Below are positions 1 to 64,000 of a stretch of 64,000 nt of DNA, one piece after another. The notes under the pieces were generated by a model, which did no database searches, was not told where the DNA came from, and saw only the letters and a list, made by a program, of their open reading frames with translations. Within the stretch, counting starts at the first letter, position 1. Each line of letters opens with the position of its first letter. The stretch is taken from assembly GCA_964597925.1 (NCBI GenBank), contig CAZQZT010000002.1:39038-103037 (forward strand), in the 5' to 3' direction. The translations under genes were made by a program, and so were the position numbers. The stretch is from an uncultured Candidatus Saccharibacteria bacterium (GTDB lineage: Bacteria > Patescibacteriota > Saccharimonadia > Saccharimonadales > JBBQAJ01).

Positions 1-714
1 AGAGTAGATTAAATCTGTCAGGGTGGCACAGACCAGTAATATAACTGGTTCTGGGTCACCGTAGGTTTCTTGTTCCCATTCGCCCAGTTCTTCATCAAGG
101 TATGTAACGTACTGCTTCAGCCTGTTGCGTAGCCGATAACGCGGCAGGGTGGCATCAAAGATCTCCAGTAAATAGCTCTCAATGGTTTCCGGTTCGCTCC
201 ATTCGTACTGTAGTTTGCCAAAGCATAGGTTGGGATGAATATATTCATTATCAGCCAGAAAGTGGTAGCAACTATCGCTCAGGTAGTCGGCTACAGTTTC
301 ATAGAAAAACCAGGTCTGTGGGTAGCTTTCTTCATCACGGGCTTGCTCTAGGGTAATGCAGGTGTCGGCTATGGCGAGGCAGCGATCAATAAAGACCTGA
401 CTACGTTCATGCTCTCGGTAGCGTTTGCGTAACTCTTCAACTGGATGAAAGTCTAGATTCCCAAAGCGGCGTATACCGTTAATACCTAGGTAGTAGATAG
501 CAGGTTTGGTTTTCTCGGCAAAATGGTCTTTATTGTAGATCCACTTAATGTAATCTTTAGCTCGTAAGTCTTTTAACCATAGGTTAATAGTTTTCTTATC
601 TTTGTGTTTTAGTATTGTCTGTATTTGTATTCTGGTTAAGAATCTATGGGTATATAGTAAATCTAATATTTGGTTTTGTTTATAGGTTATTTTAGGTATG
701 TTTAGTTGTTTCAT
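1..714 (-). CDS. Replication-relaxation-like (plasmid/ICE-type wHTH) protein, partial; C-terminus lies beyond the window edge
   Basis: Own translation from ATG at 714..712: MKQLNIPKITYKQNQILDLLYTHRFLTRIQIQTILKHKDKKTINLWLKDLRAKDYIKWIY... It stays open for 238 codons to base 1, with no stop, which explains its absence from the ORF track. GGAGGG lies 9 nt upstream. The N-terminal LxxLxxHRFLTxxQI pattern resembles replication-relaxation family proteins. Confidence 0.5.
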   Translation of the reverse strand, partial: MKQLNIPKITYKQNQILDLLYTHRFLTRIQIQTILKHKDKKTINLWLKDLRAKDYIKWIYNKDHFAEKTKPAIYYLGINGIRRFGNLDFHPVEELRKRYREHERSQVFIDRCLAIADTCITLEQARDEESYPQTWFFYETVADYLSDSCYHFLADNEYIHPNLCFGKLQYEWSEPETIESYLLEIFDATLPRYRLRNRLKQYVTYLDEELGEWEQETYGDPEPVILLVCATLTDLIYS

Positions 715-780
715 TTTGCCAAACCCTCCTATCCCGTATATATATAAAGGTAGGTACTACTATATCTAACAAATAACAGA

Positions 781-1733
781 TTGACACAAGCATTATGCTG
801 CCCTCGCCCGTGGGGGCAGGAATATAAATGTCAGGATTGCTTACTTTACTGGTGAATTAATGAGTTTCCCTAGTACCAGTTCAAACATTGGCGTGTCGCT
901 TTTCCGGTTTGAATAACGGAAAGCATACTCGTTAGCGTAGTGTTGGAGATACTGTTTGTCGCAGTGCCGGTAGACACCGTAGATGCCTCGTTTGAATTGG
1001 CTCCAGAAGTTCTCAACGTTTTGGGTGTGGACTCGACCCACAACGTACTGGTGGATGCTGTGGTTAACGGTTTGATGCTCATAGCCACGTCGTTTAAGTA
1101 GCTTATATGAGCCATGTTCATCGCTATAGATAGTCGCTGATTGATCAATGTTCTTTTGAATCTCTGGAACAAGTATTCGTGTACCGGAACTCTTGACGTG
1201 CTTTATCCGAGCTCGACCACCACGTTCTACCATACCAAAGATAACTTGGCTGTTGTGTGGTTTAGCTGTACTACGTCTTTGAGGGTTGGGGTGTATGTAG
1301 ACTTCATCAACTTCAACATCATCGTTAAGCAAGCTTTCATCGTCAGCCATCATAAGCCGGACTTGTTTAAAGATACGCCAAGCTGTTTTATACGTTACTC
1401 CACTAATACGCTGGAACTGTAAAGCTGACATACCCGAACGGGTATTAGTCATAAAGAAGATAGCCAGAAGCCATGTTCTTAGGTCTGTAGTGGATTTATG
1501 GAACGGTGTGCCAGCTAGCGGATAAACTTGAGCACCACACTGGCACTGGTAGGCTGGACGACCAGGTAGCTTATGAAAGCCATTGTAGAGACCACAAGTA
1601 GTGCAGGGCTTATCTTCAAAGTGCATCTGCCATAAGTAGTCCAAACAGGAGTCGCTAGTCGGGAACTTTTCGTTAAACTGTCGCATCGTGAACTTCATAA
1701 TTACAGTTTACACCACTGTTAATATGGTGTCAA
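781..1733 (-). mobile_element. IS1595-family insertion sequence (ends approximate)
   Basis: Contains a single transposase ORF. The only terminal inverted repeat I found by eye is short: TTGACAC at 781..787 versus GTGTCAA at 1727..1733. No target-site duplication was recognised, so the boundaries are uncertain. Confidence 0.45.
841..1698 (-). CDS. IS1595-family (ISXO2-like) transposase
   Basis: 285 aa. Cys-rich N-terminal zinc-ribbon-like region (KPCTTCG...YQCQCG) followed by a DDE-type core (VDEVYI..., IYSDEHGSY...), as in IS1595/ISXO2-like transposases. Confidence 0.75.
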   Translation of the reverse strand: MKFTMRQFNEKFPTSDSCLDYLWQMHFEDKPCTTCGLYNGFHKLPGRPAYQCQCGAQVYPLAGTPFHKSTTDLRTWLLAIFFMTNTRSGMSALQFQRISGVTYKTAWRIFKQVRLMMADDESLLNDDVEVDEVYIHPNPQRRSTAKPHNSQVIFGMVERGGRARIKHVKSSGTRILVPEIQKNIDQSATIYSDEHGSYKLLKRRGYEHQTVNHSIHQYVVGRVHTQNVENFWSQFKRGIYGVYRHCDKQYLQHYANEYAFRYSNRKSDTPMFELVLGKLINSPVK

Positions 1734-1996
1734 GGGATAATTGCCGACTGATATACTTGCTTAATGCAAGTAAAGTTGGTTGGTATTTTAAATATTACAC
1801 CCTACAGCTCCTGTGATGGTGGGGATTTGACTCTGCGCAAACAGCTCTACGGCAAGCAAAAAAGCTATTTGCCGATGAAGACCCCGGCAAGCGCGCTGTA
1901 TCCGCCGATGCAAAATATCTACGTGCCAACGATTTTTTTTGGTCATTCAGATTTAATAAAAGACTTGTAATTTTAACCTTTTTATTCTATAATCTT

Positions 1997-2284
1997 ATGA
2001 TGCAATTCGAGAACCCTTTACCTGGCTACGTGCCAGACGCTAAACCAGACACAATAGATCCTGCACACTCAGAGATCTTAGCATCCCATCTGAAAGATGC
2101 CGGTTTTGTCACCAACGGATCATGCAAAACACAGACACCAATGACCGTCGGGAATATGGCAAAAGAAATACGGGGTAGTCGACCAGAGGCGATTAAGGCC
2201 GACGAACTAATCGGTCCACTGGTATTAAATGGCACTCTACAAATCGGGAATGTAATTGGCTTGTGGAAATTAAAAGAAGATTAG
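1997..2284 (+). CDS. hypothetical protein (95 aa)
   Basis: ORF with tandem ATG ATG preceded by TTGTAA-N17-TATAAT (1988..1993). No recognisable domain. The frame is also open upstream to 1817 but without a start codon. Confidence 0.35.
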   Translation: MMQFENPLPGYVPDAKPDTIDPAHSEILASHLKDAGFVTNGSCKTQTPMTVGNMAKEIRGSRPEAIKADELIGPLVLNGTLQIGNVIGLWKLKED

Positions 2285-2364
2285 TTATTTGTGTTTAAAT
2301 AAAGTAGTTTTCATATATATCACAGTACTTGTCAATGCCTCCTGTCTCTGTTAGACTGTAAGCA

Positions 2365-3711
2365 ATGAAGAAACTTCCTATCGTCGCTATTGTGGGTAGG
2401 GCGAATGTTGGTAAATCGTCCTTATTCAACGCTGTTTTGGAACGGCGAGAGGCAATTGTGGCCCGAGAAGCAGGCACTACTCGCGATAGCATTATGGCCA
2501 AGGCAGATTACCGTGGTCAGCACTTTTGGCTAGTAGATACTGCCGGCATAAAAGACGCCGAAGATGACTTTGAATTTACCATCCAAGAGCAAATACAGCA
2601 GGCAGCGGATAGCGCTGATGTAATCTGGGTAGTTATTGAAGCCGACGTAGCCATTACAGAAGAAGACCGCCGAGTCGCCAAAATGGCTCTAAAGTCTAAA
2701 AAACCTGTATTTTTAGTTGTAAACAAAATGGACAAAGCTCCTAGGGCAGAAGCCTCAGATTATCAAAGGCTCGGCATCAAACCGATTATGCTCACTAGCA
2801 GTACGCAGACACGAGGCGTAGAAGAGCTTTTGGACGAGCTGGTCATACAAATCCCACGAGCCACGCTGACAGAAGACACTGACACTATTCATGTAGCACT
2901 TCTAGGACGTCCAAATGTGGGCAAATCTGCACTGTTTAACAGCTTGGCAAAGAAACAGCAGGCAGTCGTGTCGGACAGGGCAGGCACTACGCGCGATATA
3001 AACCGTGCTACTGTGCGCTATGAGGGCAAATCACTAGAGATTATGGACACAGCCGGCATTCGCCGTAACGGTAAGATAGAAAAGGGCATCGAGCGCTTTA
3101 GCGTAATCCGTAGCCTGGCCGCCATAGAGCAGGCAGATATATGCCTTATGCTCATGGACGCAAACGAGCTAAACGTGTCACTAGACCAAAAGATTGCTGG
3201 CATGATTAAAGAATCCGGCAAAGGACTCGTGCTGGTAGTCAGCAAATGGGACAGCTTAGAAAAAGACGCCTTCACGCGGGACAGCATCGCCCCTCAAATA
3301 AAGCACAATTACGACTTCGTGCCGTGGGCTCCACTAATCCTTACCAGTAGCATAACTGGGCAAAACGTCACCAAACTGTTTGATTTGATACTAGAAATTG
3401 CAAACGCCAGACAAACTTTGGTCAAAACCACGGAACTTAACCGTTGGCTCAGAGAGATTACAGACAAACATCCGCCTGCAGGCCTAAAAAACCGCACGCC
3501 AAAGCTCAACTATATGGTGCAAGAAAAAGACAACCCCACCAACTTTAAGGTATACGGCGCCAGCACCAAGTTTCTGCACTGGAGCTATAAGCGATACATG
3601 GACCGCACCCTACGTGAAAAATTTGGCTTTGCCGGCACACCCGTAAAATTCTGGTTTTTCGAAAAACACGAAACCCATAAACACGGCACTAGACCAAAAA
3701 CAGATGATTAG
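2365..3711 (+). CDS. der: Ribosome-biogenesis GTPase Der (EngA), tandem GTPase domains plus KH-like C-terminus
   Basis: Two P-loops (GRANVGKSSLFN and GRPNVGKSALFN), each followed by DTAG and NKxD/SKWD motifs. 448 aa. Confidence 0.9.
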   Translation: MKKLPIVAIVGRANVGKSSLFNAVLERREAIVAREAGTTRDSIMAKADYRGQHFWLVDTAGIKDAEDDFEFTIQEQIQQAADSADVIWVVIEADVAITEEDRRVAKMALKSKKPVFLVVNKMDKAPRAEASDYQRLGIKPIMLTSSTQTRGVEELLDELVIQIPRATLTEDTDTIHVALLGRPNVGKSALFNSLAKKQQAVVSDRAGTTRDINRATVRYEGKSLEIMDTAGIRRNGKIEKGIERFSVIRSLAAIEQADICLMLMDANELNVSLDQKIAGMIKESGKGLVLVVSKWDSLEKDAFTRDSIAPQIKHNYDFVPWAPLILTSSITGQNVTKLFDLILEIANARQTLVKTTELNRWLREITDKHPPAGLKNRTPKLNYMVQEKDNPTNFKVYGASTKFLHWSYKRYMDRTLREKFGFAGTPVKFWFFEKHETHKHGTRPKTDD

Positions 3712-3728
3712 TCAGGTATAATCACAGT

Positions 3729-4367
3729 ATGGCGTTGTTTCAGAAAAAACCAGATGTGGAAAATTCCAAGCCTATTTATACATTAGGTCTGCAAAAGCAT
3801 GTACTGATAGTGGGGCTAGGAAACGAGGGCAAAGAATATGACGACACTCGTCACAATATAGGCTTTGCCTGTATAGATACGCTGGCAGCCAGTCAAGGCA
3901 TAGAGGGCTGGGCTCACAAGAAGGATTTGAAAAGTGAAGTTGCTACCGGAAATGTGGGCGACACACGGGTGATTTTGTGCAAACCCACAACCATGATGAA
4001 CCTGAGTGGCACAGCGATGCAGGCTGTGGCACATTTTTATAAAATAGAAGTCTCTCAAATAGTGGTGGTGCATGATGAGCTAGACATAGACTTTGGACAG
4101 ATAAGAACGCGCATGGGCGGTTCAGATGCAGGTCACAACGGCATAAAATCGCTTATAGAACACCTAGGCGAAAACTTTGGCAGAGTACGCGTAGGAGTAG
4201 GACCGAAAACACCCGCCCAAATGGACAGCGCAGACTTTGTACTGGGCAAATTCAATACTGAGGAGCAAACACAAATAAAGAACTTGCTACAAGAATCCAC
4301 CGCTATCTTAACTGAGTTTATTCACAGCCAAAACATCCTCCCAGAAACCCGCAGTTTTCTAGTTTAG
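3729..4367 (+). CDS. pth: Peptidyl-tRNA hydrolase
   Basis: LIVGLGNEGKEYDDTRHNIGF ... MNLSG ... VVHDELD ... GGHNG(I)KS are classic Pth motifs. TATAAT (3717..3722) lies 6 nt before the ATG. Confidence 0.9.
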   Translation: MALFQKKPDVENSKPIYTLGLQKHVLIVGLGNEGKEYDDTRHNIGFACIDTLAASQGIEGWAHKKDLKSEVATGNVGDTRVILCKPTTMMNLSGTAMQAVAHFYKIEVSQIVVVHDELDIDFGQIRTRMGGSDAGHNGIKSLIEHLGENFGRVRVGVGPKTPAQMDSADFVLGKFNTEEQTQIKNLLQESTAILTEFIHSQNILPETRSFLV

Positions 4368-4844
4368 CGGATTGTTAGTTTGGGTAAGCGTTTGTATCTG
4401 AGCGGTAACCCAGGCAAGAGTTTCAGCAAAGCTTTCGCTCATACCAGCCAGTACTCCAAACATCTGTGCTCGTGCTTCCAGATATGGCAGTCTTAGCTCC
4501 GGTGGTATTAGCTCAAGAACTTCTGCCTCAACCTGCATACATGGAGTCTGTCTACCGTCTCTAGCGAATTCTATATGCTCGTGTAGGGCAGCATAGGCTC
4601 CTACTTGTGGTAGCATCTGACCACTAACCAAGATAGTGAGTTCTCCAAACTCATCGGGCTCAGATACCCAGACAGCCACCGGTTTTAATGCTTCTGGGGC
4701 ATCTTTAAAAATCGGATCGTTTTCTAGATCTGTAACTGCGTAATACCGTACCGTCATATCGCCTGCGGTGAATTCGTGTGGAGTTCGGGTTGCAAGAACA
4801 CTTGCTTCTTTTCGGGGCTCAGGCATTGTAATAAATAATATCAC
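4359..4844 (-). CDS. hypothetical protein (about 155 aa; likely start at MPEPRK)
   Basis: Uninterrupted ORF with protein-like composition and no recognisable domain. It lies immediately downstream of a structured region ending in an intrinsic terminator. Confidence 0.5.
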   Translation of the reverse strand: MILFITMPEPRKEASVLATRTPHEFTAGDMTVRYYAVTDLENDPIFKDAPEALKPVAVWVSEPDEFGELTILVSGQMLPQVGAYAALHEHIEFARDGRQTPCMQVEAEVLELIPPELRLPYLEARAQMFGVLAGMSESFAETLAWVTAQIQTLTQTNNPLN

Positions 4845-4857
4845 TATCTGCTAATTA

Positions 4858-4900
4858 ACAAAAAAGAGCCTCCAGAGGGGGTGGGCACCGCTGGAGACTC
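4858..4900 (-). terminator. Rho-independent terminator (minus strand)
   Basis: 10-bp stem with one mismatch, GAGCCTCCAG (4866..4875) / CTGGAGACTC (4891..4900), followed on the minus strand by TTTTTTGTT. Confidence 0.6.
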
Positions 4901-5200
4901 ATTTTCAGGCACCACCAAGCTCGCAAAAGAGGTCGTGCCCTTAAAACACCCTTCAACCCACCCAGCGAAGCATCGTTGTCTACCAAAGTGCCTACGGACA
5001 CGTGCTTCCTGCCAAGGCAGGAATCTTGCGGACTCGCTTTGAATCTTCTCGACAAGTCGAGAGGGTTAGTTAAAGGGGTTAGTTTGTTTTAGAACGCTTC
5101 TCGAAATCGAGATTGCAGAGTAAGTGGAGGGTAACAACTTAAAACGCACGCTCTAAAACAATCTAACAATTTTCCCCGCATGTGCGAGGTGTTAGAATAG
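4858..5200 (-). ncRNA. Candidate structured non-coding RNA or cis-regulatory leader, unclassified (5' end not defined)
   Basis: ORF-free apart from an implausible 66-aa ORF. At least 6 hairpins are visible by eye, e.g. TCTCGAC-AA-GTCGAGA (5047..5062), TCTCGA-AA-TCGAGA (5099..5112), TTCCTGCC-AA-GGCAGGAA and GGCACCACC/GGTCGTGCC, and it ends in the terminator at 4858..4900. It does not match RNase P, tmRNA or SRP signature sequences as I remember them. Confidence 0.3.
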
Positions 5201-5851
5201 GGATATAAGGTGCATAAATCCGACTGCGCGGACTTAGGATTGCTATTTTAGCAAATTCATTACATTATGTCAATACTTAAACCGGTTGTTGTATGAAAGT
5301 CAATAAAGTTACTAGCACAAGTTCAGACTAGCCAAAAGCTCTTGAACATATTCCCAGACCCCCAAAGCAACTTTTTGTATATCGAAGGAATTACGTCTAG
5401 CTAATGAGCATCTAGGCAACGGTTTACCAGAATTGGGCTCACCGACAGCTTATAAATAACCAAAAAAAAGGTAATAAAAAGAAAACTCCCCTCAGATAAG
5501 TTAGGCATCCTAAGTATGCTCTGGCTATCGTATTCGCAGTTGTGTTTGGTGTACTAGGCTGGTATTTTATAGTGTTTAGCAAAGCAGCACCGGTTCGATT
5601 CAAGCCACTTGGCAAGCTCCAAATGGAAGAGGAGCAAAAAATAAACAGCATACCGTTACCGTAACGGCCAAAGACCCAAGCGGCAATACCACGACTACAT
5701 CTCGTACGTTTTACGTACAATGATTCATTTTTTTCACATCTGTTAAAAGACATGAATTGTATTTTGTGAATTTGCAATTGGATAGGATTTGATTTAGTCT
5801 AGTCATTTGCATATATAAGAAGAAATAAGACATAAGGTATACTTAAGCAAT

Positions 5852-8137
5852 ATGGCGAAAAACCTAGTTATCGTGGAGAGCCCAGCCAAAGCCAAGACTA
5901 TAGAGAAGTTTTTGGGCAAAGACTACTCTGTTAAAAGTAGCTTCGGACATATCCGGGACCTACCAAAAAAAGGTCTCAACATCGATATAGCCAACAGTTT
6001 TGCGCCTACATACGCCGTACCGGCCGAAAAATCCAAAGTTGTCCGTGAGCTAAAAGCCGCCGCAAAAGGCGCCACCGTTTGGCTAGCCAGTGATGAAGAC
6101 CGTGAAGGAGAGGCCATTGCCTGGCATCTCTGCGAAGCGCTTGGACTCAAGCCAGCTGAAACCAAACGAATAGTGTTTCATGAAATTACCAAATCAGCCA
6201 TAGAAGAGGCTGTAAAAAACCCACGTACTGTTGACATCAAACTAGTAGACGCACAACAAGCACGACGAATTCTAGACCGCTTAGTGGGCTATGAACTCAG
6301 TCCCGTGCTGTGGAAAAAAGTTAGAGCAGGGTTATCTGCAGGCCGGGTACAGTCTGTAGCTGTACGACTGATAGTAGAGCGGGAACGGGAGATCAAAGCA
6401 TTTGAAGCAGAGGGTACATATAAAGTTATAGGTTCCTTTAACGGAGGTGAGGATTTTGACGCAGAACTAAACAGCCGATTAGCAGACGTAACTACAACCG
6501 AAAAGTTCCTAAACGACGCCAAACTTTCGACCTACAAAATAGCCAGCATCGACCAAAAGCCAAGTACTCGTAACCCGAGCGCTCCGTTTACTACCAGCAC
6601 GCTTCAGCAAGAAGCAGCCCGCCGGCTAGGATTTGGCGTCCGCCAAACTATGACCTTAGCCCAGCGACTGTACGAAAACGGCGACATTACCTATATGCGT
6701 ACAGACAGCACCACACTGTCTGGCCAAGCCATCAAAGCCGCAGAACAATACATCAAAAAGGAGTACGGCAACGACTACTGGCAAGTGCGCCAGTATAAAA
6801 CCAAAAACTCCAGCGCACAGGAAGCTCACGAAGCCATCAGGCCAACCAGTTTCAACAAACTGAGCGCTGGTACAGATGAGCAGCAAAAAAAGCTTTATGG
6901 GCTAATTTGGCGCCGTGCTTTAGCTAGCCAGATGGCACCCGCACAAGTAGATCGTACTGAAGTAAACATAGCCATGAGTGACAGGCCAGAGATGTTTGTT
7001 GCAAAGGGTGAAGTTCTAAAGTTTGACGGTTTTTTCAAAGTCTATGGTGGAGGCAAAGACGACACCATACTACCTCCGGTAAAAGATGGTCAAACGCTAG
7101 ACTTAAAAGGTATCCTGGCCACAGAAACATATAATCGCCCTCCTGCCCGCTACAGCGAAGCCAGCCTAGTGCGCAAACTAGAAGAACTAGGAATTGGCAG
7201 ACCGAGCACCTATGCGCCGACCATTAGTACCATCCAGACTCGAGAGTATGTGGAAAAAGCTGATTTGGAAGGCAAAGAGCGTAAAATAACTTTTCTAAAA
7301 CTAGAAAACGGAAATGTAGAAACAGGGAAAACTATCGAAATAACGGGTGCAGATAAAAACAAACTAATGCCTACCTCTGTGGCTGATGTTACTACTGACT
7401 TTTTGGTCAAACACTTCGGCACCGTTCTAGATTACGACTTTACCGCCAAAGTAGAGCAAAAGTTTGACGACATAGCCGAAGGCAAAGAGTCTTGGGTAAA
7501 AATGCTCGAAGACTTTTATAAAGACTTTCACCCGCTTGTAGAAAAGTCCGCAAAAGTCAGCCGTGAAGAAACCAGCCAAGCCCGCCAGCTGGGCGATGAC
7601 CCAGGCAATGGCAAGCCCATCATGGCTCGTTACGGCCGTTATGGGCCTATGCTACAACGAGGCGTAACCGAAAGTGAAGAAAAACCAGACTTTGCCCCTA
7701 TGCCAGAAGGCTTAACACTAGAAAACGTAACGCTTGAGCAAGCCCTAGAAATGTTCAAGCTCCCACGACTAGTAGGCACTACAGAAGACGGCAAAGACAT
7801 AAAGTCGAACATCGGCCGTTTTGGCCCGTATATAGTAGTAGATAAACTGTTTGTATCTATAAAACCACACGACCCGTTTAAGGTTACCGAAGAAGAAGCC
7901 CGGGAATTGTACGCCGAAAAGTTAGAAAAAGAAGCCAACAAATACATTGCCCAGTTCAAAAGTGGCATAAACATAGTAAACGGCCCATACGGTCCGTATG
8001 TAACCGATGGCAAAAAGAACGCCCGCATAGCCAAAGACACAGACGCCACCAAGATTACCGAAGCGCAGGCCAAGGAAATGATTGCCAAAGCCCCCGCCAA
8101 AAAAAAGAAACGCTTCGTCCGCCGCACTAAAAAGTAG
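5852..8137 (+). CDS. topA: DNA topoisomerase I (type IA)
   Basis: Toprim start MAKNLVIVESPAKAKTIEKFLG, DEDREGEAI, active-site region ITYMRTDS, and C-terminal repeats (GRFGPYI / NGPYGPYV) with a Lys-rich tail instead of Zn fingers. Confidence 0.92.
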   Translation: MAKNLVIVESPAKAKTIEKFLGKDYSVKSSFGHIRDLPKKGLNIDIANSFAPTYAVPAEKSKVVRELKAAAKGATVWLASDEDREGEAIAWHLCEALGLKPAETKRIVFHEITKSAIEEAVKNPRTVDIKLVDAQQARRILDRLVGYELSPVLWKKVRAGLSAGRVQSVAVRLIVEREREIKAFEAEGTYKVIGSFNGGEDFDAELNSRLADVTTTEKFLNDAKLSTYKIASIDQKPSTRNPSAPFTTSTLQQEAARRLGFGVRQTMTLAQRLYENGDITYMRTDSTTLSGQAIKAAEQYIKKEYGNDYWQVRQYKTKNSSAQEAHEAIRPTSFNKLSAGTDEQQKKLYGLIWRRALASQMAPAQVDRTEVNIAMSDRPEMFVAKGEVLKFDGFFKVYGGGKDDTILPPVKDGQTLDLKGILATETYNRPPARYSEASLVRKLEELGIGRPSTYAPTISTIQTREYVEKADLEGKERKITFLKLENGNVETGKTIEITGADKNKLMPTSVADVTTDFLVKHFGTVLDYDFTAKVEQKFDDIAEGKESWVKMLEDFYKDFHPLVEKSAKVSREETSQARQLGDDPGNGKPIMARYGRYGPMLQRGVTESEEKPDFAPMPEGLTLENVTLEQALEMFKLPRLVGTTEDGKDIKSNIGRFGPYIVVDKLFVSIKPHDPFKVTEEEARELYAEKLEKEANKYIAQFKSGINIVNGPYGPYVTDGKKNARIAKDTDATKITEAQAKEMIAKAPAKKKKRFVRRTKK

Positions 8138-8140
8138 TGT

Positions 8141-8149
8141 TTATCCACA
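8141..8149 (+). promoter_or_regulatory. Exact TTATCCACA 9-mer (DnaA-box consensus sequence)
   Basis: Exact match located 4 nt after the topA stop. It is one of four identical, same-orientation intergenic copies in the window. Its function is unknown. Confidence 0.35.
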
Positions 8150-8314
8150 ATTTTGTCTCTTGGCAAGTTGTTTTATAGTGGTATTTGCACAACACATACT
8201 TAGTTAAAGCGTCTATTTCATGATAAAATAATACTATCTCACAGAAAAAGTATTGACTTTTCGTACATTTGTTTTACAATTATACTATTCTTACATAAAG
8301 GACAGGGAAGAGCA

Positions 8315-9346
8315 ATGCCAGAAGCAGCCAAACTACAGATAGAAAAGATCGTAACCGACGTACTCGGGAATATAGACCGCGAACGCGAAAGAGAGATAAT
8401 TGCTCGCCGTTTTGGTTTGTTTGATCGCAAAGAAACTCTGGAACAGATTGGCGAACTCCTAGGCATTACCCGCGAACGTGTCCGCCAGCTAGAGAAGGCC
8501 GTAGTAGCCCGACTAAAAGTAAATGCAGATGGTGGACAGCTGCCACACTTAGCCATGGTGCAAGACGCCTTTATAGAACTACTGGGAGATATGGGCAATG
8601 TAGCCCGTGTCAGTGACCTTAGTGCAAAGCTGAACAAAGAAAACACGCGCATAGACCAGTCTAGGGTGTCTTTTCTAGCTCAACTGAGCCCTAAGCTAGT
8701 TGTGATAAATGACAATGACCATTATTACCACGCCGTGAGCCTAAAAGCCGTACATGACGAGAAGAAAGTGAAAAAGCTCGTAGAACAGATCCTAGCAGCG
8801 GTAAAACAGATTGGCAAACCAGCTACCATAGAAGATATAGCCAAAGAAACCGGTATAGAAAACGTCAAACACGCCGGAGCGCTAGCTAGCATCAGTAAAG
8901 CACTGGCTACCCTAAACGGCCGCTGGGGACTTTTAAAATGGCCTATGGTCAACCCCAAGAATATTCGTGATAAAATCTACGTTATCCTCAAAGAGCATGG
9001 CAAACACATGCACTTCAACGAAATTGCCGCCGCTATCAAGGACAGTGATTTTAAACGCAAAGACGTCACTACACAGGCAATTCATAACGAACTTATCAAA
9101 GACGAGCGTTTTGTATTGATAGGGCGGGGTATATATGCACTGGAAGAGTGGGGTTATGAAAAGGGCACTGTCGCAGACATTATCGCTGAAGTACTAAAGA
9201 ACTCCAAAGAACCACTTCACCGAGACGAGATTGTCAAACAAGTACTCAAAAAGCGCTATGTAAAAGAAACGACTATACTGCTAAACCTACAAGGCAAGCC
9301 ACAGTTCAAGCGAGTAGCCAAAGCCACCTACGCTTTATCGAACTAA
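8315..9346 (+). CDS. Sigma-70 region-4 HTH fused to a C-terminal HARE-HTH-like domain; no sigma region 2 visible
   Basis: N-terminus EREIIARRFGLFDRKETLEQIGELLGITRERVRQLEKAVVARL matches sigma region 4.2. C-terminus HFNEIAAAIK...IHNELIKDERFVLIGRGIYALEEW resembles HARE-HTH (RpoE-delta/ASXL type). Confidence 0.6.
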   Translation: MPEAAKLQIEKIVTDVLGNIDREREREIIARRFGLFDRKETLEQIGELLGITRERVRQLEKAVVARLKVNADGGQLPHLAMVQDAFIELLGDMGNVARVSDLSAKLNKENTRIDQSRVSFLAQLSPKLVVINDNDHYYHAVSLKAVHDEKKVKKLVEQILAAVKQIGKPATIEDIAKETGIENVKHAGALASISKALATLNGRWGLLKWPMVNPKNIRDKIYVILKEHGKHMHFNEIAAAIKDSDFKRKDVTTQAIHNELIKDERFVLIGRGIYALEEWGYEKGTVADIIAEVLKNSKEPLHRDEIVKQVLKKRYVKETTILLNLQGKPQFKRVAKATYALSN

Positions 9347-9867
9347 AAATAGCTTCAAAATGACCAATACGGGTCCGAGTCACGTAGCCTCTGAAGCTAA
9401 GCGGGACACAGACTATTTAGCTCATTCGGCTTAATCACATCGAGCATGAGAGACTTGGGTTAATTGAATACAGCATACGTAGAGCTACGCGATACTGTAA
9501 TGCACACGGCGTTTCCTGAGATGGCCAATTATGGTGATACAAGGCTAATTACCGAACTACATAAATGGGCTGGTAGACCTCTACTAAAACTAGCGTATCC
9601 TGTGAAAGCACGCATTCAGTACGTCTAAGCCAGTCATAATACCGAGACTCTCTAGCTTTTGTAAAAACCTACGCAAAATAGATTGTACAAAATACGAACA
9701 GCGCGGATTTGATGATAAGTAGGGCAAACAGCGGATAATGCGCTGATTTGCATAGACCAAGCAGGTGGGTAGAGAAACCCCGTAGCAAATTTGAAAACCA
9801 TTGCGTGGTGAGGCAAAATTATCTTAGAAGAGGATAGTGCAGTGTGTGAGACATTCACATATATTAC

Positions 9868-9895
9868 ACGTCGCACAATGTATATTTTGCGACTC
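9868..9895. promoter_or_regulatory. Candidate dif-like Xer recombination site
   Basis: ACGTCGCACAA-TGTATA-TTTTGCGACTC: two inverted arms (GTCGCAcAA / TTtTGCGAC) flank a 6-bp TGTATA core, in the gap where plus- and minus-strand gene blocks converge. The left arm and core resemble E. coli dif as I recall it. Confidence 0.4.
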
Positions 9896-10067
9896 GCTTA
9901 TAGTGTTGATTATTGATTAGCGATACCTCTTCTGGAGGGGACTTTTAGTACTATGTCTACCAGTTAACAAGTTCGCACGTTGGTTCTGTCTTCAACTAGT
10001 TACTAGCTAACTCGGTCGCTTACTACTGTCTACGGAAGTGCTGCCGTGATATCTGACATCATTTGAC

Positions 10068-10076
10068 TTATCCACA
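10068..10076 (+). promoter_or_regulatory. Exact TTATCCACA 9-mer (DnaA-box consensus sequence)
   Basis: Exact match inside the 9347..10332 ORF-free gap, next to a T-rich stretch (10090..10140). Confidence 0.35.
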
Positions 10077-10332
10077 GCATTGTCGTGAAATCATTGCTTT
10101 TTCACACTTTTGCTTTTAAAGTTTGTTTTCCCCTGTCCTACTAGAAAACTGAGAAAATTTGACTTTTGCCTGCTGTGCATGTGTAGTATAGTTTTTTGTC
10201 TGCTAAACAGCACTTACAATATATGAACATAATACGAACTAGAGCAGTGGAGAAGAAGCACAGCTTCTAACTCAAACAGTCTTTAGCACCCCGCCTTGGT
10301 TTCTGTACTGTTAGAGTGTTGGACTTATGGAC

Positions 10333-11244
10333 TCACTTGTAGAAAACTTTTACGTCAACACGCACATCCATATACTCACGCGGAGTAGTACCTTCCCTGT
10401 CTAGCTTTGCTTTGACCGCCAAATACGTACCGACGGCTTGGCGTGGGTCACTATCTGTTGAAAATTTTATATAGTAGGGTTGTCCGACAATCACTACATC
10501 TACTTGATTTGCCGACTTCGACGGTAGTGTAACAGATTGAGTTTTTAAATTTTGAGCTTTTAGTTGTGCATACAAACTCTGCAAAAACATAGCCTGATTG
10601 GCGGGTATTATGTTTTTGCCAGGCTCGGCAGTAATCCCAGAATCATCACGAACTACCGGTAAATCTTCTAGGTCGTTTTGGGTCAAGTCGGTAGAGCGAG
10701 CCATTACTTTTCCGTTGGCATTTACATAAAAAGAACCATTGGCACTAACTAACTGTAGCGTTGGTTTTACGGCTGTTAATATAACTGTTGGACGCTTACC
10801 AAGCAGTGGCAATTCAATCTTTACAGAATCTAACTCTGTAAACTGACGGGAAATGTCATTGCTAATATTTGCAGTAGAAACTGTTAGCTTGGTACGGTTC
10901 AATATAGATTTTCTCCAGATTGACTCTACGGCTTCCTGGTAAATTTTTGGCTCTCTGTGCACCGTATTTGGTGTATTCGTCAATATGACTTTAGCTGTTG
11001 GCGTCAATAAGCATGAATAACCAAGGGCAACTACTATTGCGAGGAGTGCAATATAGCTGGGTATATGTCCCCACCTGGGTCGATAACCTGCTGAAGCACC
11101 AGCAGCTGAAATGTCGGTTCTGCCGGTGTTTTGATCAGTATTTGACCCACCCCTGGCATAATACGAAAAAACAGCAGGATTATCTTTTACCGGGCGTTTT
11201 CGCGAATTATTGTCTGATTTATACTTTTTTTTGTACAATCTCAT
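10333..11244 (-). CDS. ftsQ: Cell division protein FtsQ/DivIB (POTRA domain)
   Basis: Cytoplasmic basic N-terminus, one TM segment (IPSYIALLAIVVALGYSCLL), then a POTRA-like beta-rich ectodomain. It is the last gene of the dcw cluster. Confidence 0.7.
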   Translation of the reverse strand: MRLYKKKYKSDNNSRKRPVKDNPAVFSYYARGGSNTDQNTGRTDISAAGASAGYRPRWGHIPSYIALLAIVVALGYSCLLTPTAKVILTNTPNTVHREPKIYQEAVESIWRKSILNRTKLTVSTANISNDISRQFTELDSVKIELPLLGKRPTVILTAVKPTLQLVSANGSFYVNANGKVMARSTDLTQNDLEDLPVVRDDSGITAEPGKNIIPANQAMFLQSLYAQLKAQNLKTQSVTLPSKSANQVDVVIVGQPYYIKFSTDSDPRQAVGTYLAVKAKLDREGTTPREYMDVRVDVKVFYK

Positions 11245-11251
11245 GATATTT

Positions 11252-12409
11252 TTACTCTTTTGTTTGTATATTAGCCTGCTCCAATATAATTACCGCCAAC
11301 TGCCTAGCTGAATCTGGAATAATCTGCTCGTGGAGGTTTTTTGCTAATACTTCCCTGTGTGGTGCGTCGTTTAACAAATTAGCAATGGTCGGCTCAAGTC
11401 CCGTTTCTGCATCATCCATTTGCTCTTCTTGCACTACGACAGCCGCTCCCTTCCCTGCTAACACTTCAGCATTTTTAAGCTGGTGTCCGCCTGCCAAAAA
11501 CGGACTAGGAACAACTATCACCGGCTTGCCCTGAATGCCTAGTTCAGCCACAGTGTTGCCGCTTGCCCTGGCTACTACCAAATCCGCAGCCCCCATATAG
11601 ATATACATGGGCTTCAAAAACTCAAAAACCTGCAAGCGGTTGTGCGAAAAATCTTCGTATATAGCAAGTTTATCTTTACCTACCTGATGAATCACATACA
11701 GATCTGGCCTATCAGCCAATAAGGTTTCGATACAGCCTCTGATTGTTTGGTTTATGCGAACCGCGCCAGAACTAGCGCCAGTGATGAGTAGCAGTGGTTT
11801 GTCTACCGGAACTCCTATTTGTTGCTTGTAGGTTTTTTGCAGAGCTTCATCCACCGGCACATAATTATGCTCAACCAGCACTCCAACCTGAATTGTTTTA
11901 GATTTGGGATAATCATAAACATCTGGCGGTAAGGCGGTAGCGTGAATTTTTACCCACTTACTCACTAATTTGTTAGCAAGCCCCGGCACGGCATCCGAAT
12001 CATGTGTGATTATTGGTATATGTTTTTTTGCGGCAGCCAAACCAATTGGCACCCCAACAAAACCACCTTTTAAAAACACAACGTCTGGTTTTATTTTGGC
12101 GAGTAGTCGGCTAGCCTGAGGTACGCCGATTAAAACATATATAGAATCACGCAGATTCAAAACGTTGGTTTTAACGTCAAGCAATCGCTTTAATACAGAA
12201 TCACCATAATAACGTCGTAGCTTTCCGGCTCTAACTGTATAAATCTGGTCAATATCCGGATTGTTAGCGGTTAGACCTTCAAACTTACTACCTTTTTCAC
12301 CAACATATATAACGCAAGCTTGCGGATTCAATAGCTTTATTTCGTGTGCCAATGCCAATATAGGTGTAATGTGTCCGCCGGTACCTCCACCACTTAGTAG
12401 TATTTTCAC
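11252..12409 (-). CDS. murG: UDP-N-acetylglucosamine:lipid I GlcNAc transferase MurG
   Basis: MKILLSGGGTGGHITPILALA start, C-terminal GASGNTVAELGIQGKPVIVVPSP...GGHQLKNA. Confidence 0.9.
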   Translation of the reverse strand: MKILLSGGGTGGHITPILALAHEIKLLNPQACVIYVGEKGSKFEGLTANNPDIDQIYTVRAGKLRRYYGDSVLKRLLDVKTNVLNLRDSIYVLIGVPQASRLLAKIKPDVVFLKGGFVGVPIGLAAAKKHIPIITHDSDAVPGLANKLVSKWVKIHATALPPDVYDYPKSKTIQVGVLVEHNYVPVDEALQKTYKQQIGVPVDKPLLLITGASSGAVRINQTIRGCIETLLADRPDLYVIHQVGKDKLAIYEDFSHNRLQVFEFLKPMYIYMGAADLVVARASGNTVAELGIQGKPVIVVPSPFLAGGHQLKNAEVLAGKGAAVVVQEEQMDDAETGLEPTIANLLNDAPHREVLAKNLHEQIIPDSARQLAVIILEQANIQTKE

Positions 12410-13635
12410 CGTTTACTCCTGTCTCGACGCCAATCTATGGTGTTTTCTTGCACAGGAGCACTCTGCGTTGCTTCATTTATGCCATAGGTCGTATAGCGTG
12501 ATATTTGGAACACCAGCCCAATAGCGGCAGTAGCAAACAGCACGCTGGTACCGCCAGCACTTATAAAAGGAAGCGTTATGCCTTTTAGCGGCAACAGCCC
12601 TATCATAGACCCTATGTTTATAAGAGTTTGGGTGCTGAGCCAAGCTAATACGCCAGCTACTATAAGTCTAGAAAAATCATCTGGTGCTCGCTCCAATATG
12701 TTTTTTATCCTGCTAAACAAGCCTACGAATAAAGCAATCAGCAGCGCCGTACCCATAAACCCAAATTTTTCAGCAATAATAGCAAAAATAGAATCATTTG
12801 AGGCCTCTGGCAAATACCCAAATGCCTGTGCCCCGTGCCCAAGCCCTTTGCCCGCAATCCCGCCGGAACCAACAGCAATTAGCGCCTGACAAGCTTGATA
12901 TCCAGCATTTTGACAATCTTGCTCTGGGTTCAAAAATATCAAAACTCTCTCACGCCGATAGCCAGAAGCACTAATTGCAATTGCTGTGCCGATGAGAATA
13001 AGTCCACTTATTTGTACGACACGTTTCATAGGTAATCCAGCCACATAGACCATGGCTGCCATCATAATAACCAATACCCCCGCAGAGCCTAAATCGCGCT
13101 GAGCTCCAGCCACCACAACTCCAAAAACAAACAGAACAACTAGCAGTGGCTTAAGGGTCTTGTTTGAATCGGCAACTGAACCCTGTTTTATTTTGTCAGC
13201 CAAAAAACCACCCCAAGCGATTATAAGGGCAAATTTAATTATCTCGACTGATTGCAGTGACTGGCCTCCAATTCTTATCCAACGATGTGCAGGATAGTCT
13301 GGGCTTACCGGTAATAAAAGTGCCGCAATGGTGGCAGCCACAGCTATAAATATCAATGGTATGCTTATTCGCCGCCAAACCGACAATGGCACCTGTGATA
13401 CAACTATAAAAGTTATTATGCCGAGAGCAATTGTGACGACCTGCTTTGTGACAAAATAATTTTCGTTGACGTTCTTTGCCGCTGCCAAACCCGGACTAAT
13501 TGCATAAACCACGATTAGGCCAACTACCAAAAGCACCACAGACAAAAGCAATAGAATGTAATCAGGCCGATGTCTGCGCTGGCCAGACCTATCTAAATGA
13601 GCTGGACGCCGAGCGTCACGCGGGCGCATTACCAA
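12406..13635 (-). CDS. ftsW: SEDS-family peptidoglycan polymerase FtsW
   Basis: About 10 TM segments and FtsW/RodA motifs (QPSEF-like SVEIIKFALI, GSGGIAGKGLG, LPEASNDSIFA). ATGA overlap with murG. Confidence 0.85.
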   Translation of the reverse strand: MVMRPRDARRPAHLDRSGQRRHRPDYILLLLSVVLLVVGLIVVYAISPGLAAAKNVNENYFVTKQVVTIALGIITFIVVSQVPLSVWRRISIPLIFIAVAATIAALLLPVSPDYPAHRWIRIGGQSLQSVEIIKFALIIAWGGFLADKIKQGSVADSNKTLKPLLVVLFVFGVVVAGAQRDLGSAGVLVIMMAAMVYVAGLPMKRVVQISGLILIGTAIAISASGYRRERVLIFLNPEQDCQNAGYQACQALIAVGSGGIAGKGLGHGAQAFGYLPEASNDSIFAIIAEKFGFMGTALLIALFVGLFSRIKNILERAPDDFSRLIVAGVLAWLSTQTLINIGSMIGLLPLKGITLPFISAGGTSVLFATAAIGLVFQISRYTTYGINEATQSAPVQENTIDWRRDRSKR

Positions 13636-13742
13636 CCCCCTGGCTGGAAACTTCGAAAATCAAGCTACAAAAAACAAATGACTGTTTAGCTGTTCTGGTC
13701 TGGTGCTTGTGTGAAGCTTGGAGTTTGAGGTTTGGCATTTGG

Positions 13743-14786
13743 CTATATATTCCTTCCAAGTAGAAACAATACAAGCCCAAGAATTCCTGCTACTTGACCA
13801 ACTATCCAAAAACGCATGGTTACTTTGGTTTCAGGCCAGCCAATTGCTTCAAAGTGGTGGTGAATCGGTGAAATAAGAAATAATTTTTTGCCGTTGCGTA
13901 ATTTTTTGGAAGCTGTTTGGAGTATCACTGATCCAGCCTCGGCAACGAATACTATACCAATTATCGGCAGCAAAGCTACTGTATCCGTAAGCATAGCAAC
14001 CACCCCAAGGGCAGTACCTAAAGCAAACGAACCGACGTCTCCCATAAAAAATCTGGCCGGGTATATGTTGAACCATGTATAGCTTAGCAATGCACCCACA
14101 ATGCTCATGCAAAAACCAGCTACTCCATAACGCTGTTCCATAAATGCAATCACAGCATAGATACCAAAAGCAATTGCTGTTAAACCTCCGGCTAAACCGT
14201 CTAAACCGTCACTTATATTTACCGCATTTGCCGTTGAAACCACTACAAGCACAAACAATGGAATGATAAGCCAGCCAACACTAAGCTGACCGAACCAAGG
14301 TATATGTATGCTTGTGACGTCTAGTTTGAAGTAAAAGAACCATCCACCAATCAACGCTACTAAAGTAGTCAAAAGTAGCTTAATTTTTGAAGAAAGCCCC
14401 GCTACACCTTTACCGGTGCCGCGTATGTTAATAAAATCATCCAACAGACCAATCGCACCCGCGCCCACAAATGCAGCTAAAGGTAGCCATGTTTCTGCTC
14501 TATCTAGGTTAAACAATAGCGTGACTAGGCCAGCTGAAATTACAAATATCATGCCTGCCATGGTGGGTATTTGCCTTTTATGTTTGCTAGCATGTAGTCT
14601 TGTAAATACAGTCGCCCTTTCGCCAGTCAATGTAGTTTCGCGGGGTTTTTTCCACCACTGACCACGATAAGCTAGCAATGTATAGATTGGTGTAATCAGC
14701 ATACTGAACACAAAACTCAACCCGCCCAGCAGTAATATCCTTGCTAGAGTATTTGTTTCTACGACTATGTTTAGTGTTTCTTGCAT
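13743..14786 (-). CDS. mraY: Phospho-MurNAc-pentapeptide translocase MraY
   Basis: GLLDDFINI, NAVNISDGLDGLA, FMGDVGSFALG and PIHHHFE motifs. Confidence 0.92.
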   Translation of the reverse strand: MQETLNIVVETNTLARILLLGGLSFVFSMLITPIYTLLAYRGQWWKKPRETTLTGERATVFTRLHASKHKRQIPTMAGMIFVISAGLVTLLFNLDRAETWLPLAAFVGAGAIGLLDDFINIRGTGKGVAGLSSKIKLLLTTLVALIGGWFFYFKLDVTSIHIPWFGQLSVGWLIIPLFVLVVVSTANAVNISDGLDGLAGGLTAIAFGIYAVIAFMEQRYGVAGFCMSIVGALLSYTWFNIYPARFFMGDVGSFALGTALGVVAMLTDTVALLPIIGIVFVAEAGSVILQTASKKLRNGKKLFLISPIHHHFEAIGWPETKVTMRFWIVGQVAGILGLVLFLLGRNI

Positions 14787-14816
14787 AAAATTATCCTATA
14801 ATTATACCTTAATTCG

Positions 14817-16592
14817 TTAACTTTTGGGCTTCACGCCGTGGTTATTGATCAACATGTCGGCTAGCTTAAAATAAACTGGCGCGGCTGCTTTTGCACCAGC
14901 GTAACCAGTTATATTTTTCGGTTCGCGAATTCGCACCACAATTACGTACTGCGCTTCATTGCCACCAATAAATCCAAGAAACGTACCCTCAAATCGGTCA
15001 TCATAATAACCGCCTCCCGGTTTGGAAATCTGTGCAGTGCCAGTTTTCCCTCCGTATGTGTATTCGACACGCAAATCCCGTACTCCGTAGGTAAGTTTGT
15101 TCTTCTGGAGCGTATAGGCCATATATTCTTGCATATCTTGGCTGGTAGCTGCACTAACTACATCTTTTTTAACAATTTTTGGTTCATGCTTGTCCAAACT
15201 ACCGTCATCTCTGACATATGCGTCTACTAAATGGGGCTGATAGTATGTACCCCCGTTTAGTACCGCAGCTATAGCCGCTCCCATTTGCAAAATTGTTTCT
15301 GTTTGTCCCTGACCGAATGCAGTATTGGCGTATTGTATATCTAATCCAAAGCCATCTACCGGGTCTGGAACTATACCCCCAGCTTCATTACTCTGCTCTA
15401 TTCCCGTAGGTTTGCCAAATTGGTAGTGATTTGTCAGGTAGTCGTGCCAGGTTACTCGTGCTTTTTCATTTATTTGGCCTCCTCCCATTTGCATAAGCAG
15501 CCATGTGGCGCCCGTATTCAGAGATAGTTGCAAAATATCAGCCACTGTCTTCGTTCCAGGCCCGCCATCTTCTTCAATGTTTCGTATTGTGGCGTCATCT
15601 ATCTTGAAGCTTGCTGGGTCATAATAACTGGTGTTTTTGTTTACTACGCCTTGGTCTAGCGCGGCGGCGGCGGTCAATGTTTTCATGATAGATCCGACTT
15701 CGAAAGCATCTGTAACGCTAGAATTTCTAAATACTGACTGGTCTGTAACTTTTGAAAATTCTGCTGGATTATACGTAGGGTAATTAGCCATTGCCTTAAC
15801 TGCCCCTGTTTTGGCATCCAGAATTAGCGCACTCCCCAGTGATGCCTTTGTATCTTCTACCTGCTGCTTCAATATATCTTCTAACTGTTGCTGCATGCCT
15901 AGATCTAGAGTTAAGAGTATCTCTTTGCCTGCTTCGGGATTGACCACAACATTGTCTTTGTTGGCTGCAAGCGGGACCCCTTGAGCATCTGTAATGGCCT
16001 TCAGCTTGCCTGTTTTGCCTTTTAGTTCGTTATTTAGGGTTTGTTCTAGACCATATTGGCCATTTCCTTCATCATTTACAAAACCAAGCACCTGGGAAGC
16101 TAACTGGCCCTGAGGATACGTCCGATAGTTTGTTTCCTGAGTTCCCACGCCCTTAAGTTTAAGTTTTCTTATGACATCGTTTTGCTCTTTACTAAGTCTT
16201 TTGGCTAGTATCTGGTAGCGACTATCTGCTTTCATTTTAGTCTCATAATCAGAGGCATTGCCACCTATTACATTTTGAACAGCAAGCGCAGTTGCGTTGG
16301 CATCTTTCACAAATTGCGGATCGGTATAAAGTGTGTAGAGTCTTTGGTTTAACACTATCTGAGTGATTTCATCACCGTTATGGGCAGCGATAGTTCCCCG
16401 TTCTGGCTCAATTTCATATTGTTTAAGCTGACCACGAAGCGCGGCTTGTTGATAATAATCATGTCTAACAACCTGTAGATAAAATAGCCGTATGGTAAAT
16501 ACGCCCGCTAAAATCAACAAAAACGCGTACCAGATTCTAACGCGTTTAATAGGATTTATTGGGTTAGCTTTTGGCTGTGACGGTTGTCTCAT
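14817..16592 (-). CDS. ftsI: Class B penicillin-binding protein (FtsI/PBP2B-type transpeptidase)
   Basis: N-terminal TM anchor plus dimerisation domain. Transpeptidase motifs SxxK (GSIMKT), SxN (LSLNTG) and KTG (GKTGTAQ). Confidence 0.85.
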   Translation of the reverse strand: MRQPSQPKANPINPIKRVRIWYAFLLILAGVFTIRLFYLQVVRHDYYQQAALRGQLKQYEIEPERGTIAAHNGDEITQIVLNQRLYTLYTDPQFVKDANATALAVQNVIGGNASDYETKMKADSRYQILAKRLSKEQNDVIRKLKLKGVGTQETNYRTYPQGQLASQVLGFVNDEGNGQYGLEQTLNNELKGKTGKLKAITDAQGVPLAANKDNVVVNPEAGKEILLTLDLGMQQQLEDILKQQVEDTKASLGSALILDAKTGAVKAMANYPTYNPAEFSKVTDQSVFRNSSVTDAFEVGSIMKTLTAAAALDQGVVNKNTSYYDPASFKIDDATIRNIEEDGGPGTKTVADILQLSLNTGATWLLMQMGGGQINEKARVTWHDYLTNHYQFGKPTGIEQSNEAGGIVPDPVDGFGLDIQYANTAFGQGQTETILQMGAAIAAVLNGGTYYQPHLVDAYVRDDGSLDKHEPKIVKKDVVSAATSQDMQEYMAYTLQKNKLTYGVRDLRVEYTYGGKTGTAQISKPGGGYYDDRFEGTFLGFIGGNEAQYVIVVRIREPKNITGYAGAKAAAPVYFKLADMLINNHGVKPKS

Positions 16593-16651
16593 AAGCGTAA
16601 ATTTCTAATTCGTCAAAGAATAATAATTGGAAAATTATTGGAAGAGGAACT

Positions 16652-17056
16652 TTAATTCTGAACAGTCGCAGACGATGACAATGATATCAAATTTTTTGCT
16701 GTTTCGCTGGCCTTAACCCGTTCTAGCGATTGCAACCTGGCAGCACTTATTGCTAGCTCATCGTTTTCTGTTTTTAGCTGGGACTGCTCTGTTTTTAGAT
16801 CGTTTATCTTGTAGCTCAGAGCGTTTGTTTTTGTGACTTGCGTCAAATACAATAAACCAAGCAAACAAGCCAAAACAACCAACATAATTGTGTTACTGAC
16901 CGGACCGAGAGTTTTTTCGTTTGCCTCATGTCTGGTGGTGTTTTGCTGGCGGGCGCCATAACGCTGACGACCAACTGCCAGAGAATTTGAATAGGTCATA
17001 GATTTTATTGTTTCTCTTTTTATATTTGTTTTTGTTTTTTGCCCCCTCATCCGCAA
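16652..17056 (-). CDS. ftsL: FtsL/septum-formation-initiator-like protein (true start probably internal, at MTYSN, 16999)
   Basis: One TM segment (IMLVVLACLLGLLYL) followed by a coiled-coil (LKTEQSQLKTENDELAISAARLQSLE), positioned between rsmH and ftsI. Confidence 0.6.
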   Translation of the reverse strand: MRMRGQKTKTNIKRETIKSMTYSNSLAVGRQRYGARQQNTTRHEANEKTLGPVSNTIMLVVLACLLGLLYLTQVTKTNALSYKINDLKTEQSQLKTENDELAISAARLQSLERVKASETAKNLISLSSSATVQN

Positions 17057-17143
17057 CTAGCGGATGAGGAAGCCTGCACCATGGTCACATCACTTTGACG
17101 TGAACCTTGTATGCGCGGGAGAGGTTTTTGACCTGTATCGGCA

Positions 17144-18040
17144 TTACTGCCCCTTCCTTTTTGTGTTTATTTTTACTGCGGCACGCAGTTTTGCACTGCG
17201 GGCTCGCGGATTGGAAACTAATTCATCCTCGCTGGCTGTCACCGGTTTTTTGGTGAGAAGCCTGAGGGGAGCGTCGTAGCGGTCACCAGCATACTCACGG
17301 AAAAACTCCTTTGTGAGTCTATCTTCCAGACTGTGGAAGCTGATGATCGCTATTCGCCCTCCGGGAGCCAGCAACTGAAGCCAAATCGGCATTGCCCGTT
17401 TCAGCAACCCTAGTTCATCATTTACGGCTATTCTAAGCGCCTGAAAGCTTTTAGTTGCCGGATGAACCTTGCTATGGCCACGCCATGCTTTGGCTATGAT
17501 GTTTGCGAGCTCGTGGGTTGTAGCTATTGGCCTATTGGCTATAACCATACGCGCAATGGTTCGTGCTTTTGGCTCTTCACCATATTCACGCAACAGCTTC
17601 ACTAGTTCCTCTTCACTATAGGTATTAACTATAGTTTTAGCGGTTAGTTCTTGACTGCTGTCCATGCGCATATCGAGCGGCCCATTGGCTTTTATGCTAA
17701 ACCCACGGCTCGCGTTATCAAGGTGCGGTGACGAAACGCCCAAATCAGCCAAAATAAGGTTGTATTGACGGCCACGACTCAAAAGTTTTACCGAAGCGGT
17801 CAAAAAATCCTCGTGGATTATGTCCGCTCCGTGCAACGCTTTTTGGCTTTTTAGCTCGTCAATCGCTTTTCGATCGCGATCTACAAGAGTTGCTTTTGTA
17901 GCTTGTAAGGTGCGTTCCAGGATTTTCTGGGCATGCCCGCCGTATCCTGCCGTCAAATCGAGGTATTGCTCCCCTTCCTTCGGGTCTAGATACTGTAGAA
18001 CGTGCTGCAGAAGCACTGGAATATGTTTTTTATCTGCCAT
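17144..18040 (-). CDS. rsmH: 16S rRNA m4C1402 methyltransferase RsmH (MraW)
   Basis: HIPVLLQHVLQYL, DLTAGYGGHA, DLGVSSPHLD, SFHSLEDRLTK. Confidence 0.92.
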   Translation of the reverse strand: MADKKHIPVLLQHVLQYLDPKEGEQYLDLTAGYGGHAQKILERTLQATKATLVDRDRKAIDELKSQKALHGADIIHEDFLTASVKLLSRGRQYNLILADLGVSSPHLDNASRGFSIKANGPLDMRMDSSQELTAKTIVNTYSEEELVKLLREYGEEPKARTIARMVIANRPIATTHELANIIAKAWRGHSKVHPATKSFQALRIAVNDELGLLKRAMPIWLQLLAPGGRIAIISFHSLEDRLTKEFFREYAGDRYDAPLRLLTKKPVTASEDELVSNPRARSAKLRAAVKINTKRKGQ

Positions 18041-18507
18041 TGTGGAGATATTGTTTGTTTATTTTGGTGTTTTGATTTTGGTGTTTGTATCTTGCTTTTT
18101 GTATTTACAAGGTCACCTATCCAGCAGCCAACTATTTGTTTTTTGGTGTTTTTGTTTTTGTGTGTCATATGAGCATATGTAGAGACTTTTTTTGTGGGTT
18201 TTAAAAACCTACGACGTCCTTACTGCTTATACAACGATTTTGAGAGACTTATGTGTGAGGTGGAGTTTTGGGAGGTGTTTTAATGGAATGTACGAGGGTT
18301 TTTAGCGTGGTGCCCTATTTCCACGTGTTGTCTGCCAGATAGCTAACCTCGGGTAATGAGACAAACCAAAGGTTTTTCTCAACTAAGCCAGCAAAATGGA
18401 ATACATTTTTGCGGGCTGCCCTTTTCCTATAACAGGAATAAAGCCTTGTGCTAGTTTTTCTATCCATGTGAACTTTTATTGTTAAGGTGCAATTACCAGT
18501 AAATTTG

Positions 18508-18861
18508 CTAGTTTGCTAGGATACGCCAGTATCTTTTGCCTACACTTACGGCAGATATGTCGCGCTTTATGCCGGCATAATCTAGTAAATGCTGCTCTAT
18601 GGTGATTCGTCCCTGCCTGTCGTCTGGCTTCATGTCTGTCTTGCCCATCCGGAATTGGATGTTCAAGTCAGCAATCCGCTCGTCAAGGAGATCACCTTCT
18701 AGCCGGGGCTCAACTAGGTTTTCCCAAACATCTTTTGGATATAGATGTAGGTATTGGCCAAAGCCCCTTGTTACAACAGCACCACTTGCAAACTTGTCGC
18801 GCAACTCCGGCGGAAGAGTTAACCTCCGCTTTTCGTCGAGCTTTCGTTCGAAGTAGTCCAT
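18508..18861 (-). CDS. mraZ: Transcriptional regulator MraZ (short form, 117 aa)
   Basis: KLDEKRRLTLPPELRDKF and DRQGRITIEQHLLDYAGI are two SpoVT/AbrB-like MraZ repeats. AAGGTG SD lies 6 nt upstream. Confidence 0.8.
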   Translation of the reverse strand: MDYFERKLDEKRRLTLPPELRDKFASGAVVTRGFGQYLHLYPKDVWENLVEPRLEGDLLDERIADLNIQFRMGKTDMKPDDRQGRITIEQHLLDYAGIKRDISAVSVGKRYWRILAN

Positions 18862-18990
18862 TGGTACACCTTTAGTGGTTAATATACAGTGGTTTTTGTT
18901 TTATCGAGTCTGGTAACTGTTTTGGCTACCTACGACAACCCACTAACAGGAGTTTACTCCCCACCATTACCCACAAGCAAGCACTTTATA

Positions 18991-19015
18991 TAACAAAACC
19001 GCCCCTTTTAGGGGC
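18991..19015 (-). terminator. Rho-independent terminator (minus strand) after ORF 19089..19571
   Basis: GCCCC-TTTTA-GGGGC hairpin (19001..15) followed on the minus strand by GGTTTTGTTAT. Confidence 0.6.
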
Positions 19016-19017
19016 AG

Positions 19018-19054
19018 TTATCCACAGTTTTTAAAATTTAGGACTTTATCCACA
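19018..19054 (+). promoter_or_regulatory. Two exact TTATCCACA 9-mers in direct repeat (19018..19026 and 19046..19054; 28-bp period)
   Basis: Both are exact matches in the same orientation as the copies at 8141 and 10068. They lie about 160-190 bp upstream of the mraZ start, between the stop of ORF 19089..19571 and its terminator. Confidence 0.4.
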
Positions 19055-19088
19055 ACATATGGTGTGTCGGCCGTTACTCTAGGCGCTA

Positions 19089-19571
19089 TTATTCCGAAAT
19101 TTTTGAGACAGTTTTTTCAGGCTGAGTAACCGTAATTTGCGCCTGCCTCGGATCTTTAGGAAAATCCGTTGATTGAGCATCCCTTGGAAGTGGGTCTACT
19201 GGCTCTGGTGGATTGAATACACGGTCATAGGGCAACTTTTCTTTTATTTCATTTCCAACGCCTATTGCTATAGCACTAGCAGCGGCAATAGCAGCAGCTT
19301 TGCGAATGCGACTCATAGTCTCTGGCTTTTTCCGTGTCAATGGTTTTTCTGTTTCAGGACCCAGCCCTGCCGCGTTAAGAGCATTATTCATTCCTTGCTC
19401 TGTAGCATTAAGTACTGCTCCTGGTTCAGGACCCTGCCCTGCCGCGTCAAGAGCATCATGCATTTCTTTCTCTAAAGTCCGGCGATCAGCTTCTGTATTA
19501 TAGGGGCTGTAGCCTAGGTCATTAGCTGCTTGACGGATTCTTGAGGGGGCTTGAGATGATTTATTTGTCAT
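19089..19571 (-). CDS. hypothetical protein with internal repeat and one hydrophobic segment
   Basis: 160 aa. Repeat ALDAAGQGPEPGAV / ALNAAGLGPETEKP is also visible at the DNA level, about 70 bp apart. Ala-rich TM-like segment AAAIAAASAIAIGVG. Confidence 0.5.
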   Translation of the reverse strand: MTNKSSQAPSRIRQAANDLGYSPYNTEADRRTLEKEMHDALDAAGQGPEPGAVLNATEQGMNNALNAAGLGPETEKPLTRKKPETMSRIRKAAAIAAASAIAIGVGNEIKEKLPYDRVFNPPEPVDPLPRDAQSTDFPKDPRQAQITVTQPEKTVSKISE

Positions 19572-19618
19572 AATGTGTACATTATAGCATAAGCTTCTTT
19601 TTGTGTCAACTATACCTG

Positions 19619-20890
19619 CTAACTATTTCGGATGTCTTTTACTCGTTTGGCAAACCATTTGGCACTGGGGCGTATGGTTCGTTTCATGTCGTTTTCCCTG
19701 TCTACTTCAACTAGCCCAAATTTAGGCCACCAGCCGTCTTGCCATTCAAAGTTGTCCAGCAGACTCCAGTGAAAGTAGCCACGCAAATCTACGCCTTCGC
19801 TTATAGCGCGTTCCATGGCCACGATAGTTTCTTCTATCCACCAGCGCCGATGCTGGTCATGCGCGTCCGCTAGACCGTTTTCGGTTATAAAAATTGGCTT
19901 TTTAAACCGAGACCAAGCCCTTAGCATGAGCGGATAGAGTCCTTCGGGCTCCATGTACCATCCCATGTCGTTTAGTGGTACAGATGGATTTTTGCGCTTT
20001 AACATGCCAGTATAGTAGTCGGAAAAATAATAATTTATCCCTACAAAGTCCTGATATTTTCTAATCCTTAGCAAAAACCACCAATTCCAAAAATACCTCA
20101 TCCATTTAGTAGACAGTTCATCAAAAAAACTATGCGGTCTTTTGGCTTGTATATTAGAAAGTTGTTGCGAAGTGCCTATTTGTAAGTTTGGCTTTTTTGC
20201 TTTGAGAATTTTATAAGCAGAACGATGCGCTTGCATCATATTCCAATACACCTTGGCATAAAGCCATAAGTTTTTTTGGTTTGGTGGATGCGTACCAATT
20301 AAATAGCCAAAACTGGCCTCTACGTTAGGTTCGTTTATGGTAATTACGTAGTTAAGGTCTTCCACGAATTCATTTGCAACCTTTTTCACAAAGCGATCAA
20401 AATATTTGAGATTTTCTTTTTTCTCAAATCCGCCTTTTTCGGTAAACCAAATTGGTGACGTCCAGTGCCATATGTTCATGAATGGCTCTATGTGACGAGC
20501 TCTTAGTTCGGCTATGTATTTACGGTAGTGAGCTATGGCAACTTCGTCCCACTTACCTTCTTCTGGTTCTAGCCGCGACCATTCTATGCCAAACCTAAAA
20601 GCATTTAGGTTTAGTTGTTCCAGCAAATCAAAGTCTTCTTTGTAGCGCCTGTAGTGTTCTACGCCGCGACCCGAAACATAATTGTCTGGTTCTTCTGCCT
20701 GGTCTTTAATATCGTGCCAGTTAGGCAGCCAGCTCAAGCGTAGATGAGCTGTTTGGGCTTGGTCTTTTGCATGAGCCAGCTCCCAAGCAGTCCACTGGTT
20801 TAGGGTCCCGCCCTCTACTTGGTGGCTTGCCGTACTAGCGCCCCAAAAAAAATGTTTGGGAAAAATCTGATCATTACTGTTTTCGTTCAT
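19619..20890 (-). CDS. Glycoside hydrolase family 1 beta-glucosidase/beta-galactosidase
   Basis: FFWGASTASHQVEGG; acid/base TINEPN and nucleophile ITENGLAD motifs; WSLLDNFEW. Confidence 0.88.
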   Translation of the reverse strand: MNENSNDQIFPKHFFWGASTASHQVEGGTLNQWTAWELAHAKDQAQTAHLRLSWLPNWHDIKDQAEEPDNYVSGRGVEHYRRYKEDFDLLEQLNLNAFRFGIEWSRLEPEEGKWDEVAIAHYRKYIAELRARHIEPFMNIWHWTSPIWFTEKGGFEKKENLKYFDRFVKKVANEFVEDLNYVITINEPNVEASFGYLIGTHPPNQKNLWLYAKVYWNMMQAHRSAYKILKAKKPNLQIGTSQQLSNIQAKRPHSFFDELSTKWMRYFWNWWFLLRIRKYQDFVGINYYFSDYYTGMLKRKNPSVPLNDMGWYMEPEGLYPLMLRAWSRFKKPIFITENGLADAHDQHRRWWIEETIVAMERAISEGVDLRGYFHWSLLDNFEWQDGWWPKFGLVEVDRENDMKRTIRPSAKWFAKRVKDIRNS

Positions 20891-21073
20891 GCTTAAGCTT
20901 GATTATACCCCATACGAAGATACTTAAGTCCATGGTCTTAGTTCAGACTCCGGTAGTTCCTGATGACGGAGTTGTTAAAGCCACCGATACAAAGAGGAGC
21001 AACTAAGTCCCGAATATGCGGTATGGTTTGTGACGAGCATGGTAGCGCTTCACTATGGAAGCATAAAGAACTG

Positions 21074-21099
21074 GAAGCGTCTGACGCTTCAGTTTTTTT
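21074..21099. terminator. Hairpin flanked by A-rich and T-rich runs (possible bidirectional terminator)
   Basis: GAAGCGT-CTG-ACGCTTC followed by AGTTTTTTT on the plus strand and by TTCTTTAT on the minus strand. It lies just past the stop of the distal paralog. Confidence 0.45.
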
Positions 21100-21106
21100 A
21101 ACCAAG

Positions 21107-21598
21107 CTACGGATAAACGTGGAAGTTCACCGTCGCGAGGATGGTGCCCTTACCAGTGCTGCTGACCGAGTACAGCCAAGCCGTGCAGTCAGCCTCCCCG
21201 CCAGTCCATGTAGACGAGGAAAGCGTCAGGATCTTATTCCACGGCCACGCGTAGGACTCGAAATAACCGGCATGCCCCGCGGCGACCAACGTGCCGTTCT
21301 GGTAGCACCCCAGGTCGAGGAAGGGCTGCGTCGTGGCGGTGGTCGCCACCTCGAATGTCACCCGCTGGCCGTAGTGAGCCAGCCCGTCGGTTGAGTCGAG
21401 CAGAACCAGACTCAACGACGAACCGGGGCTATTTGACTTGCCAGCGCCGCTATTTGGATTGCCCTTACCCTGAGGCTGAGCCGCCAAGCTTATAGCTACG
21501 GCAGAGGTTCCGATTACTGCAAATATTAGTGCGAAAATTAGGATACGATTGCGCGAGAACTTAACTTTTCTTTTTAATGGATGTGATTTTTTTGGCAT
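21107..21598 (-). CDS. Membrane-anchored/secreted small protein, paralog A (two-Cys beta-rich C-terminal domain)
   Basis: 163 aa. N-terminal basic stretch plus hydrophobic anchor (ILIFALIFAVIGTSAVAISLAA), a Gly/Ser/Pro linker, then LVLLDSTDGLAHYGQRVT...CYQNG...ADCTA...FHVYP. Confidence 0.7.
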   Translation of the reverse strand: MPKKSHPLKRKVKFSRNRILIFALIFAVIGTSAVAISLAAQPQGKGNPNSGAGKSNSPGSSLSLVLLDSTDGLAHYGQRVTFEVATTATTQPFLDLGCYQNGTLVAAGHAGYFESYAWPWNKILTLSSSTWTGGEADCTAWLYSVSSTGKGTILATVNFHVYP

Positions 21599-21733
21599 TT
21601 TTACCTTTTATTAATTATATGATTAAGTTTATGCTTAAGCAAATACGATGTCAATAATAAAGCACAAGTATCATCAGTGGCCAGCTGTGATATCCTGATT
21701 AGTATCTAACGCTTCAGTTTTTTTATACCCAAG

Positions 21734-22225
21734 CTATGGATAAACGTGGAAGTTCAACGTCGCGAGGGTGGTGGTCTTACCAGTGTTGCTGGCCGAGTAC
21801 AGCCGAGCCGTGCAGTCAGCCGCCCCGCCAGTCCACGTAAACGAGGAAAGCTCCATGACCTGGTTCCACGGCCACGGGTCCCACTCGAAGAAGCCGGCAT
21901 ACCCCGCGGCGACCAACGTGCCGTTCTGGTAACACAACAGGTCGAGGAAGGGCTCTGTCGTAGCGGTGGTCGCCACGGTGTATGTCACCCGCTGGCCGTA
22001 GTGAGCCAGCCCGTCGGTTGAGTCGAGCAGAACCAGACTCAACGACGAACCGGGGCTATTTGACTTGCCAGCGCCGCTATTTGGATTGCCCTTACCCTGA
22101 GGCTGAGCCGCCAAGCTTATAGCTACGGCAGAGGTTCCGATTACTGCAAATATTAGTGCGAAAATTAGGATACGATTGCGCGAGAACTTAACTTTTCTTT
22201 TTAATGGATGTGATTTTTTTGGCAT
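21734..22225 (-). CDS. Membrane-anchored/secreted small protein, paralog B
   Basis: 163 aa. The first ~80 aa are identical to paralog A. The C-terminal ~80 aa differ at about 20 positions while keeping both Cys residues and the domain ends. Confidence 0.7.
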   Translation of the reverse strand: MPKKSHPLKRKVKFSRNRILIFALIFAVIGTSAVAISLAAQPQGKGNPNSGAGKSNSPGSSLSLVLLDSTDGLAHYGQRVTYTVATTATTEPFLDLLCYQNGTLVAAGYAGFFEWDPWPWNQVMELSSFTWTGGAADCTARLYSASNTGKTTTLATLNFHVYP

Positions 22226-22421
22226 TTTTACCTTTTATTAATTATATGATTAAGTTTATGCTTAAGCAAATACGATGTCAATAATAAAGCACAAGTATCA
22301 TCAGTGGCCAGCGTAGACGCTGTGGCAGCAACTGAGACAACGGCGGCTATAGCTTTAATTGTTGGTTGCTAATTTGTTTTAATGGTCGACAAAATAGTGT
22401 AGAAAGTTTCAAGGATTTTGT

Positions 22422-23012
22422 TCATTTTTGTGGGCGCTTTTTGCGGTCATAGTAAGCCAATTCTTTGCGCGACTTATCCAAACGTTCTATATAACTTTCA
22501 TAACGATTGAACAGACCAGAATATTGAGCATTTGGAGCTAGTATTTTAAGTAGTTTCTTCTGTTCATCCAAATATTCAACTAGACTGTAGAAATCACCAT
22601 CACCAGACACTATTACTGCTTTGTCATAACGCGGCTGCTCTTTCATAACCCACAACACTAAGTCGGCATCCACATTGCCCTTTACTGGACGTTTTTCTTC
22701 CTCCTTAATGGGACTATCGATCGGTTTATCTTCTTTTGGTGCTACTTTCTCTTCTGGACGCGGGCGTGTCATATCATAAGTTGGCTTTAGAACTATCATA
22801 TAACCCGCTTCATGCAACTGCTGATACATGTTTTCAAACTCTGGCACATACCCTATAAACATAAATGCTTTAGTCACGCCATATTTATCTGACAGAAATT
22901 TGCGAAACTTAACCCAATCCATTTTCCAGCCGTATTTTTGAACGCCAACATTCAAGTTTTGACTATCAATAAACGCATAATTTGGTTTTGTGCCTGGACG
23001 TCTCATAGACAT
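22422..23012 (-). CDS. NYN (LabA-like, PIN-related) domain protein
   Basis: YAFIDSQNLNVG...FMFIGY...NVDADLVLWVM...VIVSGDGDFYSLVEYL is the NYN/LabA acidic-residue pattern. A Lys/Glu/Pro-rich insert lies mid-domain. Confidence 0.7.
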   Translation of the reverse strand: MSMRRPGTKPNYAFIDSQNLNVGVQKYGWKMDWVKFRKFLSDKYGVTKAFMFIGYVPEFENMYQQLHEAGYMIVLKPTYDMTRPRPEEKVAPKEDKPIDSPIKEEEKRPVKGNVDADLVLWVMKEQPRYDKAVIVSGDGDFYSLVEYLDEQKKLLKILAPNAQYSGLFNRYESYIERLDKSRKELAYYDRKKRPQK

Positions 23013-23021
23013 ATCATAACA

Positions 23022-23444
23022 CTACTTCATTTGCTGTTGCATGCGGGCTTTGTTGGCCCATTCGTCGGCTAGTTCGTTACCAGGATCATTGTTGTGACCG
23101 CGCACCCAAACCAGAACGGCTTGGGATTTTCTATATAGCGGGCAAACTTCCTGCACGATGTCTAGGTTTTTAATTGCACCGCTTTTTTTCTTCCAGCCGT
23201 TTGCTTCCCACGCAGCTGACCATTTGGTTATGACGTTTATCCAAAATTCACTGTCTGTAAATATTTCACACATCTGCCCTTCGGCATCTTTAAGAGCCGC
23301 TATTATCGCAAAACCTTCCATGCGAATGTTGGTAGATTCATTTTCCCCACCCAGAATCTGTGGCTTCATGTCGCGTATAACCGCAAAGCCGCCAGTCCCT
23401 GGGTTTGGTTCGCAGCTACCATCTGTATAGTAAACAATCATCAA
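23022..23444 (-). CDS. rnhA: Ribonuclease HI
   Basis: VYYTDGSCEPNPGTGGFA, TNIRMEGFAII, IFTDSEFWIN, WVRGHNNDPGNELADEWA (DEDD catalytic pattern). Confidence 0.88.
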   Translation of the reverse strand: MMIVYYTDGSCEPNPGTGGFAVIRDMKPQILGGENESTNIRMEGFAIIAALKDAEGQMCEIFTDSEFWINVITKWSAAWEANGWKKKSGAIKNLDIVQEVCPLYRKSQAVLVWVRGHNNDPGNELADEWANKARMQQQMK

Positions 23445-23555
23445 ACAATCATAACACTTACGTCATTCTATTTGTGATTATGTCTTAAATACAGTCTGTA
23501 TTTTTGCTATTTATAATTATTCTGTGATAAGATCCAGTTAATTAAGGAGATTCTC

Positions 23556-23906
23556 ATGGGTAATCAAGGATCAAATCACACTCCTAGCATAAAGATGGAT
23601 GGCTTGCCCCCACTGGATGATCAGGTTGAGCAGTGCTGGGAAGAGTTAGCACAAATGGTAGCCGCAGATGATCTAGAGATGTTGCTTACCCTAAGCGGAC
23701 TAGCAGGCACTATGCAAACATTTTCAGGAACAAAAGCTCCGCGTAACAGAGACCACTGTACACATCACTATGTTCCGGCTGCTAAGTCTAGCGGTAATCT
23801 TGCATTGCTTGGCAAACCAAAGCAAAATGAACCAATAGAGAATTTAGAGGTACTGCTAAACCCTCCACTTCCAGGCTTACCGCCTAATGTAATCGTTGGG
23901 AAATAG
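23556..23906 (+). CDS. hypothetical protein (116 aa)
   Basis: Strong AAGGAG SD 7 nt upstream and a TATAAT about 40 nt upstream. No recognisable domain. Confidence 0.45.
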   Translation: MGNQGSNHTPSIKMDGLPPLDDQVEQCWEELAQMVAADDLEMLLTLSGLAGTMQTFSGTKAPRNRDHCTHHYVPAAKSSGNLALLGKPKQNEPIENLEVLLNPPLPGLPPNVIVGK

Positions 23907-24080
23907 TTCTTTATTTGCTTTTTTTGAGGCTTTCTATTTCCTCAAGCAATTCGTATCTGGTGCGCAAATCACGCCGCGCACTCCTATCGTCTGCAGAAAC
24001 TTCTATGTTTTCTACTAATTTATTCATACTAAAGCCTAGTGGTTTTTTATTTTCAGTATCTTTGTGTACGCCCTTTCGGG

Positions 24081-25388
24081 TTAATCTCCAATTTTTAATG
24101 CATTCACTAATCCATTAATTACTATACGTTCTTGCTTTGTTGTGTCGCGGTTGCGGATGGTTACTGTGTTGTCTTTTAGGGTATCGAAGTCCACAACTAC
24201 ACAGTATGGAGTTCCTATTTCGTCTTGCCTGCGGTAGCGTTTGCCTATGTTTCCGTTGTCATCATACATGACGTTTCCAAACTCCTTCTTGAGCATATCA
24301 AAGACTTCCTTTGCTTTGGCTACTAGTTCTGGCTTGTTCTTTAGTAGCGGGCTTACGGCTACGCGCACAGGTGCTAAATGAGCTGGGAGTTTTAGATACG
24401 CGCGTGCCTCTCCGTTTACTTCGTCTTCTGTATAAGCAGAAGTCAAAACGGCCATTATTGCCCGCTCTACGCCAAAACTTGGCTCTATCACATGTGGCAC
24501 ATATGATTCAGCACCATCTTTTGGGCGATAATCCATGCTTTTACCAGAAGCGTTCTGAATGTTCATAAGATCAAAGTCTGTCCGGTACGCCAGTCCAAGT
24601 AACTCGTCTTTGCGATGCGGGAAGTCAAACACAAAGTCAATGGTGCGTTTGCTGTAGTGGGCGCGGTCTGCTTCTGGTACCTCAAGTTCATTAACCTTGT
24701 CTTCTGGTATGCCTAGGGCTTCCAAAAACTTGTATATGTTTTTTATCCAATTTTTAAATTCTGCTTCCCATTTATCTGCATGTACAAAATACTCTATTTC
24801 CATCATTTCAAACTCTCTAGAGCGGAATATAAAGTCACGGGGAGATATCTCGTTACGGAAAGCCTTTCCCTGCTGCGCTATACCAAATGGCACGTCAGGA
24901 TAGAACGCATCCAACACGTTTTTATAATTGGTAAATATACCCTGCGCCGTTTCTGGTCGTAGATAGCTAATGGAATGTTCATCATCCACTGGGCCAACCT
25001 GCGTCTTAAACATCATATTGAACTGGCGAGGTTCGCTAAATGTGCCTTCTTTGCCACAGTTGGGACACTTTTTAGCTTCTATATGGTCAGCCCGTAGTCG
25101 AGCTTTGCAATTATTACATTCTACTAATGGGTCGGTAAAAGTATCTACATGACCACTGGCCTGCCAGACTTTTTGATTCATTAGGATCGCGGCGTCTACA
25201 CCGTACATATCGTCTCGGTCTTCTACGAACATTTTCCACCACAGGTCCACAACGTTCTTTTTCAGCGCAACGCCTAATGGACCGTAGTCCCATGTACCGG
25301 CCAAACCACCATAGATTTCAGAACCTTGGAATATAAAACCTCTGCGCTTGCACAGAGAAACAATATCTTCCATTTTCACATCATTCAT
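24081..25388 (-). CDS. glyQS: Glycine--tRNA ligase (homodimeric GlyQS type)
   Basis: LCKRRGFIFQGSEIYGGLAGTWDYGPLG, class II motifs (FRNEISPR, GVERA), anticodon-binding C-terminus. Confidence 0.92.
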   Translation of the reverse strand: MNDVKMEDIVSLCKRRGFIFQGSEIYGGLAGTWDYGPLGVALKKNVVDLWWKMFVEDRDDMYGVDAAILMNQKVWQASGHVDTFTDPLVECNNCKARLRADHIEAKKCPNCGKEGTFSEPRQFNMMFKTQVGPVDDEHSISYLRPETAQGIFTNYKNVLDAFYPDVPFGIAQQGKAFRNEISPRDFIFRSREFEMMEIEYFVHADKWEAEFKNWIKNIYKFLEALGIPEDKVNELEVPEADRAHYSKRTIDFVFDFPHRKDELLGLAYRTDFDLMNIQNASGKSMDYRPKDGAESYVPHVIEPSFGVERAIMAVLTSAYTEDEVNGEARAYLKLPAHLAPVRVAVSPLLKNKPELVAKAKEVFDMLKKEFGNVMYDDNGNIGKRYRRQDEIGTPYCVVVDFDTLKDNTVTIRNRDTTKQERIVINGLVNALKIGD

Positions 25389-25602
25389 ATTAGTTACAGA
25401 TTATATCTGAAACCCATCTGAACGTACAGGGATGCTTCAGTCGACTTGGTCGATATTTGGCTTTACCAGCTCCAGACGTCTACCAATTTGAACTGTTAAA
25501 CGGTACATCGCATCAATGTGCTCTACTCGGCTGGTTGCGCAGCGATATCTTTGCATTGCCTGAGCATAATCGTGCTTTGAACCTATAATTTCTTGCGACT
25601 TT

Positions 25603-25935
25603 TTATGAAGTTTTTTCTAAGTTAGCATCGCTATAACCTAAGTAAGCACTGACTAGTTTTTCAAAACTAATTCGTAAAACATGAATTGCAAACAACTCCC
25701 TTTCTGCAACATACGTACCATATTCTTCTAGAGTTTCTGCGTCTAGTTTACGTACAGACGCGTCTGGCAAAACAGTGATCTGAATCGCAGTGTCCACTAA
25801 TGCAGGAGCACATACCTCTACGCTTGCATTATTTTGCTCCAAGCTAGCAATGGTGCTCGGCAATAAAGCCTCTACGCCAATTGTGGCCGCAACACCCGCA
25901 CCTAGCGCTACTACCGCCCTAACGATGTTATTCAT
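25603..25935 (-). CDS. hypothetical protein with N-terminal hydrophobic segment
   Basis: 110 aa. AVVALGAGVAATIGV anchor. No recognisable domain. Confidence 0.4.
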   Translation of the reverse strand: MNNIVRAVVALGAGVAATIGVEALLPSTIASLEQNNASVEVCAPALVDTAIQITVLPDASVRKLDAETLEEYGTYVAERELFAIHVLRISFEKLVSAYLGYSDANLEKTS

Positions 25936-25981
25936 ATCGTATGTATAGCAGTTTGAAGCAGTATTGTATATTGCCCGTAGA

Positions 25982-26677
25982 TTAAGTGCGTATATGGTTG
26001 GGGAGGATGGTTTGGATTAGTTGTAGAGTGGGTTTGATTAGTTTTTCTACATCCTTAACCTTTTGCAGTAAATCTGGTTTGTTGCCACTTAGTACTAGAC
26101 GCAGGAATTTGATATGGTCGGCACGGTATGGGCCCTCTGGGTGCGGGCTAAAGGCCATATCATCATATGAAAATATGTACGCGCCATCTTGACTTAGTGG
26201 TTTGCCAGACGCGTCTGTACGCAAACTAGGCGTGTGACCGGCAATTCTAAGAAGTTGGGCGCTAAACCATAGATTTATTAGGTCGATTTCTATGTTTGGG
26301 TTGTCTAGTGCTTCCAATGTATCTGATAGCAATTCAAAATATTCTGGCTCTGGTGCGTCTTCTGTGACTTTGTTTAACAGTTTTATGAGTTCGTAGCCCA
26401 GCATGGTTCGGTTGATATCTTGAACTATGGTGTCAAAATACTTGATCAACCGTGCTGAGGTTAGCGTGCACAGCTCTCCTCTACCTTTTATGTATCCAAT
26501 TTCTGCTATGCAAAAAAGTTCTATACCGCCTGCCATTTTGGATTTGCTTTTGCGCACGCCTTTTGCCAAAACTCGAACTTTGCCTTGATCTGGCGTTAGT
26601 AGAGTAAGTATCCGGTCTGCTTCTTGGTAATTTGTCCGCACCAGCACAATACTCCGCGTAATGGTCTGGTTTTTCAT
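25982..26677 (-). CDS. recO: DNA repair protein RecO
   Basis: OB-fold N-terminus (IVLVRTNYQEADRILTLLTPDQGKVRVLAKGVRKSKSK) and helical C-terminus. ATGA-type overlap with the upstream gene. Confidence 0.8.
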   Translation of the reverse strand: MKNQTITRSIVLVRTNYQEADRILTLLTPDQGKVRVLAKGVRKSKSKMAGGIELFCIAEIGYIKGRGELCTLTSARLIKYFDTIVQDINRTMLGYELIKLLNKVTEDAPEPEYFELLSDTLEALDNPNIEIDLINLWFSAQLLRIAGHTPSLRTDASGKPLSQDGAYIFSYDDMAFSPHPEGPYRADHIKFLRLVLSGNKPDLLQKVKDVEKLIKPTLQLIQTILPNHIRT

Positions 26678-27060
26678 TTCGGCAACAGCAAATTATTCAC
26701 TGCTTTAACCATTTGCGCTGTGCTTGTTCGAGGTTTGTATAAAACAACTTTTACTTTAAGCTGTTCTAAAGAAGCAGAAAATATTTTGTCCTGGGCTTTG
26801 GAGTTTATGGTGTGAACGATGACTGGTATGTCTTGCCATTCTGGATAGGAAGCAATTTCGTACAAAAACTCTATACCATTATGCATACCTAGCTGCATCT
26901 CTAGGATTATCAAGTCTGGAACAGTTTCATCAAGTGCATCCAGGGCTGTTTGGGCACTGCGCTTCCAAGCAACATTGTAACCAAACGCTTCTAGCGCGCT
27001 TTTGATAGTCTCACCCAAAATCTTATCTGATTCTACGACTAGTATATTCACTGGTTTCAA
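26674..27060 (-). CDS. Stand-alone receiver (CheY-like) domain with Glu at the phospho-acceptor position
   Basis: 128 aa. ILVVESD..., PDLIILEMQLGMHNG (canonical DxxxLD replaced by ...ILE), VIVHT and LYKP conserved positions are present. Confidence 0.7.
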   Translation of the reverse strand: MKPVNILVVESDKILGETIKSALEAFGYNVAWKRSAQTALDALDETVPDLIILEMQLGMHNGIEFLYEIASYPEWQDIPVIVHTINSKAQDKIFSASLEQLKVKVVLYKPRTSTAQMVKAVNNLLLPK

Positions 27061-27073
27061 GTGTATCAGAATT

Positions 27074-27787
27074 CTAAATTAGCTGGAGCTGGTGGCTAGG
27101 AGAAAGAAGCGAACCTATGCCAGTAAGCGAACGGTGTCTGTAGGCTCTAAGTGGCGCGTGCATCTGTTCGCTCAGTTTGTCTGCTATGGCTAGCCCTGCT
27201 CCGCCCGCCAAACCAAGCGACGGTACCGCTTGGGTGGCGCGTCCATGAAGCTCACGGGTTAACTGGAGTGCACGTTGCGACAAAGCCACGTGGTTACTAA
27301 AGGCCCCGACCACTGTACCGCGGGCTGAACGGTGTGTGCCTAGAACTAAATAGTGCGGTATATCAGCGTCTTCTGCACTAGCTTCTATAAGACTAGCACC
27401 CAGAAGCGTGAGCATGGTTTTTAGGCTTTCACGATGAGCCATAATGGGCACTCCCTTACCCTGCTGATCGATTTCTATAGTGTAGTCCCATTGTTTGGCA
27501 AATGGCTGTAGTGCTATAGCAACATCATATAAAACAGCGCCGGTAGTAAGTGGTTCTAGCAAAAGTTTGGTTTGCTTTTGGGCATACGATTGAGAGTAAG
27601 CATCTACCAACCTAAGCGCATGTTCGCTAACCACAGATATACGGGGCAATACAGTTTTACCAGAAAGTTCACTCAAACGAGCAATTTGTAGCAACGGCAC
27701 CTTTAATTGCTCTGCAAGCGCCATAAAAAGTTGATCTGATTGGTTACCATTCCCCAAGGCACATACCCTCGCCTTACTTATGGCCAA
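27074..27787 (-). CDS. Cytoplasmic histidine-kinase-like protein (degenerate DHp H-box and HATPase-like C-terminus)
   Basis: LFMALAEQLKVPLLQIARLSEL aligns to the H-box consensus FxxxxSHELRTPLxxI with Glu in place of His. The C-terminus GLAGGAGLAIADKLSEQMHAPL resembles the G2 box. No TM segments. Confidence 0.45.
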   Translation of the reverse strand: MAISKARVCALGNGNQSDQLFMALAEQLKVPLLQIARLSELSGKTVLPRISVVSEHALRLVDAYSQSYAQKQTKLLLEPLTTGAVLYDVAIALQPFAKQWDYTIEIDQQGKGVPIMAHRESLKTMLTLLGASLIEASAEDADIPHYLVLGTHRSARGTVVGAFSNHVALSQRALQLTRELHGRATQAVPSLGLAGGAGLAIADKLSEQMHAPLRAYRHRSLTGIGSLLSPSHQLQLI

Positions 27788-27814
27788 TTATAACACTATT
27801 GAACAATAAATATG

Positions 27815-28576
27815 CTACGGAACAAACTTGAGATTAGGTAATACGATGTTGTTAAAATCACCCTGGAATTGCTGAGATTCAGTAGATATTTTTATGGTTT
27901 TGTCTCTGAGAGGGAGTAAAACTATACTGCCGTTTTGCCCAGCGTTTATCTCACCGTCAATTCTAGCGCCTATAACGCTAGGAACGTTTTTTGCGGTAAA
28001 CGGCGTAACTTTTACTTTGCCAGCTTTTACTTTGCTTTCATACTGTTTCATTTCTGAGTCGAACGATTGACTTGTTACTTGTATGCGCAAAGCATAAGCG
28101 GCTTTGGACTGGGTACCAGGTACGAAATTTGGATGGAAATAACCGTCTAGAGGTGTAGATCCGTCACCCTTTTCTATAACATATGCGCTCCAAGTTTTTG
28201 GATAGCTGACGTTCACGCTACCGAAGTCTGCTGGGCCTTGGTATGTTTTTAGGGGCTCTTTTTCTTTTTCTAGGAATTCATTATCTTTTTTAGTTGATTC
28301 TTTCTTAACAGCAATGTCCGATGCCACGACTGCCTTTTGGTCGGAGTTGTTTTTATAATCTTGCTGGCTAGAATACGCCCATATGCCAAATACTAGAGAG
28401 CCGACAAGTAAGATTACACATATAACCAGCGCAATTGTAATACCCAGCCCACCTGATTTTTTTGGCTTGCCCTGAAATGGTGGCACGGCTGGAGGCACGG
28501 GATACGGCTGGAATGGCGCGCTATTTTGAGAAGGAGGCATAACGCTAATGGTAACCGAGTTAGCGACAATTTTCAA
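27815..28576 (-). CDS. Membrane-anchored extracytoplasmic protein, unknown function
   Basis: Pro-rich N-terminus, one TM segment (LGITIALVICVILLVGSLVFGIWAY), and a beta-rich ectodomain. Likely start at MPPSQ. Confidence 0.6.
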   Translation of the reverse strand: MKIVANSVTISVMPPSQNSAPFQPYPVPPAVPPFQGKPKKSGGLGITIALVICVILLVGSLVFGIWAYSSQQDYKNNSDQKAVVASDIAVKKESTKKDNEFLEKEKEPLKTYQGPADFGSVNVSYPKTWSAYVIEKGDGSTPLDGYFHPNFVPGTQSKAAYALRIQVTSQSFDSEMKQYESKVKAGKVKVTPFTAKNVPSVIGARIDGEINAGQNGSIVLLPLRDKTIKISTESQQFQGDFNNIVLPNLKFVP

Positions 28577-28588
28577 TGGCCGCGGTTA

Positions 28589-29098
28589 CTAGTCGTACCT
28601 GTAAAGGAAAAGACCGTTGAGTTCTTTCGAAAAACTTTTGCCCGGAATCACAAATGCATAGCTTACTAATTTTAATCTTTTAGGATGTAAAAGCTGCCAA
28701 CTCTTCATATCTTGTGCAATTTTTGTATCCAATTTGTGCATGTATCTATCTAATAAAAAAACATAAATACCATCTGTTAGTGGTAATTTATGATGCCAGA
28801 AATTGCCCCAGTAAAGCGTAATATATTCTCTGTATTTCCAGTGTTTTAGCGTACTCCAAAGCACCAGCAGCGGGTTTAGTTCATAGCCTATAGCGTATAT
28901 ACCCCGCTCAGCCGCGGCTCTCAAAATTCGGCCATCGCCACTACCCAGTTCTAGCATGGTTTGGCCGGGCTTTAGATCTAACAAATCCAAGGCATCAGAA
29001 GTTCTGGCTTTAAGGGTGGGTAAAAATGGTGCTCCAAAAACCACCACAAAACCAAAAATCAATATAAAAAACACTGCTATAAGAAATAACCATGTCAT
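28589..29098 (-). CDS. Class I SAM-dependent methyltransferase with N-terminal TM anchor
   Basis: Motif I MLELGSGDGRILRAAAERG. N-terminal WLFLIAVFFILIFGFVVVFGA. Confidence 0.65.
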   Translation of the reverse strand: MTWLFLIAVFFILIFGFVVVFGAPFLPTLKARTSDALDLLDLKPGQTMLELGSGDGRILRAAAERGIYAIGYELNPLLVLWSTLKHWKYREYITLYWGNFWHHKLPLTDGIYVFLLDRYMHKLDTKIAQDMKSWQLLHPKRLKLVSYAFVIPGKSFSKELNGLFLYRYD

Positions 29099-29280
29099 GT
29101 TTTTAAGTGTTCTATTTCATTCTTAACGTTTTTGAGATACTTCTCTAGTTGTTCTATGAGTTTTTGCCCTTGTTTGTACAAATCTAGGGCTTTATCTATA
29201 TCTAGTTCGGCAGATTGTAATTCTGAAAGTACGCTATCTAGTTGGGTTTGTAGCTCGCGATAGGAGACTTTTGTTGCCAT
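29095..29280 (-). CDS. xseB: Exodeoxyribonuclease VII small subunit
   Basis: 61 aa helical protein, SYRELQTQLDSVLSELQSAELDIDKALDLYKQGQKLIEQLEKYL, adjacent to xseA. Confidence 0.85.
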   Translation of the reverse strand: MATKVSYRELQTQLDSVLSELQSAELDIDKALDLYKQGQKLIEQLEKYLKNVKNEIEHLKT

Positions 29281-29284
29281 ATTG

Positions 29285-30427
29285 TTAGTTTACCTTATTT
29301 ATTGTAGCTTCGGCTGATCCGTCATGCAGCTGCAAGCTTATATGGTCGGCTGTTTTTAATAATTTTGCAGACTTTATAACCTGCGCACCAGACCGAATAA
29401 CTGCATAGCCACGCCTTAGCGCTGCCTGCGGATTCAATGCTTCTAAAAGATCCGCCTGGCGGGCTACATTTTGTTCGGCTGCTTGATAGACCTGTGCAAG
29501 CATCTGTGAGAGAGTTTTTTTGGTTTCTAGTGTATTCAACCCTCTAGCTTCTGTATTCTGCCGCAAGGTCCGGATCAGAGATAGTCGGGTTTCATGCAGG
29601 TGCTTTAGCACATCTTTTTTATCTGGAACTAAAAGCTGTGCAGCATTGCTTGGTGTGCTTGCCCGTAAGTCGGCAGCTAGTTCTGCTAAACTTATGTCTT
29701 CTTCGTGCCCTATGGCTACTAGCGTAGGTATACGACTTCCAGCAATTGCTCGCACCACTCGTTCTGCACTAAACGCCGCCAAATCATCGGCGCTACCGCC
29801 TCCGCGGGTAATAACCAACGCTTCTGGTGGATTAGACAACTGGTTCATGACTTCAATAGCATGGGAAATATCGGCAACAGCCGGTTCTCCCTGTACTTGC
29901 ACGTCATAGTGCACTACGCGCACCCCACTCCAGCGTTCGTTTAAGATTTTTATAAAGTCTGCGTAAGCTGCTGATTCTTTGGATGTAATCAAACCTACAC
30001 GTTCTGGTGCGAATGGAACCATACGCTTGCGAGCCGGGTCAAATAAACCTTCTTTTTCCAGTTTTGCCTGTAGTAAATCAGCAGCGCGCCTTAAACTGCC
30101 TTCGCCAACAGGCATGACTGACTGCAAGTTTAGACTAAAATTGTAAAGCGGGTGCACGCGCGGACTAGCCACAATTCGCACCATCATCCCTTCTTCTAGC
30201 GGACCAGGCAGCATATAAACTGTGCCGAAACATTTCACGCTAGCTGATTCATCTTTTATATCAAAGTAAACCCATTTGCCCCGGCTCACCCGCACATTTG
30301 CCAGCTCACCCTCTATGTTGACCAGCGGATAAGCAAACTCCAAAGTCTGATTCAATACGGCTACAAAGTCAGAAGGAGTAAAGATAATATCCATTTCTAT
30401 AACTTTAACACCAAAACACTGCGGCAT
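29285..30427 (-). CDS. xseA: Exodeoxyribonuclease VII large subunit (likely start MDIIF at 30394)
   Basis: OB-fold N-terminus (VNIEGELANVRVSRGKWVYFDIKDE) and catalytic core (ITRGGGSADDLAAF, VAIGHEEDISLAE). Confidence 0.88.
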   Translation of the reverse strand: MPQCFGVKVIEMDIIFTPSDFVAVLNQTLEFAYPLVNIEGELANVRVSRGKWVYFDIKDESASVKCFGTVYMLPGPLEEGMMVRIVASPRVHPLYNFSLNLQSVMPVGEGSLRRAADLLQAKLEKEGLFDPARKRMVPFAPERVGLITSKESAAYADFIKILNERWSGVRVVHYDVQVQGEPAVADISHAIEVMNQLSNPPEALVITRGGGSADDLAAFSAERVVRAIAGSRIPTLVAIGHEEDISLAELAADLRASTPSNAAQLLVPDKKDVLKHLHETRLSLIRTLRQNTEARGLNTLETKKTLSQMLAQVYQAAEQNVARQADLLEALNPQAALRRGYAVIRSGAQVIKSAKLLKTADHISLQLHDGSAEATINKVN

Positions 30428-30779
30428 GCGCCTGTGGCTCGCTATCGCCCATACTTTCTTGTGTTGACAAGAAAGTAGGCAAAGAAATCACGCCATATAC
30501 TACGAAAAACTACTAGCCTTTTTTGTGGTCAGCAGAAAAGAAAAAAAAGAACAGACGGATGGCATCAAAACACTATTTTCTCGAGAACCAGTACCTGCCC
30601 GAGCCGACAAAATGACCTTTAGAGTGTAGGATTCTTTAGGGTCTTTGTGACGAGTATGATCATTTTTACGGTGGAGTTCTTAAAGAAACGAAATCGGCCG
30701 TCGCTATTTTTTCATACTTTTTCTTCGACAAGAAAAAAATATGGTGGGAAGCCCGCCCTAGGCGGGTGCCGGAAGTATC

Positions 30780-31850
30780 TTATTCTTCTAATTTTACGAA
30801 TCCTTTTATTTCTTCGGCGTTTGTGGCGGTGTGGAGGTTTTTCTGATAGAAAACGTAGCCTGGCGGCAACTGAGTACCCATATTTACTACTCGATACATA
30901 ATAGTTACGGGCAAACTAATCGCGGCAGGTACACCACCCGCAACTAAAACAGCAGTCATAAGTGCTTCATATATACCGATTCCACCTGGCAAAATAGAAA
31001 TAAGTCCAGCAAAATTAGCAACTGCAAAGGCTAGAATTACAGCTCCAGGATTTACGAATTGACCAAACGCTGCATATACCGCATACAGCGATGCGACTTC
31101 GAACAAATTCGCCAGCAACGCAAACACAAGAGGCATCTTGAGCACTTTTAGATTGCGCCTAATATGCATGTAATTGATATGCAATTCGTGAAATGAAGAT
31201 TTGGCAGACACTATATTTATAGTTTCTGGATCATTACGGCGAAATACATGAATAATGCGGTTTAATACTCTAGCTACAGCCGTAAAAAAGCTATCTATGC
31301 GCTTTTTGCTGCCCACTACAAATACCAATATGGACGTACCCACAAACAAAAGCGTTGATAGCGAACCCGCCACTAGCAAAATAATGTCGTTTGCCTGACC
31401 TCCGACTGCCAGAGTTATCAAACCCAGAAAAAGTAGTACCTGAAAAGAGACAAATATCAGCACAAAGCGCATCAGCTGAACTAGTGTGGCCTGCGCTGTG
31501 GAAATTTTTTCATTCTTCAGACGTAAGCTGAGATATGAAAAACCACTAACTCCGCCGCTCGGAAACACCGTATTTACAAAGTTAAGCTCCAGGCTTAGAC
31601 GAAACATCGATCTAGTGCGAAATCTTTCACCCAGAATCCTAAACAAGCCTTGGTACAATTTGCCTTGTGAGAAATGATTTAGAAGCTGGAGTGGGATTAC
31701 CAACAAAACTACCCATAAACGAACGTTTTCAAGATTGCGCCAAGTATCTATAAGCTGATCCCTAACAGCATATGTTAATAATGCCAAAGCAATCAAAGTG
31801 ATAATAGTTAACGCTAATTTCCAACGTCTTTGCCGCTGCTTGTCAGTCAT
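30780..31850 (-). CDS. Flippase-like/LPG-synthase-TM (UPF0104) family membrane protein
   Basis: About 8 TM segments. Hallmark ILPGGIGIYEAL motif near the C-terminus. Confidence 0.7.
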   Translation of the reverse strand: MTDKQRQRRWKLALTIITLIALALLTYAVRDQLIDTWRNLENVRLWVVLLVIPLQLLNHFSQGKLYQGLFRILGERFRTRSMFRLSLELNFVNTVFPSGGVSGFSYLSLRLKNEKISTAQATLVQLMRFVLIFVSFQVLLFLGLITLAVGGQANDIILLVAGSLSTLLFVGTSILVFVVGSKKRIDSFFTAVARVLNRIIHVFRRNDPETINIVSAKSSFHELHINYMHIRRNLKVLKMPLVFALLANLFEVASLYAVYAAFGQFVNPGAVILAFAVANFAGLISILPGGIGIYEALMTAVLVAGGVPAAISLPVTIMYRVVNMGTQLPPGYVFYQKNLHTATNAEEIKGFVKLEE

Positions 31851-31883
31851 TAGACAATATTATAACAAGGTATACTGTTCTTT

Positions 31884-33107
31884 ATGACACAATCCGTTGC
31901 AATACTTGGCAGACAGCCCTCACTTGGCTTGGCCGAATTAGAAAGTTTATATGGTGGTGAGGTAATAACCCCGCTCGGCGTACAGGCCGCACTAGTAGAC
32001 GTAGACCCGTGCTTGCTTGCTTTTGACCGGCTGGGCGGCTCGGTAAAATTTGGCAAATTGCTTACAATCTTAGACAGCACAGACTGGCGAGAGATTGAAA
32101 AATTTTTAATAACCGTTGCGCCTGAACATTGTAAGCGTATGGTTGAGGGTAAAATGCAGCTGGGTTTAAGCGTAATTGGCATAAATGTAAGCCTAAAACA
32201 ACTGCAAATCACCGGACTCACGCTTAAAAAAGCCATCCGCCAAACTGGTCGTTCTGTTCGTCTGATCCCCAACAAAGCCCTAGAACTAAACACTGCGCAA
32301 GTTCTACACAACCATTTAACCGGCCCTACTGGCTGGGAGCTGTATTTCATCCGTGATGGACAGCGAACGGTTGTGGCTCAAACTATAAAAATCCAAGACA
32401 TAGAAGCCTACGCGGCGCGTGACCAAGCCAGACCCAAGCGAGATGCCCGAGTAGGCATGCTGCCCCCAAAACTGGCGCAAATAATTATAAATCTAGCTGT
32501 TGGCAAATTGCCAGCAAACAAACTAGCATCTATTTGCGATATCCCTGCAGGTGAGGTAATTCCCCGCCCCAAGCTCGACCAAACCGTACTTGACCCCTTC
32601 TGCGGTACCGGCGTAGTAGTGCAAGAAGCGCTTTTGATGGGCTATACCGCCTACGGAACTGATTTAGAAACGCGTATGGTGGAATATTCCACAGCAAACT
32701 TAGAATGGCTCCATGCATGGAACAAAAACTGGAAAATTGAAGCCGGTGATGCCACAAATTTCTCTTGGCAAGACTTTGACATAATAGCCTGTGAAATCTA
32801 CCTGGGACGCCCTTTTTCTGCTCTGCCGGCGCTCGAAGTGTTGCGAGAAGTAATGGTTGATGTAGACACAATACATAAAAAATTCCTACTAAATGTTGCC
32901 AAGCAAACAAAACCAGGCTTCCGAATGTGCTTAGCCGTACCCGCCTGGAAGACAAAACAAGGCTTTGCACACCTTAAAATGCTTGATAATCTGTCAGATT
33001 TGGGGTATACTCGGTCGGTATTTACTCATGTGGACAGTGCGGACTTGATCTATCACAGACCAGACCAAATCGTAGCCCGTGAGCTAGTCGTTTTAACAAG
33101 AGTATAA
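31884..33107 (+). CDS. Putative SAM-dependent (RNA/DNA) methyltransferase, UPF0020/Trm11-like
   Basis: Motif I VLDPFCGTGVVVQEALLMGY. N-terminal non-catalytic domain. TATACT (31871..31876) lies 7 nt before the ATG. Confidence 0.5.
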   Translation: MTQSVAILGRQPSLGLAELESLYGGEVITPLGVQAALVDVDPCLLAFDRLGGSVKFGKLLTILDSTDWREIEKFLITVAPEHCKRMVEGKMQLGLSVIGINVSLKQLQITGLTLKKAIRQTGRSVRLIPNKALELNTAQVLHNHLTGPTGWELYFIRDGQRTVVAQTIKIQDIEAYAARDQARPKRDARVGMLPPKLAQIIINLAVGKLPANKLASICDIPAGEVIPRPKLDQTVLDPFCGTGVVVQEALLMGYTAYGTDLETRMVEYSTANLEWLHAWNKNWKIEAGDATNFSWQDFDIIACEIYLGRPFSALPALEVLREVMVDVDTIHKKFLLNVAKQTKPGFRMCLAVPAWKTKQGFAHLKMLDNLSDLGYTRSVFTHVDSADLIYHRPDQIVARELVVLTRV

Positions 33108-33233
33108 GTAACGATTCTTTCTGGCACGTAATATGCAAGGAAGAATCGAGCACCGCAAAGGAGTCGTACTATAAGGTACGGTGATAGCGGAGCGGAAATT
33201 CTGACGCAGCAGATTGCTGCCAGAAAGGATCAG
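33108..33233 (+). promoter_or_regulatory. Structured 5' leader of rpmA with SD-sequestering long-range helix (candidate r-protein autoregulatory leader)
   Basis: TTTCTGGCA (33117..33125) pairs perfectly with TGCCAGAAA (33219..33227), which overlaps the AAAGGA SD. The alternative helix CGATTCTT (33111..33118) / AAGAATCG (33141..33148) competes for the same bases. A GCAGCA-GAT-TGCTGC hairpin lies at 33207..33221. Confidence 0.3.
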
Positions 33234-33506
33234 ATGTCACACGTAAAAGCAGGTGGAACAAGTAAGAACAATCATGACAGCCCCGGGCAACGCCTTGGCG
33301 TGAAGCTTTTTGGCGGCCAAACTGTCAAAACAGGTCAAGTTATAGTTCGTCAAACTGGCAGCACCAAACGCGCCGGCAACGGCACATTCAGCTCTAGAAA
33401 CTACACCATTCACGCAGCCAAAGACGGCGTAGTAAAATTTGCCGAACGCCGAGTGCGCCTCTTCAGCGGCCGAACAGTCCGCCGCACCGAAGTCACCGTA
33501 GAGTAA
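33234..33506 (+). CDS. rpmA: 50S ribosomal protein L27
   Basis: MSHVKAGGTSKNNHDSPGQRLGVKLFGGQ...IVRQTGSTKRAG. Confidence 0.92.
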   Translation: MSHVKAGGTSKNNHDSPGQRLGVKLFGGQTVKTGQVIVRQTGSTKRAGNGTFSSRNYTIHAAKDGVVKFAERRVRLFSGRTVRRTEVTVE

Positions 33507-33507
33507 A

Positions 33508-35052
33508 TTAACAATCTCCATATACTAGTAGCCTTGCAGCGGTTCTGTGTTGTGCAATATTTGCTGCGTGTATAATGACATTGTTTGCTCCATCTATGTA
33601 TCTGACGTCCCCGTAAAGCCCCTCCTCAGCACCAAAATCACCACTAAGCAAATCAAAAGCAATATTCGTAACATACTCACGGCTAGCTAAATGGACCGTG
33701 TCATCGCCTCTTTTATGGCGTTTTGAGCTTTGTTTTGAGCGATTTCTTACGACTCCCTCTGGAATAAGCAAGTTAGCAATAGTTCGCTTATTACTAAAAG
33801 CGTAGTCAAGCATTGAATTTCCCTTTGGATTTATTACTAAACCACTTGGCTCAAGGTGTGTATCCAATTTCTGATCAGCGCCAAAATATAATTGTAAACT
33901 TTGAGCTGGATGTTCAGTTATCCAGGCATTCAATCGGTCTCTAATTAGTTGCTTTACGACTTGTCTAGCTTCTGGATTTTCACGAAGCGTATCTTGATCT
34001 TTATCGCTTAGATTAATGGTCCTCTGTCCCTGAGCTACTACCGTGTTTCCTATCCCCAAACTTTCCAATGTTGCTATAAACAATTCATCTTGATAAATCG
34101 TTGACCCTGGGTGGAATATATTCCCAGCTTCGGGGTGTTTTTGAGATAATTTTTCTATATCAACAGAGTCTTCAAAGTTTTTTTTATCAGCCTCTGCTGA
34201 ACTTACTTTAGCAGCTTCTTGTTGCAAGAACCGTTGCATATCTTCTTGGCTATCTAATTCTGTCTGGATAACTTGATCGGCCAAATCGAGATCGAAGTCA
34301 TCTACATCTATTGATTGTAAATTTTGTTCTAATTTTCGTTTACCTCGTAAGATACCTCGTACTTTGGGTGCCTTCTCCTGCTCATGAAGTCGCTCTGTGC
34401 TTGGTATTATTAAAGCTGGTAGTTTTGGGTCTTCAGATGATATTGCTAGCGAGGATTGATTGTCGGCATGCCGAATTTTAGTAATAAATGGTAAATTTGC
34501 TGGGGTCGGTCCATCCTCGATTACTTCAGCAGCCGTATAACCCACATAACCGTTTAGTCTTTCTGTTTTAGTGACAATGAAAACTCGTCCATTCCGTTCT
34601 ACAATACCGTGACTGCGCATCGTATCTGGCGAATCTGACTCATTCTTGGTAACAAGTCCAATTAGGTTTGGCTTCCCGAGTTTTCCAGTTCCGTTTATTA
34701 GGACTGTTTCTGGCTGTTTTGTAAGAATCCTGCTCTCACCCCTTGATATTGATTGTGCTTTATATAGCTCAGGATTTGCGACCAAATGAAGTCTTTCACC
34801 ATAAGCACGAACAGTTGCCGGATTTTCACCTTTTCTAATAAGACTTTCGGCAAGCAATTGGCCTGATTTGTCTGACTGAACAACAAATGCGCCATTAGGA
34901 TGTTCTGTCCTGTCCGTTACAGCAAATGTACCATCTGGAAGCATTGCTTTATCAAAAATATCATTCATTTTCTGGTCAATGTCACCTGTAGAACGTATTA
35001 CTGCGTCACCATCTGGACTGACAGGATTAAATTCTGGAGCTTTGTCGTGCAT
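33508..35052 (-). CDS. hypothetical protein (514 aa), no signal peptide or TM segment, no recognisable domain
   Basis: Long uninterrupted ORF with an acidic central linker (DVDDFDLDLADQVIQTELDSQEDM). Its stop abuts the rpmA stop (33506/33508). Confidence 0.6.
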   Translation of the reverse strand: MHDKAPEFNPVSPDGDAVIRSTGDIDQKMNDIFDKAMLPDGTFAVTDRTEHPNGAFVVQSDKSGQLLAESLIRKGENPATVRAYGERLHLVANPELYKAQSISRGESRILTKQPETVLINGTGKLGKPNLIGLVTKNESDSPDTMRSHGIVERNGRVFIVTKTERLNGYVGYTAAEVIEDGPTPANLPFITKIRHADNQSSLAISSEDPKLPALIIPSTERLHEQEKAPKVRGILRGKRKLEQNLQSIDVDDFDLDLADQVIQTELDSQEDMQRFLQQEAAKVSSAEADKKNFEDSVDIEKLSQKHPEAGNIFHPGSTIYQDELFIATLESLGIGNTVVAQGQRTINLSDKDQDTLRENPEARQVVKQLIRDRLNAWITEHPAQSLQLYFGADQKLDTHLEPSGLVINPKGNSMLDYAFSNKRTIANLLIPEGVVRNRSKQSSKRHKRGDDTVHLASREYVTNIAFDLLSGDFGAEEGLYGDVRYIDGANNVIIHAANIAQHRTAARLLVYGDC

Positions 35053-35115
35053 AATTTTTGTTTGCGTTTAACAGATATAATAATAGCATAAGATTTGTTA
35101 TAAGTCAACTTGGTG

Positions 35116-35559
35116 TTAGTGATGTCGTCTTGGGGATTTGCTAGTGGCTTCAATAATTCGCCTTCCAGCTTTTCGTAATGCTTCAAGTGGTGCTGTTTCT
35201 TTAGCAAGCTGCTCGGGTTCTTTAGGCGACTTAACCGGCGACCAACAAGATTCTGTGGTTGCCGGTATTTCAGTCGTAATTGGTGATAGGATGGTCAGAT
35301 GTGGGCGGGACCGTCCTGGTTTTTTAGCTGCGTACCACGCTTCACGTATTAGATGACTTCCAGTAGCTGAAACGAAGAGAGTATCTACGTCATCATGTGT
35401 CGATGGCGTACCGATTATTGATTCACTATCCAAACCATTCCCGGGCATTGTATCCGTAGATATTACAATTAAATTATCCAACCTTGGGCTGCCAATACCC
35501 GAGGTATCTGATGTTCGATCTGGTGATGAGTGGGCCTTTCCGCCCCATTCTATGCCCAT
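35116..35559 (-). CDS. hypothetical protein (147 aa), Ser/Thr/Pro-rich, no recognisable domain
   Basis: ORF with a weak AAGG SD 9 nt upstream, located between a receiver-domain gene and the 514-aa ORF. Confidence 0.45.
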   Translation of the reverse strand: MGIEWGGKAHSSPDRTSDTSGIGSPRLDNLIVISTDTMPGNGLDSESIIGTPSTHDDVDTLFVSATGSHLIREAWYAAKKPGRSRPHLTILSPITTEIPATTESCWSPVKSPKEPEQLAKETAPLEALRKAGRRIIEATSKSPRRHH

Positions 35560-35611
35560 TTTCGAACCTTATTACAATTATGCTGTATTTGCAAAAGTTG
35601 TCCCCTGCTTA

Positions 35612-36073
35612 CTACATACCAAGGTTTTGCTTTATACGGTCAACCACGTCTGCTATAACAACTTGAGATTTTACCAAGTAATCATCTACGCCCAGGGATT
35701 CGGCGCGTTCTTTGTCACTGTCTTGGCTCAGTGCAGTTAGCATGATTACTTTTACGTTCATAGTTTCGGGAGTGTTGCGTAGTATGTCTAGCACGTCAAA
35801 ACCACTGACTTTGGGCATCATGACGTCTAAAAGTACTAAGTCTGGTCTGTATTCTACTACTGCTGCCAGTGCTTCTTCTCCGTTAGGTACTCGCCGAAAG
35901 TCAAAACCCTCTGCCTGCAGACGGGATTGATAGACACTGGCAAGCGCGTCATCGTCTTCTACGAGTAAAATCTTTTTAGCGTGTGGCACAGTTGGGTCTG
36001 GTGGAGCCGGTGTCGTTGGTGTTTGTTGTTCCTCCATAGGGTTTATGTTACATGAGCAATGGTCAATGTTCAA
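35612..36073 (-). CDS. Stand-alone response-regulator receiver domain (canonical Asp), Pro/Thr-rich N-terminal extension
   Basis: KILLVEDDD, PDLVLLDVMMPKVSGFDVL, VIMLTA, DDYLVKS. Likely start MEEQQ (36037). Confidence 0.8.
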   Translation of the reverse strand: MNIDHCSCNINPMEEQQTPTTPAPPDPTVPHAKKILLVEDDDALASVYQSRLQAEGFDFRRVPNGEEALAAVVEYRPDLVLLDVMMPKVSGFDVLDILRNTPETMNVKVIMLTALSQDSDKERAESLGVDDYLVKSQVVIADVVDRIKQNLGM

Positions 36074-36111
36074 TGGTCAATGTTCAATCAACTCAGGTAA
36101 TATAAATACCC

Positions 36112-37719
36112 CTACTTTTTGAGTACGGCAGCTACAAAGCCGTCAAACATGGGATGCGGTCGGTTTGGACGCGATTTAAATTCTGGATGAAACTGGCTGG
36201 CTAAGAAAAATGGATGGTTTATACCTTCAATTATTTCTACGAGGTTGCTTTCTGGATTTACCCCGGTGGCACGTATTCCCCAGTCAGCATATTTATCACG
36301 GTAAGAGTTGTTGCATTCACCCCGGTGACGATGACGCTCTACGATTTTGGTGGTTCCATAAACTTTAGCGGCCAAAGTACCCTTTTCTAATACACAATCG
36401 TAATCTCCTAGGCGCATAGTTCCCCCAGTTTGCATTTTATCTTTTTGGTCATGCATGGTGTTTATGACTACGTTTTTACTCTCTGGGTTAAGTTCAAACG
36501 TGGTAGCATCTTTTATGCCGGCATTGCGCGCAGCGGCAATCACGCCCATTTGTAAGCCCAAACACAGGCCAAGGTACGGTTTGTTTGACTTCAAGGCGTA
36601 CTGAGCAGCTTTGATTTTGCCCTCTAGCCCTCGCTGACCAAATCCTCCTGGTACAACTATGCCATCGTAACCTTTGAGCACCGACTCTATATCGGCTTCT
36701 CCGGCATCGTATTTTGAAGCATCAATCCAGTCTATGTCGATTTTGGCTCCGTTATGCCACGCAGCCGCCTTTAGCGCCTCAAAAACGGACATGTAGGTGT
36801 CTGTGTTGTCCATGTACTTTGCCACAAAACCTATGTTAATTTTTTTATTATGATTGGTGGTAGCCATGTCTACTACCGAGCGCCACTTTTTCAGGTCTGG
36901 TTTTTTAGCCTTTAGACCCAATTTTTCAACTATAACATTAGCAATACCTGTGTCTTCTAGGGTAAGCGGAACTTCATATATGCTTTTGGCGGTTGGCAAT
37001 GATGCTATGGCTTCCACGGGCACGCCACTAAAAAGACTTAGTTTTTCTATAGCTGCTTTACTAGCCGGACTTTCACTTCTAGCCACTAGCAAATCAGGAG
37101 CAATGCCCAAACCACGCAGTTCACGTACAGAATTCTGTGCTGGCTTGGTCTTTGTCTCATTGCTAGCACCTAGGTATGGCAAGTAGACAACATGTACGTA
37201 GGCACAATTTTCTAGTCCAACCTTTATACCAAGCTCACGTATAGCCTCTACGAAAGAAAGTGATTCGTAGTCGCCCACCGTGCCACCAATTTCTACAATA
37301 TGTACATCAAAAACTTCACCTGCTTTGATAATCCAGTCCTGAATTGCCCCAGTTAGGTGGGGGATGATTTGCACATCGTCACCCTCGAAGAGGCCGGCTC
37401 TTTCGTCTTGAATCAGTTTTAGAAGTACACGCCCACTCATGAGGCTACTTCGAGAAGTCATCTCTTCATCTATGAAGCGCTCATAGTGACCGAGATCTAG
37501 GTCTGTTTCTGCGCCGTCTTTGGTGACAAAGCATTCACCGTGTTCTCGTGGGTTTAATAGCCCAGCGTCAACATTGAGATATGGATCACATTTTTGCAGG
37601 TTTACTTTGAGCCCGCGGGCTTTTAGGAGGTTACCGATTGAGGCGGCTGTGATGCCCTTGCCGAGTCCGGAAAGCACACCACCTGTAACAAATATAAACT
37701 TTGTCTGGCTTTTCGCCAT
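36112..37719 (-). CDS. pyrG: CTP synthase
   Basis: KFIFVTGGVLSGLGKGI, amidoligase and GATase domains (GLCLGLQ, HRHRGECN-like, QFHPEF). Confidence 0.93.
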   Translation of the reverse strand: MAKSQTKFIFVTGGVLSGLGKGITAASIGNLLKARGLKVNLQKCDPYLNVDAGLLNPREHGECFVTKDGAETDLDLGHYERFIDEEMTSRSSLMSGRVLLKLIQDERAGLFEGDDVQIIPHLTGAIQDWIIKAGEVFDVHIVEIGGTVGDYESLSFVEAIRELGIKVGLENCAYVHVVYLPYLGASNETKTKPAQNSVRELRGLGIAPDLLVARSESPASKAAIEKLSLFSGVPVEAIASLPTAKSIYEVPLTLEDTGIANVIVEKLGLKAKKPDLKKWRSVVDMATTNHNKKINIGFVAKYMDNTDTYMSVFEALKAAAWHNGAKIDIDWIDASKYDAGEADIESVLKGYDGIVVPGGFGQRGLEGKIKAAQYALKSNKPYLGLCLGLQMGVIAAARNAGIKDATTFELNPESKNVVINTMHDQKDKMQTGGTMRLGDYDCVLEKGTLAAKVYGTTKIVERHRHRGECNNSYRDKYADWGIRATGVNPESNLVEIIEGINHPFFLASQFHPEFKSRPNRPHPMFDGFVAAVLKK

Positions 37720-37797
37720 ACCCCCTACCGCCCCTCATTTATTACTTGTAGATACTACCTCACTTCTCTCGTTTAGGCAACTACGGAATTTGCAGAT

Positions 37798-39027
37798 TTA
37801 TTTATTTAGCTCGGCTTTAGCGGCTTCTAGCTGGGTATCTGTGCCTGATTTGAACTTTTCTTCGTCTAGTTTTACTTCTATGTTTGGCTTTATGCCGTCT
37901 TTGTTGATGTTTACACCGTTTGGCGTAAACCACTTGGCTATAGTGACTTTTAGTACGCTACCGTCACCCAGAGGCCCCAACTGCTGTACGCTACCTTTAC
38001 CAAAACTTTTTACGCCTATGAGAGTGGCGACTTTATTGTCTTGCAAAGCGCCTGCAGTGATTTCACTGGCACTGGCTGAACCTTCGTTTATGAGCACCAC
38101 CGTGGGTACACCAAGAAGCGTTGGATCGCCTTTGGCCCGGTAAGTTTTTACAACCAAACCAGCTCGTTTTTCCTGCAAAACAGTTTTTCCCGTTTGCAAC
38201 CACAAACTGCTGACATCTACCGCCGACTCTAAGTAACCGCCGGGATTACTCCGTACGTCTACAATCACACCCTTTACTTTCTGTTGTTTAAATTCCGTAG
38301 CGGCTTTTTGAGTTAATGCCACAGTATCTTCGCCGTAACGTGAGATTTTTATATAGCCGATGTTGCCATCAAGTATTTTGGTCTCAACGCTTGGTATGGA
38401 GATTGTTTCTCTTACAATTTCCATATCAATTTGCTCTGATTCGTTGCGTACAATCTTGAGTTTTACTTTGGTGCCTTTTTCGCCGCGTATTTTGCCTACT
38501 GCTTCGCTGATTGATTTACCCGAAATAGACTCACCATCTACTTGAATAATTAAGTCTTGGGCTTTTAAGCCAGCTTTTTCTGCTGGAAAGCCAGAAATTG
38601 GTGCAATTACAATTATATTGCCTTGGTCGTCTTTGCTGAGTTCCGCGCCAATTCCACTAAATTCACCTTTTAGCTGGTCGTCGTACTCCTTTGCATCATC
38701 TGTGCTCAGATATTCTGTATAAGGATCACCTGCTGCTGCTGCTAAGCCTGTTTTCATACCATCTAAGAGCTTGTTTACATCTAGTTGGCCATCGTAGTCC
38801 TTTTTAAGCGTGTCGTAGACTTTTTCTACAGAACTGTAGTCTAGGTTGGCTGGCATACCTTTTTGAACGCTTTTGCGAAACAGTTGTTCTTTGTTTATGA
38901 CAATTGTACCGTTGCCAATATTGAAGCCCATTATAAATATAAAGCCAGCTACTAAAGCTACTCCCAGAGTTTTAAAGACTCTACTTTCAGGCTTAAATTT
39001 CCCCATATTACGATGTTGTTTTTGCAC
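37798..39027 (-). CDS. Carboxy-terminal processing peptidase (S41) with PDZ domain
   Basis: N-terminal anchor. PDZ region (GFPAEKAGLKAQDLIIQVDG). S41 core (DVRSNPGGYL, NEGSASASEI, FGKGSVQ). Confidence 0.85.
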   Translation of the reverse strand: MQKQHRNMGKFKPESRVFKTLGVALVAGFIFIMGFNIGNGTIVINKEQLFRKSVQKGMPANLDYSSVEKVYDTLKKDYDGQLDVNKLLDGMKTGLAAAAGDPYTEYLSTDDAKEYDDQLKGEFSGIGAELSKDDQGNIIVIAPISGFPAEKAGLKAQDLIIQVDGESISGKSISEAVGKIRGEKGTKVKLKIVRNESEQIDMEIVRETISIPSVETKILDGNIGYIKISRYGEDTVALTQKAATEFKQQKVKGVIVDVRSNPGGYLESAVDVSSLWLQTGKTVLQEKRAGLVVKTYRAKGDPTLLGVPTVVLINEGSASASEITAGALQDNKVATLIGVKSFGKGSVQQLGPLGDGSVLKVTIAKWFTPNGVNINKDGIKPNIEVKLDEEKFKSGTDTQLEAAKAELNK

Positions 39028-39137
39028 AATTCCCTCTCAAATTTTTTTAGACCATTACATTATCTCACAGAACAAGCAGTCAGTCGCAAGTTATGAGCCG
39101 CAAACTAACCACTAATTACTCAAAACTCTGAACTCAT

Positions 39138-40367
39138 TTAGAAGTGAATGAAATTTAGACCTGCAGCAGAAATTCTCTTTTCACTATAGCGACCATCTAG
39201 TCCGGCGTTGTATTGACTGATATAAATGGTGCCGTCTCCGTACACGTACTCAACATACATTACATGGCCAAGACCACCAGCGTCTGTTTGAGCTACATCG
39301 CCCTCACGAGGGTTGCCATCAACGGCTATTCCCCAATCGCGGGCATTATTATCCCATTGGTTGGCATTGCCTATACCACCCCAATACGGCATGTGACGAC
39401 CAGAAGCTGCAACTTTAAAAGCTGCGTAGCTAACGCATTCGCGGTTGTACATACCCCAGCTATCAACGGCACTGTCTTGAGGAATTTCACACCACATAGC
39501 CGGATACCCACCACCACAAGCAGGCCCACTGCCTGGAACACCTCCAATAAATCTAGCATTTGCAATTAGTTGCTGACGTCGCAGCTCAGAAATATTGGAG
39601 TTGTTGGCTTTAATCTGAGCTGTAAATTGGTTTTTCTGATCTTGGGTATAGGCTAGCAAATTATTTTGTTGGGCCTGAGCCTCACTTAGCTGGCTATTCA
39701 TGGCCTGTTGGTCTGCAAGCAATTTTTCTACTTCTGTTTTTTGATCTTTAAGCTGTACTTTTAGGGAAGTGATTTTATCTAATGTGGTTTTTATTTTCTC
39801 TTGTACTGTGGTGCGATACTGTTGCTTGTCTAAGAATTCACTTAAGTCTTTGCTAGATGCCAACATTTCAAGTGTACTGATTTCACCCTCAACGTACATT
39901 GCCTTAATGTTGCTTCCTAGTAATTTCTTTTGTTTATCTAACTCTGCCTGAGCTGCTACAATTTGGGCCTGCAAAGCATCGCGCTTACCTTCGTTATCGC
40001 TAATTTGTTGCCGAATGATATTTATCTGAGCCTGAAGCCGGTCAATTTCACCCTGGTAGGATTCTGCTTGTGCTTGTAACTGATAAACCGTTGCCTTTTT
40101 CTGGCTATTTTCGGCCTGAATTGCTTTGATTTGTTCATCATATTGGTCGGCGCGAACCATAGGGCTAACAACAAAACCCGCCCCTAGCGCTAAAATGGCC
40201 GAGAGCGTTAATAGTCTTTGTCTAAATTTTGTATTTTTACTTTTCACTTTTTGTTTAGTTTTAAGCATAAACATATTACCATGACCTCTGACAAATAGCA
40301 ATAAGAAAATAGCAATTAGTGGTGCGCTGAAGATAATTATACTGAGAGCCAAAACAATTGAGGTCAA
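39138..40367 (-). CDS. Coiled-coil plus CHAP-domain peptidoglycan hydrolase (PcsB-like architecture)
   Basis: Signal/anchor (likely start about 40274), a long coiled-coil (QLQAQAESYQGEIDRLQAQINI...), and a C-terminal CHAP domain (NRECVSYAAF...GHVMYVEYV). It lies directly downstream of ftsEX. Confidence 0.8.
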   Translation of the reverse strand: MTSIVLALSIIIFSAPLIAIFLLLFVRGHGNMFMLKTKQKVKSKNTKFRQRLLTLSAILALGAGFVVSPMVRADQYDEQIKAIQAENSQKKATVYQLQAQAESYQGEIDRLQAQINIIRQQISDNEGKRDALQAQIVAAQAELDKQKKLLGSNIKAMYVEGEISTLEMLASSKDLSEFLDKQQYRTTVQEKIKTTLDKITSLKVQLKDQKTEVEKLLADQQAMNSQLSEAQAQQNNLLAYTQDQKNQFTAQIKANNSNISELRRQQLIANARFIGGVPGSGPACGGGYPAMWCEIPQDSAVDSWGMYNRECVSYAAFKVAASGRHMPYWGGIGNANQWDNNARDWGIAVDGNPREGDVAQTDAGGLGHVMYVEYVYGDGTIYISQYNAGLDGRYSEKRISAAGLNFIHF

Positions 40368-40405
40368 AAAACCACCCTTCTATGTTTATTGCTAATTATT
40401 TACTG

Positions 40406-41350
40406 TTATTTGCTTGTTTTGAATTTCAAATACCGCGTAGTAGCAATGGTGGAAGATGCGGCTCCTATAAGTATACCAATTGCTAGTTGTATAGCCAAAA
40501 TAGCCCAAAAATTGTCGGCAAAGTATGCGCTGGCAAACTTTATGTCCAATAAACCGAGACTACTCGCATCAAACGCAGAAGAAGAGAAAGCAAATAAAGC
40601 ATTGCAGAGCGTGACCGAAATGATTGCCGCAACTATTCCGTACATGACCGTTTCTACCACAAAAGGACCCCTTATATACCCTGTGCTGGCACCAAGCAAG
40701 CGCATAATCTGCAATTCATCGCGGCGGTTAAATATAGCCATGCGTATGGTGTTAAAAATGATCAGCATAGAAACAGTTGCGAAGATAACTACGCTGACAA
40801 GTCCAGCTCTGCTCAAAAATAAAGCCGCCTCGGTTATTTTATCTAAAGCCACCTTTCTGTCACCGGAATAAGATGTTTTGTCGGACTGCAATTCTTTAAC
40901 ATCTGGTTTGTCTAGATATGTTTGGATTTCTTGGATTTTGTTTGGATCAATAGGTCTTACCTGCACTGTGGCTGGCAACGGGTTGTCGGTCTGAGAAATA
41001 GCGAGTAAAAGATCTATGTTGTCTTGGTTTTGTTTTTTATACGATTCTAGGGCATCTTCTTTTGAAGAATAGTTCACTTCCTTAACATTCGGTATTTGCT
41101 TCAGTTCCTGAAGTAATTTGTTTTTTTGCTCTTGTGTTACATTATCTTTCAGATACATTGAAATATCAATCTTGTCTGTTATTTGCTGAATTGTATTTCC
41201 GAATGTCGCGTTAGCTATGACAGAAAATAGTATGATTGTGAGTGTTATAATCATGACGGCAATTGCGGCTATGGCAAGTGTAGCGTTGCGTATAAAATTT
41301 TGTGCGCCTGCTTTTATGATACGTCCGAGTGTTATCAAGCGATGCTTCAT
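40406..41350 (-). CDS. ftsX: Cell division ABC-transporter-like permease FtsX
   Basis: 4 TM segments with a large extracytoplasmic loop after TM1. Overlaps ftsE (ATGA). Confidence 0.85.
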   Translation of the reverse strand: MKHRLITLGRIIKAGAQNFIRNATLAIAAIAVMIITLTIILFSVIANATFGNTIQQITDKIDISMYLKDNVTQEQKNKLLQELKQIPNVKEVNYSSKEDALESYKKQNQDNIDLLLAISQTDNPLPATVQVRPIDPNKIQEIQTYLDKPDVKELQSDKTSYSGDRKVALDKITEAALFLSRAGLVSVVIFATVSMLIIFNTIRMAIFNRRDELQIMRLLGASTGYIRGPFVVETVMYGIVAAIISVTLCNALFAFSSSAFDASSLGLLDIKFASAYFADNFWAILAIQLAIGILIGAASSTIATTRYLKFKTSK

Positions 41351-42057
41351 TTTGAAGCCTCTCTGTTATATGCGCCATTTGCTTTGTCGCTGACTATTTG
41401 TCCATCTTTTATGGTTATGACCCTACGTTTTAATTTGTTTACAATTTCTTGGTTGTGCGTTGTCAGTAGTACCGTGGTGCCATAACGATTAATTTTTTCT
41501 AATATTTTAATGATGTCCCAGGCGTATTTAGGGTCTAAGTTACCTGTAGGCTCATCTGCTATAAGTATCTTTGGCTGACGTACTATTGCTCGGGCTATTG
41601 CAACACGCTGACGCTCCCCACCAGATAGCTCCATAGGCATGCGCTTTTCTTTGCCTTTCAGCCCTACTATATCCAATACTCGAGGTACGGTATGTTTGAT
41701 TTCGCTGTTTCCATAGCCAACTATTTCTAGTGCAAAGGCCACGTTTTCATATACATTTTTATTCGGTAATAATTTAAAATCTTGGAAAACCACACCAATC
41801 TTACGCCTAAGTAGCGGGATGTTTTTATCTTTTAATTTGTCATAATCTATTCCACCAATTACAATTTTGCCACTAGTTTGACGCTCTTCTCTAGTAAGAA
41901 GCTTTAGAAGCGTACTTTTACCGGCACCACTAGCGCCGATAATAATCACAAATTCTTTAGGTTCCACATATAAAGATATACGGTCCAACGCCGTAGAATT
42001 ACGATTATAAACTTTTGTTACCCTGTCAAGAAGAATCATGCTTATGTAGTATAGCAA
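41347..42057 (-). CDS. ftsE: Cell division ATP-binding protein FtsE
   Basis: Walker A GASGAGKST, signature LSGGERQRVAIARA, Walker B ILIADEPTGNLD. Confidence 0.88.
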   Translation of the reverse strand: MLYYISMILLDRVTKVYNRNSTALDRISLYVEPKEFVIIIGASGAGKSTLLKLLTREERQTSGKIVIGGIDYDKLKDKNIPLLRRKIGVVFQDFKLLPNKNVYENVAFALEIVGYGNSEIKHTVPRVLDIVGLKGKEKRMPMELSGGERQRVAIARAIVRQPKILIADEPTGNLDPKYAWDIIKILEKINRYGTTVLLTTHNQEIVNKLKRRVITIKDGQIVSDKANGAYNREASK

Positions 42058-42065
42058 ATGGATGC

Positions 42066-43151
42066 TTAGGTGCCGATTGCATGTTCTAGGTATGCGTTTA
42101 TAAATTCTTCTAAGTTACCGTCTAATACGGATTCTGCTTCTGTGGTTACGTAGTTAGTGCGCAGGTCTTTAACTTGCTTGTACGGATGTAGTACGTAGCT
42201 ACGAATCTGGTTGCCCCATGCGGCTTGTTCGTTGGGACCCTTGAGCTGTCTTAAGTCTTTAGCGTGCTGTTCTAGTTGTAGCTGGGCTAGCTTGGAGCGC
42301 AGGATTGTCATAGCTGTTTCTTTGTTTTGCGATTGGCTACGTTCGTTTTGAATCGCTACTACAATTCCTGTTGGGATATGCGTAATACGAACTGCCGAGT
42401 CAGTAGTATTAACTGACTGGCCACCTTTGCCACCGCTTCGATAGACATCTATTTTTAAATCTTTTTCATCTATAACTACATCTTCTGGCCTATCAATTTT
42501 AGGCATTACTTCGACTTTTGCAAAGCTGGTTTGGCGAAGATTGTCAGCGTTGAATGGACTAAGTCGCACAAGTCTATGTACACCGTGCTCTCCCTGCAAT
42601 TTGCCGTATGCAAAAGGACCGTCTATTTCAAAGGTTACGCTCTTTAGACCGGCTTCTTCTCCGTCTGACTGATCTATTGTGATGACAGCGAATTTTTGCG
42701 CTTCGGCGTAGCGCACATACATACGCAATAGCATTTGTGCCCAATCTTGGGCATCAGTGCCACCCGCACCGGCGTGTATGCTCAGTATTGCTGTATTGCC
42801 GTCAAATTGCCCCGCAAACAGTAGCTGCTGTTTTAGAACTGAGTAGCGAGTAGTGAGTACTGAGTACTTTTGCTGTAGTTCTGTCTCTAGACTGGAGTCA
42901 TTCAAAGCAATTAACTCCACAAGTTCATTGACCCCAGCTTCCAATTCTCGCCATGGCTTGATTCGCATCTCAATCTTAGACTGCTCTTTCATGAGTGTCT
43001 GGGCACGTGTTCGGTCTTCCCAGAGTTTTGGATCAGCTGTTTTTTTCTGCAGACCAGCTAGTTCTTTTTCCAATTCAGCAATATGAAGTCTGCTTAGCGC
43101 GTCCGTCAAAGATACTGCAAGTCCATCGGCTTGTTTACTAAGGTTTTCCAT
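42066..43151 (-). CDS. prfB: Peptide chain release factor 2 (contiguous ORF, no programmed frameshift)
   Basis: SPF tripeptide (RLSPFNA) and GGQ (SGGKGGQSVN). The N-terminal domain is in the same frame. Confidence 0.9.
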   Translation of the reverse strand: MENLSKQADGLAVSLTDALSRLHIAELEKELAGLQKKTADPKLWEDRTRAQTLMKEQSKIEMRIKPWRELEAGVNELVELIALNDSSLETELQQKYSVLTTRYSVLKQQLLFAGQFDGNTAILSIHAGAGGTDAQDWAQMLLRMYVRYAEAQKFAVITIDQSDGEEAGLKSVTFEIDGPFAYGKLQGEHGVHRLVRLSPFNADNLRQTSFAKVEVMPKIDRPEDVVIDEKDLKIDVYRSGGKGGQSVNTTDSAVRITHIPTGIVVAIQNERSQSQNKETAMTILRSKLAQLQLEQHAKDLRQLKGPNEQAAWGNQIRSYVLHPYKQVKDLRTNYVTTEAESVLDGNLEEFINAYLEHAIGT

Positions 43152-43169
43152 ACTACCTATAATTATATG

Positions 43170-44459
43170 TCACTTCGTCCAAAGTGGCGCTAAGATGTTC
43201 ATGAGCTGTTCTCGGAGCTCTTTGTTAGCAGTGCCCAAAAAGCCTGCTCCCCAGTGTGGTTTGGCAAAAAATTCATTCGTAATACTAATTATTTGTTCTT
43301 TAGTTATAGCTTTAATGCGTTCTGGAACAAGATAGTAATCTTCTACTATATCATCAAAGAAATAGCGCCCACTGTAACCTGCCGCTGTTCCGGAAACGGT
43401 TTGACCGCTACGCTGAAATCGCCCAAGTAAATACTGCTGTGCGGCTGATATATCCAAGTGAGTTACATTTCCATCGCAGACTGCTTGGATTTCTTTGGCG
43501 ATTATTGTAAATAATGCTGGAGCGTTTATTGTAGTTACCTGCGTGCCAAACCACCAGTTTGTAGCACATTTGGTCTGTAGATAGTTTGAACTCATGCCAT
43601 AAACTAGGCCTTTTTCTCTGGCTTCACCCAATATTCGCGAATGTAAAGTTTCTGTCAGCATAGTATTTACTAAACCAAGAGCATCAGCTTCATCTTCTGT
43701 AAGTCTTCTGTTTATGAACGTATCTAGATAAAAATGCATGTTTTCTACTGTGCGATTTTGAATATACAAAGGTTCTTTGAAGCCTTTTGGTTTTTCTTCG
43801 GGAAGTGCTATTCGTGCCCTGCCCCCACGCATGGACATGGTTTCAAGCAATTCCGTTAATAGCGTTTGACGGGCTGCCGTGAGTTTCCCAGCTACAACAA
43901 AGCGCATGTTACCCGTGAAGTGTGTTTTGGCGTAGTGATCGCGAATATCTTCTACTGTGACGTTTTTCATTTGCTTGATTCTTTGTTGATCTGTAAGCAC
44001 CTTGTAGCCGTATTTTTCTCTAAGTGCCAGGCTGAGATGCCGGAAATGGTTGTTTGACCTTCCAATCATTTCTTCTCTAACATTACCGTATTCAGCCTTG
44101 AATTCGTCTTCCAGAAATAGCGGCTTGCTAATTGCCACGAGAAGTAGGTTTGCTATTCGCTCCCATTCAAAATCTGCACATTCTGACTCATAAGTTATAT
44201 CGTAGCTACCTGTGCTGGCATTGCAGTATGCACCGTTTTTTTCAAACTCTGCCTGAAACGCGCGAGCCCTGGGAATTTGTTCGTTTGCCCCGAGCAACAA
44301 ATGCTCCATGAGATGAGCTGTTTCCCATTTGTCTTCTGGACACAGAAAATCACCGGCCCGAAAGTTTATCTCCATACTCATGACAGTTGCCCCGGGTACG
44401 TGAATGAATAATCCCTTGGCGCCGTTTTTTAGTGTCACTTCTTGGGCTGTATGCCTCAT
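43170..44459 (-). CDS. M16-family (pitrilysin-like) zinc peptidase
   Basis: Inverted zinc motif HLMEHLLL (HxxEH). 429 aa, two-lobed size. Confidence 0.75.
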   Translation of the reverse strand: MRHTAQEVTLKNGAKGLFIHVPGATVMSMEINFRAGDFLCPEDKWETAHLMEHLLLGANEQIPRARAFQAEFEKNGAYCNASTGSYDITYESECADFEWERIANLLLVAISKPLFLEDEFKAEYGNVREEMIGRSNNHFRHLSLALREKYGYKVLTDQQRIKQMKNVTVEDIRDHYAKTHFTGNMRFVVAGKLTAARQTLLTELLETMSMRGGRARIALPEEKPKGFKEPLYIQNRTVENMHFYLDTFINRRLTEDEADALGLVNTMLTETLHSRILGEAREKGLVYGMSSNYLQTKCATNWWFGTQVTTINAPALFTIIAKEIQAVCDGNVTHLDISAAQQYLLGRFQRSGQTVSGTAAGYSGRYFFDDIVEDYYLVPERIKAITKEQIISITNEFFAKPHWGAGFLGTANKELREQLMNILAPLWTK

Positions 44460-47080
44460 TATTTACGCTTCTTGTGTTTGGATTTTTGTTTGCGCTGTCG
44501 CTCTTGTTTACGAGCTTTTTTAAGTTTATCTTTACTCTGTTTTTTAGCGGCAGTGGCAACCTTTACTGGTACAAAATCTGTTTCTTCAAATTCATCGGCC
44601 TCAAGTATTTTATTGGCATTGTCTACAGAATGTCGCGCCGCACGCGTAAGTTCAGTTTCTACGGGACGGTTTAAGTCTACAGGCTCGGCGCTAAACAGCG
44701 CTCGAACTACTTCATGTCTCAATTGAATTTGCATCTCTTCAAACATGTGCTGACCTTGGCGCCGATATTCTACTAACGGGTCTCGCTGTCCTACGCTAAT
44801 CCAGTGAATTCCTTCGCGCATGTGGTCCATGTTTTCTAGGTGCTGCATCCATAAATTATCCAAAATCTGTAAGTAGATGTCTCGCTCTACCTTACGCATA
44901 ACTTCTTGGGTAAAGGCAACTTCACGTCCTTCGTATAGCTCTAGAGCCTCTGTATGTAGTACTTTTCCAAATTGGGTAGATTCAGTGTCGAAAAGTCGGT
45001 CTAGTGTTTCGTCTCCAAATGGGAAACTCTCTGTTATGAGAGGCTCAAATTGGTCAGACATTAACATCGGTGAAGCTGCCAATGCCTTAGTCTCATCTCC
45101 TATATACGCCACAATCCTTTTTCTGATATCAGCTTGAAGAAGTATTTCTCTACGCATGGTATATGTAGCTTTGCGATGTCGGTTCATAACGTCGTCGTAC
45201 TGAACCACGTTTTTACGAGTATCGAAGTTGTAGCCTTCTACCTTTTTCTGGGCACCTTCTAGGCTCTTGCTAATGACTCTATTTTCTATGGGTGTTTCGT
45301 CGTCCACGCCTAGACGGTCCATGATTGAACCTATTCGTTCACCGCCAAAAATACGCATCAGGTCGTCTTCTGTACTAACAAAAAACTGGGTTACGCCAGG
45401 GTCTCCCTGACGTCCAGCACGACCACGTAACTGATTGTCTATACGGCGCGATTCATGCCGTTCACTTCCTAGTACAAACAAACCGCCTAGTTCTTTAACG
45501 TCTTCATCCAGCACAATATCTGTACCACGTCCGGCAATGTTAGTAGCCAAAGTAACCGCTCCCCTTTGACCAGCTTTAGCTACTATAGAAGCTTCTTTTT
45601 CGTTGTTTTTGGCATTTAGCATCTGGTGCGGGATTTTGGCTTTTGTAAGCATGGCACTCAGAGCTTCGTTTTTTTCAATCGACACAGTACCAAGCAAAAC
45701 TGGCTGGCCCTTGTGGTATAAAGAAGCTATTTCACGGGTTATGGCCTTGAACTTGCCAGTTTCTGTGCGATATATACGATCCGTTCGGTCGTCACGGGCA
45801 AGTTTGCGGTTAGAAGGAACTTGAACTACGTCTAGTTTGTACACTTGGTGGAATTCTTCACTTTCAGTTTCTGCAGTACCAGTCATGCCGGCTAGTTTTT
45901 CGTACAGGCGGAAATAATTTTGGAATGAAATCGTTGCAAGTGTCATGGATTCTTCTTGAACTTCTACACCTTCTTTGGCTTCGATTGCCTGGTGCAGGCC
46001 TTCGTTGTAACGACGGCCCTTTAGCAAACGGCCAGTAAAGTCATCTACAATCACAACTTCTCCATCAGAGGTAACCACATAGTCTTTATCTCGATGGAAC
46101 AACGCCTGTGCTTTCAGAGCCTGTTCTAGGTGATAGATGCTACGGATGTTTTCTGTTCCATATAGGCCATTTATGCCGAGGATTTTTTCTACATGTTCTA
46201 CGCCGTCGTTGGTAAGAACTACCGACTTACGCTTTTCGTCTGTTTCGTAGTCTTCGTCTTTTTTGAGCTGACGAGTAACCTTGGCAAACTGGGCATAAGC
46301 CGTACCACTTGTTACGCTTGGTGCAGAAATGATTAGCGGCGTTCGGGCTTCATCAATTAGAATCGAGTCTACTTCGTCTACTAGGGCGTAATGTAGTTCA
46401 CGCTGGCGCAGCTGTTCCGTTTCTCGAACCATATTATCGCGCAAATAGTCAAAGCCAAATTCGTTGTTTGTGCCGTAAGTTATGTCCGCACCATAGGCTT
46501 CCTGGCGAGTACAGGGTTTCATGTGCCATAGGCGCTTGTCGTCATGGCTTTTATCTTCAAATTTTGAATCAAATATATACGATTCATCTGCAATTATAAC
46601 GCCCGTGGAAAGTCCCAAAAAATTATAGACTTCGCCCATCCATCCAGCGTCACGCCGAGCTAGGTAGTCATTTACAGTGACCACGTGAGCACCTTTGCCA
46701 GTTAAACCGTTCAGATAGACTGCTAGTGTTGCCACGAGCGTTTTACCTTCTCCTGTTTTCATTTCGGCAACTTTGCCTTCGTGCAAAACCATGCCACCAA
46801 TAAGCTGAACGTCAAAATGACGTTGACCAAGTGTTCGACGGGCTCCTTCACGAACTACAGCAAAAGCGTCTGGCAAAATTTTATCTAATGACTCCTTCTT
46901 AAGCCGGACTTTTAGAACCTCAGTTTGCTCTTTTAGCTGCTTATCAGTCATTTTTTTATATTTTGGCTCTAGGGAGTTGATATCATTAACTCGCCTACGC
47001 ATACGCCGGAGCGTTTTTGCCTGGGGATCCCCAAGAAGCTTTTTAAATACTTTATTCACTAGAATTTTTCTCCCTATCAA
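44459..47080 (-). CDS. secA: Preprotein translocase ATPase SecA (probable GTG start at 47059, VNKVFKKLLGDPQ)
   Basis: MKTGEGKTLVATL Walker A, DEVDSILIDEARTPLIIS, TNIAGRGTDI. The Lys-rich C-terminal tail has no Zn-binding Cys motif. Confidence 0.93.
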   Translation of the reverse strand: MIGRKILVNKVFKKLLGDPQAKTLRRMRRRVNDINSLEPKYKKMTDKQLKEQTEVLKVRLKKESLDKILPDAFAVVREGARRTLGQRHFDVQLIGGMVLHEGKVAEMKTGEGKTLVATLAVYLNGLTGKGAHVVTVNDYLARRDAGWMGEVYNFLGLSTGVIIADESYIFDSKFEDKSHDDKRLWHMKPCTRQEAYGADITYGTNNEFGFDYLRDNMVRETEQLRQRELHYALVDEVDSILIDEARTPLIISAPSVTSGTAYAQFAKVTRQLKKDEDYETDEKRKSVVLTNDGVEHVEKILGINGLYGTENIRSIYHLEQALKAQALFHRDKDYVVTSDGEVVIVDDFTGRLLKGRRYNEGLHQAIEAKEGVEVQEESMTLATISFQNYFRLYEKLAGMTGTAETESEEFHQVYKLDVVQVPSNRKLARDDRTDRIYRTETGKFKAITREIASLYHKGQPVLLGTVSIEKNEALSAMLTKAKIPHQMLNAKNNEKEASIVAKAGQRGAVTLATNIAGRGTDIVLDEDVKELGGLFVLGSERHESRRIDNQLRGRAGRQGDPGVTQFFVSTEDDLMRIFGGERIGSIMDRLGVDDETPIENRVISKSLEGAQKKVEGYNFDTRKNVVQYDDVMNRHRKATYTMRREILLQADIRKRIVAYIGDETKALAASPMLMSDQFEPLITESFPFGDETLDRLFDTESTQFGKVLHTEALELYEGREVAFTQEVMRKVERDIYLQILDNLWMQHLENMDHMREGIHWISVGQRDPLVEYRRQGQHMFEEMQIQLRHEVVRALFSAEPVDLNRPVETELTRAARHSVDNANKILEADEFEETDFVPVKVATAAKKQSKDKLKKARKQERQRKQKSKHKKRK

Positions 47081-47168
47081 GACACGGTCATGTGAGTAAT
47101 ACCAAAATATTGTACCTCAGTTAGGCCTTTGGGTACAGACCCGTGGGTGTAGTATTTTTTTCAAATGC

Positions 47169-47537
47169 CTAGGCTTCGTGTTTAGTACGGCGAAGTTTGC
47201 CTATAAGTCGATGGTGCAGTTGGGGGCTGCCGTGTTTGGTTTTGTACTTTTTAATCTGATTTTTTAGTTTGGCTTCTACTATATCTACGGCTGCATACAT
47301 GTTTACTGTTGATTCTTTGGTGGTCAGTTTGTCATGCGGTAAATGCAGAACTACCTCGCATTGATGCTCTACTTTGGCTTTTATCTTTGTTTCTTTGAGA
47401 AATACTTCCAAGTGCGCAGACTGACGAGCGTGTTTGGGTATGTATTTATCTAGTTTACCTAGTTTTTTAGTTACATATGTCTTAAGCTTTGTGTCTACCT
47501 TAAAATGCACACCGTTAATTTCTAATTTATTAATCAT
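47169..47537 (-). CDS. hpf: Ribosome hibernation promoting factor / RaiA family (short form)
   Basis: 122 aa. LKTYVTKKLGKLDKY...VEVVLHLP...MYAAVDIVEAKLKNQIKKYK. Confidence 0.8.
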   Translation of the reverse strand: MINKLEINGVHFKVDTKLKTYVTKKLGKLDKYIPKHARQSAHLEVFLKETKIKAKVEHQCEVVLHLPHDKLTTKESTVNMYAAVDIVEAKLKNQIKKYKTKHGSPQLHHRLIGKLRRTKHEA

Positions 47538-48778
47538 ATTTGTTCTCGTCCTCCCATATAGTGTTTTAGTACTTCAGGAACATTTAATTTACCGTCATCT
47601 GTTTGATAATGTTCTAGTATAGCAATCAAAGATCTACACAGAGATACGGCAGTACCGTTGAGAGAATGAAGCATCTCCACGTTGCCATTTTTGCGCCGCA
47701 CTCGTATGTTTAGATTACGGGTCTGAAAATCAGTACAGTTCGAACAACTGGTAAGTTCACGATAAACACCGTCAACTTTAGACCAATATTCTAGGTCATA
47801 TTTTTTCACGGCTGGGGCTCCTAGATCACCTGAAGCAATATTGATAATGTGGTAAGGAATCTTTAGCGCTTGCCAGAGTTCTTCTTCTATGCTCAAAATG
47901 CGTTCGTGCATATCAGAACTATTTTCAGGTAGAGTAAACGCATACATTTCTAGTTTGTTAAACTGGTGCACGCGAAACAATCCCCTGGCGTGTTTGCCAT
48001 ATGTACCTGCTTCTTTGCGATAGCAAGGGCTAAGGCTAGCATAAAGCAACGGTAGCTTGTCTTCGTTTATAATCTCGTCTGCATGATAGCCAGTAAGAGG
48101 CATCTCTGCTGTGCCTATTAGGGCTAGGTCTTCGCCTTCTATGAAGTACTCATCACTCTGTTCGCTGGTCCGAGGAGCAAAACCCGTGCCTGCTACCACA
48201 CGGCTATTTACCATATGAGGTACCGTCATAAGCGTGAAGCCTTTATTGGTGACTACATCTAACGCGTACTGAGTAATTGCGTTTTCCAGAAGTGCTAAGT
48301 CGCCTTTTATGAAATAAAATTTAGCTCCAGCAACCTTGGCGCCTCGCTCAAAGTCTACCCAATCGCGTTTGAGTGCAAATTCTAGATGATCTTCTGCTCC
48401 TGTTGTCTGCTCACCAAAAGTTCTAATCTCTTTACTCAGTTCTTCTCCGCCGACTGGCACATCATCAAGGTGAACGTTTGGTATACCATTTAGTAATTGT
48501 TCGTATGAAGCCGTTACGGGTTCAAGTAAAGCCTCTGCCTGCGTAACTTGTTCTTTAACATTTCGTCCACGCTGGATCTGCTCTTCTGACGGGTTACCAG
48601 CTTTCAACTCATCCGCAATAACGTTGCGTTCTGCGCGTAGTGCCTCTAGTTTGCCCAGTAACTCTTTGCGCTCATTATCTAGTTTTAAAAATGAGGTAAT
48701 GTCTACGTCGTAGCCTTTTTGTTTTGATTTCTCCTGCACCAACTGTGCATTGTCCCGGATAAACTGAATATCTAACAT
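47534..48778 (-). CDS. serS: Serine--tRNA ligase
   Basis: MLDIQFIRDN start, coiled-coil arm, class II core (FRVHQFNKLE, GNGTAVSL-like). TATACT lies 6 nt before the ATG. Confidence 0.92.
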   Translation of the reverse strand: MLDIQFIRDNAQLVQEKSKQKGYDVDITSFLKLDNERKELLGKLEALRAERNVIADELKAGNPSEEQIQRGRNVKEQVTQAEALLEPVTASYEQLLNGIPNVHLDDVPVGGEELSKEIRTFGEQTTGAEDHLEFALKRDWVDFERGAKVAGAKFYFIKGDLALLENAITQYALDVVTNKGFTLMTVPHMVNSRVVAGTGFAPRTSEQSDEYFIEGEDLALIGTAEMPLTGYHADEIINEDKLPLLYASLSPCYRKEAGTYGKHARGLFRVHQFNKLEMYAFTLPENSSDMHERILSIEEELWQALKIPYHIINIASGDLGAPAVKKYDLEYWSKVDGVYRELTSCSNCTDFQTRNLNIRVRRKNGNVEMLHSLNGTAVSLCRSLIAILEHYQTDDGKLNVPEVLKHYMGGREQI

Positions 48779-48816
48779 AACTATAGTATACAGACTAGAA
48801 TCGACACTTTGTAGTT

Positions 48817-49644
48817 TTACTTCTTATTTTGTTGCTTAAGAGCATTCAAGGTGAGTATTGTCCGTGATTTAGCATATTCACAATAATCGCAGGGGCCTCC
48901 CATGGCTGCCGTTCCTACGGGTGGCATATCGCCTTCTAGGCAGTCTTTCATCTGCTGAAGTGTTTTTTCTACCCACGCGTCACTGCCGTGATGTGGAAAC
49001 ACATTTGTGCGAAATTTTACTACATCATTGAAGCCGTCTGCACTGGAATCACCATTTGCATACACAAAGTACCCAGTGTCGCTGACTTTGTGACCATTTG
49101 CCTTTAGTAGCCACTGATAGACCTCCATTTGCCTACGGTAGCTGTCTTGCCATCCTCCCACTGGACCCAAGTCTGTAATCTCAGTTGTTTTGGCGGTGGC
49201 TTTATAGTCCACCACCATCAGCTCATCGTCATCATTTATCCAGACGTCGTCTACCGCCCCAAAAACATGCAGGTTTGTAGGTTCATGAAGCGTGGAAACT
49301 CCAGTGAAGTTTGCTCGCCAAGTATTTAGGTCTTTGTGTGGGTAAGGTTTTGCGGGTATTTTAAATTTTATCTGCAGAGGATGTTGAGTACCAGCTGCTC
49401 TGTGCACATCAAACTCTTTTTTAAACAGCTCATCAATGGCAGAGTTTATCCTAAAAGGAGGTCCGTTTGGCCTTTTTATTTTTAGCCTAGCATCTAGCCA
49501 AAAACAGCGTGGACACTGAGTAAAAAGCTCTATTTTGCTCCTAGAAACCTTAAAAACATCTGTTTGCCCCGGACTATAAGGTTTATTCCGTTCACTCCAA
49601 TAATTATTGCCTGCCATAGAGCTACATTGTAACAGTAGGAACAA
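48817..49644 (-). CDS. PD-(D/E)XK nuclease, Cas4/RecB-like, with four Cys for a probable Fe-S cluster
   Basis: N-terminal CPRCFW. Core GAVDDVW...VVDYKA...YRRQMEVYQWLL. C-terminal GGPCDYCEY (C...CxxC pattern as in Cas4/AddB nuclease domains). No CRISPR or cas context. Confidence 0.65.
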   Translation of the reverse strand: MFLLLQCSSMAGNNYWSERNKPYSPGQTDVFKVSRSKIELFTQCPRCFWLDARLKIKRPNGPPFRINSAIDELFKKEFDVHRAAGTQHPLQIKFKIPAKPYPHKDLNTWRANFTGVSTLHEPTNLHVFGAVDDVWINDDDELMVVDYKATAKTTEITDLGPVGGWQDSYRRQMEVYQWLLKANGHKVSDTGYFVYANGDSSADGFNDVVKFRTNVFPHHGSDAWVEKTLQQMKDCLEGDMPPVGTAAMGGPCDYCEYAKSRTILTLNALKQQNKK

Positions 49645-49660
49645 TAAACTATATTTTGCT

Positions 49661-49975
49661 CTAATATGGGACTGGCGTATAAATCGGGTTGACTGCCCCG
49701 ATAGAACTAGACCTATTCATAGTTCCTCTTGTTGCTGTGCCAAAATAAATATAGTCGCCTACTGTACCGACACCATAGAATATAACGTCGCCGTAACCGT
49801 CGCCGTCAAAGTCACCAGGGACTGGAATATAAGTACCATCAGTGGCGGGCATAGCCTTTGTCGTTTTACCAATCTTGGAGCTTGGCTCTGTATATACCCA
49901 GCTAAGGCGCTCGATTCTGGTTCTGATAAAGGAGCGCTGCCACCGCCGCTGTTTCTGCCCTGAGAGTAAAATCAT
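49661..49975 (-). CDS. Small ORF with a single FG-GAP/VCBS-like repeat; possible remnant of a larger gene
   Basis: PGDFDGDGYGDVIFYGVG is a typical FG-GAP Ca-binding loop. The 5' 74 nt overlap rsmE, so any real product probably starts at MPATDG (49852). Isolated single repeats are unusual. Confidence 0.3.
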   Translation of the reverse strand: MILLSGQKQRRWQRSFIRTRIERLSWVYTEPSSKIGKTTKAMPATDGTYIPVPGDFDGDGYGDVIFYGVGTVGDYIYFGTATRGTMNRSSSIGAVNPIYTPVPY

Positions 49976-50615
49976 GAAGATTTAGGTGTTTTATTTCTTT
50001 ATCTTTAAATAGTTGTTTTTCTACGTCGCTCCAACCACCCTCAGGTCCGACCAGTATTCCCGCTGGTTTTCCAATTTCCATTTTCCAATTTCCATTTTCC
50101 AAATCTTCGGATTGTTCACAGATGTAAAGCTGTACTTTATCTGTTAATTCTTCTAGGGCAGTGCCTACGTGCATGGGCTCACGTATATAAGGTATGTCAC
50201 TCCGACCACACTGCTCGGACGCTTCTATGATTATTTTTTCTGCACGCTCAAGGTTGAATCCGGTCTTTTCTGAGCGGTCTGCAAGCAGAGGGACGAAGTG
50301 ACTGACACCAAGTTCTGTGCATTTTTGCAAAACCCAGTCATTTTTATCCTTTTTTAGCAAACTCCAGATTAGGTAAATCTTTGTTTTGGGCATTTTGGGA
50401 CTGAGTTCTGTAACCATAATCACATGAGCTTCTTTTTCTGATAGCTCAACTAACTTATACAGCCTGTCCGTACCCTGCCCATCAAAAAGTATCAGTTCAT
50501 GACCAGCCTTAAAGCGCAGGACGTTTCGCCACTGATGAATAAGCTTTTCGTCATGCAACCAAAAATCATGCTTTAGTTCTGTGTCGGTTATGTAAAAACG
50601 ATGTAGTTTGCTCAT
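49902..50615 (-). CDS. rsmE: 16S rRNA m3U1498 methyltransferase RsmE
   Basis: HRFYI start, PUA-like N-terminus, SPOUT C-terminus (ILVGPEGGWSDVE). Confidence 0.85.
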   Translation of the reverse strand: MSKLHRFYITDTELKHDFWLHDEKLIHQWRNVLRFKAGHELILFDGQGTDRLYKLVELSEKEAHVIMVTELSPKMPKTKIYLIWSLLKKDKNDWVLQKCTELGVSHFVPLLADRSEKTGFNLERAEKIIIEASEQCGRSDIPYIREPMHVGTALEELTDKVQLYICEQSEDLENGNWKMEIGKPAGILVGPEGGWSDVEKQLFKDKEIKHLNLHDFTLRAETAAVAALLYQNQNRAP

Positions 50616-51862
50616 ATACCCTCTAGTATAGCTAAACTTTCAATATGAGGGGTTCTCGGGAAAAAATTGAAGACTTCAAAATGGATGATTTTATAGGCTA
50701 ATTGTAGTTTTTCGATATCTCTTGCTTGTGTCGCGGGATTGCAAGACAAATAGGCAATTTTTGGTGGCCTGGCTTCTAAGATTTTGTCTAATATGTGTGT
50801 ATGTAAACCAGCGCGTGGTGGGTCAAAAATGATTGGCTTGTCTGTGGTTATGTAGTCCAAGGCTTTTTCTGAAGGAACAACCAAAACGCTAGCTTTTAGC
50901 CCGCTATTTTTGGCATTTAAAACTGCCATTGCCGACGTAGCTGGATCGCTTTCTACTAAATCAACTGCTTTTTGCGCCAGACTCAAACCTATGCTCCCCA
51001 CTCCCGCATACATATCTACCATGTCATCTTCCTCGGCATATTGTTTCATACTAGCCAGAGCTAAATTAAAAACGGGTACATTTACTTGGAAGAAAGAGTC
51101 CGCATCGTATTGTAAGGCTACACCCTGCAAAGTATCTGTCAGTTTACAGTCGCCTAGCTCATGCAGCAACTCTGTCCGCACAGAAGCTGGGCTTTTGGGG
51201 TTTGAATGGTAGACGCGTAGTCCAGCTAATTCTTTGGGCAATGTGAGTTTTGGGAATGTTTTTGGCTTTATATATATAGCTCCAACTACCCTGCCCATCT
51301 GATTACAGCGAACAACTATTGTCTTCAAATCTCCAGCTCGTATAGCTCTGTTATTTAGCTCTGCAACCAGTGCATTTGCGGCCGTATCTAATGCCGGCAA
51401 CGCCAATGCACTACCTGTCACTATCTGCTTTTGATGACTGCCGCGGTTGTATAGCGCCAAATGCACACCGTCGTCATCTCCCCAAAAGGAATACTCCATT
51501 TTATTTCGGTAATGATACTCTACGCCGTCTGTTTGCAACCTAAAATCTGGTAGTTTTATGCCCGACTGCTGAAATATGTCACTGGTAATTTCTTGTTTCC
51601 AGTGGTTTTCGGTTGCAAAATTCATGATTTGCCAAGGAGATGTAGCTAAGTAGTTCTGCTCTTTTGGCTCAACGCGTTCTGGTGCCGGTTTTATAATTTT
51701 AACTGCTAAGCCTTCGGCGTAGCTCTTTTTTTTGCGCCACAACTCTACAGATACAGTTTCACCAGGCAAAGCATTCCACACAAAGACCTTACGACCGTCT
51801 GCCAATACACTTAGTCCCTGTCCGCCATGAACAAGCTTTTCTATGTTTACTGTTTCTGGCAT
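50612..51862 (-). CDS. TRAM-domain RNA (uracil-5)-methyltransferase, RlmD/TrmA family
   Basis: N-terminal TRAM (IEKLVHGGQGLS...GETVSVEL). Motif I DMYAGVGSIGLSLA, FDPPRAGL, and a catalytic Cys region (YLSCNPAT). Confidence 0.8.
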   Translation of the reverse strand: MPETVNIEKLVHGGQGLSVLADGRKVFVWNALPGETVSVELWRKKKSYAEGLAVKIIKPAPERVEPKEQNYLATSPWQIMNFATENHWKQEITSDIFQQSGIKLPDFRLQTDGVEYHYRNKMEYSFWGDDDGVHLALYNRGSHQKQIVTGSALALPALDTAANALVAELNNRAIRAGDLKTIVVRCNQMGRVVGAIYIKPKTFPKLTLPKELAGLRVYHSNPKSPASVRTELLHELGDCKLTDTLQGVALQYDADSFFQVNVPVFNLALASMKQYAEEDDMVDMYAGVGSIGLSLAQKAVDLVESDPATSAMAVLNAKNSGLKASVLVVPSEKALDYITTDKPIIFDPPRAGLHTHILDKILEARPPKIAYLSCNPATQARDIEKLQLAYKIIHFEVFNFFPRTPHIESLAILEGI

Positions 51863-51867
51863 CTAGA

Positions 51868-52794
51868 CTATTTCTTGTACAGTCCGATGATTAGAATTAC
51901 GGCAAATGCTACTTTTACGAAGATGCTTAACAGTATGTAGTTTCGTTCTGTGACTTCGTAGCTTTGCTTTGCTTTGCGTAGCCATGACTGGTTGCCAACA
52001 TATCCTGTAAAGGCCGCCAAAGTGGTGATATACAGTACATATACATACCAAGGACTACGTACTTGACCCCAAAGTAGAGTTCCAAGTGCATATACAGCAA
52101 TCATAATCCAAGGTAGCGAGCCAGTTATCAGACTAAGATAAAAATTGTTTCTTTCTGGTTTTGCCGAGTTTGCATTTTGCTTTTCGGCAAACCAGCCTAG
52201 AACACAGGTTATTACCATAAATGCTCCAATGAATTTGAGAGTCATAAGATCACGTACGCCACTTAAAAGTGCAATTACTTCGACTATCAGCGCACTTACT
52301 ACGGCCATATCTATCCAACGCCACAGCATGACATTTTTTTCTAACGAATCTTCAAATTGTTTCCTCTTTTTGGTAGCTGCCAGTAGGGGGATTATCGCAG
52401 AAACTAACAAAATAAACACGACTGCCCAGCGGAGTTCTAGGTCAAATACTGAATGAACGGCTGGTATAAATATAGCACTGGTTTTGCTTGCTAGCTCGTC
52501 TGCTGTTAGTAAGCCAGTAAAAATTTGATATGTACTGTCGTTCATCAAAAATCCTGCTGTCGCTGCTAGGATAATTGCCAACAGTCCACTGGCTAAGTTT
52601 AGTCGCTGGAGTTGAAATGTATATGGTTTTTTGACCTTTTGTGCAGTAGTAGTTTTGACCGCTTTTACAGATACTGATTTTTTGGTAGTTTTTGTTGCTT
52701 TAGTTGCTGAATTTTTACCCTGAGATCGTAGAACTGGTTTGGTAGTTTTAGATTTTGCCTTGGTTGATTTGTTCTTAGTTGTAGCCATGCGCAC
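51868..52794 (-). CDS. Heliorhodopsin-family 7-TM protein with about 60-aa Lys/Thr-rich N-terminal tail (likely ATG start at 52788)
   Basis: Seven hydrophobic segments. Blocks WRWIDMAVVSALIVEVIA, VLGWFAEKQ, GSLPWIMIAVYA and ERNYILLSIFVKVAFAVI align with heliorhodopsin TM3/TM4/TM5/TM7 blocks as I recall them, with Lys at the TM7 Schiff-base position. Confidence 0.7.
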   Translation of the reverse strand: MRMATTKNKSTKAKSKTTKPVLRSQGKNSATKATKTTKKSVSVKAVKTTTAQKVKKPYTFQLQRLNLASGLLAIILAATAGFLMNDSTYQIFTGLLTADELASKTSAIFIPAVHSVFDLELRWAVVFILLVSAIIPLLAATKKRKQFEDSLEKNVMLWRWIDMAVVSALIVEVIALLSGVRDLMTLKFIGAFMVITCVLGWFAEKQNANSAKPERNNFYLSLITGSLPWIMIAVYALGTLLWGQVRSPWYVYVLYITTLAAFTGYVGNQSWLRKAKQSYEVTERNYILLSIFVKVAFAVILIIGLYKK

Positions 52795-52795
52795 T

Positions 52796-52813
52796 ACTAT
52801 ATCATGGTAGACT
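52796..52813. promoter_or_regulatory. Back-to-back -10-like hexamers for the divergent heliorhodopsin and msrA genes
   Basis: Minus strand: TATAGT (52801..52796), 7 nt before ATG 52788. Plus strand: TAGACT (52808..52813), 6 nt before ATG 52820. The two starts are only about 30 bp apart. Confidence 0.35.
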
Positions 52814-52819
52814 TATCTT

Positions 52820-53350
52820 ATGAAAGAAGTGGCAACACTAGGTGGAGGATGTTACTGGTGTTTGGAAGCGTTTTATCAACGTATCAACGGTGTTGAGAGT
52901 GTTGTTTCTGGCTATAGTGGAGGACACCAGAAAAACCCAACATCCGAGCAAGTCTATACTATGACGACCGGCCATGCAGAAGTAGTTCAGCTGACATTTG
53001 ATCCAGAAGTTATAAGTTATAAAGAAATCTTGGAAATATTTTTTGCTATGCACGACCCCACTACCCTAAACCACCAAGGCCCAGACGTAGGTGAAGTATA
53101 TCGTTCGGTAATTTTTTATCACGACGAAACTCAAAAGAAAATCGCCCAAAACATGATAAAAAACTTCGCCCCTACCCTATACAAAGACCCGACTGTCACA
53201 GAACTAACCATGTATATGCAATTCTGGCCAGCAGATGAACACAGCCAGAACTTTTACAATAACAATCCAAACCAGGGCTACTGCCAGGTAGTAATAGACC
53301 CAAAAATCCAAAAACTCCGCGCCAAATTCGCTAATAAATTAAAAAGCTAA
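52820..53350 (+). CDS. msrA: Peptide-methionine (S)-S-oxide reductase MsrA
   Basis: ATLGGGCYWCLEAFY (GCFWC-type active site), GYSGG, GHAEVVQLTFDP, HDPTTLNHQGPDVG. Confidence 0.92.
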   Translation: MKEVATLGGGCYWCLEAFYQRINGVESVVSGYSGGHQKNPTSEQVYTMTTGHAEVVQLTFDPEVISYKEILEIFFAMHDPTTLNHQGPDVGEVYRSVIFYHDETQKKIAQNMIKNFAPTLYKDPTVTELTMYMQFWPADEHSQNFYNNNPNQGYCQVVIDPKIQKLRAKFANKLKS

Positions 53351-53369
53351 ATTAAGGTTTTGTTGTAAG

Positions 53370-53672
53370 TTATTCCGAAACCGTTACGTCGCGCCAGAAG
53401 GCTACGTAGCCTGAAAAGTCTTTGTGTAGGCGTTCTATGGCTGTGGGAAGTGGTTCTGGGTAAGTCCAGGCGTCGTCTTTGGATAGGTTGTCACCTTGGC
53501 CGACGTTGAAATACTGGCAAACACCTTTCCAGGGGCAGGTGTATGGGGTGTCGCTCTCCTGCAAAAACTCTTGTTTGACGCTGGCGGGCGGAAAATACCA
53601 GTTGCCTTCTATATATATGAGGTCTGATTTGTCTGCTTCGGCAATTATTTGATTGTTCCAAACAGCTTTCGT
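53370..53672 (-). CDS. DUF427 domain protein; N-terminus extended beyond the first ATG to a non-canonical start (ACG 53672 or ATC 53675)
   Basis: The track ORF (53370..53564) begins mid-domain. The same frame upstream reads (I)TKAVWNNQIIAEADKSDLIYIEGNWYFPPASVKQEFLQESDT, matching the DUF427 N-terminus (MKAxWNG...EGNxYFP). An AAAGGAGA SD lies 5 nt before the ACG. There is no ATG/GTG/TTG in frame. Confidence 0.6.
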   Translation of the reverse strand, partial: TKAVWNNQIIAEADKSDLIYIEGNWYFPPASVKQEFLQESDTPYTCPWKGVCQYFNVGQGDNLSKDDAWTYPEPLPTAIERLHKDFSGYVAFWRDVTVSE

Positions 53673-53682
53673 GATATCTCCT

Positions 53683-55056
53683 TTATTCGGTCCTTAATGC
53701 TTCTATGGGGTCAAGTTTGGCGGCTTTACGGGCTGGGAATAGTCCGGCCAGCACAGCTACAACTACTAGGCCAAGAACAAGTATGATCGTTTGAGGTAGT
53801 TGAAATTCTAGCAAAACCCTGCCTTCGCCCAGTTCAAGTTTATTTGTAATCCATGGGTTCAGAGCTAGTCCTACAAGATATGCCAGTCCAGAGCCGAGTA
53901 CTCCGCCTAGAAAACCAATCCAGGCGGCTTCAAAGCGGAACAACTTACTGACGTCTCGCTTGCGCATACCAAGAGCTTTCATAAGCCCAATCTCACGTGT
54001 GCGCTGAAGCACACTTATATACATAGTGTTAATAACTCCGAACAACGAAGCAACAACTGCAATTAAGCTAAATGCCACCACTATCCCTTGTAAGACATTA
54101 ATAGCTTGATTCAAAAACTGCTGGGTATCTGCCACACTAAACGATGCATATCCTTCTGCTTTGATACGTTCTTGTGCAGCTAAAAGTGCCGCGTCATCGG
54201 TGCCGTTTTTTATACGAGCGTATACATTGGTGTATTTACGAAATGAATCCGTACCCACGGTATTTATTTCTTGCAGGCGCTTTACATCTTTTTCGCCGCC
54301 GTAAAGGTATAATTCTGTGCCTGGTTGTGAAGTGGGAGGCTTTTCCATAACTCCTACTATGGTGAACTGTTCTGTGACTGTATTTTCTGTTTGAGCCTGT
54401 TTAAGAAGTTGTGATACGTCACCGCCGCTTTGCACTCCGCCAATTAATGCATCGGGGTTAAATGATTTTCTAACAGCGAGTGTAATTTTTTGCCCTACGG
54501 CAGAATTGGCATCTTTAAACCCAAGCGCTTCCACGAACCCTTCTGGTAGGAGTAGATTGTTATCAGTTAATTTTTCAGGACGCGAACCTGCAATAAAGTT
54601 GATTTTTTGAAAAGGATTTTCGGCCTGTATAGTCGCTACATATTTTTTCTGCTCTGGACGCGTAATGTACTGTAAATTTACAATTAGATCCAACCTAACA
54701 TTTTCTACACCTTCTATGTTCCTGATTATTCCTATATCTTTTTCTGTTAAATACTCGATTTGAGTCGGTGCACCCGCGCTACTGAGGCTGTTTCCAAAAC
54801 TTTCACTGTACTCTCTGGGCCTTGAGGTGTCTACGGAGCCAGTAAATAATCCCTCGTCTTTAGCGACAATTAGTTCTGCCGGGTCAAAGTTTTCTTCTAC
54901 TATATTGCTAACAAATGTTTTGGCGCCGTTGCTTGCTGCTAAAGTTAGAGTAAGTGCAAATGCCCCCACACCGATTGCTAGAGCAGTCAAAATTGTGCGA
55001 GCTTTGGCTTGACGCAAGTTACGACCGCTTCGGCGTAGAATGTCAGAAATATACAT
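53683..55056 (-). CDS. ABC transporter permease, MacB/FtsX-like (4 TM segments, large periplasmic-type loop)
   Basis: 457 aa. TM1 then an approximately 280-aa loop, then the FtsX-domain TM bundle (EIGLMKALGMRKRDV). Adjacent ATPase. Confidence 0.8.
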   Translation of the reverse strand: MYISDILRRSGRNLRQAKARTILTALAIGVGAFALTLTLAASNGAKTFVSNIVEENFDPAELIVAKDEGLFTGSVDTSRPREYSESFGNSLSSAGAPTQIEYLTEKDIGIIRNIEGVENVRLDLIVNLQYITRPEQKKYVATIQAENPFQKINFIAGSRPEKLTDNNLLLPEGFVEALGFKDANSAVGQKITLAVRKSFNPDALIGGVQSGGDVSQLLKQAQTENTVTEQFTIVGVMEKPPTSQPGTELYLYGGEKDVKRLQEINTVGTDSFRKYTNVYARIKNGTDDAALLAAQERIKAEGYASFSVADTQQFLNQAINVLQGIVVAFSLIAVVASLFGVINTMYISVLQRTREIGLMKALGMRKRDVSKLFRFEAAWIGFLGGVLGSGLAYLVGLALNPWITNKLELGEGRVLLEFQLPQTIILVLGLVVVAVLAGLFPARKAAKLDPIEALRTE

Positions 55057-55790
55057 TAGATTATCTTCTTTCGAAGCTTGGCTTTGGCTGGTTTAGTAGA
55101 GTTTGTAGCGGATTTTTTGATATCTAGGATTTTGCCGTCTTTTAGCTGTATCTGGATCTGGCATTTGGCGGCAAGTTCGTGGTCGTGAGTGACAATTATT
55201 AGCGTGCAGCCCATGGTTTTGTTTAGCTCAAACAGTAGGTCAATTATCTTTTCTCCGGTATTGCTGTCTAAGTTTCCTGTTGGTTCATCAGCAAAAATAA
55301 GCTTCGGCTTATTTACTATAGCCCTGGCCATAGCCAGGCGCTGTTTTTGACCTCCAGATAGATCGTTTGCTCGACTGTTGGTTTTATCGGAAAGTTCCAC
55401 CGCTTCTAATGCTTCTAGAACCATAGCTTTGCGTCGCCTGCGTCCGACTTTGGCAATTTCTAAGGGTAGCATGACATTTTGATATGAAGTTTGGTTTCCT
55501 TCTACGAAAAATGCCTGGAAAATAAAGCTCATCTGTCTAGCTCTGAAGCTATCTATAGCCTTTGACTTCATCTTGCTGAGTTCTTTGCCGTCTATCTTTA
55601 CTGTGCCACTAGTAGGATGATCTAATCCACTCATTATGTGCATGAGAGTACTTTTGCCTGAGCCACTTTTGCCAATGATTGCAACTCTAGAACTGTTTGG
55701 AATAGAAAAACTCACGTCATCGAGTGCAGTAAACACACTGTCTTTTTTGCCGTACTGTTTGGTTAAATTCTTGACATCTATCACGAACAC
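55056..55790 (-). CDS. ABC transporter ATP-binding protein (MacB/LolD-like)
   Basis: Walker A GKSGSGKST, Q-loop, LSGGQKQRLAMARA, Walker B LIFADEPTGNLD. Lys-rich C-terminal tail. Confidence 0.88.
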   Translation of the reverse strand: MFVIDVKNLTKQYGKKDSVFTALDDVSFSIPNSSRVAIIGKSGSGKSTLMHIMSGLDHPTSGTVKIDGKELSKMKSKAIDSFRARQMSFIFQAFFVEGNQTSYQNVMLPLEIAKVGRRRRKAMVLEALEAVELSDKTNSRANDLSGGQKQRLAMARAIVNKPKLIFADEPTGNLDSNTGEKIIDLLFELNKTMGCTLIIVTHDHELAAKCQIQIQLKDGKILDIKKSATNSTKPAKAKLRKKII

Positions 55791-55804
55791 TTAGTATAAC
55801 GTAA

Positions 55805-57337
55805 TTATTCTTCTAGCCTAAGTCTTTTTAGCAACCAATCTTTTGGCAAAAGACTCAAAAACCAGCCAGCGCGTGGGCCAGAATCTTTGTCTATTATGGC
55901 TTCGTAAAGAGTCTGAAAAAGTTGTTTTGGCTGCATCCCGCTAGATTCTTTGAAGGCATAAATAGCTTTATGGAACCAATCACCGTCTGCATCATCTGGG
56001 GCACTGGCAATTTTGTCCGCCAAATCGTTCATGAACTGCTTCTGGGCATCGGTGAACTTACTGGCATCTACATTTTCATTTAGTGAAAATACTACTTCTT
56101 CGGACGCATAATTTTTTAGCCATTCGTCTATAAAAATAAGTTCGTTCTTTATAACATCTTGGTCTTCGTTTACAACGAGCTCATGCTCTGTTCGACGCAT
56201 TACATCTAGAGTTGTATCTGAGTTTTTAAGTGCAGCTTGATAGCTGGCAACTAGGTGAGAAAAAGGCACGCGACTGACTGTAGGCTCTTCTACTCCCTGC
56301 AAGCATAAATCTATAAGTTGTTTTTCTTGATTAGATTTATCTGGTTTATTTAAAAGTTCACTAAATTCATCAAACAATCGAATTAAAGTGGGGCCGGCAT
56401 CAAAAAATAAAAGCTTGTCTGGGCTATAGCGCATAACAAAATACCACACCAGTTCTGGTGGTAATATTTTCAACAAATCTGCTGCCGTAATTGTGTCGCC
56501 GGCACTTTTACTCATTTTTTTAGTGTCACCGGTTTTGTTTATAAAATCGTATGGAATTGGTATTGGTGGCTGGGTATCAAATACTTGTTTGGCAATTTCA
56601 GAACCGGTGTCGTAGGAGCCTCCTTTTGTGGCGTGGTCTCGTCCAAAAGGCTCTGCATGCACGTTTAGTAAAGACCACCGTGCCGGCCAATCAATCCGCC
56701 AGTTTAGTTTAACTTCTCCGTGTGCATAGCCTATAACCTGTGACTTACCTGCGTTATCTTCATAAGTAATTTGCTGATTTGATTTATCTAGGCTAATGAA
56801 TTTGCGATTTTTTAGATAACCATCTTCTATAACCTGTACAGGCGACCACTGCTCGTCTAGTTTTCTTCCTGAAATATCTTCCAGAATTTTTTTGATAGTA
56901 TCTAGTTGGCCAAGTGCTGTTTCTATGGTTGGGACAAAAAAACCTTCTCTGTATTTTTCATGAGAACGGATAATCTCCATCTCCAAATGTAGCCCTTTGG
57001 CTGTAACCAATAGATCACCCAAAAAGTAGTCGGCATAAGATGCCTCCGAACCATCTGGAGCCGGTACATCACAAAGCGGTTTGCCGAGATATTTGCTAAA
57101 GTCGCCTGGAACATCTACTGGAACCTTGCGAAACACATCTAAATCATCGACTACATGGAAGTGGCGAACTTGTTTGCCGCGTCTTTTTAGTTCACGCAAA
57201 ATAACTTCCGCAGTCAAAACTTCCCTAAGCGTTCCCAAATGGTACGTACCCGAAGGAGATACACCAGAAGACACCACAATCTCGCCCTCAGGATGCTTCT
57301 CTATAAGCTCGTCAACAATTTTATTCAACCACTGCAT
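55805..57337 (-). CDS. lysK: Lysine--tRNA ligase, class I (archaeal-type)
   Basis: SSGVSPSGTYHLGTLREV (HIGH-type) and KMSKS (TKKMSKSAGD). About 510 aa, typical of class I LysRS. Confidence 0.85.
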   Translation of the reverse strand: MQWLNKIVDELIEKHPEGEIVVSSGVSPSGTYHLGTLREVLTAEVILRELKRRGKQVRHFHVVDDLDVFRKVPVDVPGDFSKYLGKPLCDVPAPDGSEASYADYFLGDLLVTAKGLHLEMEIIRSHEKYREGFFVPTIETALGQLDTIKKILEDISGRKLDEQWSPVQVIEDGYLKNRKFISLDKSNQQITYEDNAGKSQVIGYAHGEVKLNWRIDWPARWSLLNVHAEPFGRDHATKGGSYDTGSEIAKQVFDTQPPIPIPYDFINKTGDTKKMSKSAGDTITAADLLKILPPELVWYFVMRYSPDKLLFFDAGPTLIRLFDEFSELLNKPDKSNQEKQLIDLCLQGVEEPTVSRVPFSHLVASYQAALKNSDTTLDVMRRTEHELVVNEDQDVIKNELIFIDEWLKNYASEEVVFSLNENVDASKFTDAQKQFMNDLADKIASAPDDADGDWFHKAIYAFKESSGMQPKQLFQTLYEAIIDKDSGPRAGWFLSLLPKDWLLKRLRLEE

Positions 57338-57557
57338 ATCAGGGGAAAGTATACAGTAAACAGATTACAGTTGACAGAGAAACAACCGAATTTGACCTGA
57401 GCGGTGCGCTTGAGTGTCAGACGTATTTTCTCAGCGAGAAACGGTCCGAGCTGTATGAACAATACTGCTCGAGAGTATCGCAACTGAAAAATCTGTATGT
57501 CGCCAAGAGGCCAGCATAGATCCGGCTTTGTTGGAGCAATGCAGGCCGTCGCAATGC

Positions 57558-58013
57558 TCAGGTGATTTGGGCAATTTTGTAGGTGGCTGTTTCTAGTGGG
57601 GTGACTATTTCTACTTTTTCACCTAGTTTTTTGCCTAGAAGGGCCATACCTATTGGTGATTCGTCTGAGATTTTGCCATTTAGGGGGTCTGCCTCTACTG
57701 TGCCGACAACTCGGAAGGTCTTTGTGATACCGTTTTTGAGCGTCACGGTACTACCAATTTGTACTTGGCTGTCGCCTTTTGGCTTGGCAATAATTTGTAC
57801 ATTCATAAGTATATGCTCAATCTCAGAAATTCTAGACTCTAGTTTTTCTTGCTCTTGTCGGGCAGATTGGTATTCGGCGTTTTCTGATAAATCACCAAAT
57901 TCACGTGCCGTTTTGATAGCGTCGGCAACTGGTTTGCGCTCGACAATCAGACTAGCATGTTCTTTTTCTAGTTCAGAAACACCTTGTTTTGTCAGTAAAA
58001 ATGACTTTTTCAT
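57558..58013 (-). CDS. greA: Transcription elongation factor GreA
   Basis: LTKQGVSELEKE..., AREFGDLSENAEYQSARQEQ, C-terminal FKBP-like domain. Confidence 0.9.
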   Translation of the reverse strand: MKKSFLLTKQGVSELEKEHASLIVERKPVADAIKTAREFGDLSENAEYQSARQEQEKLESRISEIEHILMNVQIIAKPKGDSQVQIGSTVTLKNGITKTFRVVGTVEADPLNGKISDESPIGMALLGKKLGEKVEIVTPLETATYKIAQIT

Positions 58014-58319
58014 AGCAATCCCCTTGGGTCTCGTTTATATAGCAATATATCGTGTGACACATAGAGTTAGTTTACATCTGCCTGCTGGTCAAATAACCAT
58101 AACAACAGTAGTCACTTGCAAATAGATGCAAATACACCCTTGGGTCGCAGATGATTATATCAGTGATATACTCAACCTGCTAGCTTTTTTATCAGTTCTG
58201 CTTCTGGTACCTGTTCTGCGGTGTCATCTGTGCGTTTTTTTAACTCATATGTGGTGTTTTTTAGAGTTTTTTCACTCATAATTAGCCTGTATGGAATACG
58301 AAACTCTCATTCGAATATC

Positions 58320-59087
58320 CTAGCTGATGTATTGCACAATATCGAACAAGACTATAAATGCTAGGCAGTTTTTTAGTGCATGTAGTCCGATACTGGGCCA
58401 AAGGCTTCCAGACTTTTCTCTTAGATAACAGAGTACGAGCGACAATATGAAGGTATCGACTGCTGCCACCCACAGCAAACCTTCTTTTGCTCCACTCAAG
58501 TGAGCCGCCGCGAACAACACACTAGTGATGATAGCCGAGACTATAAATGGCAACTTAGTTCGTAGTCCTCCATATAGAAAACCACGCGCCACAATCTCTT
58601 CTGTGATTGGAGGCAATATTACTAGGCTCAGGAAAACTGGAATAAGTGCTATCCCTTGCGTAGATTTACTAAACCCAATTTCTTGCTCCTGCTCTAGGTT
58701 TAGACTGGGGAAGAGTGCTTTGACTGCAATCAGCCCTATTACATAAATTACAAAGTATGTAGCAAAACCAACGAGAGCATAAAAAACGTGTTTCAGTTGT
58801 GGTTTATTTAGCCCGAGTGTTTTGATTTTCAGGTCACGATGTTTTAGAAGTAAGTAAATGAATCCTAAAGTGATTGCTTCTATAATGAACACGAAGCCAA
58901 ATGTAGCCCAGACGTTACTTGTCAGCCAACCTGTAGTCTTTTCAGTGGTCCAGCCCTGAGTGAGTGGAACAATAGAGATTAGTATGCCGGCAAGTAGCTG
59001 TGCAGCTATATAGATAAGTATGGTCCATGTGACCGCTGATACCGGTCCGTACAGTTGGGGCTTTTGCTGGGATTCTAGCTCTTCCAC
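58320..59087 (-). CDS. CPBP-family intramembrane glutamic endopeptidase (CAAX protease-like)
   Basis: Multi-TM. Motifs PITEEIVARGFLYG (EExxxR) and FAAAHL (FxxxH). Confidence 0.8.
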   Translation of the reverse strand: MEELESQQKPQLYGPVSAVTWTILIYIAAQLLAGILISIVPLTQGWTTEKTTGWLTSNVWATFGFVFIIEAITLGFIYLLLKHRDLKIKTLGLNKPQLKHVFYALVGFATYFVIYVIGLIAVKALFPSLNLEQEQEIGFSKSTQGIALIPVFLSLVILPPITEEIVARGFLYGGLRTKLPFIVSAIITSVLFAAAHLSGAKEGLLWVAAVDTFILSLVLCYLREKSGSLWPSIGLHALKNCLAFIVLFDIVQYIS

Positions 59088-59088
59088 G

Positions 59089-60213
59089 CTAGAAGAACCG
59101 TTTTACGTCTACGATTGTAATAAGAACAAAGAGCACCATGAGTACGGCAAAGCCAGTGCCATGTATGAGGTTTTCTGTGCTTTCTTTTAGCGGTTTACGT
59201 GCAGCCCTGAACGCCAACATAACAAATAATCTACCTCCATCTAGTGCTGGTATGGGCAGAGCGTTCATAATTGCCAGAGTGAGGGAAATTATAGCTATTA
59301 TCATGAGAATAAATTGGATGCCAAGCATGCTGCCGTCTTTTAGCAATACAAATATACCGACCGGACCTGCTACCTGGGCACTAGCTTTGGCTGAATCGCC
59401 TTGAAACAAGCTACTAATTGCCGTTCCTAGGCCCTGAAATGTCAGAACAGTCACTTGCTTTATGAAACCAGCGGCTACGATTGGTGCCGACCAAGTGGAG
59501 CGCTGTACGGTGTATTCAGTTGGTACTATGCCCATATAGCCTTTGGGACTATCTGTTTGCTGGCTGGCTTCAACCTCTTGTTGAGTTCTGAGCGTTACAT
59601 TTAAATCTTTTTCTACGCCACCTCGTTTCACTGTTAATTGCACATCCTGGCCTTGATATTGCTTAGTAAGTACTGGCAATCTGTCTGCGGAGGTGATTTG
59701 ACTACTCTCTTTGTTGTTAGAGATTCGTAGCAACTGATCACGCTGAGTAACTCCGCCCTGAGCCGCTGGGCTTGATTCTTCTACAAGGCCAGCCAAAACA
59801 TCTTGCCTAACGACGTGTGTGTCTGAAGGTACTGTAAACTGATTTTCTATTAGTTTGGGGGTACCTATTAGTGCCAGAAAAGTTAGCATTACAAAAGCGG
59901 TGAGAAGATTCATAACCACCCCCGCCACCATAATCTTTACTTTTGTACTGGTAGTGGCGGCACCGAAGCTTCCTGGGGCGGTGTCGGCATCGTTTTCGCC
60001 TTTAAGCTTTACGAATCCCCCAAGCGGCAGCCAGTTAAGCGTATAGACTGTGCCGTTTTTTTTAGTTATAACTTTAGCTTGGGGTGGAAAGCCTATCCCA
60101 AACTCTTCTACGTCTACACCGCCCCGCCGAGCCATAATAAAGTGACCGTATTCGTGTACAACCACCAATCCCACAAACAGCACTAGGCCCAAAATCAAAA
60201 GAAAAACTGACAT
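59089..60213 (-). CDS. rseP: Site-2 (M50) intramembrane zinc metalloprotease RseP with PDZ domain
   Basis: VVHEYGHFIMAR (HExxH), PDZ region, and NALPIPALDGG (LDG motif). Confidence 0.88.
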   Translation of the reverse strand: MSVFLLILGLVLFVGLVVVHEYGHFIMARRGGVDVEEFGIGFPPQAKVITKKNGTVYTLNWLPLGGFVKLKGENDADTAPGSFGAATTSTKVKIMVAGVVMNLLTAFVMLTFLALIGTPKLIENQFTVPSDTHVVRQDVLAGLVEESSPAAQGGVTQRDQLLRISNNKESSQITSADRLPVLTKQYQGQDVQLTVKRGGVEKDLNVTLRTQQEVEASQQTDSPKGYMGIVPTEYTVQRSTWSAPIVAAGFIKQVTVLTFQGLGTAISSLFQGDSAKASAQVAGPVGIFVLLKDGSMLGIQFILMIIAIISLTLAIMNALPIPALDGGRLFVMLAFRAARKPLKESTENLIHGTGFAVLMVLFVLITIVDVKRFF

Positions 60214-60271
60214 GTCGTTCTATTATAACCCAGAACTTATATCTCAGAGCCTAGCGCTCAGAAAAAAGTAT

Positions 60272-60970
60272 TTAACTTCCGAATCTACGCTGGCGGTTAG
60301 CGAATTCTGCTAGAGCCTCATCAAAATCATCTGTAGTAAATGCCGGCCAATGTTTTTTTACAAAATACAGCTCCGCATAGGCCGCACGCCATAACATGAA
60401 GTTACTCAACCGCTGTTCGCCTGAAGTTCTGATTATTAAATCCATACTCGGTATGTCGGGCGCATAAAGCGCGCCAGAAAAATCTTCGACTGTTAGTTTT
60501 GCTGATTTATTTGTATCTAAGAGTTCCTGGGCTGCATCTACTATTTCTTGCTGACCGCCGTAATTAAAACAAAGCGCCAGCGTGCCTCGCTTGTTATTTT
60601 TGGTGAGCTCCTCTGCTTTTTGAATGGCTTTTATAAGTTTGTTGGAAAGTCCTAGTTTGCGACCCAAAAACCGCACGCGAATGCCTTCTTTATGTACTTC
60701 ACGAACCTCTTTTGTGGCAACCCAAAGTGCCAAATCTAACAGATAGGAAACTTCTTCTTTGCTACGTTTCCAGTTTTCTGCAGAAAAAATGTATGCAGAC
60801 ACATAATCAACGCCTTGGTTTACGGCGTATTTAGCTATTTCTTTGAGATTACTATAGCCCGCTCTGTGGCCTTCTAATGCTGGCAGACCATTTGCCTTTG
60901 CCCAACGACGGTTACCGTCTAGAATCAGTCCAACATGTCTAGGGGTTGAGAGTTTGAGTGGTTGAGACAT
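60272..60970 (-). CDS. uppS: Undecaprenyl-diphosphate synthase (cis-prenyltransferase)
   Basis: HVGLILDGNRRWA, AYIFSAENWKRS, IRTSGEQRLSNFMLWRAAYAELYF. Confidence 0.92.
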   Translation of the reverse strand: MSQPLKLSTPRHVGLILDGNRRWAKANGLPALEGHRAGYSNLKEIAKYAVNQGVDYVSAYIFSAENWKRSKEEVSYLLDLALWVATKEVREVHKEGIRVRFLGRKLGLSNKLIKAIQKAEELTKNNKRGTLALCFNYGGQQEIVDAAQELLDTNKSAKLTVEDFSGALYAPDIPSMDLIIRTSGEQRLSNFMLWRAAYAELYFVKKHWPAFTTDDFDEALAEFANRQRRFGS

Positions 60971-61013
60971 GGTTATTTATTATACCTTAGTGCTACGCGT
61001 TGCGGTCAGGTGG

Positions 61014-61577
61014 TTAGACAGTCATTATTTCGGATTCTTTGGCCTTGGCTACTACGTCTACTTCTGCCTTGGCGCTATTCATAGCGTCGTCTATTTGCTT
61101 GGCAAGGCGTTTGGCATCGTCTTCGCCGATGTCCTTGTCTTTTTTGGCTTCGTCAATGGTACTCATGGCCTCATGACGCGTGTTTCGCAGGCTAATCATG
61201 CAGTCTTCTACTTTGCCACCAAGTAGTTTTACAATCTCACGTCTACGCTCTTCATTAAGTGGAGGTACCGGCACGCGCACAATCCGGCCGTCATCCATAG
61301 GATTCATGCCCAAGGCTGGGTTGTCCCGTATAGCTGAAGAAATTGCTTCGAGATTGGTTGGGTCAAACGGCGTTATTTGTAGTAACTGTGCTTCTGGAGC
61401 AGTGACGTTGGCAACTTGATTAAGTGGTGTTGGCACACCGTAAGCAGTCACCATCACGCCGTCAAGCATGCCAGAACTTGCCCGCCCAGTCCGCATCTTT
61501 TTAAGCTCATCCCGAAAATGCTCTGCCGCATTCTGGAACTTAGTATTGGCTTGGTCAACTACTTGCTGTGGCGTCAT
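61014..61577 (-). CDS. frr: Ribosome recycling factor
   Basis: 187 aa. FRDELKKMRTGRASSGMLDGV..., PPLNEERRREIVK, EDDAKRLAKQIDD. Confidence 0.9.
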   Translation of the reverse strand: MTPQQVVDQANTKFQNAAEHFRDELKKMRTGRASSGMLDGVMVTAYGVPTPLNQVANVTAPEAQLLQITPFDPTNLEAISSAIRDNPALGMNPMDDGRIVRVPVPPLNEERRREIVKLLGGKVEDCMISLRNTRHEAMSTIDEAKKDKDIGEDDAKRLAKQIDDAMNSAKAEVDVVAKAKESEIMTV

Positions 61578-61586
61578 ATAGATATA

Positions 61587-62189
61587 TTACTCCGAGACTT
61601 CGCCTAATGCCATACGACTAAATCGGCGGATTACTATGTTTTCGCCTAGTTTTGCTATGTATTCTTTTACGTATGCTTCTACAGTTTGGTCGGGGTTTTT
61701 TACGAATGGCTGGTTTACTAGACAGCGTTCTGCAAAGTGCTTTTTTAGCATGCCGTCTACGATGTTATCTATCATTTTTTCTGGTTTGCCTTCTGATTTG
61801 GCTTTGTCTGCAAATTCTACCTTTTTGGCATCTCGTACATCTGCTGGGATTTCTTCTATGCTCACGAATTCTGGATTGCTAGCAGCAATGTGCATAGCAA
61901 TGTCCTTAGTAAGTGCTATAAATTCGTCTGTTTTGGCCACAAACTCTGTTTCGCAGTTTACTTCAACCAAAACGCCTATACGATTGTCGTGGTTGTAGTT
62001 ACCTACAATTCCGGCTCGCGCTTCGCGCTCACCGCGCTTTTCGGCCTTCGTAAGCCCTTTTTTGCGCATAGCAGCGAGTGCTTTATCAAAGTCGCCTCCA
62101 GCTTCTGTAAGAGCAGCTTTAGAATCCGTTAGCCCTGCACCACTCAAGTCTTTTAATCGTTTGATGTCTTCTATAGAAATACTAGCCAT
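61587..62189 (-). CDS. tsf: Elongation factor Ts (short form, 200 aa)
   Basis: IKRLKDLSGAGLTDSKAALTEAGGDFDKALAAMRKKG (UBA-like N-terminus), then RIGVLVEVNCETEFVAK. Confidence 0.88.
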   Translation of the reverse strand: MASISIEDIKRLKDLSGAGLTDSKAALTEAGGDFDKALAAMRKKGLTKAEKRGEREARAGIVGNYNHDNRIGVLVEVNCETEFVAKTDEFIALTKDIAMHIAASNPEFVSIEEIPADVRDAKKVEFADKAKSEGKPEKMIDNIVDGMLKKHFAERCLVNQPFVKNPDQTVEAYVKEYIAKLGENIVIRRFSRMALGEVSE

Positions 62190-63066
62190 TTCTTAGTACC
62201 GCCTTTGTTGGTTCTTTAACTTCCTCTTCTTTTGGTTCTTCAAGCTTGGCTATTTTAGCTGCGGCAGCCTCAGTCTTTTCGACTTTTTTGTCGTGCTTGG
62301 ATTTACCTGTTTCTATAGCCTGTTGTATGTAGTCAGAAATCAGCTGGATGGTTTTAATAGCGTCGTCGTTTGCGGGTATTGGGTAGTCTATGAGAGTTGG
62401 ATCCGCGTTGGTATCTACAATCCCCACTATCGGAACGCCTAGTTTTCGGGCTTCACGCACAGCGTTTACATCGTGGGTTACGTCTGTTACAAACACAGCG
62501 CCTAGCTTACTAGCTAGGTTTTTGATACCACCGTAAATGTGGTTCATTTCGTCTATTTCTTCTTGAAAACGTTGAACTTCTAGTTTGCTATATTTAGCAG
62601 CCAGTGTGCCGTTTTCCATTTTTTCTTCTAGATCTTTTAGGTGCTTTACTCGTCCGCCTATAGTGTTGCGATTAGTAAGCATACCCCCAAGCCAACGCTC
62701 AACTACAAATGGCATGCCGGTGTTATCTGCAAGATTTTTGACAATATCATGAGCTTGGCGTTTTGTGCCAACTACCATTACTTGTTTGCCCTCTGCGCTC
62801 ACGTCTTCTATAAAATTGAGCGCTCGGTCTAGGCACTCAACTGTTTTGGTTAAATCTATAATGTGTGTGCCTTCACGCTTGCTGTGTATGTACGGAGCCA
62901 TTTTGGGGTGCCAGCGACTGGTTTTGTGCCCAAAGTGCGCCCCTGCTTCTAATAGTTTTTTAATGTCTACTGTCCTAGAAACATCGTTTCTAACTGGAGT
63001 AGTTTTGAGTGTTTTTATAACTTCCTCTTCTGAGTCGTTTATAACGGTGTCTACTTGTGTAGCCAT
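62182..63066 (-). CDS. rpsB: 30S ribosomal protein S2 (with N- and C-terminal extensions)
   Basis: LLEAGAHFGHKTSRWHPKM, VGTKRQA, VERWLGGMLTN, IVGIVDTNADP. Lys/Glu-rich C-terminal tail. Confidence 0.92.
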   Translation of the reverse strand: MATQVDTVINDSEEEVIKTLKTTPVRNDVSRTVDIKKLLEAGAHFGHKTSRWHPKMAPYIHSKREGTHIIDLTKTVECLDRALNFIEDVSAEGKQVMVVGTKRQAHDIVKNLADNTGMPFVVERWLGGMLTNRNTIGGRVKHLKDLEEKMENGTLAAKYSKLEVQRFQEEIDEMNHIYGGIKNLASKLGAVFVTDVTHDVNAVREARKLGVPIVGIVDTNADPTLIDYPIPANDDAIKTIQLISDYIQQAIETGKSKHDKKVEKTEAAAAKIAKLEEPKEEEVKEPTKAVLRNG

Positions 63067-63358
63067 ACGTATCCTTTCATGAATTCTTGCTCTTTGTTTA
63101 GGTACCTGTGTGATCCGCTCAAGGTGTCACTCAGGAGAATTCGTTCCCAAACTGCTTAATTTGTTACTCATAAATATTAACAGAGATGGCTCTTCGATGC
63201 AAGAGCCAGATTAACCCGGCTGTCGTGCCGACAGTCGGGTTGACAATGCCTATCACTTGAAAATTCATTAACAGGGGTGTATACTCATTTGGATAAACAA
63301 AGCCGACTGCAGACAGGCTCACTGCTAACCGGTCAATCTAAATGAGCTAGGATTACCC

Positions 63359-63709
63359 ATGAAAAAAGGATTACACCCCACGAACTACCGCCCCGTAGTT
63401 TTTCAAGACCTCAACAACAACGAAACGTTTTTGACTAAGTCAACCGTTGCAACCGAAGACACCATAAAGCTAGGTGGCGTAGATTACCCACTAGTCAAAG
63501 TACACATTTCATCTGCTTCTCACCCGTTCTTTACTGGCCAGGAAAAGATGATTGACATAGAAGGACGTGTAGACAAGTTTAAGGCTCGCCAAGAAGCAGC
63601 CAAGGCTCGCGCAGAAGGCATGAAGGCCAAAGCCAGCAAAACCCGTACTAAAACTCCAAAAGCTGACGAAACACAGAAGATTGGCTCCCTAAAGCCTGGC
63701 TCTCGCTAA
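63359..63709 (+). CDS. rpmE: 50S ribosomal protein L31, type B (no CxxC Zn motif), with Lys-rich C-terminal extension
   Basis: [17 protein letters not shown]...[26 protein letters not shown]. Candidate promoter TTGAAA-N17-TATACT about 70 nt upstream. Confidence 0.85.
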
Positions 63710-63778
63710 CAAAAATTCATAGTAAACCGCCTGTGTCTTACCGATATAGGCAGTTTTCTAATATACTGAGCAGGTACC

Positions 63779-64000
63779 ATGGACGCAAAAGAACAAGCTT
63801 TACGAGATGAGCTAGCTGGACTGCAAATAAAACTGCAAGATCCGGCCATCTTTAGCGCGCCAGAATATCCCAAAGTTGCTCGGCGAATCAGCCAGCTCGA
63901 AGAAGTAATTAGGCTTTTTGATCAGATAAGAACACTAAGCCAGCAAAAAACTGAAGCAGAAGACATGACCTCTGGGAACGATGACATGTCAGAACTTGCC
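63779..64000 (+). CDS. prfA: Peptide chain release factor 1, N-terminal fragment (continues past window end)
   Basis: Own translation from ATG 63779: MDAKEQALRDELAGLQIKLQDPAIFSAPEYPKVARRISQLEEVIRLFDQIRTL..., a typical RF1 N-terminal helical domain. Open to base 64000 (74 codons). Confidence 0.7.
   Translation, partial: MDAKEQALRDELAGLQIKLQDPAIFSAPEYPKVARRISQLEEVIRLFDQIRTLSQQKTEAEDMTSGNDDMSELA

Follow-up and report, generated by a model that had tools for sequence, protein, structure and literature searches.

The minus strand of the 64,000-nt window, by which we mean the whole stretch of DNA analysed here, which comes from a Saccharibacteria-like bacterium, encodes at 51868..52788 a tailed heliorhodopsin (HeR)-family protein of 306 amino acids, with an ATG at 52786-52788 and a TAG stop at 51868-51870. 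The HeR gene is the first of a closely packed run of genes on its strand, followed by two genes for rRNA/tRNA methyltransferases. The first, for an RlmD/TrmA-like (uracil-5)-methyltransferase with a TRAM domain (50612..51862, minus strand), begins 5 nt beyond the HeR stop codon; the second, for an RsmE-type RNA methyltransferase (49902..50615, minus strand), overlaps the first by 4 nt. Both of these probable operon partners had been overlooked in an earlier note on this DNA. Divergent from the HeR gene, on the plus strand, is msrA (52820..53350; PF01625, E = 9e-58), which encodes a type I enzyme with a GCYWC active site; 31 nt separate its ATG from that of HeR.

An open reading frame at 51868..52794, as described in the earlier note, does exist and lies on the minus strand, but the GTG at 52794 is its mechanical start and the ATG at 52788 (MATTKNK...) is likely the true start of the gene. 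Public gene calls contain the identical 306-residue product on 12 contigs. After codon 1, no in-frame ATG, GTG or TTG follows until codon 70, within TM1, and the tail therefore has to be translated. The alternative of a misannotated tail and a downstream translation start draws solely on the general unreliability of start calls at low-complexity N-termini. It is opposed by the missing start codons, by an extended -10 element conserved 6-7 nt before the ATG in related loci, and by the MATT start kept in 65 of 75 aligned homologs. We consider this explanation extremely improbable and a downstream start effectively refuted; the codon scan and the conserved upstream -10 confirm the previous reading of the tail as part of the protein.

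The protein matches Pfam PF18761 with an E-value of 1.9e-31 and 109.7 bits (cutoff 26.7) over profile positions 1-238 of 242, and scores 111.9 bits against the NCBIfam HeR equivalog NF038020 (cutoff 100). The best sequence matches in the PDB were 48C12 and TaHeR, with identities of 21-24% only, and four sequence blocks quoted in the earlier note align with these two proteins exactly as it had claimed. The AF2 model (pLDDT 86) contains seven helices, in agreement with the seven transmembrane segments proposed before, and two strands (residues 86-97 and 106-118) that form the ECL1 beta-hairpin. Foldseek superposed the model on TaHeR (6is6) with E = 5.9e-13, a target-normalised TM-score of 0.90 and an rmsd of 2.0 Å. 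Target-normalised TM-scores were 0.82-0.91 for solved HeRs (6su3/6uh3, 6is6) and only ~0.5 for type-1 rhodopsins. In its modelled 7-TM fold and its long ECL1 hairpin the protein matches 48C12 (6su3/6uh3) and TaHeR (6is6), which belong to the same Pfam and NCBIfam families and are likewise N-in. The gene product falls in a divergent branch of paralogs, specific to Saccharimonadales, within the heliorhodopsin family, to which it had first been assigned from the sequence blocks.

The topology is predicted to be N-in, with the tail in the cytoplasm, because the positive-inside rule and HeR homology both place it there. Lys and Arg residues number 29 inside (12 in the loops alone, without the tail) versus 5 outside, a count that agrees with the N-in orientation proposed earlier; Asp and Glu residues number 7 versus 6. 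Within the clade, conservation is lowest in the cytoplasmic loops and higher in the extracellular ones.

In TM7, S288-I-F-V-K292 aligns with S237-L-V-A-K241 of 48C12. This alignment puts K292 (codon 51913..51915, minus strand, as for the codons below) at the Schiff-base Lys position and S288 (51925..51927) at the Ser of the SxxxK motif. D160 (52309..52311) aligns with the counterion E107 of 48C12; this Asp is acidic and one carbon shorter than Glu, and the counterion column of clade alignment A1 holds 54 Asp and 12 Glu. A crystal structure exists for the E108D mutant of TaHeR (PDB 7clj). According to the title of a preprint on 48C12 (10.1101/2020.06.24.168591), mutation of the counterion reportedly gives no spectral shift. 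The Lys in TM7 and the Asp in place of the Glu counterion thus stand as first noted. An additional Glu, E170 (52279..52281), aligned with V117 of 48C12 in the outer half of TM3, is typical of the clade. Equivalents of K241, S237, R104, W105, D127, E149, W173, F206, Y226, E230 and R231 of 48C12 are retained, whereas S111, N138, M141, S242 and W246 are changed.

The surroundings of the Schiff base differ more. In 48C12, His23, His80, Asn101 and Tyr108 line a polar Schiff-base cavity and are near-invariant in HeR subfamily 1 (PMC7049168); here they are replaced by A71, P134, M154 and M161, respectively. The two His positions bear out the observation in the earlier note that the conserved His residues lack counterparts, and the His-His pair is missing from essentially the whole clade (228 relatives). 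The polar His/Asn/Tyr cavity is a feature of the characterised HeR subfamilies and not of the Pfam family definition. What is retained is a minimal retinal-binding set of K292, S288, acidic D160, R157, W158, W227 and F260.

Across the 228 relatives the Lys column contains Lys in 169, Arg in 40 and other residues in ~20, so that ~27% of the clade has no Schiff-base Lys; ~27 changes at this position were inferred on a rough NJ tree. The entropy of the pocket positions equals the transmembrane background, in the Lys subset and the Arg subset alike. At one locus, L010, a tailed Arg variant and a canonical HeR form a tandem pair. The protein studied here is not itself a Lys-less opsin, as K292 is present. 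Since a quarter of the clade lacks the pigment attachment site, light may be altogether dispensable for the tailed proteins. A photoreceptor reading of this gene keeps the minimal retinal set in its favor, and is weaker than the earlier note had assumed given the Lys-less relatives, the unconserved pocket and the lost polar cavity. None of the ORFs checked in the window is a retinal-synthesis gene or a second rhodopsin.

These data bring in a retinal-independent scaffold, an opsin-derived membrane protein with a conserved function that needs no light. Its role might be membrane organisation, tethering, or the sensing of another ligand at the conserved extracellular face, and K292 would here be an ancestral residue not yet lost. 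Besides the repeated changes at the Lys position, the background-level pocket entropy and the Ala, Pro, Met and Met in the cavity, this explanation is favored by the absence of retinal synthesis from Saccharibacteria (PMC9296517) and by the names of several related MAGs, which suggest soil or compost catalogues. The L010 pair also resembles the tandem of Rh-noK with proteorhodopsin and the retinal-free FArhodopsins (PMC10308929; bioRxiv 10.1101/2025.04.29.651185). Yet 73% of the clade, this protein included, keeps the Lys; the SxxxK Ser, the acidic counterion, R157, W158, W227 and F260 are present; and TaHeR rapidly takes up external retinal through an opening in the apoprotein (PMC9296517). 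On balance we find a retinal-independent scaffold somewhat unlikely.

The likeness to Rh-noK and the FArhodopsins (PMC10308929; bioRxiv 10.1101/2025.04.29.651185) extends to a paralog clade in streamlined genomes with recurrent Lys loss and a degraded pocket, at times in tandem with a canonical rhodopsin, as Rh-noK is and as seen here at L010. Those proteins are, however, type-1 rhodopsins, whereas the tailed clade belongs to the heliorhodopsin family and K292 is still present in this member. We found no published description of Lys-less HeRs in the literature, and the clade may represent the first documented loss of the retinal site in the heliorhodopsin family, parallel to the type-1 cases. 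The natural Lys-to-Arg variants are ready-made 'dark' controls.

Codons 1-59 (52612..52788, minus strand) encode a Lys/Thr/Ala/Ser-rich polybasic tail, predicted to be disordered and cytoplasmic. It contains 17 Lys and Arg residues and no Asp or Glu (net charge +17, pI 11.2), and AF2 gave it a pLDDT of 47-60 and no secondary structure. The tail is found in 165 of 228 Saccharimonadales-type relatives (~70%), with a clade composition of 25% Lys, 21% Thr, 17% Ala and 11% Ser; in these 165 homologs it is 40-85 residues long, polybasic and acid-free, and otherwise divergent in sequence apart from two conserved motifs. Motif 1, MATTKNKSTKAKSKTTKP (52735..52788, minus strand; clade consensus MATTKKSTKAKTKTTKKP), is the best-conserved stretch of the protein, and its synonymous sites are conserved as well. 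Motif 2, KATKTTKKSVSVKAVK (52654..52701, minus strand), has the clade consensus AAKTTKKSVSxKxVK in the homolog alignment. In 309 kb of related DNA the motifs are confined to HeRs. The tail is kept in 32 of the 40 Arg variants, which argues for selection on it independent of retinal. It is thus a trait of a large Saccharimonadales HeR paralog clade and no one-off fusion. The earlier note was aware of no description of such a fusion; this stands for the tail, as we found nothing in the literature on an HeR with a lysine-rich or intrinsically disordered tail, and fails for the idea of a singular fusion.

Pfam searches of residues 1-59 returned nothing except a sub-threshold DUF908 match, and phmmer found no match to the tail in the PDB at E<=10. 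A tail profile likewise gave no match at E<=10 among 5.8 billion proteins; it missed even HeRs, and low-complexity filtering makes this result uninformative. A recent tandem-repeat origin was rejected, as the tail DNA holds only a 9-nt, 2-copy trace. Motif 1 occurs at HeR starts only, and was therefore rejected as a consensus shared by N-termini or leaderless genes throughout these genomes. Nor is the A/T-rich tail DNA a mere upstream region of the msrA promoter, since loci with a co-directional msrA, or with none, have the tail just as well.

The C-terminal tails of mycobacterial HupB and topoisomerase I, and chlamydial Hc1, are disordered, Lys/Ala-rich and acid-free, and bind DNA non-specifically. 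The HeR tail shares their high positive charge, their disorder and the absence of acidic residues, a likeness at the level of composition only: there is no sequence homology, the HeR tail is Thr/Ser-rich (~31%) and poorer in Pro and Ala, and it sits on an integral membrane protein with conserved motifs at fixed positions. The word 'histone-like' used of it previously therefore holds for composition and not for homology to DNA-binding tails. Among HeRs, 48C12 and TaHeR have ~10 residues in place of the 59-residue N-terminal tail. At least ten unnamed types of N-terminal HeR extension are reported in Bulzu 2021 (PMC8612252), along with MORN-HeR and Znf-HeR, whose lineage-restricted additions are likewise N-terminal and cytoplasmic and were proposed to serve in signal output or anchoring. 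Those additions are folded domains (MORN repeats, zinc ribbon) from Firmicutes and Thermoplasmatales, unlike the disordered low-complexity tail with two short motifs in Saccharimonadales. The searchable text of that paper neither names nor discusses the Saccharimonadales tail.

Upstream of the HeR ATG, at a distance of 7 nt, is an extended -10 element, TGATATAGT (52796-52804, minus strand), whose TG and TAnnnT are invariant in 22 loci. No Shine-Dalgarno sequence precedes the ATG. The layout TGnTAnnnT, 6-7 nt, ATG occurred in all 10 related loci first examined and in the 22-locus DNA alignment. With an extended -10 only 7 nt before the ATG, a leaderless mRNA is implied, and the HeR transcript is probably of this kind; leaderless-type -10 boxes are common in the window. 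An extended -10-like element, TGGTAGACT (52805..52813, plus strand), lies 6 nt upstream of the msrA ATG, back-to-back with that of HeR; it was recognised by reading the sequence and was missed by a consensus scan.

The fraction of identical codons is 0.75 for codons 2-18, compared with 0.35 for the HeR domain and 0.33-0.48 for control genes. This nucleotide-level constraint, overlooked in the earlier note, spans ~55 nt, and motif 2 shows only weak synonymous conservation. Secondary structure in the initial 100 nt of the mRNA is weaker than in shuffled sequences (z = +1.56), and the tail has a GC content of 34% versus 43.7% for the window. The conserved synonymous sites in the first 18 codons point to an RNA or DNA element at the 5' end, and flag a candidate cis-regulatory element in Saccharibacteria. 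To our knowledge, very little work describes how genes are regulated in this phylum. Rfam searches at gathering thresholds over the whole window returned nothing, nor was there a match at E<=1 within 52600-52900, and thus the 5' element belongs to no known RNA family in Rfam.

Because synonymous-site conservation is this strong, the conservation of motif 1 as protein is confounded. The tail could then have no specific binding role and be a by-product of nucleotide-level selection on a leaderless 5' end that is an unstructured, A-rich regulatory site; it might also be a spacer, a topology determinant or an initiation handle for FtsH. The codon identities, the low structure and GC content of the 5' end and the abundance of leaderless-type -10 boxes all agree with this. 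The constraint, however, covers ~55 nt only, while the polybasic, acid-free stretch extends over 40-85 residues in 165 homologs; motif 2 is conserved with merely weak synonymous conservation; and msrA, like other genes of the leaderless type in the window, has no such tail. We therefore consider a by-product quite unlikely.

The divergent adjacency of HeR and msrA described in the earlier note recurs: msrA adjoins HeR in 18 of 23 loci. The surrounding order LysRS - ABC ATPase - ABC permease - DUF427 - msrA - HeR - U5 methyltransferase - RsmE - PD-(D/E)XK is conserved as a housekeeping synteny block, and the msrA linkage could for this reason be partly inherited. A passive synteny in a compact genome, functionally meaningless, would also accommodate the 5 of 23 loci without msrA at this position and the lack of any paper on an HeR-MsrA link in our literature search. 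Against it, two MsrA types (~40% identical), each always in one orientation, are intermixed among close relatives on the HeR tree, which argues for a genuine linkage. The adjacency also outlives the loss of ABC genes in four loci (L001, L006, L014 and L016), and where the genes diverge, both -10 elements lie directly against each other inside the 31 nt. We hold passive synteny to be less likely than not. The repeatedly re-established link to MsrA makes the proposed connection between HeRs and photo-oxidative stress directly testable. MsrA was rejected as an unusually acidic partner of the tail, its net charge of -4 being ordinary. The DUF427 gene (53370..53564) is not a truncated pseudogene, as it is intact over 100 codons, though it has no ATG, GTG or TTG start.

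The only HeR functions described so far are three cases of partner regulation and one viral proton transporter. Known targets of HeR regulation, which acts via positively charged cytoplasmic loops, are glutamine synthetase, photolyase and an ABC transporter (PMC11109279). In these regulatory systems (glutamine synthetase, photolyase, OmrDE) the HeR does not pump and uses its positively charged cytoplasmic face to bind a partner whose gene lies close by; the neighbours found here (MsrA, RlmD/TrmA-like, RsmE) lie outside the ten published HeR neighbour groups (PMC11109279). Oxidative-stress genes are enriched in HeR neighbourhoods (PMC8612252). Saccharibacteria have no blh, and it has been proposed that they scavenge retinal (PMC9296517).

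The best overall explanation, in which we place about even confidence, is a divergent tailed HeR that combines a retinal switch with an electrostatic tether and is coupled to msrA. The protein would be no pump and would act as a membrane-anchored regulator or tether. Its 7-TM body may bind all-trans-retinal scavenged from the host or the environment, as Saccharibacteria make none, and would serve as a slow light switch like other HeRs. The polybasic tail would be the output or anchoring arm, binding a polyanionic partner electrostatically; the likeliest candidates are nucleic acid, as nucleoid or as ribosomal RNA, and an acidic protein or lipid surface. By analogy, such a tail would extend the electrostatic principle of the regulatory HeRs, in which partners are bound via positively charged cytoplasmic loops (PMC11109279). 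Co-localisation with msrA would couple HeR expression to the repair of photo-oxidised methionines. As a mechanism, this membrane-anchored light-switch regulator or tether is tentative, and we hold it with somewhat less than even confidence; for the tail itself, a tether for a polyanion or partner protein is our best guess.

Several observations speak against parts of this mechanism. In the Pfam, PDB and profile searches the tail resembles no known binding domain, and the loops that form the partner surface of characterised HeRs are the least conserved in the clade; for the retinal switch, the difficulty lies in the Lys-less ~27% and in a pocket no better conserved than background transmembrane positions. 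A further, unlikely reading has the tailed proteins as a Saccharibacteria-specific HeR offshoot that has largely shed light sensing, with retinal optional and by now lost in a quarter of the members. In that case the HeR scaffold and its conserved polybasic arm would together hold nucleic acid, ribosomes or another polyanion at the membrane of ultra-small episymbionts, and a ~70-nt conserved gene-specific 5' element on a leaderless mRNA would govern expression, coupled to methionine-sulfoxide repair. The cytoplasmic arm of the tailed HeRs offers a built-in handle for seeking a partner, and the tandem of a canonical HeR with a tailed variant is a further handle on HeR function.

The heliorhodopsin (HeR) gene of the window belongs to a structurally atypical, tailed HeR subfamily, apparently undescribed so far, in which the retinal Lys has been lost recurrently, msrA has been re-established as neighbour several times and a nucleotide element at the 5' end is conserved. 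The open reading frame reported in the earlier note, 51868..52794, exists on the minus strand. Its mechanical start in the ORF listing is a GTG at 52794; two codons past it lies an ATG at 52788 (minus strand), which yields a 306-aa protein opening MATTKNKSTKAK, and public gene calls on 12 contigs give the identical product. As had been claimed, the tail (residues 1-59) has no alternative start before TM1: no in-frame ATG, GTG or TTG was found between codons 1 and 70, and codon 70 is already within the first hydrophobic helix, so the basic segment is unavoidable in translation. An extended -10 element, TGATATAGT (52796-52804, minus strand), sits 7 nt ahead of the ATG, with no Shine-Dalgarno sequence upstream, and a promoter consensus scan of this start returned TTCATA-17-TATAGT with TG upstream. 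The same layout, TGnTAnnnT followed by 6-7 nt and ATG, was present in 10 of the 10 related loci first inspected, and the TG and TAnnnT are invariant in a 22-locus DNA alignment. We infer that the HeR mRNA would be leaderless, starting at ATG 52788. A -10 box also lies 6-12 nt before the ATG at many further genes of the window, TATAAT-like and lacking a Shine-Dalgarno at, for example, starts 2365, 3729, 19089, 19619, 24081, 30780, 42066, 59089 and 60272. Promoter sequence thus suggests that leaderless transcripts may be common in the source genome.

Profile searches, proposed in the earlier note, gave significant heliorhodopsin matches in Pfam (PF18761, E=1.9e-31, full profile covered) and in NCBIfam (HeR equivalog, 111.9 bits; cutoff 100). 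The closest solved relatives are the characterised HeRs 48C12 and TaHeR, and the four sequence blocks quoted in the earlier note all align as described. An AlphaFold2 model built from 75 homologs (pLDDT 86, pTM 0.78) shows seven helices, with a beta-hairpin in extracellular loop 1; residues 1-54 are without secondary structure (pLDDT 47-60). Superposition with Foldseek, a further check proposed at the outset, placed the 7-TM model on TaHeR with E=5.9e-13, a target-normalised TM-score of 0.90 and an rmsd of 2.0 Å; scores were 0.82-0.86 against 48C12 and only about 0.5 against type-1 rhodopsins. Lys and Arg number 29 on the predicted inside (12 excluding the tail) versus 5 outside, a bias that fits the N-in HeR topology, and hence cytoplasmic tail, anticipated earlier. 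By sequence the protein is a member of the HeR family, the same automatic annotation that its relatives already carry. The earlier reading of the sequence was accurate and the finding is real.

Residue alignment with 48C12 showed that the window protein keeps L12, N16, S76, R104, W105, D127, E149, W173, Y179, F206, Q213, Y226, E230, R231, S237 (S288 in the window protein) and K241 (K292), numbered as in 48C12. K292 is the Lys assigned earlier to the TM7 Schiff-base position, and the predicted Asp is found as D160 in place of the counterion E107. The conserved HeR His residues, which had not seemed to align, are replaced (H23 by A71 and H80 by P134), as are N101 (M154), Y108 (M161), Q26 (L74), S111 (V164), N138 (M191), M141 (T194), S242 (V293) and W246 (V297). 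An extra Glu, E170, occurs in TM3's outer half, where characterised HeRs are hydrophobic (PMC7049168). Missing from the window protein is the polar Schiff-base cavity lined by His, which Kovalev et al. describe as the hallmark of the main HeR subfamilies (PMC7049168). The minimal chromophore-binding set is, on alignment, kept, and since K292, S288 and D160 are present the protein may still bind retinal. Saccharibacteria are without blh and are supposed to scavenge retinal from hosts (PMC9296517); we found no second rhodopsin in the window by tblastn, and no carotenoid or retinal genes among the multi-TM and unassigned ORFs scanned there.

Relatives of the protein frequently lack this Lys. At the Schiff-base column (window 51913-51915), 228 sequences comprise 169 with K, 40 with R and about 20 with A, I, L, Q, S, T, V or Y, so that Lys is absent from ~27%. 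The TM7 alignment is unambiguous (ERNY...xFAxxLIxGL), Lys-less relatives have no substitute Lys near the column, and a rough NJ tree requires ~27 changes there. These relatives include loci L007, L008, L010 and L013, recovered from other contigs, and some of the proteins P0017-P0232; a few more canonical-looking HeRs, with TM7 ending SALAWQ, are likewise without Lys. Retinal-pocket-equivalent positions are conserved no better than other TM positions, and to a similar degree in the Lys and Arg subsets, and the His-His pair is missing across the whole clade. From its sequences, the tailed clade is not a typical photoreceptor family. The main alternative to a retinal-based role is that the clade functions independently of retinal. 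We consider this rather unlikely, while giving it weight because a quarter of the clade has lost the Lys yet keeps the tail, including 32 of the 40 Arg variants. In the reading we favour, the protein would be a regulator or tether in the membrane that does not pump; its 7-TM body may act as a slow light switch on scavenged retinal, and its tail would bind a polyanionic partner electrostatically.

At L010 (8970-10753), a canonical HeR (267 aa; H23, H80, E107, SLVAK) lies directly upstream of a tailed copy whose Schiff-base residue is Arg, so the tailed proteins form a paralogous lineage of their own. The canonical copy opens MTTKSIKKKP, which hints that the long tail may have grown from a short basic N-terminus. 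This tandem parallels the Rh-noK/proteorhodopsin pairs of type-1 rhodopsins, just as Lys loss in the clade parallels the retinal-free FArhodopsins (PMC10308929). We found no description of Lys-less heliorhodopsins in the literature, nor of Rh-noK- or FArhodopsin-like cases among HeRs.

In the clade, conservation is higher in extracellular than in cytoplasmic loops (entropy 1.61 versus 2.22), and in outer than in inner helix halves (1.43 versus 1.75; A1, an alignment of the clade). Better-conserved extracellular stretches in A1 cover query residues 82-118, 176-182 and 241-247, and D116/R120/W121, D180/K185 and T237/G241/W247/Y250 are among the outer motifs that hardly vary. This pattern suggests an important extracellular surface on tailed HeRs. 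Characterised regulatory HeRs bind partners via cytoplasmic loops (PMC11109279); the weaker conservation of those loops here would be unexpected if they bound partners.

The tail is a trait of the clade. Among 5.8 billion proteins searched, 92 relatives matched at E<=1e-30, the named ones being Candidatus Saccharimonadales or Patescibacteria 'heliorhodopsin HeR'; 1.84 billion cluster representatives, searched exhaustively, yielded 683 matches, 104 of them at E<=1e-30. An N-terminal extension (>=35 aa, net charge >=+8) is kept in 165 of 228 near-full-length sequences, so the fusion noticed earlier is real and, rather than a one-off, common. Pooled tails consist of 25% K, 21% T, 17% A, 11% S and 1.3% D+E, with two motifs at fixed positions: motif 1, MATTKKSTKAKTKTTKKP, at the extreme N-terminus, and motif 2, AAKTTKKSVSxKxVK, ~30 residues in. 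Motif 1 is confined to HeR N-termini in 309 kb of Saccharimonadales DNA, the tail matched nothing in Pfam, PDB or other protein families, and no other protein in the window was found to carry this K/T-rich type. Probable topoisomerase I (5852-8137, plus strand) and SecA (44459-47080, minus strand), assigned by N-terminal sequence and size only, have ordinary K/R-rich C-termini without the HeR motifs. Bulzu et al. 2021 list at least ten N-terminal HeR extension variants and discuss the MORN and zinc-ribbon ones alone (PMC8612252); we found no mention in the literature of HeR tails that are disordered or rich in lysine.

No part of the protein is better conserved than motif 1 (entropy 1.11), where conservation also reaches synonymous sites. 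Across 15 loci, the share of same-amino-acid pairs with the same codon was 0.75 for HeR codons 2-18, 0.45 for codons 19-59 and 0.35 for the HeR domain, and 0.33-0.48 for codons 2-18 of the control genes msrA, U5 methyltransferase, ABC permease and LysRS, where these codons did not differ from the remainder of each gene. With Ala codons only, the values were 0.85 versus 0.28. In the 22-locus alignment the conserved block is ~70 nt long, beginning with the -10 element and ending near +55 (CATGGCTACAACTAAGAAATCAACCAAGGCAAAAACTAAAACTACCAAAAAACC; window 52735-52804, minus strand, in A4, the alignment of related-locus DNA). It is confined to HeR starts in 378 kb and matched no Rfam family, and the 5' RNA has less structure than its shuffled counterparts (z=+1.56). 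Such HeR-specific synonymous conservation indicates a constraint, particular to this gene, on its 5' end as DNA or mRNA; the element could be an operator, could be recognised by a small RNA or an RNA-binding protein, or could serve to load ribosomes onto a leaderless mRNA. Conservation of motif 1 therefore cannot be read as protein-level selection alone, while the rest of the tail (length, charge, motif 2) is under no comparable nucleotide constraint. For the tail itself, putative binding of a polyanion (nucleic acid, ribosome or anionic lipid) has, in our estimate, a little under an even chance. A generic or other role, as spacer, degradation handle or by-product of the 5' element, is rather improbable, and binding of a specific protein partner somewhat more so.

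Of 27 related loci recovered, 24 contain a clear HeR relative, in the conserved block LysRS - ABC ATPase - ABC permease - (DUF427) - msrA - HeR - TRAM/U5 methyltransferase - RsmE - PD-(D/E)XK nuclease. The msrA neighbour noted earlier is kept directly upstream of HeR in 18 of 23 informative loci; the downstream RNA methyltransferases had been missed. In the window the U5 methyltransferase starts 5 nt past the HeR stop and RsmE overlaps it by 4 nt, so HeR is probably the first gene of an operon with two RNA methyltransferases. Co-transcription in compact CPR genomes need not imply common function. The proposed divergent promoter region is a 31-nt gap in which two extended -10 elements, TGATATAGT (minus strand) and TGGTAGACT (plus strand), abut back to back. 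MsrA type I (176 aa, GCYWC active site; window copy 52820-53350) is always divergent from HeR, and type II (about 159 aa, GCFWG) always runs in the same direction. Both occupy the same genomic position (L001-L022), share only about 40% identity and interleave on the HeR tree: L016 (type I), for instance, has L001 (type II) as its sister. Adjacency outlives loss of the intervening ABC genes (L001, L006, L014, L016). Interleaved types with adjacency kept require repeated replacement or repeated differential loss, moderate evidence that the linkage has been selected and is not mere synteny. The ten published HeR neighbour groups are without MsrA (PMC11109279), and no paper linking HeR and MsrA was found; the neighbourhood fits the oxidative-stress association proposed in Bulzu 2021 (PMC8612252) and Chiriac 2022.

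The DUF427 gene (53373-53672, minus strand) is intact over 100 codons and shares 68% identity with the L010 homolog. Where relatives have a GTG start it reads Ile (ATH), so the ORF listing shows only a 64-aa fragment; its start codon may be non-canonical. The contig of L008 (DATLEQ010000077.1), labelled Candidatus Limnocylindrales (Chloroflexota), has the whole Saccharimonadales block and a tailed HeR that is sister to that of L007 on the HeR tree, and is therefore probably mis-binned. Across 1-64000 no Rfam family reached gathering score, and no tRNA, rRNA or riboswitch was detected. An IS1595/ISXO2-like DDE transposase (841-1698, minus strand; PF12762, E=1e-37) sits at the margin of a region whose other genes are of the housekeeping type. 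Two adjacent 163-aa ORFs (21107-21598 and 21734-22225, minus strand) with identical N-termini (MPKKSHPLKRKVKFSRNRILIFALIFAVIGTSAVAISLAA...) look like tandem copies of one small single-pass membrane protein.
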